A program made the translations under genes and the position numbers. 64,000 nucleotides of DNA from Ginglymostoma cirratum (lineage: Eukaryota). Location of the stretch: positions 19,432,034 to 19,496,033 of the forward strand of contig JAHRHZ010000004.1 of NCBI GenBank assembly GCA_024137785.1, in the 5' to 3' direction. Below, piece by piece: positions 1 to 64,000 of this stretch (positions are counted from its first letter, which is position 1; every line of letters starts with the position of its first letter). Below the pieces are notes generated by a model that had not been told where the DNA came from, ran no database searches, and saw only the letters and a program-made list of their open reading frames with translations.

Positions 1-615
1 CTCTTTCTAACAGATCTTCTCAAAGTTGTACCATCATATTGGTCTGTCTTTAAAAGTGTTTGTGGAGAGGATCTGCACTTGCCGAAATTTGCTCCCACAA
101 TCTGTACACGTTGTTCCTTTGCATTTTGTAAGTCAGTAGTTTTGATCTTTTTAGTTTACGGCTAAGTTATAGGGTGGGTTTTGTTTTGATATAGGAGTTT
201 ACTTAATTGTTTGCTGTTGCCCAAAATCTCTAAAGGTTTGGAGCAGTGATATTGTTATTAATGCTTCATTGAAATGGATACAGTGCAGATTTTAAACAGT
301 GGCAAAGGTTTTGGAACTACATAAAAACAGGTGGCGCAAAGCTGGTGACAATCTGCATGAGCACTTAATATGAGATCAGTTTGTTGTTTTGGGAGTTAAT
401 AACATTCCTTTTTTGATTTTTGCATTTCTGGACCTTAGCTCTCCTGTTCCTACAAAGTTCTAAATAAACTTTGCTATACGTTCCCTCCATCCCTGGAGTC
501 TCACTGGTTAAAATCCAAGGCGTGTTGTGCATATTTTTCCAATTTAATTTATTCTTTCCCTGATATCAGTTGACTTTCCTGGTTCACGTCCTCTTCACAA
601 GACTTTGAAGAGCAA

Positions 616-808
616 AATCAACTGAGGAACTGTGGATTCTGGAAATCTGAAAGGAAAACAGAATTTGCTGGAGAAACTGAGCGGGTCTGGCTGTAAATGA
701 ATCAGTATTCAGAAGTTGGTTCTGAAGTGGGGCCACTGAACCTGAAACTTTTACCTCTGCTTTCTCTCCACGGACACTGCCATACTTAGTGTTTCTTCAG
801 CAATTTCT
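616..808. mobile_element. Decayed fold-back Penelope-like non-autonomous element with 15-bp TSD
   Basis: GACTTTGAAGAGCAA at 601-615 and 809-823; inverted arms (CAGAATTTGCTGGAGAAAC / GTTTCTTCAGCAATTTCTG). Confidence 0.7.
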
Positions 809-1061
809 GACTTTGAAGAGCAAGTTTTATATTGTGTAATCATTGTTTTCAGATTAATAGCATTTTCTTTATTACTTAATGCTAATGTAGCATTGTGTGA
901 CTTGAGCCCTTGCTCTTTCCAATGGCAGACATTAAAGTTTCTGAGTGATAACTGGTGCCTTCTAAATCCAAACTATTGAATTGTTGTGTCTTCCTCCAAG
1001 AAATGGCTATCAATCATAACATGGTCTAAATTTCTTTTCTGGCATTGTTTCACCTTTTCAG

Positions 1062-30084
<29,023 letters not shown>

Positions 30085-30792
30085 GTGTCTGTCAGAACAA
30101 CGACTGTACTCTGCAACTGAGCTAAGAACCCTGGAATTGAACTGAACTGCACCAACATAAAAACATGCTTGAATATGCACTCTGCACTCTTAAGGGGTAT
30201 TCATCAATGACTGTCCAGTGATAGGAACAGCTTTACACATGAGTTCAACCCAGACAGCAGTCAGTTGATGCTCTGTTGGACCTCCAGCTCACACTCAGCA
30301 GATTGTCTGTACATTTTGTAACCGGTAGAAAGCAGCTTGTTAATGAGAGGAGATGTGAAGTGGCATTTCTGTCAGTCTCCGTCTGTCACATCAGCTGTAG
30401 CATACGTGTCCTGTCATTAACAGGGTATTTACTGTTTAGCCTGACCTGGGAAGAGCGTGTGATGGTGAACTCTGTGCAATCAAGTATCCATGTGGAGGAA
30501 ATGTTTTGTGTTTCTGTGGTGTGTTTTGCTTCTGGGTTCCTGTCAGCACTGGCCATGATCTGTAATCTACAGTTGGATTCATCATGTTTGAGACCGAATC
30601 CCTTATTGTCCACCTACCTCAAATATACTTCTGGAAATGAACATTTTCACTCATCTTTCAATAGCGATACCTACAGATTCACAGGTTACAGTTGTGGTGA
30701 AAGTAATTATTGGTTCGCAGCTCAGAGGATCACTGAACTGAATTTTACTGTGAGAAATTGAAACTGCCGTTTAATAGTCACTGAACTTTTCA

Positions 30793-31077
30793 AATAAAGA
30801 GGAGTGAGGGCTATTTCGAAAGTCCCAACTCCTTCTGCATTGTTAAGTATAATCCCATACAGTTGTACCATGTTAATGTCATCTGTATAGAATTAAATTA
30901 GGCTGATGGCTGAGCCCTTTACATCTGCCCTGTTCATCTGTTCGTCAGTGACCCCACTGAATATCTCATTGTGGAATTCTTGTAGGTGAGGTTAGGGAGA
31001 GATGGCCTTCTTATTTAACTTATTGCGCAAACACCAGAACTAAAATTTGAGATTTTTGACAGTAAAACTTGAATAAA
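30793..31077 (+). terminator. Candidate ATAD3A polyadenylation signals (AATAAA at 30793 and 31072)
   Basis: AATAAA hexamers 0.7-1.0 kb after the stop; the second is followed by T-rich sequence. Which one is used cannot be told from sequence. Confidence 0.4.
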
Positions 31078-34000
31078 TTAAACACTAATTTAATGTATCC
31101 CATTTCTATCCCAATTCGTTTTATTTTGCAGAAATTTATTTCTAGAAAGTGCATTGCTTTCCTTCAAAGTAAAAATTGCAGTCCTGCCTCAAAATTCAAA
31201 TATTCTGTGCACTGACCCAACAGCAGTACTGGTTGCGTTGGTTTAGATCTAATTTCCAATGATTTTTACATGGAATAACATGGCCTATAACAACAAGAGG
31301 TCTCCTTACTTATTTCTATACCTATCCCTTGCCCAAAAGTTCTCATTCAGCCTCTTTCGTGTGTCTCTAAACTTAATCTAGTTCATACAGGCTTATTAGT
31401 CTCCTTCAATCAGAGAAAGCTTTTTGTGATTGCTAACGCCACTACTAAAGTTGAATGAGGAAAGTCATGTCTTTGTCTCCCTTATAAAGTGAACTTGTAC
31501 TTTGTCAAACCTAAAAGCAGACAGTGAAAGGACACCTTTAAGAGCAACTAAGGGAGCGTAACAAATTTTGGCCTTGCCAGCTCTAGGAACGACGAAAAGC
31601 CCAGCTATCGTAGTATTTGATCTCCAACTTTACATTTGTGCTAGCCACATGAGAGTAAGGAAAACATAAAAGGAGAGAACATCAAGACGTTCTTCCTAGG
31701 CACTTGCAAATAAAAAACAGATGCTTTGTATGTGCCAAACTATTGACATAAAACAAGAGTATTAAGTTCAAATCTGAGAACTCTGTCCTGATGGACCAAT
31801 AGTTATAGTCCATGGCAAGAGTTGCATGCAGCTGGTGCAGATGGGTAGGGGTGTGAAATAGGCAGTGGTTTCCACACTTCCACCCCCATGTCCCTTTGGT
31901 TTTCAGTGATGACTACTGCATTATATTTGTGTATATTGAGCCACAGGCAAAAAGCCTGCTTTGGAATTTGGCTTGTTAATTATTCAATATTGTTCATGAT
32001 TCTGGTTTCCCTCAAAGTCTGAACTCTCTACAGATGTATGGCCCAAATGAGGATTGGCAGCTTGGAGTTTCTATTATGGCCAAGAAAAATCAAATACAGT
32101 TTTAGTCATTATGTATAGGTCCTTCATCTGTCTGCCCAGAATGTTCAGACTCTCTTCCACAGAGTAGCTACAGAAGTTGTATTGCTCTTGACTGTGAGTG
32201 AACTTCATTGAAGTACCAAAATGAGAGTAGCAAGAGTACCTTAAAATATGTTTGGGCAAGGAGGCCAAGTGGGATTTCTGGTCTGTCATATATATTAAGT
32301 AAAACACGTATTGTTGAAATGATTCTGGTGATTTTAGAGTCTGGAAAGCTTGCATTTCCTCATGTACATTGATTTATAAAGTGAACAATTTTTTTAAACA
32401 TACCATTACCATTATATTCCAAACATGGAATGATTTTGATTTGATAAATCCTTTTTTATTGGATTAAATATGTAAATCCTGCTTTATCTAATAAAACAAC
32501 AGATAAGCTATTAGAATCAGACACATAGAAAATGGTTTACTTTTGTGAGAAAAGATGAGAGAGTTGGTTCTTACTGAAAAGATTCTTGTCACCATTCACA
32601 ATATTATTAGGTATGGGATCTTTCTTAACTTTGAATGCAGAGGGTTAGATACAGTTGGTTGGGTGGGGCAATGCAAATTCTCAGACTGCATCTGTTGGTG
32701 GTGACGTTAGTTTCATCACCAAATATAATCACACTAGATTTTAATGGCTGATTTCATACAGTGGGCCATCTCTCCTTAGAACTGACTTGGTACCAACCTC
32801 TTAGCATTTAGTACCAAGGACAAGGCATTTCATCCAATAATGTGAGATGCTGTCATGTCAAAATCTAGAGTATCCAATCCCTTGTGGCTCAATTACTAGC
32901 CTGTATAAATACAGTTACAACATAATTATGTTGAAGTAGCCCTTCCCCAAGGGAATCTAAGGCTGTTATTGTTGGTGCTTCATAACTGCAGTCTCCATGC
33001 AGTTCATGCCAAGCAATGTATCAACAGCTGTGAGCAGCTTGTGTTTGGTGTCATAAACCCAGCAGTGACATCATGGCAATGGTTGCCTGGTTCTGTGGCT
33101 ACAATGATGAAATGATGAACCTGCCATGGCACTTGCAACTTATGGTGAAGCTTTGTTCAGTTGCTCTCACTCAAAATTGTCTTAACATTTATTTCATGGA
33201 ATGATTAATGCTGGTCTGATTCTGGGAGGAAGTGGTGTTGCCATCAAAGATCATCTAAACCTCAAAAGCAATACTTGCCTGAAAAGTATCATTCCCATAT
33301 AGCTACCTGTGGGGTGAAGGAAAGTGACAGATCCCTAGTTGAAATTTCTTAATAACCTGAGCTCAAGGGCCAATGGATAAGTAAAATTTTAGCAAATTGG
33401 CTCTGAATTAGTCTTTGTATCCACCTAAAGAATGGAGAAAATATCCATGGACACGTGATGTGCTGTGTAGGGAGCCGCTATGTAAAGGTGCTCACTGTCT
33501 GAATTTGCTGAAAGCATTGCCATTCAACCCCCAAATTAACAGTAGTCTACATTTACAGTTTCTAATTTTTGGAGGGGTGTAAGTAAGTCCCAAGTTTTAA
33601 AACAGAGCTATGGGGGTGAGTAGTTATTACACATTACATGGTCTTCAAGAAAATGGAGAAAGGAAGGTGGAAGGAATTAGGGATGGCATAGAAAAGAATG
33701 GGGCAGGAGGCTGGATGCTGTGCCAACAATAGCGATGCAAAGGGAGGGTAGAACCCACTGGATTTGAGAAGATTGCAGAGAGAAGGTGGTATGATGCTGT
33801 GAAGCTTCAGATAAAAATTAGAATTCTGAATGCATTGGGGTGGAACAAATGCAAATATCAGGTGATTTGCAAGCATTTTTAATTTGATTGGATATGGGTG
33901 CTAAAGTTTGACGTCAGAAGTGTGATGGTGAGTCTTCAAGGAGGATGGTAATAAAATCCCTCTCCTTTTCTCAAAGCTCCCCCTTCAGAATCATGGGACA

Positions 34001-35296
34001 TCCCAAAGAACGGTGCAGCTATTTAAACTACAGTCAATGTTGCACAGACAAATTTGTGCAACTTCAGTCCCCAGAAGGTGGAATAAATCTGTAAGAATGG
34101 AGGTGGTAAATGCAGTAAAGTAAGAAAACAGTCTGGGTTGGACAAGATAACATGGGTTGAAATGGGCTAATTCCGTCTGAGTGGACATGAAGGGTTCGAA
34201 ATCAATAAAGGGAGGAGAACCTGAGCCTGAAAACAACGATTTCAGCTTTAGTGATGTACAGTTAAGGGAAATTTTCTGACAGCAAAGAGAGGGGGAAGAT
34301 GCCTTTGGGGAATTAATATGGTCAACAAATAACAAATTGGAATCTGGAGGTGGAGAATAAGGGAGCAGGAAGTAATAGGTGTGGATAAATGAAAACTAGC
34401 GTGACAAGAGGCACAGGAGATATGAAGAGTAGGAAAGGAGGGCAATCGAGGGAAAAATGGAAGACAGCAGCAGACAGCTGCATGCTATCACAATCTTAAA
34501 GATGAAGAAGTTTATCAACGCTTCTCCAGAGGACAGAGATCTGGAGATAGTTTATTGTGCAGTGAAGGAGCTGTGGATTATTCTTGCCTTGTAGGATTTC
34601 CTGTAATAATAGATTTGAATAAGAAAGTGACCATAAAGATTAGTTGATGTACTTGACTAGGAGCATTTGACAGAGAGATAACGTCCTCAGGAAAATTGCA
34701 ACTGCTGCGATGATTAGGGGACTGTGGAGAGTGGGAATCTTGTGCAATGTAATCAAGTTCAGGGAAAAAAAAAATAGGAATTAGGAGACTGGCTGGAACA
34801 AGTTAAATTGAAGAGATTGTGAGGCAAGATAATGTACTGTGGCCTTTGATTTTAATTACTAAAAATGGAGCTGTTTAAGCAATGTCTGTCATAAGGATCT
34901 CTTGAAACATCAGTATCAGTCGGTGGTGGTATTTTAATGTGTCGCTGTGATTGGCAGAAACCTACAGAGTGGATTACGTTCTTGGCAATGACTGAACATT
35001 GAAGGTTCCAATCAATGTAAGATTAATTAACAAGGCTAATCAACAGCATCTCAAGGGCATTTGGTTTTAAGTCAAAGCCACTGGTTATAAATCAAAGTCA
35101 ATTACTAAATATGATTTGTTGATTTTAATGTGCATGCTATTTTGTGCACAGTTTCAAAAGAAGTTTGATTCGTGGGAGATTCAGACAACAGTTGTAATTC
35201 AACCACATAAAATGCAAAGTTATGATAAAAAAGCTCCTAAAATAATTGTATTCTGCTCACCATCAACTTTTTGAGGACAACTGGGAAAGGGTAATA

Positions 35297-35613
35297 AGGT
35301 GGCACGGTGGCTCAGTGGTTAGCACTACAGCCTCACAGCACCAGGGACCCGGGCTCGATTCCAGCCCCAAGTGACTGTCTGTGCGGAGTTTGCACATTCT
35401 CCCCGTGTCTGCGTGGGTTTCCTCCGGGTGCTCCGGTTTCCTCCCACAGTCCAAAGATGTGCAGGCTAGGTGGATTGGCCATGCTAGATTGCCCGTAGTG
35501 TTCAAGGGTGTGTGGGTTATAGGGGAATGGGTCTGGGTGGGATGCTCCAAGGGTCGGTGTGGACTTGTTGGGCCGAAGGGCCTGTTTCCACACTGTAGGA
35601 TTCTAATGATTCT
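35297..35613 (+). mobile_element. HE1-like V-SINE, best-preserved copy
   Basis: A box TGGCTCAGTGG, B box GGCTCGATTCC, GGGTTTCCTCCGGGTGCTCCGGTTTCCTCCCAC V-domain, tail GGGCCGAAGGGCCTGTTTCCACACTGTAGGATTCTA. Confidence 0.92.
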
Positions 35614-38600
35614 GAAGCTGGCTTTCAGTGACATAACTGACCTTTGAACCAGTTTTTTTTTAAAAAGCCATGAACAACTTAATTTAACTTTTAAAAACAT
35701 TAAAAAATTTTGGTAGTTTGACCAGAGGTCTTCGTACATAACTAGTTCCCTTTAAAGAGTTTCAGAAACTCCTATGCCCACATGTAGAATAATTTTTCAT
35801 TTAAGTAGGTAACATTGTCCTTTCAAAAAGGAGCTGAAGGAGGTTCTATGGATTCAGAGCATAAAACTGAAGTAAAAAGATGAGGCAAGAGAATAAAAGA
35901 TCACTAGGAAGGCAAACAGTAAAGCTTTTATAAGTGCAGTAATAATGATAATAAAGACTGATACTTCAGAGTGAGGACACGGTGGAAATTCTTACAATAA
36001 CCTGCATTTCTATAATACATTTAATGCAGGGAAATATCCCAACCAGCTTCACAGGACAAAGAGCAATTAGCCAAATGTGGCTTTACAGTTCCCACCAATT
36101 AAAGTGATCACTTTTTGTGGTTTCAGAGGGGGAAGAGAAGTAGCACGTACAGTTCAATGTAATAAATCATTAAAGAAAGAACACTGTAAGTATACACCAA
36201 TGACAGAGGTTTTAAAAATAGGTTTACAAATGTAAATTCCAAACAAAGCAAATAAGATTGTTGGTTTTACATTTTGGGACATTGAATATAAAACTGAAGA
36301 AGTGATGCATGCGGAATGGTTGGAGTATTGTACACGGTTTTGTGTGCAGCATTATGGAAACAATACTGGAGTCATAGAAGAGTAATATTAGAAAAGAAAT
36401 GTCATAATTGTGAAGAAAGGCTTAAAAAGTATTTTCTACTGTAACTGAGTAGACACCTAATTGCATTTTTCAGAACTGCGTTGTTATACAAATGAAATCG
36501 TTTCCACTGATTAGCAAATTCTTAACAATAACAAAATTATCACCAGAAGAATGAAGAGGAATGTAAGACATCGGGTTATTAGAATATGAAATGCACTTAG
36601 GATATTGACACAGATCAGCATTTAATACAGAATTTGTAAAGGGCAGAGAAAGGGAATAACAGTTAAAAGTTTATCAGTGGCACCGGCATGAGAAGTTAAT
36701 TGACATAGATTCCTGCAATTTGTGTTATTCAAATCATCTGAATTGATAAGGTCAGATGAACAGTAACATGCCTCCCTTAGCACTTAACCACCAATCCTTT
36801 GGGGTACAGCTCCTACTCTGAATACATGGTTATTGAGACACCGTGAGTTAAATAGCCTACATAATATAAATAAGGCTTTTGAGAGACACCAATGAAAAAA
36901 CTGAAAGTGATGCTGCATGTTTTTATGGATCTTGATTGTTTAAACATTCTAATGAAGCTGAACAATGATCCTCAGTGCTCTACAAGATGCCAGAACACTT
37001 TTACAACAGTTTGCCTTTCACACTCTCAATTAAAGGTCACAAATAGATGTAGCTGTCGTTCTTTCTTGTTCAAGGAATAATTGCCCCTTGCTGCATTCTG
37101 TGATTTTAAATGGATTTGGATCTATCATGGTTTAATTACTCCACCGAGATTAAAATAAAACAACCAGGGTTGTAAAACCTTGCAGTTGGGATTATTCCCG
37201 CTGCTGTAATAATTATAACTTGCATTTCTATTTATAAGTAAAACTTCACATATCTGAGTCGTACAGACCAGATGGGCTCAGCGAGGGTTCCTCAGTGTCC
37301 TTGAATTAAGGATGAGAAATTTAGTGCCTACTCCTCATCACTATCCAGTGCTTCTGCCTGGAAGCTGTGTCCGTGCGTGTACGCACTTGGCAGGTGATGA
37401 CAAGATCAGGCTCAGTGAATACCTGCTGACACTCGCTGTCTCAGCTCACACATCAAGAATGGCCACTTGGGTGAAGCACCAGACACAGAATCTTCCGGAG
37501 AAATGGAAGGGAAAGAAATTTGGCTTAATAGAATATTTACATACAAGGGAATTTTCAATTGGTTGACCCATTTTCAGAGTTCATTTCTACCCACTTCTAG
37601 CCAACAGTACTGTACAGGAGCTGGTTGTTGTCTGATTGATCTCTTGTTCACTGTTTATTTACATTCTTTCATCTTAGTTGAAAAAAGTTCAAACTAATTT
37701 TAAAATGGCAACCTTTGGAATTTTGTGCAGTTCATTCACTTAATTGTAAAATATTAATATTGCTTAATAAGGGAAATGTACTGAGTTTCATGAAGCTTTT
37801 ATAATTAAAAGTCTCCTTTGAAACTCAGTATATTTTCTTCATTCAGCAAAATGAATGTTTCAAATAAAAGGCGAGGGATAATGCCTGGTGCAGTACCTCA
37901 AGCACGCTGCTGTTACAGGTTCATAATGGAATAGATACAGCTCTTCAATCTGCTACAGTCATAGTCGCATCTCCTTGTGAGTTGTATTTGGTTTGATGGT
38001 GGGCTTTGGGACGAATCCAGGGAACTAACTTTGGATTGTATTAGAAGGTATTTACATACCACAGCACGTGCTATTTACAGCACATAAACAGACCGTGTAA
38101 ATCAACTGGTATGTCCAAGAGTTTATGCTCCCTTAACAAGATTCTTTTATATCCTTTATCCATATCGTCCCTTGCCTTAGTCTTGTAATTTAATTCAAAA
38201 GTATTTTCCAAAGGTGTCCTTTCTGTGCCATTTAATATTTTATAAACATACAAAGTGGTCACCATTTTTGCACCTTCCATCAAAGTTGAAAATCCCAAGT
38301 TTCTTCACATCTCCATTATCCTGACTCTCGGGATTATCTTCGTGGTTCCTTCCTGCATTTTGTCTGATGCTTAGATATCTTCCTTTTGTCTCAGTAACCA
38401 GGACTAGATACTCGGTGTACAATCTGCCTCAGTACCAGAATTCAATCTCAAATTCTTCCGACTCATGTTGTGCTATTCAGTTTTCGGTGATCCAGTGGTC
38501 CTGTTGATTACTGCTCTTAATTCGTTAAATATGTTGGACATCGAATCTACTGAGGCCTTTTGGCTTCTTCCTACTTTAGCTGTCTCAATGCCCCATTCAG

Positions 38601-41600
38601 GAAGTGTGGATCATCAGTTTCCTTTCCATGTCTTGCACAACTGCGTTCATGAAGTTCCATCAGCTGTTGTTCTGTCCACTTACTCGATTTGTCCAACTTA
38701 TTTTGGAATTTTTGAGGCTGCTTCCTTTCATTTGGTTACCACTCTTAGTTTGTGTTCGCCTGTAAATTTGACCATTTTATGTTGAGTTTATCAATCCACT
38801 GATGGCTGGGTTAGTGAGGAAGGTGAGTGGGAGTGGGTGAGGATTCTCAAGGGAAGAGGTGAGGAGTGGTGCACATGCGAAAGGACTAACTCACTACACC
38901 AGCAAGTATAGCAAGGAAAGGTTGATGAGTGATCAGAAGACGGAGAAGATAGACAGTAAGACAGTTGATGGAGCTGGCAGCAGAATCAAATCAGATCACA
39001 GTGTTAGAAATGCAACTTCCATGAAGAAAATGAAACGCACAGCACCAACAGTGAAGGACTCAGTACTTAAATGTTTCAAAAGTTGAATGCACACCAATGT
39101 GTGGGAAGATCTCACAATTATGCCCACTGAGCTAGGTCATCTGCAGACATTTTTAATCAATAAAGTGAAAACACTATTAAATATCATTGATTCAATGCCC
39201 TGATACCACAAAGAAAAATAATGCACCATAACGCATTGTGAAGTGCTTACTCACCATCACCCACATCTGGCACCTGTAAGCATTGATTTCCCACATTTGC
39301 AAATCTTTCCATACAGCCTGGAGACACGAGTTAAAAACCTGAATGACTCAGTGAAACCCCCAAAAATCAACAAGTCTGCCAAGAAATTACCTCTCCATAA
39401 GTCCATCCCCGTCTATCATCAAAGATCAGCGAACTCACCACAGTATTTCTGCAGCAGTGAAAATTCCACTGGTTACCCTTTCTATTGAGTATTTCACAGT
39501 GGCAGGCACAGTCCTGTTCTCAAAAACAAACTTTTAATGTCACAGTTCTTCAGCAAACGTGCACACTTCAACTAGACAACATGCCCCCGAGTACAGATCA
39601 TTTTAACCCAGGAATATATCTGAATACACCTGCACAGATTGGATGTTCTATAGATTTTTCTAAAATAAATATGAAAAGATTGATAGGAATGAGACATTAA
39701 ATAATAGGGACACCCTAGCACAGGATTAGCACATCCCCGCTAAATCAATAATTTCACAATTACAGTTTGGGACCTTCCTTTACATCTGAACTTACAGTCT
39801 ACAAAAGAGTTTTCTGCTCTTATAATCTAAACTGCTATCACACAGCGAACAACAGTAAGAAAGGCTCCTCATTGAGATGTTCAGTTTAGAAATGACAGTC
39901 CTGCTATAATCTCAGACCAAACTTAAAAAATTTTGGATGTCTTTAAGCCCTTTTCACAACTTTCTCACTGAATGTGAAGCAAGACAGAACTCAACTCCTG
40001 ACATCCAATATACAGCAAACTTGCCACAAAGAAGTGAACTGGGGATGGAAGTTGTCACTCACAAAAACAGGAACCACATTACTCATAATTCCATGCAAAA
40101 TAGATAAATTATGTATAGAAATTGAGTCACATCTTAGTTTGTATGCAAAAAGGGAGATTATTTGTACAAAATTATTACGGAGGTCACATGGCTTACAAGG
40201 TATAAAAGCTGAGTGACAGTAGAAGATCACAGGAAATTTGACCAAACAGGTGGGATTTAAGGAATATTGAAAAGAGTGAATTAGAGGGGTTTAGGGGAGA
40301 ATTTCCAAAGCTAAGGGCCTAGATACCTGAAAGTGCACCTGTCTGTCAAAGGTGGAGTGAGAATTGAGCTGTGCAGAGATCTCAGAGGGTTGCAGGAGGT
40401 TACAAACACAGAAGACGCTGAAGCCATGGTGGTATTTGGAGATGTAATTTCAAAACTGAGGCATTGCTGGATTGAGAACCAGAGGTCAGCAAGCAAAGGA
40501 TGTTGGATGAACAAGACTTAGTAAAAGGAATGTTTGCAGTAAATAGTCTGAAGCAGGAGGAAGTTAGGTGGTGTTATGGAAGTGTTAAGTAGGCAGCCCT
40601 TGAAATGGAACAGGTTGAAATGTCTTTTCAGGAGAAATCAAATGCCAATGTTGCAAGCTGTCTAGATGAGTGCTTGGCTTTAGCAAAGGACAGGAAAGGA
40701 ATCAAAGGCTAGGAAAAAGAGTTTGTGGTAGGAAGATAAGAAAAAGGCTTGGTTTAGCCGATCTTTAACTGTAGCAAATTTCTGCTCTTCCAATATAGGA
40801 TATTGTACAAACAGTGTGACAAATCAGAGACTGTAGAGAAGTTGAGCTGGTGACAAGGTAAGGTTAAAATTCTGATCTTAATCTTATCAAAGCGATGCAG
40901 ATTTGGAAAAAGTGCTAAAACATTTTCCACAAAAACTGAGACTATTTTCATCAAGGAAAGCTAAATAACCATAGGAAAGTGGAGCAAAAGTAGGTATATT
41001 GGCCCATCTAGCCTGCTCCACCATTCAACTATATCATGGCTGATCTGATACTTCAGTACAATTTTCCTGCATTATTCCTTGATACCTAGAAATCTATCAA
41101 ACAGGTTGTGGCTCTTTACACTGGGAAAAGAGAAGGCCAAGTAGTAATATGATGGAAAAGTTGAAGCTTATGATGAAGTTTGATAGGGTAAATGTAGAAA
41201 AAGTGTTTCCACTTGTGAAGGATCCCAAATGAAAGAAAAGGGGGTGACATTACATACAAGGGAATAGACATCACACTGTACACTAACAGAAAGGTTTGCA
41301 GTGTATATAAAGGGAAACCGCAATTGAAAGGGGAATGTGATGATGGTTACATACACAGGTTCACCATTTACAGAAATGAGGACAAATTAAATTATGCACA
41401 GTGGAGGGGTCACATTACGGCATGTAGGCCCAAAAAAAGCTAAGGCCCTTCCCATAAATGAGATCAAAAAAAAATGAGCAAAGAAAGAAACATTAGATGG
41501 ATAGTTAAAAACTTGGTCAAAGGGGTGAGTGTTAAGGGAGTTTGGGTCTTAAGAAAAATGGAGAGGTTTGATCGTGAATTCCAAAGCCTGGGGCTGGTAC

Positions 41601-44600
41601 AGCTAAAGATGGGCTTAAGTACGAGTGATTTGAATACACTTAGTTGTAATTATCTGATCATTTATCCTTAGCACTAAATCCCTCCTGTAATTTACAATGC
41701 GTAATGCAAATTTCAGTAATATATGACTGAATCATCAGGAGTAATATGTATGCAAAAGTAAAGTCATTATCAAAGGATGCAGTCACATAGGACACACAGG
41801 GAAATTACACTGAACACAAGGATGGGCAATAAATGCTTCCCTCAATCAGCAATGCCCACATCCACTGAATAAATTTAAAAAATGCCAGCATCCTGTAGAA
41901 ATTTTGGAGTCAGATTCACATCATATACACGGATAGTCATGTTAGACTATCATTAGACATAAAGGACCAGTCATTATACTAAACACAAGGATGAAGTGTT
42001 TAGACTATACACATAAAAATGACATATTGCAACACAAAGGGAGCAAACTGCACAGCAAGTGGGTCACAGTTTAGATAGAGAATAATCTTCCTTTCCTTTC
42101 ATTATGACTCAAGTCATTTTATCCAGACGACAGTAAACATTTCATTTGATCTTTGAATGACCTCTATACAATCTCACTCACATGAAGTGAATGAGCTCTG
42201 CCTTCAGAACAAATCTATTAACTGCAGCCTTAACTTCTACGTCACATGAGAGAGATACACTTAGCACAGAACTTTGGGGAACATCCTTCAATACTTACCC
42301 ATATGTACCCTTGCTCCCTTATGAATATGCCATTTAAAAATCCCAGTTCATATCTTACACTTGATGCTTACATAGACTGCAATGACAGAATAGAAAGAAC
42401 AAACTGTTCTCATAAGTATAAACAAGAGATATAGTAATAATTTTAAAATGTAAAAGATTAGAAGACAGCATTAGAACCCTTAATCCTTTTTAAAACTTCA
42501 TTCCCAAGATGTCAGGCATCACTGGTAACGCTAACATTTAATGAGGAGCCCTAGAGAAGGTCATGGTGAATCAGTTTTTTGAAATCAACTGAATAACATG
42601 CTAGACAATTTCAAAAGGCAGCTAAGATGCGATCACAACGCTGCGGGCTTAGAATTACATAGGCCAGCATGGGAAAGGCTAGTGGATTTCCTTCCCCAGT
42701 AGGTGTCAATCAGATGGGTTTTAAAAACAACCCAATAGTTCTGAGGCTATTATTACTGATATTGCAGAGGTTCTTCAGGTTGTGGAGTGCTATGTAAACA
42801 CTTTTGGAATACATTAGATAGGAGATTATGAGGAAAGGGGAAGGATGGCTGGCAAGCAGGATTAAGAGCTACTGCTCATGTCAAGCATGGCAGGGTTGAA
42901 TGATCTGTTCCCATGTTGTAATTTCAATACAATTTTAGAAGTTATTTGAATTCTCTCAATTTGTAATATTATTCACATAAAAATTGGAGTTAACAGGGAA
43001 CACTGCTCCTAAATCCACAATGTCTGCCATTTATTGGGCTATCGTCATACAGGTACTGTTGTGGTCATCACCTTTCTGTTTCCTGAGATTTAGTTAATTG
43101 GACTGTGACTACCAGATGGTTTCATTAAGAGTGCTCTGTTTACCAAGACTCATTCTGCTTACAGGGCTCCGAGTTACCAGTTCTTGTCACATTAGCCATT
43201 TCCATTCTATTCATAGACAACTTTTCAGTTCTTTGTAAATTCCCTGCAGTGTTCATCCATCCCAGAGAATTGGCTTGATTTCTGGCAACAAAAAAATAAA
43301 TCTAATCCTTACACAAATCAACATCAAAATTACTTTTAATTTTTTTTCCCCTCTGACACGTTTCACATTCACCTGTTCCGTATTTTTAATGCACTTTGTG
43401 CCTTCAGCCCACCTCATCCTTGTACATTTCACACACATTTCCACAAGATAACAAATCAGCACTAGTGAGAAAGAAATTAACAATTAACAGGTATTGAAAC
43501 AGCTCGGATATCCCTCTTTACCCGAGCTCTCATCCCAGTCAGAATAGTGTTCAAGTACCTGAGAGCTGACAGCATTGGTATTATGTGCAATGGCCTTTCT
43601 GGAAATATATAGGAATTTATCGTACTTTCCTACGAGAAAGTGAGGAATTCAATGTTATTAGACAGTTCTCACAACAGGTTATGGCATTTTCCAGTTAATT
43701 GCTCTTATATTATTAATCAATTCCACCGACTGCCCTCAGAATTCAGCTCTTTACATCAGGTAGATATTCCAGCCGCCCAGTTAAATCTCCTGTTCAGCAG
43801 CAGTGATTGGAGAGGAATGGCATGTACCAACCTTCCAGTGCAAGGGGGTTTGTGTAGAGATGCACAGAATAGGGAGGGGCAGATAAACGGAGGGGGTGGG
43901 AATGACTGGAAGAGGCAATTTAACAGCCCTCACATTTAACTACACAAAAGAATTACAAATTTTAGTTACAAATTACAGTTCCTTTTGTTGCAATATTAAA
44001 TTTCAATACAAGGAGGAGCATGGGAATTGATATTTTTAATGGTGGTGGGTTGTACAGAGTACTATAGACTACTATAGACTACTGAATCTTTACACATCCA
44101 GTGGTAATATCCTACAGAATTGCACGATTCTAAATTGCCTCAAGCATAGGGTCTGGGACCTGATTTTGGCCTCGAATTCCTCACCTGAGGGTGCACAACT
44201 GCTCCTATTACTGAAAACCAGGTCCAAACATTCCCACTTCCAAATAAATAAGATCCCTCCACAAAACACCAGGGCATTTTAAAATCTAAAGTGATCAATT
44301 GGGCTAAATTTCTAACCAACATTGGACATGGGTACTCTCACTCTACAGTGACCACAGGGCCAATACACTCCTGGGTTGGCTGCAATTATTCAGGTTGATT
44401 GTATTTCATTCAGAAACTGTGGGTCTTAAATGTTGCCTTCAAAAGAGACAGGAGTCCCATTTATCTACCAGATTACACAGACTCTGGTTGACTGGTAGGT
44501 GGATGTAGGGAGGTCAGTGTACACAGACAGGGAAGGAGGTCTATGAGCAGATTTTAACATAGTGGGGTGATTTGCAAAAAAGTTAAAACCAGATTACCAG

Positions 44601-44836
44601 TGAGTCATCTCCGAGCACCTCTTGTTCTACGTACTCAAATAAGAAACGATTACAGAGAAGCAGCCGCTTTGGGCAGTAACCCAGGGTATTTACAGAATGT
44701 ACAGGTCACTCCAGCTGCCTTATGACAGCCACCATCTCATCGGGAGGGAGCAGTGTTGATTTTTCATCCAGTTTAAAACAGTCTGGAGTCTCCATAGGCT
44801 CCTAGTTTCGAGTCCCAGCTTTCCACCAGTTAAAAG

Positions 44837-46682
<1,846 letters not shown>

Positions 46683-46699
46683 AAATTGCAGCCTCTGCT

Positions 46700-47320
46700 T
46701 CCTCCTGGCTGGGGGCAGCGTGTCCTCAGGCACCGCTTCACTCGGTGGCCGCTCTCCCCCTGCTCTCAGTGGTGGGGAGGGGGGGGGGGAAGGGAGAAGT
46801 GGGGCCAGTCCTCCCGGACCCTTGAACCGTTCACCCTCCCCTCCCCCGTCCTCCCTCACTCTCAGTCAGTCAGTCCTATCCCTACACAAACAGCAGCCCG
46901 CCCTCCCACCCCCCACTCCCCTTCCCCCTCGGAATCCCTCACATGCGCCACATTGCTGCCGAGGCTCTCTCCCTGCCGCAGTTACAAATTGATCCGCCCC
47001 ACAGTCGATAAATAATTCAGAGGCAGGGCTTAATGGGGAATGGGAGGTAGCAGCAGTAAAGTCTAGAGTCGGGGGTGAAAGACCCTGAAAAGGCTGAGTT
47101 TTTTGGGGGTAGGATAGGGAAAGATCAGGAAGGTGGAGTTATTTTTCTCCCCCCCCCCCGCCTTGTAGCCGTGGCTGCAGAGCCGCCCTCCCCGGGAGGT
47201 GGTGACATTGCAGCGCCCAGGCACGGCTTTCTGTATAACTGCATGTGTTGCTCGTTCTGTATTCATCAGCACAGTACCGCTCGTATCAAACCCACAAATT
47301 CGCACCACACCGTGAACTAT
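46700..47320 (-). promoter_or_regulatory. GC/CpG-rich TMEM240 5'UTR and promoter region
   Basis: Many CpGs and GC boxes (CCGCCC at ~46897, ~46993, ~47183) in an otherwise CpG-poor window, immediately upstream of the TMEM240 ATG. Confidence 0.6.
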
Positions 47321-47425
47321 TCCTCCCCACGCCCCTTGTCTTTCCCCACATTATTATTTTGTGTGTAAATATGTGAACTGTGATGATAAACAGACAGGAG
47401 GCTGGGCTCTGACCAAGGATTTTGT

Positions 47426-47431
47426 TTTAAT
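47426..47431 (-). terminator. Candidate SSU72 polyA signal (ATTAAA)
   Basis: ATTAAA ~165 nt after the stop, followed by TGTCTGTTT downstream element. Confidence 0.45.
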
Positions 47432-47596
47432 GAAGCTTCACGTTGGAACACTTTGCGCCATCGTTAGATGGAGACTCTGTTCTACAAGAGAGATTCATTC
47501 GGACACGTTACAGGACCAGCGCCGAGCAGCGGTTCAAACTTAAAATAAACTATAAATTATATACAGATCAGCACCGCAGAGCCCACCGCCCCGCCC

Positions 47597-47698
47597 TCAG
47601 TAGAAGCAGACAGTGTGAAGGAAGGTCCGGCCGCTCTTCTCCTCCAGCTCCTGGATAAGCTCATCGATCTCATTCTCCATGTCTTCAGTCCGCTGGAT
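47597..47698 (-). CDS. SSU72: SSU72 exon 5 (coding part to TGA)
   Basis: gtttag|ATC ... TAC TGA, 102 bp. Confidence 0.96.
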   Translation of the reverse strand: MQRTEDMENEIDELIQELEEKSGRTFLHTVCFY

Positions 47699-50600
47699 CT
47701 AAACACAACCAACATGGCAAAAAGGTCAACGTTGAACAGCGGGATCGTGAAAGGACTGAGCTGGAAGTTGAGGAAGACAGAAGAGGGAGGGAAGAAGAGT
47801 AAGGAGAAGGAAGTGAAAAGAGAAAGGGAAGAGGAACTCAAGAACGCAATGCCAGCTGACCTCTGCTCCAAATGATTCAACTAGAGGTTGGTTAAAAATG
47901 GAGTCTCACGAGTCGAGGACAACTAAAAACAATCTTGAATACTCCTTCGGTATTTGGGGAGGGGGGGCGAAGGGAATCGAATCTATCACAAACCACAACT
48001 TAAACGTATCCACCAATATTTCAGCCACTTTCCCAGTTCCAGCTGAGGGCTCAGCCTTCCCCTCAGACCTGACCTCTTGTGAACCACAGTCACTGGGAGG
48101 AGCCAACAGGGGCTCGTCCAGGGCTCCCCAGGCTGGGCTATGGACTCCTAACCCAAATGCAGCACGGCACCGTGTTGTTTCAGGTAGTTTTGCCCCCGTT
48201 TGGATTCAGCCTACAGCCTGGCGCACCCCTCCCATTTTATTTCACGACCTGTGCTCCAGTCGAGAACAGTCAAGCCTGTTTTTCAAAACCACCCTTTTCC
48301 TCCTCTTAATTCCCTCCCACCCATAAAACGTCAAACTGTAGAAACATAGTAACTTTTTTTTAAAAAGGTGTAGCGGAACAATAACTCCAGCTAACGCAGT
48401 AGTTTCAGAAAGTGACTAGAGTTTACATGGAGAGATTGCACTTTCCTGTGTAAGTTTCAATTCGGGGGGGGGGGGGAAGTGGTAGATGGATAATCTTCTA
48501 ATTTTTAAAAATGACAGTGACAAAAGTATACAATTGGTATGGCAGATTAAAAATGAACTAAGATGTTAGACTGTAGAATGTTCATCCAAGACTAAATTCA
48601 CATTGGGATGGGAGGGGGGGTGGTTAAAATTCTTAGGTTGCAGGGACTTGGGGAAAGGGGCGAGAACAGGGGGATGATTACCAGCAGTCACTCCCTTCCT
48701 ACTGCACAGTCCTGCCTTAAGTACCATGTTCTAACTGGAGGCCATTTAAATTGTGGAAGCATTGAGCTGCTATAACGGAAACACTGGGTCCCATCAAGGA
48801 TGGGCAAGCTTAATTACCCTATTTGCTGGGTTTCTCACAGCATTACCATGGGAACAGCCTAAAAGCAGGACTGAGCATTTCCCTGCAGTGGCAAAGTAAA
48901 TGCATACTTCTGCTGTGGGCTCAGTGGCAATTGTGCAGAGCAGGTAGCAATGTCAGAGTCAGAAATACCTTGGGGATGGGAAGTTCCTCCACTTGCAAAC
49001 AGGACTCCATTGGCAGCGTCAGCTGCAGCTCAGTTGGGCACACGTTTGCCTGAGTCATAAGGTTCTGGGTTCAAGTCCAACACTGAGCTGAGCGCAAAAA
49101 ACAACTTTTTTTGGGGAGGTGGGGCAGGAGGAAAGAGTTTGTTTTGATTCCAGAAAGGAGAGAAGACAGAAAACTAAAGACTAGTTAATCAAACATCAAA
49201 AACAGGGAAAATGCTATAATCTATTAGGGATGTGTTAATGGAGCACTTAGGATATCAAATAATTATGCAGCAGCTACAGATTTATGAAAGGCAGGTTGTG
49301 TTTGACAAATCTCATTTCTGTAGCTGTAACTAGCTCATTAGGGAAGGGGGGGGGAAGTGGATATGAAGCACTGGATTTTCAAAAAACATTTAATAAGTCA
49401 TCCATCATGCATGAGGTTATTATACAAAAATTTATGGCTCATGGGACTGCAGTTAAGAACTACAGATCCAAACAGCAGGAATAAACAGGCCATTTCCAGG
49501 TAGGCAGGTTCTATCAAGTGGGGTACTGTGAATGTCACCACTTAGGTCTCAAGTGTTCACAATCTAAAACACTGCCTTAGATGGAGGGGACGGAGTGTAT
49601 TGTATCCAAGTTTCTGATTATTACGTTGCAAGTGGCTGCAAAGGAATAGGGAAAGACTAACTGAATGGGCGTGTGTGTGCGTGTGTGTGTGTGTGTGGGG
49701 AAGCATATAAAGTTATCTACTAAGGAAAAAAAATAGGAAAAGCAGTTTATTTCTTTGAATGCAACATCTGGGAATTTAGTATTTAGGAGATGTGTATTCT
49801 TGTACATGAATAAAAAAAATTAAAGCATAAAAGAGTGAAGAAGTTTTACTGCAATTGTATGGCACCCTGATGAGACCACACCTGTGAGTACTGTGTATTG
49901 CTTTAGTCTCTTTACGTAAGGATATACTATCTTTGGAAGGAGTGCAGTAATGATTCACTGGAATGATTCCTAGGATGAGGAACCGGCCATTAAGGAGCGA
50001 TCAAGCAGATAGACTACATTCTGAAATCTGAAGAATGAGAGATTACCCCAATGAAAAATAAAAATATTAAAAAGGCTTTGATAGGGTAGATACTGGAAGG
50101 ATGCTTCCCTTGACCACAGAGACTACAAGGAAGGGTTAGAGTCACAGAACAAAGGGGTTGCTGTTTATCAGGCTAGGAAAGAAAGTTTCACTCAGAATTG
50201 TGGACCTTCGGAATTCGCTACTAAAGACAGCAGTGTATGCTCAGTTGTTGAGTCCATTCAAGACAGATGGATACATTTTTGGATACAAAGATAAGGGATT
50301 ATAGAGTGTGGGAGGGGAGATCAACTATGGTCTTTCTGAACAGTTGAGCAAGTTCAAAAAAATGGACAGATCATCTATTTGCGCCCCTGCATTTTATACT
50401 CTTATAGCAAAATCATTAAGTGCAAGTCTGCTAAGTATATTTTGGGAGAAATTGAGCCAATAGGAACTGAATTCCAGCAGTGTTCTTCCCTTCAGGTTGC
50501 CTCTTATGGTTAGGTTTTGAATCGACAGTGTAGAAGTTTGTCTAAAACCATGACAAACAATCAGCTTGAAAGACCACTTCTTTTCACTATTACCAAGTGA

Positions 50601-51925
50601 ACAGAGAATGAGCTTAACTGGGAACAGAGGTTAATTTTTAGCAATGAAACAGAATTTCTTCACTTTGTCCTCCCAAATGTATTTTACTCAAATGCAGTTC
50701 TCTTCGGTCAGTGCACAGCGTGGACGTCATTGATAATTGGATACTTTCTATGAATTTTGCTACCTGGTAAGTGTCCTAGTGTTCTGCAAAATACTCAGCA
50801 TGAGACTTTATGGCACATTTCACACTTTCTAAGATTTTGAGGCTTTGCAATTAACATTCCCACACTATGAATGTAAACCAAACCGTTTATGTTAAATATC
50901 ACTACAGAAGCCATTCTGTCAGCTTCTTGTTATACAGGAAATATAGAACATTAATAGTTGCACAGAATAGGTAATGTCAGTGAAAGGAGAGACAACATTC
51001 TCAGAGGAATTGTTATTTCAGAAAACAACTACATGAGTAATTTCAATATTTTGCCATCAACAGTATGTTATCAGCTTTACCCAAAATAGACTTCAGGAAT
51101 CAAACTCGAATACTTTTAATCCAATTTTGCCGGGGATACAGCTGCAGTAAAAATGGCATTGGTGTAACAAGCTTGGAGCATCATAGCGAAGATCCTAGCA
51201 TTAAGCATTCTGAAAGACTTCAATTATTGTTCTAACAAAAATGGCTCAATTTCTACTGATTGTTCCGCACTCAAACCACAGTCACCTTCTGTAGAAGGCA
51301 TGCCAAATTGGTGCACTTACCAACATGTTGCAAAACATGTTCAATGTTGATTAGTCCATCACGTGACAATAACTATGTAAAATTCTTACAAAAAAGTCAA
51401 AATTGCAACACGAATAAAATGTGTTAAGTGTTCAGTAAAACAGATACATTCACCTGCAAACATTTGGCTGGATTACAGGAGATCGCATTTGGATTCATTG
51501 AGATGTTATTCTGTGTTGTGTGCTGTCTGATATTCTTTCCCAGTCCTCCCAATACACAAAAGGTGCAACACTTACACATTGGCACAGTTCACAAATGAGG
51601 AAAGCTCCGATTGTGGCTTCTTCATGATTATCCTGAATGTCCACGTTTATGACATGCACTGACTGGAATGTCTCCTGTTCTCTCGAATTCAGATCTGGGA
51701 AATCATAATACGGGGGCATCAGCAAACCACGTTTCATAAGCAGCAAGGTCAAAGGCTTGGCGAACACAAGGGATGGCCATTTTACCTTCAAGCACCTGAT
51801 CGTATACCCGTTCCTCACAGGTCACTATTAGATCAAACTGGTCTTTGCAGGTCTGGAAACGTTCTGGTCGAGATTTTATCCGCTTGTTTCTGTCCAACAT
51901 GTGAAGAATTCCGTTCTGTGTATAT
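47597..51925 (-). CDS. SSU72: RNA polymerase II CTD phosphatase SSU72, last three coding exons (exons 1-2 lie beyond the window end)
   Basis: complement(join(47597-47698,51576-51694,51786-51925)): YTQNGILHMLDRNKRIKSRPERFQTCKDQFDLIVTCEERVYDQVLED-LNSREQETFQSVHVINVDIQDNHEEATIGAFLICELCQC-IQRTEDMENEIDELIQELEEKSGRTFLHTVCFY*. Confidence 0.97.
49150..50405 (+). mobile_element. Decayed CR1 LINE RT region
   Basis: MKGRLCLTNL, ALDFQKTFNK, GAGACCACACCTG..GAGTACTGTGTA, GAATTGTGGACCTTCGGAATTC. Confidence 0.8.
49670..49698. repeat. (GT)n microsatellite
   Basis: CGTGTGTGTGCGTGTGTGTGTGTGTGTG. Confidence 0.9.
51576..51694 (-). CDS. SSU72: SSU72 exon 4 (catalytic Asp loop VDIQDNHEEA)
   Basis: ttcccag|AT ... 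TGT|gtaagt, 119 bp. Confidence 0.96.
51786..51925 (-). CDS. SSU72: SSU72 exon 3
   Basis: gtgcag|A TAT ... GAA G|gtaaaa, 140 bp. Confidence 0.95.
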
Positions 51926-51935
51926 CTGCACTGAG

Positions 51936-51944
51936 GTCAAGGAA
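51936..51944 (-). promoter_or_regulatory. U12-type (minor spliceosome) branch point of SSU72 intron 2
   Basis: TTCCTTGAC-CTCAGTGCAG|exon; matches TTCCTTRAC, branch A ~11 nt from the AG, no polypyrimidine tract. Confidence 0.8.
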
Positions 51945-53139
51945 CGTAATGTACACATGGAGTAACCTATAAACTTGCATAGGATTCAGATTTTCCAAAG
52001 CTCATATGCTAAACCCAATTAAGACGACCTCTCTAATTTACAAATCCGGGCTGAATACTGCGGGGATAAGAACTCTTAAGTTCTTCGATAGGACACAAGT
52101 GTTGCTGGAAAAGACAGCGTTTATTGTCCATCATTATTTGCTCTTGTACAGACTGACTTACTGGGTGTTTTCAGGGGCACTTAGGAGTTAACCACCAATC
52201 ATTACCGGGAATTTAGTATCATATACAATAAACCAGACTGGGCAACAGTGACAGATTTCCTTAAGTAAAAGGAAAGGACATCAGTGAACAAAAGCTGTCC
52301 CTGACATCCTTTAGGTAACAAAATTTGTCATCTTTATCTGCTCTTGCCTACATACAACTCCATATCCTCGTAGTGTGCTCACCAAAATGGTCTAGCAAGC
52401 CACTCAGTTATATTTAAATGGTACAAATTCTGAAAGGAATAGCACCGTTGGTGCCCTGTTCACTCCAAGAACTGCAGCAGTTCAAAAAGGGGCAGCTCAT
52501 CACTGGTTCTCTAGGGAAATTAGAGATGGGTAAACACTGGCCATCTAGCAGAACTCATATTTAATGAAAACAAAATACGCTGTTACAACAATGATTATTT
52601 TGCATTTACATTTACTACTTTCAATTCCAGATTTATTTATTAATTCTATTATCGTGGGATTTGAACCCAAGCCCATTGAACATTAACCTGGGTCCCTGGA
52701 TTACCAGTCCACTGACATTACTGTTCATCAATTTCTCCCCTCTTGTTTGACGGCCTGATTCAGTCTCAAATTTACTTGTTCCTTGTATGGTAATATGCAG
52801 AAGGCTCTCAAAAGAGTAATAAACAGCTTTCACAAGACTCTCAAGTTTAAGTTATGAAACCTACAGTGATTGGCCCTGATGACATATTGGTACCAGCAGT
52901 AATGGAACAGGTCAGCCCAAAACAAGGGACAATAATGAATTACATTTTATCAGTGCAATCAAACTGTTTAAAAGTTTAAGCAGCAAAGAAGGTCTTGATA
53001 GTTTATTTATAACCGCTGAGAGAAAAGCTGTTTTCCACCCCAAAGTTTTTATATTAAAAGAAAATACAATCCTATTTAAACTAAAAGCAACATTTTGTAC
53101 AAGCAAGAAACTTCTTGCCCAGTTTTCAAGCTACAATAT

Positions 53140-53425
53140 GGGCAGCACGGTGGCTCGGTGGTTAGCACTGCTGCCTCACAGCAAAGGCCCGGGTTCGATT
53201 CCCCCTTGGGCAACTGTGTGGAGTTTGCACATTCTCCCCCAAGCTGTGTGGGTTTCCTCTCTCAGTCCAAAGACGTGCAGGTTAGGTGGATTGGCCATGC
53301 TTAATTGACCATAGTGTTCAGGAATGTTTAGATTAGGTGGGTTTGGGGTGTAGGTCTGGGTGGGATGCTCAGAGGGTCAGTGTAGACTTGTTGGGCCGAA
53401 GGGCCTGTTTCCACACTAAGGGTTA
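53140..53425 (+). mobile_element. HE1-like V-SINE
   Basis: GGGCAGCACGGTGGCTCGGTGGTTAGCAC..GGGTTCGATTCC..GGGCCGAAGGGCCTGTTTCCACACT. Confidence 0.9.
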
Positions 53426-54375
53426 TATGGAATACACAACTCAGTCATCACAAACAGTGATGATGCTGCCTGGAAAGTTGTAATCAGATGAGTTACAGCA
53501 TGGACAGTTTGATGGTTTGGATGACTGCAGTGAACAAAGTTTTATAAAGCCCAGCAAGTTTAACAAATCACTAGTGTCGATACAACAGCCACATGTAAAC
53601 TACTCAAACTAACTAGCTTCCTTTGGTACTGAACTAAATATTAGCCATATGGTCATATTATGTAGACTAAATCTCACCCGACAGCAGCAAGTAGCTCAGA
53701 ACAGTTGGTGCTTTCAGTTTGTCGAGAACCTCATTTATACGGATATTTCAACTCTCTTCTCAAGTCCTTCAAATGATGATTGTTTGGCAGAGTGAATATC
53801 CTATTAACCATTTGCCATCTAATTTCTATTAGAAAAAATCCTGCTACTTTAATCATTTGCAAAAACAGAGCACCAATAACAATCACTCACGTGAGAACAT
53901 GCATTTGTATTGGAAACATCTTGACTGTTCTTAAAAAGTTCTCCCTAAAATGAGGGGAGAAGGTTTAAGATTTGACACACCAGTGATCAGCTCACTAACT
54001 CAGTAACCCATGAAGATAGCTAACTTTTGAGGTTGGGGACTAAAAAATCCAAACACTACTTTCATGTCAAAAAAAAAAATTGCTTGTTCCATCTCACTAG
54101 AATTAGCTGTTTAATCACTGGAGAATTCCAAAGCTGACATTTTTTCCTCAGTAGCATTATAAGAAGAAAATAATGAAAATAAATTTAAACCTCAAATGTT
54201 TTAGAATGGGGGCTGTTATCTAGCTTTTAAGGGTAGAGTAGTATGCTCGATGATCAAGTTATTCACTATATGGCCAGTTACAAATCACCAGCAATTTGGA
54301 ATACAGAAATGCCTTAAAAAGCAATCTGACAGAATAGGATTATGGAAAGGTGGCTGTCAAGATAAAATTAGGCAG

Positions 54376-54596
54376 TAAAAGTAGTTGCTGGAAAAGCTCA
54401 GCAGGTCTGGTGGCACCTGTGAAGACAAATCACAGTTAACGTTTCAGGTCCGGTGACCTTTCCTCAGAACTTGTGTCACCGGACCCGAAACATTAACTCT
54501 GATTTTTCTTTACACGTGCTGCCAGACCTGCTGAGTTTTTCCAGCAACTTCTGTTTTTGTTCCTAATTTACAGCATCCGCAGCTCTTTCGATTTTT
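54376..54596. mobile_element. Fold-back Penelope-like element with 14-bp TSD
   Basis: ATAAAATTAGGCAG at 54362-54375 and 54597-54610; same family as 18988-19232. Confidence 0.8.
54434..54471 (-). ncRNA. Minimal type I hammerhead-ribozyme-like motif
   Basis: AGUU-CUGAGGA-A-AGGUC-ACCG-GACCU-GAAA-CG-UU-AACU: stem I AGUU/AACU, stem II AGGUC/GACCU, both core boxes intact. Confidence 0.55.
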
Positions 54597-57324
54597 ATAA
54601 AATTAGGCAGACTACTTCACAAATATGAAAGGAACTGCATGAGCAAACTCTGCAAGGATTACATTGAATTCACAAAAATGAATCTCACTTACACACATTT
54701 GGTGAACTCAGGGAAGTCTGACCGTCTGACCCAAAGGTTCAGCCAGTTGGGACACAAGAAAACCTGGTGCATGAATTATGCTAAAGATTGGCTTGTGTTG
54801 CTTTGGAAGTACCCCACAGATGAGAAGATACATGCTCCAATATATCCCACAGAAAAGCAATGTCAGAGCAGTTTAGTTTTGGACACAAATTCAAGTTTTG
54901 TCTCTCAACATCAAAAACTACTGAAGTGCACAAACACAACTGTATCTCTATCAAGCAATGTGACATCAAAATGCTGCGGATTCTATTTCTAACTTGTCAC
55001 TGTGCTTTGGCTGCCACTGTATGTGTACACATCAGCCTCTAGTAGAGGTAAGCAAATTGCTTAGCCTGGTTTATTCTTGAATGCAGAAATTGGTCATCCC
55101 ATTGAATGCTACCATTCAGTTTTCTCCCCACACAATGATTTGATAAATTGTTTGTAGTTATCTTGTTCAGTAATTAGCTTGTAAATTTCTTACAACTTAG
55201 CACTGGAACTAAACTGTATTAACATTTAATGGCAATTCTGGTACATTTTAATTTGCTACAACTTTCTCTAATAATGAGAAACCTGAATGGGAGAGAGAAG
55301 ATAACAATTGCTTCAGATGGAGATAAAGAACTGGTATTTAAAATAACATTCTTACAAACATCACTTTTCATAGCTTCAGGACAACCCCAAACAAATTACT
55401 TCTGAGGACTGGTCATCTTCAGGTCAGGAAATACAGCTGTAAATCACTTATTTTGGAGTGAGCTGAATTGGTATCTGTATTCAGAACCAAAGCACAGTGA
55501 CAAGTTAGAAACAAAATGTGGGGTAAGTGCACATCAATATCCATCTCCTACTCAACTTCAGCCAGCTTGTTGAGGGGTGGTACTGATGCTCAGCCAGCCA
55601 GTCTCAAAAGGAGTTACTGCAAAATGTTCCAGAGTATACAGCCAGGCATACGACCATGTCTGTCAAATAGTTGGAAGTCATTGTCCATCTGTCACCAGCT
55701 AATGTCAGCGCATGGCACTGCTTAGAGGGAAGAAAGTTTTATTAAAAAGGAGTGTGTAACTGAGCCACACCAGTGGAGGGCAGAGATTTGATTTATGGTC
55801 TGAAAATTAATTTTTAAAAATGTGCAAAAGTACAATTAGCCTTTCGGTGATTGTAACAATGGCAGTGGTGGTGTTTTATTTCGGGGGGGGGGGCGCGCAG
55901 AGAGAGAGAGAAAATACACAAAGTTCTCAAACTAGTTTCTAATAAAACTAGAAAACGTGGGCATGTGCAGACTGGGCTGTGCCTGGCCAGGCCCATCTGT
56001 TTCACCCGAAGTGGAAAGCTTACTGAGAGTTATTATTCAGGGCCACATGAAGAATGGCCACTGGACAAGATAGATAGCCAAGCCGTAATGGAAGAAACCT
56101 GGCCTAGCAATGGGGAGCAAAGAGAAAACAGCACAAAAAGGCAACTTAAAAGTCAAAGACCACAACGTGGTTTATACTGAGGTTGGTCAGTATAAACCAA
56201 CCAAGGCAAGTAAAACATTGGTGAATCAAGGTAATTCAAACAACAGACATCATTTAGAGGTGCGTGAAAAATACCAAATGGAAGAAGGAACTGATAAATG
56301 AAAATCAAAAAGATACATTATGGAGTAGGAAGTTTAGTAATTTGAAGAAACGTTAGATGGAAACCCATGCATTACTGTTGTTCGGATGCTGTCAAATAGT
56401 AGTTGTGTTAGTGTGTAGTATATGTATGGCAGTTGACTTTCTTAACCTCCAGATCATACCTCATACTTCATTCCTTCTCCTGGATCCTAGTGCAATTAAC
56501 TAGTTACCAATGAATGAACACAAGGCTAAATCTTGCAACTGTCAGAAATTTAGCAATGTCTGGAAATGTTAAAAAGCAAAGCAAAAGCAGTTGCCAATTC
56601 AGAATATGTTCATAATAACACCGCGATAAACATTGTGCTGAGCACAAAGATTTATTAAAAATATATAAATCACTGCAGACTTTTTACAATGATCTGAAGG
56701 TTAGCGGAATAAACCGGCCTACCTTAATTCAGCAATTATATTCACAATTGTTCTGTCTACAACTGTTTACATTTAGTTGAACACATACCTGTGCCCAGCA
56801 CAGAAAGTCAGGGTCCATTCTCTCTCGCTGAGATATTTGATGATTAGCACTTGCTTTCCATCTTGAACACATCAAAGAGAGTAGGCCACTTGCTCTCTGG
56901 CATCCTCAGGTGCAAGTTATGCTGAAGGTGCAACTTGAGGCATTAAAACATTTTGCACTTTAAGTCATTTTAATAATGAGACGGTGAGGAGGTAGAAGTG
57001 AGGGGAACAGTGGTAGAGCATTTAAGTCAGATTTGTGGATCATCTTGGGAAGCAAGCAGGGCTTCAACCTTTCCTAGTGCAACACAGAATCATTACCAGA
57101 CCTCATGTAGAGCAAAAGGTTGACCAATAGCTGAGCATGTCAAGGAGGGGAGGGGTTGGGGGAAAGATTTTGCTTTTACTGATTGAGATTGGTGCATAAT
57201 CTTTCCAAAACCTACAACAGACATTCAAGAAACTTATAAAACTGTACCTGCTTGAACAATTGACTGCGCCACTGTTGGTCATCAAGCCCCCAAACTTTCT
57301 AATAAAATCCACATCCTGGTTGTT

Positions 57325-57515
57325 GAAAAAAAATAATTTGCTGGAAACACTCAGTAGGTCGGCAGCATGTTGCAAGACAAAAACAGACTTCTGAAGTCAT
57401 ATGATTCATTAATACTGGTTCTCTGTTTTCATAGGTTCTGAAACATCTTCAGAAGTTTGTTTGTGTTACCAGATGCTGCCAAGCCCATTGAGTATTAGTC
57501 GCACTTTGTTTTGTC
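57325..57515. mobile_element. Highly decayed fold-back element, same class
   Basis: GGCAGCAT..AAACAGACTTCTGAAG / CTTCAGAAGTTTGTTT..ATGCTGCC. Confidence 0.5.
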
Positions 57516-58249
57516 ACAAGTGTTGATGAGTGGATTCACATGGAGATTAGGGAGCATGGCCATTTTGAGCAGGAAATGTCAGCAAACAGGATGGTCATTC
57601 ATGAAATATGGAAGATTAGGTTTGAAGTGCCAAGAGCTCCTCTCATTTCAAGTCATGTGCATGGCCAGCAAGCAGTCCAGTTGGCAGAGTCGCATATATA
57701 CAGCAAAACGACAATTTGTTGAAGACAAGCCTTACTCACCACTGCTTTTTTCTCATTACCTTTGAAATGATTCTAGTTTAGTGGAGAATTTTTGCTCATG
57801 ATGTTTACTGATAATCTTTCACATTAGTTCCTGTGTATGAAAGCAGTGGTCACATGACACAGAGAACAATTACACTGTGAAAGGTACGAATGGTCTGTTT
57901 GGATTATTCTCTCATCACACGGCCAGAGAAACAGTAAAAAAAAAACTCAATTTCTGCTGATATTCCCTTTCATGTCTGCACTACTTCAGTTATTTCAGGC
58001 AGGGTAAACACCTGAAGCTAAATGGATATCCCTGATCTAAAGCTACTGCTGCACCTGTAAGGAGATTGTTTGTGCACTATGTAAAGCAGACAGAACAGCT
58101 GGTCCATTAAGTACAATGACTTTTTCCTCTAATTTGAGCAGAAATAATCAGATCTAATTCTACTCCATCACAGCTGCAAACAACCAGAACAAAAAAAGTA
58201 TGGATCTGGATATTCACATTCTAGCAAAAGACTGGTGCTGCACTGCAAC

Positions 58250-58745
58250 TTGTACAGGACAAGATGCTATTCAGCCCATCAAATCTTGTCATTTCTTCCA
58301 AAGAGCTGTCCAATTAGTCCTACATCATTCTGTTCTCACGTTCCTGCATTTTCTCATTTGTCAAATTCCCTTTACTTTCAAATTGCTTCCACCACATCAG
58401 GCAGTGCATTCCATATCTTAACTAGTCATTGCAATAAGAAAACTCTCAGTTTTTCAGTCACTTAAAATCTGTTTCAACTGATTTTTTTTAACCCGTCAGC
58501 CACTACATACTAGATAGCAAGGTGTGGAGCTGGATGAACACAGCAGGCCAAGCAGCACCATAGGAGCAGGAAAGCTTGACGTTTCGCACCTAGACCCTAG
58601 TTCTCTTTACCTAAGCCCTTCAAGATTTTAAGCATCTGTATCAAGCTCCCTCTACAATTTTTCTGCTCTCAAGGAGAATAACCCACTTTGCTACAGTTTA
58701 TCCATTTAACCGCAATCCCTCAGTCATGAAAACTTTCTAGTCAGT
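58250..58745 (-). mobile_element. Decayed CR1-type LINE 3' end
   Basis: GCTATTCAGCCCATC, GGCAGTGCATTCCA, AAGCCCTTCAAGATTTT..CTGTATCAA antisense CR1 motifs. Confidence 0.55.
58513..58600 (-). mobile_element. Single arm of the 6.5-kb Penelope-like element, within a CR1 fragment
   Basis: GGAGCTGGATGAACACAGCAGGCCAAGCAGCA..GGAGCAGGAAAGCTTGACGTTTCG matches 6489-6546. Confidence 0.7.
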
Positions 58746-58999
58746 CAATCTCCTAGGGAAGGTGCTAACCTTGTGTAGGGTCTTCGGACCTGTAATCCAG
58801 AGACCTAGGTGATGTTCTAGGGACTCAAGTTTGAGTCCCATTGTGGGAATTTGAATTAAAAGTTTAATGATTACTGAACCAGATGGTTTCATGGTCATGT
58901 CTTTTGGGGAACAGAACTGCCAACCTCAGACCCCAAACCCACAGCAATATGGTTGACTCTTAGTTGCCCTTTGAAAAGGTTTGGCAAGTTATTTAGCGG

Positions 59000-60740
59000 T
59001 ATCAATCACCAGAAAGGACTAGACAGCGACGTGGTACTAGAGACAACAAATACAGCCCCTGTCCACGCTGCTTATTGGGGGCTAGTGCCACATATCCACA
59101 TTCAACCATCACCATCAAGCCAGGGGATCAACCATGGTTGGAAGAGGAGTACAACTGGGCATGCTAGGACCAGTGCCAGACCAGACATAAAAGTGCGATG
59201 TCAGTCTATGAAGCCACAACATATGCAAACAGCACAGTAGAAAATAACACAACTAAGAGATTCCGCAACTCCCAGATCAATCACAAGCTCTGCAGGCCTT
59301 CCACATCCAGTTGTGAATGGTGGTGGATAATTAACTCACTGGAGGAGGATGCTCCACAAACCTACTCTTCCTTAATGGGGAGCTCAGCACATCAGTAAAA
59401 AAATGATATGGCTGAAGGATTCACAATAATCTTCTGCCAGAAGTACTGAACGGACAATCCAAATTTGTTCTCCTCTAGAAGCTCCCAGCACTACAGATGC
59501 TAGTGTTCAGCCAATTTGATTCATTCCATGTGATATCAAGAAACAGTTGGAGACGTTGGATACTAGAAAGGCTTTGGGCCCCGATAACATTCCAGCAATG
59601 GTACTGAAGACTTGTGTTCCAGAACTTGGTGCACCCCTAGCCAAGCTGTCCGAGTACAGCTTCAACACTAGTTACAACTTGACCATGTGGAAATTTACCC
59701 AGGTATTCATGCATGCAAAAACCAGGACAAATCCAACTCAGCCAATTATCACCCCATCAGTCTACACTCTATCAGAGAAGTGATGGAAGGTGTCATGAAC
59801 CAGCAATTGCTCAGCAACAACCCACTCATTGACACTCAGTTTGGGTTCAGGCAGGGTCACTCAGGTGTTAACCTCATAATAGCCTTAGTTCAAACAGGGA
59901 CAAAACAGCTAAATTCTAGAGGGGAGGTAAGAGTGCGACTGCTCTTGACATCATGGCCACCTTTGATGCATCAAGGAGCTCTCACAAAGCTGGAATCAAT
60001 GGGTATCAGGAGGCAAAACTCTCTGCTGGATGGAATTATACCTGGCACAAAGGAAGCTGGTTGTGGTGGTTGGAGTTCAGTCATCTTATATCTCCGTAGC
60101 TCCTCACTGTAATGTCCTTAATCCAAAGAACTTCAGCTGCTTCACCAATGATGTTCGCTCAACAATAAGGTCAGAAATGGGAATGTTTGCTGATGACTGT
60201 ATAATGGTCAGCACCATTTGCCCCTTGACAATCAATGGTATAACCAAACACCCCACTAACATTCTGGGGTTACCAGTGACCAAAAAGTGAACTAGACCAG
60301 TCATAGAAATACAGTAGCTAAGAACAGGCCAGAGTCAGGAAATCTTGCAGCAAATATCACCTGATTCCCCAAAGGCTGGCCACCATCCGCAAGGCACAAG
60401 TCAGGATGGATACTCTCCACTAGCCTGTAGAAGCCGGTGGCTGCAACAAAAGCTTGATACCATCCTGGACAAAGCAGCCTGCTCGACTGGCATCACATCC
60501 ACCGTCTTTAACATGCACTTTTTCTACCACTGACGCTCAGCAGCAGTGTGTACTACCTACAAGATGCACTGCAGAAATTCTCCCAAGGGTCCTGAGAGAG
60601 CACCTTCCAAACCCAAAACCACTGCCACCTAGAAGGACAAGGTTAGCAGATACATGGGAACACCACCACCACCAGCAAGTTCTCCTCCAAGTCATTCACC
60701 ATCCTGACCTGGAAATATACCGCCATTCCTTCGGTGAGTG
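59000..60740 (+). mobile_element. Degenerate CR1/L2-clade LINE (RT domain to 3' end)
   Basis: KALGPDNIPAMVLKTCVPELGAPLAKL, KSNSANYHPISL, QFGFRQGHS, MFADDC. Confidence 0.85.
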
Positions 60741-61769
60741 GTCAAAATCTTTTGCTCACCTGATCTCCCAATGAACTTGGGTGCTTTGGAACCCTCCCCT
60801 GTGAAGCACCCTGGGGTGTTTTATTACATTAAAGGCACTACGTAAGTTGGTTAAAGAGGGATTTTATTTTAAAAAGGCAGCTCTTGGAAGATATACAGGA
60901 GGTGGAAGTGTTTAATGAATTAAAGGCAAAGCCAATTATGTTCAAGTAGCCAGATTGGAAAAGCACATATTCCTTGTATGGTTGCAGGGCTGGAAGAGAT
61001 TAGAGATGGAAAGATACAAGACCACAGAGATTTGAAAATAAGGTTGACAATTTCCTTTTAAATGGAGGGAAATTTTAAAACCACAGCAAAAAGCAAGACA
61101 ACACCCCCAAAACAGTTGCTCTACTGCAGAATTTTGAAAATAATTCTAAAATATCACATTCTCATGTATTTTATTTTAAAACAAGGTTGATAGGAGTGTA
61201 CTCTAAACTAGAGTGATCAGATGTATTCTGAGCCTTTCACCATTAAATTCCGGCTTTCTATTTATACTGCAGCTGCAGTCAGGTTCACAAAGAAAATTGA
61301 AGTGGAGGTTAAAGGCTTGTTCCGTTTTGCCATTAAATCCCCAACATCCCCGTACTGGTTTGTTTTTCCATCCGCAAACAACTGCTTGCTCGAAGATGAA
61401 AAATCAAAACAGGAAACTTTATAAAATATCTTTGAAGACATTTGGGTGCAGGACCATTTTTTAATGTTGTTCAGCCGGGTGCAAATGACAAATTCATCAT
61501 GTCCACAAACCTAGCTTTTAATAAAATGCAAACTTATGGTGAGCTCAAGATTTATGTTGTCAACAATGGAATGCACAGCAACATAGCCTGCTTCTGGGAG
61601 TCTATGTCAGTGACCCAGCACAAAGCACAGATGGCGACGTGATGGAAGGTTAAACTAGGAGGAAGGTGGAATGCTGGAGAGATTCCACTTGCAGTGCAAA
61701 TGGATCTAGCAACTACTTGTCAGTCACTTGTGCCTTAGGTGTGGCATAGCGCTCTCAATTAAGGATCTC

Positions 61770-62240
61770 CAGTTTACAGAGGAAAAACTTCTTTATTCAG
61801 CGGGTGGTTAATGTCTGGAACTCTCTCCAGCAAGTAGTAGACACTGGTCATTGACATTGTAGGAGGGAATGTGATAACACTGGAGAGGGTGGAGAGAAGA
61901 TTTACCAGGGTGGTGCCTAGGCTGGACAGTTTCAGTTGTGGAGAGAGATTGAACAGACCGAGGAAGGGACATGATTGAGATGTATAAAATATGGAGGGGC
62001 ATAGAGTAGACAAGATGAAACATTTCCCCTTGGTACAAGGATCAATTAAAGGGCCAGAAGTTTTAGAGAGGACAGTAAAAACCTTTCAACCAATGAGTGA
62101 TGAGTATCTGGAGCACACTGCCTGCAGAAGTCAGAGGCAAAAACCCACATAACATTTTAGTAGTATTTAGATGTGCACGTGTAAAGCCATGGCATACAAG
62201 GCTATGGGTTAAGTGTTATATAATGGGATTAGAACTGTTG
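61770..62240 (+). mobile_element. CR1 LINE 3' fragments
   Basis: TTCTTTATTCAGCGGGTGGTTAATGTCTGGAACTC; GAGAGGGTGGAGAGAAGATTTACCAGG. Confidence 0.7.
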
Positions 62241-62242
62241 GT

Positions 62243-62345
62243 AATAACACAGTGTGGAGTTGGAGGAGCACAGCAGGCCAGGCATCAGGGGAGCAGGAAA
62301 GTTGGCATTTCGGGTCGAGACCCTTCTCAGAAAAAAATTCTCAGC
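62243..62345 (-). mobile_element. Single arm of the 6.5-kb Penelope-like element
   Basis: CACAGCAGGCCAGGCATCAGGGGAGCAGGAAAGTTGGCATTTCGGGTCGAGACCCTTCTCAGAAAAA. Confidence 0.65.
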
Positions 62346-63039
62346 AAAGACAAACAGTTGGTGGTTGTTTTTGACCAGCGCAGATGCAAAGGGCTGAAAA
62401 TCTGACTAGCATATTCAAAGCCAAGCGAAACCATTTTTGATTGAAAAAGCAGTCGAGAGTTATGGGAGACAACCAAGAAAATGAAGTTAGAGCCATGATG
62501 GATCTGCCACGAGCACATTGACCAGTGGAGCAGGCTCAAGGGCTCAATGGATAACTCCTGTTCCCATTTCATATGATTACACAATAGTCAATCACTAAAT
62601 CAGACCCCAGATCAACCATGGGCAAGAAAACTTCTTGTTAACTGCCATCTACCTCTCTCTTCAGTGATAAATCAGTACCTTTCCATGTTGACCACTTGGA
62701 AGGTTTGCTAAGAGTAGCAAATGTGCAAAGTGTACTCTGGATAACCAAGATGAGAGCCGCTACTGACCAATCAGTCTGGAAGGACACAGTTGACAGCCTG
62801 GGCCTGCAAGTGCAGCAAGATGGAAAGGCAAATTGGCCTTTGCCCTTGCCAATTTACTTGTCACAGATCGAACTATCCATTGTAACCTAGTAGGTAGGAG
62901 CAATCTCTTAAGTCCTGGAGGAGATGAAGTCCCATCTTTCATGGTCTGGTGCTATCACTATGCTGAACAGGATAGTTTCAGAACTGGCAATTCAAAACTG
63001 GGCATCTGCGGTACCAATACTTGGTCGATGATTGGCAAC

Positions 63040-63830
63040 AAGCATGCCACAGAGAGCAGAAATAATCTCTAAAACCAAATGGAACAAGATCAGAAATTTG
63101 TAGTCTGCCATACTCAGTCATGAAAGTTGATGGACAAGTAGGGTCCAATAACACCCTATTGTCAACAATGGTAAAGCTGAGATGAATGCAAAAGACAATA
63201 CTGAAGCATTTACAACTTGTAACCTTTATTCAAGAGTGCTGAATGATCAATTTCAGCCTTCTCTTGGAGGACCCACAATCTCAAAAGCCAATCTTTAGCC
63301 AATTAATTTCAATTGATAAGGAAATAGCTGAACATACGGCATACAAAACCATCTTGGCTAAGATCAACATCTAGCTGTAACAAAGACTCGCCCTCCAAAA
63401 CTAGTTGCACTTTTTGTCAAGGTGCTGTGCTACACCTACAATGACAGCTTCCTGTGCCCAGCGATGTGCTGTCTAGAAGAAATGCAATCTGGCTACTCTC
63501 AAAGACGAGCAAGGTGATTCAAAATGCTGACAACAGCACTACCAAGGTGGCACTTTCACCAGTAAGTGACTCAACAGTGATGCACTTCAGTTTATTAGGA
63601 CCCCTCAATCAAGGCTTCGTTATCAGCTCATTCCAATCAAAGGAGTTGAATTGCAGAGGTGAGATGTGAATGATTGCACTTAAAGTGTGGCATCAAGTAG
63701 TTCTACTTAAAATTGAACTCAAGGGAAAACAGCGTAAAATTCTCCATTGGTTCAAGTCACTAGCGCATGACCAGAATACTTGTTGGGAGGCCAATTTGTT
63801 CAGTCCTGGAACCTTAATCATTGACAAGAT
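63040..63830 (+). mobile_element. Older fragment of the 59-60.7 kb LINE family
   Basis: CAGTCTTTAGCCAATT-like segment, CTCCAAAACTAGTTGCAC, AAGTGTGGCATCAAG parallel 59500-60000. Confidence 0.55.
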
Positions 63831-64000
63831 TGTTGGAGGAGTTTGGGTTTGCATGGATTTAGGATCAGCACCAGTAGTTTAAAGGGGAGATTAAAATGAT
63901 TTTCTTGGCATAGAATGGGTTGCTTGAGGATTGAATGAGTCATAAGAATCCAGTGGAGACAGTCAACCATAACACTGAACAGGAAAGTTGAGGAATATTA

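Follow-up and report, generated by a model that had tools for sequence, protein, structure and literature searches.

Minimal hammerhead ribozymes number in the thousands in animal genomes. Those carried by Penelope-like elements (PLEs) have been described as a set of core boxes accompanied by an unpaired base between positions 9 and 10.1, a G10.1-C11.1 pair and a palindromic segment at 15.2-16.2 (PMC4209133, Cervera and de la Pena 2014). That paper also describes hammerhead pairs, one on each strand and separated by 100-700 bp, as well as single motifs derived from truncated PLEs, and the sole minimal motif tested there showed no cleavage as a monomer and little as a dimer or trimer. Among the 56 rows of its Fig. 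S3, counted by eye in the extracted text, the extra base is present in 54, the junction GAAA-C-G-U-U is the commonest with 15 rows, A-U occupies 10.1-11.1 in three, and cartilaginous fish are represented in none. In the Poseidon element of Anolis carolinensis (PAc), as set out in PMC11167929, the tail lies between two start sites of reverse transcription, uncleaved RNA is the main template, the ORF begins at stem II, and initiation takes place 111-118 nt further in. The PAc hammerhead cleaves only with PLE protein, and in the RNA-seq data presented there no reads end at the cut site (PMC11167929). Regarding the insertions themselves, those of EN+ PLEs comprise an inverted 5'-truncated copy and a one-sided tail of 30-40 bp in the examples of PMC8557442, and those of rotifer PLEs carry target-site duplications of 8-10 bp in the examples of PMC3846280. 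In non-LTR retrozymes, which have been reported in one chondrichthyan genome, every unit of a direct tandem array bears its own hammerhead (PMC7229834; bioRxiv 10.64898/2026.07.22.740005).

Here, a locus of the shark Ginglymostoma cirratum is compared with these systems. The window, that is, the whole 64-kb stretch of DNA that was analysed, contains at positions 54434-54471 a real ribozyme motif of a known kind, located in an ordinary, old, probably PLE-derived stub. The element that carries the motif can with considerable confidence be regarded as the hammerhead end of a likely PLE, present twice head to head as an old insertion in an intron of SSU72, with a ribozyme that is predicted to be inactive.

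Sequence and detection of the hammerhead motif

The motif (54434-54471) is a minimal type I hammerhead on the - strand. Read from the sequence along this strand, it consists of AGUU (54471-54468), CUGAGGA (54467-54461), a single A (54460), stem II with its loop, AGGUC/ACCG/GACCU (54459-54446), GAAA (54445-54442), C-G (54441-54440), U16.1 (54439), U17 (54438) and AACU (54437-54434), and the putative cut site is predicted between 54438 and 54437. All 11 core bases are intact (CUGANGA, GAAA and U16.1), and H17 is U. The A at 54460 is the unpaired base between 9 and 10.1, the palindromic 15.2-16.2 segment reads A-C-G-U (54442-54439), and helix III is absent. Helix I has 4 bp and helix II has 5 bp, against criteria of 3-5 bp and at least 4 bp, respectively. 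The boxes, the 5-bp stem II with its tetraloop and the 4-bp stem I that the first-pass annotation had read on this strand are all present where it had placed them. In the position of the G10.1-C11.1 pair, which is highly conserved but not invariant, the motif has A10.1-U11.1 closing stem II; this is a real departure from the consensus, on which the first-pass annotation was silent.

Apart from 10.1-11.1, the motif fits the published consensus, and its earlier assignment to the minimal type I hammerheads of PLEs is sustained (PMC4209133). As in the metazoan PLE motifs in that source, CUGANGA-H, a short helix I, a 5-bp helix II, GAAA, the palindrome and U-H are found and helix III is missing; the shark copy differs from most of the rows by its A-U pair, and its link with PLEs is drawn from anatomy (PMC4209133). 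It should be noted that the extra A and the GUU triplet had both been called non-optimal. Since the extra base and C-G-U-U are common in the rows of Fig. S3, they are typical of the family and not signs of decay (PMC4209133). The part of the remark that concerns the extra A retains some catalytic basis, because such a base moderately lowers trans-cleavage in one viroid hammerhead (PMC1636495), a source whose accessible text makes no mention of the GUU triplet. The literature search yielded no paper that quantifies the consequence of A-U at 10.1-11.1.

The full descriptor comprised the core boxes, a stem II of at least 4 bp, palindromic 15.2-16.2, U-H and a stem I of at least 3 bp. Its sole match in the 64 kb is the motif at 54434-54471, and none of 500 dinucleotide shuffles matches, so that the motif lies beyond chance. 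When stem I is relaxed to at least 2 bp, two sites are matched in the 64 kb and 1/500 shuffles match. Enrichment is obtained only with the full descriptor: the loose pattern CTGANGANNNNTC occurs five times against 2.3 expected (12/100 shuffles). The Rfam hammerhead families give no match, either in the whole window at the gathering threshold or in the element at E up to 10, and the isolated 49-nt motif has a stability like that of its shuffles (z = -0.95). Both observations would suit a hammerhead likeness produced by chance arrangement in an unrelated repeat. Such an accident is nevertheless highly improbable, given the empty shuffles and a diverged second family at 6575, which has a different loop and a GUC triplet and retains the same boxes, extra base and palindrome; the fit to the published consensus, moreover, extends to the features first called odd (PMC4209133). 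Seven Rfam matches over the element, with E of 0.2-6, are weak, unrelated and attributed to chance. A site at 55402-55440 (+) has CUGAGGA, a hairpin and GAAA but neither stem I nor the palindrome; it does not satisfy the full descriptor and is probably due to chance.

Architecture and proposed origin of the fold-back insertion

The motif is carried by a fold-back insertion of 221 bp (54376-54596) composed of two head-to-head arms and bounded by an exact direct repeat of 14 bp, the left target-site duplication at 54362-54375 and the identical right copy at 54597-54610. It can be observed in the alignments that the SSU72-sense arm (54376-54471, - strand) starts at helix I and forms the tail-less end. 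The opposite, SSU72-antisense arm (54475-54556, + strand) begins within stem II, has no CUGANGA box and shows A in place of G16.2. A tail of ~40 nt (54557-54596, +) is present on one arm only, and family reads extend into the same tail, with loose ends behind 54550. The inverted repeat search returned arms of 81 nt (54377-54457 and 54475-54555) that are 86% complementary, an alignment of the two arms shows 12 differences over 82 positions (14.6%), and the 221-bp element folds as one hairpin at -124.9 kcal/mol (z = -18).

Nine loci of two related families are found in the 64-kb window, and flanking duplications were tested at eight of them, four complete fold-backs and four partial copies. Duplications flank every complete fold-back (4/4): 15 bp near 0.7 kb, 13 bp near 6.5 kb, 12 bp near 19.1 kb and 14 bp near 54.5 kb. 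Among random window pairs, 13 of 5000 reach at least 12 bp. In the four partial copies tested, no duplication above 6 bp was found (5-6 bp). All four complete fold-backs have a tail of ~35-45 nt on a single arm, and their centres all differ, as would be expected if the inversion arises anew at each insertion. Partial or decayed arms of the two families are located at 16886-16975, 2282-2335, 57327-57389, 58511-58603 and 62242-62339.

The head-to-head inversion, the tail of ~40 nt at one end and the target-site duplication resemble the complex insertions of EN+ PLEs (PMC8557442, PMC3846280). In contrast to these insertions, the shark arms have no ORF between them and both stop at or inside the hammerhead, and the duplications of the shark fold-backs measure 12-15 bp versus 8-10 bp in the rotifer PLE examples (PMC3846280). 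The arms start 4-7 bases upstream of CUGA, and the two arm ends are located ~84 and ~125 nt downstream of the stem II start, a scale similar to the 111-118 nt of PAc (PMC11167929). Also shared with PAc are the ~100 nt by which the hammerhead precedes the end of the element, the two end positions that bracket the tail, and retention of the uncut ribozyme; PAc, however, is autonomous and was tested in vitro, whereas the shark stub is known from its sequence and is compared by layout (PMC11167929). Arm ends just ahead of the ribozyme may mark the start of the element RNA, which fits the local arms and the loose contig ends.

In the mechanism proposed here, a PLE reverse transcriptase-endonuclease would make a staggered cut ~14 bp wide, and the 3' end of each nick would prime one cDNA, from two initiation sites bracketing the tail. 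Both cDNAs would subsequently copy uncleaved RNA into the hammerhead, end at or inside the motif, and become joined. For inversions, PMC3846280 puts forward self-priming on an antisense template in place of two primed cDNAs, and the window data are compatible with both the two-primer and the self-priming origin. Because its duplications are sharp, its tails one-sided and its centres varied, the family is of some use for models of PLE inversion; surveyed genome-wide, it could discriminate between these two origins and also test the neutralisation of intronic ribozymes by fold-back.

Alternatively, the palindrome might be copied whole as a non-autonomous element in its own right, either MITE-like or a hairpin SINE, with the hammerhead as a passenger or a recognition signal. 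Its shortness, its terminal inverted arms, the lack of a notable ORF and the high abundance, with nine loci in 64 kb, accord with such an element, while the centres that differ in all four complete copies, the one-sided tail and the variable length of the 12-15 bp duplications do not, making it an unlikely account. The duplications of common DNA-transposon MITEs are shorter than 12-15 bp, which also counts against it. For the preferred reading, a PLE end inserted twice head to head, the link with PLEs comes from anatomy, since no autonomous PLE with this end was found; among the nine ORFs of the window that were scanned, the single RT match is not joined to such an end. Like non-LTR retrozymes, the element is non-coding, bears a hammerhead and is argued to derive from PLEs, and it differs from them in being an inverted pair with a single intact core (PMC7229834; bioRxiv 10.64898/2026.07.22.740005), from which no unit-length circle can be released.

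From a related species, 26,916 contigs of one DNA run align to a stretch of 2,951 bp, with depth concentrated over the element; although the summed contig depth in this run is not a copy number, the great abundance of the element family is plain. In this species, two contigs extend from unique flank into both element ends and differ from the window by 26 substitutions over 957 bp and by 69 over 1,834 bp. Their flanks are 2.7-3.8% diverged from the window, and the contigs break inside the repeat. Because they enter both ends of the element from unique flank, the insertion predates the species split. The insertion is old, with arms 14.6% apart and a copy shared with the related species. Degenerate patterns for family copies matched zero stretches in metagenome contigs and zero in viral contigs. 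A printed description of this shark family was not found in a search outside which lay repeat databases, most subscription papers and the supplements of the 2026 preprint on retrozymes. One lead, MER6, was dropped, as its Repbase entry is filed under Mariner.

Fate of the core and predicted masking in SSU72 RNA

Downstream of the element, the - strand carries a 140-nt coding exon of SSU72 (51786-51925) that matches PF04722 at E 6e-21 over profile positions 71-116 and has AG/GT borders, and the next coding exon, of 119 nt (51576-51694), matches at E 1.6e-13 over positions 118-156. Since these Ssu72-matched exons lie on the - strand, the hammerhead is sense to the SSU72 intron, and the orientation given by the first-pass annotation is borne out by Pfam. 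The last SSU72 exon has a reading frame open to a stop near 47600, and no exon upstream of the element was found within the window. The intron that holds the element is at least 12 kb long, and we take it to be intron 2 from the structure of vertebrate SSU72 genes. The orientation of the motif in itself says little, because the head-to-head layout puts one hammerhead-sense arm on either strand.

The core tally covers the nine arms that reach the core region, the opposite arm of 54376-54596 being left out because it lacks the CUGANGA region. All 11 core bases are retained in two of these nine arms, and G12 is lost at a CpG in three. At a divergence of 7.3% per arm, the survival probability of an 11-base core is 0.43. 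Stem covariation among the local arms is at shuffle level (307/500). With 2/9 local arms keeping the core and no covariation, an intact core is thus expected by chance at about 0.4. In five same-family arms, mismatches amount to 7/55 in the core (12.7%) versus 33/155 elsewhere (21.3%; p = 0.23), a count that includes the 54434-54471 copy, itself picked for intactness. The core mismatch rate is numerically lower, and nine arms give little power against weak selection. Among the local paralogues, no excess core conservation is seen in the nine arms or in the five-arm mismatch test, and the core has most likely come through neutral decay intact by chance. Regarding 10.1-11.1, G-C is present in six of the nine local arms, and A10.1-U11.1 is a double change that preserves stem II pairing in one of the nine rows. 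Single changes also occur at these positions: the arm at 6566 carries an unpaired G10.1-to-A change, and at 721 it is C11.1 alone that has become U.

The cost of the hammerhead fold was computed in successive contexts. With stems I and II imposed and the core left open, the penalty for the isolated motif is 1.2 kcal/mol. The computed cost is 4.9 kcal/mol with the downstream arm alone and 32.5 kcal/mol for a just-synthesised motif preceded by the upstream arm. For the whole element, the constrained fold lies 37.4 kcal/mol above the ensemble, and the predicted pairing probability of stem II is 0.0000. By the completion of stem II, the long hairpin is already the best predicted fold. In this hairpin, the antisense arm is predicted to pair with stem II, GAAA, the cleavage site and the 3' strand of stem I, and truncation of the partner arm leaves the CUGAGGA box mostly unpaired. 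In a head-to-head element, the hammerhead-sense arm always lies downstream on its own strand, so that transcription reaches the antisense arm first. During transcription of SSU72, Pol II would yield the antisense arm first, and the emerging 5' strand and loop of stem II would be captured. The core would then never fold, and a minimal hammerhead would require a second copy anyway. The earlier claim of a working ribozyme in the SSU72 transcript had left the fold-back unweighed and is not supported, the computed masking penalty being 32-37 kcal/mol; the hammerhead is probably inactive in this transcript.

No intact dimer partner was found in the visible 12 kb of the intron, where the sense arms at 58600 and 62330 have broken or missing cores. 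For the isolated motif, rough energies give -12.1 for the active double-hammerhead versus 2 x -7.1 for two monomers, -14.5 for the 6-bp AACGUU variant and -20.0 for the best dimer, and the active dimer pairing ranks below all three. In the polyA RNA run X22, no end pile-up is listed at the cut site, although the data are thin, with ~51 fully placed reads. The flank depth in X22 is 2.48 downstream (nine bins) versus 2.07 (nearest 12) or 1.43 (all 18) upstream, without a clear step, which is compatible with no cleavage, ~51 reads being too thin to exclude a step. A further run, X23, placed one read and is uninformative, and a separate run search that listed no RNA holder carries no weight as to expression. 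On the element itself, ~350 X22 reads are piled up per direction, and because 98% of them continue into unlike sequence, the pile is attributed to other copies. Given this origin, the A>G and T>C differences in the pile are not readable as editing.

Against these results stands the reading in which the motif is a live intronic ribozyme, possibly domesticated, and cleaves SSU72 pre-mRNA with a protein or editing opening the hairpin. This reading would account for 11/11 core bases and a 4-bp stem I at the sole such site in 64 kb, for the sense orientation and for the paired double change at 10.1-11.1. Protein-assisted refolding does exist in the PLE family, since the anole hammerhead cleaves upon addition of the PLE protein (PMC11167929). 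Such a ribozyme is hardly credible, however, with the masking of 32-37 kcal/mol in place once stem II is complete, helix III absent, the cores of the remaining sense arms within the visible part of the intron broken or missing, the active dimer pairing disfavoured by the rough energies of the isolated motif, and no end pile-ups in the thin data of X22. If SSU72 pre-mRNA were cut, the motif would represent a rare case of a minimal ribozyme domesticated within a housekeeping gene that is itself conserved, which the evidence opposes. The intronic hammerheads of amniotes are canonical motifs. Like the ultraconserved copies in RECK and others, the shark motif is a type I hammerhead in a host intron; those are few and conserved, whereas it is one of many decaying copies, minimal and masked (PMC6155905).

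With the masked, PLE-derived stub as the preferred reading, the copy at 54376-54596 is in itself of little weight, minimal hammerheads being numerous and this one predicted to be masked. As a tentative proposal, to which we attach less than even credence, the shark stubs may form a fossil record of PLE insertion in which the antisense arm ahead of each ribozyme acts as a built-in safety catch. If this were true, very many copies could be tolerated in host introns in either orientation, leaving the pre-mRNA uncut.

Other fold-backs and neighbouring genes

The second-family fold-back at 6438-6666, flanked by duplications at 6425-6437 and 6667-6679, is younger, with arms 5% apart. The - strand region that it splits is LINE-like and encodes an RT, with an RVT_1 match at 5594-6322. 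At 6575 (+), this fold-back contains an intact GUC hammerhead core with a stem I of just 2 bp. For this core, which lies inside an AAA-ATPase gene on the + strand, the predicted masking is 54.6 kcal/mol. The complete fold-backs at 18988-19232 and 616-808, with duplications of 12 and 15 bp, respectively, and one-sided tails, have every core broken or missing.

The exons of the AAA-ATPase gene (2757-30081, +) are presumably ATAD3-like, judging by their motifs. TMEM240 exons, assigned with Pfam, are located at 45399-47012 (-), downstream of SSU72 (47560-51925, -), and the order AAA-ATPase, TMEM240, SSU72 is, we assume, that of human chromosome 1p36. Between the two matched SSU72 exons lies an intron of 91 nt (51695-51785), which adjoins the intron of more than 12 kb. 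The latter also contains a tRNA-type SINE-like repeat at 53143-53430, which we take to be HE1-like. Directly upstream of the element on the SSU72 strand, an inverted repeat of 31 bp (54980-55010 and 55487-55517) is 94% complementary, with its arms 476 bp apart. An assembly gap of 10 N is located at 18702-18711.
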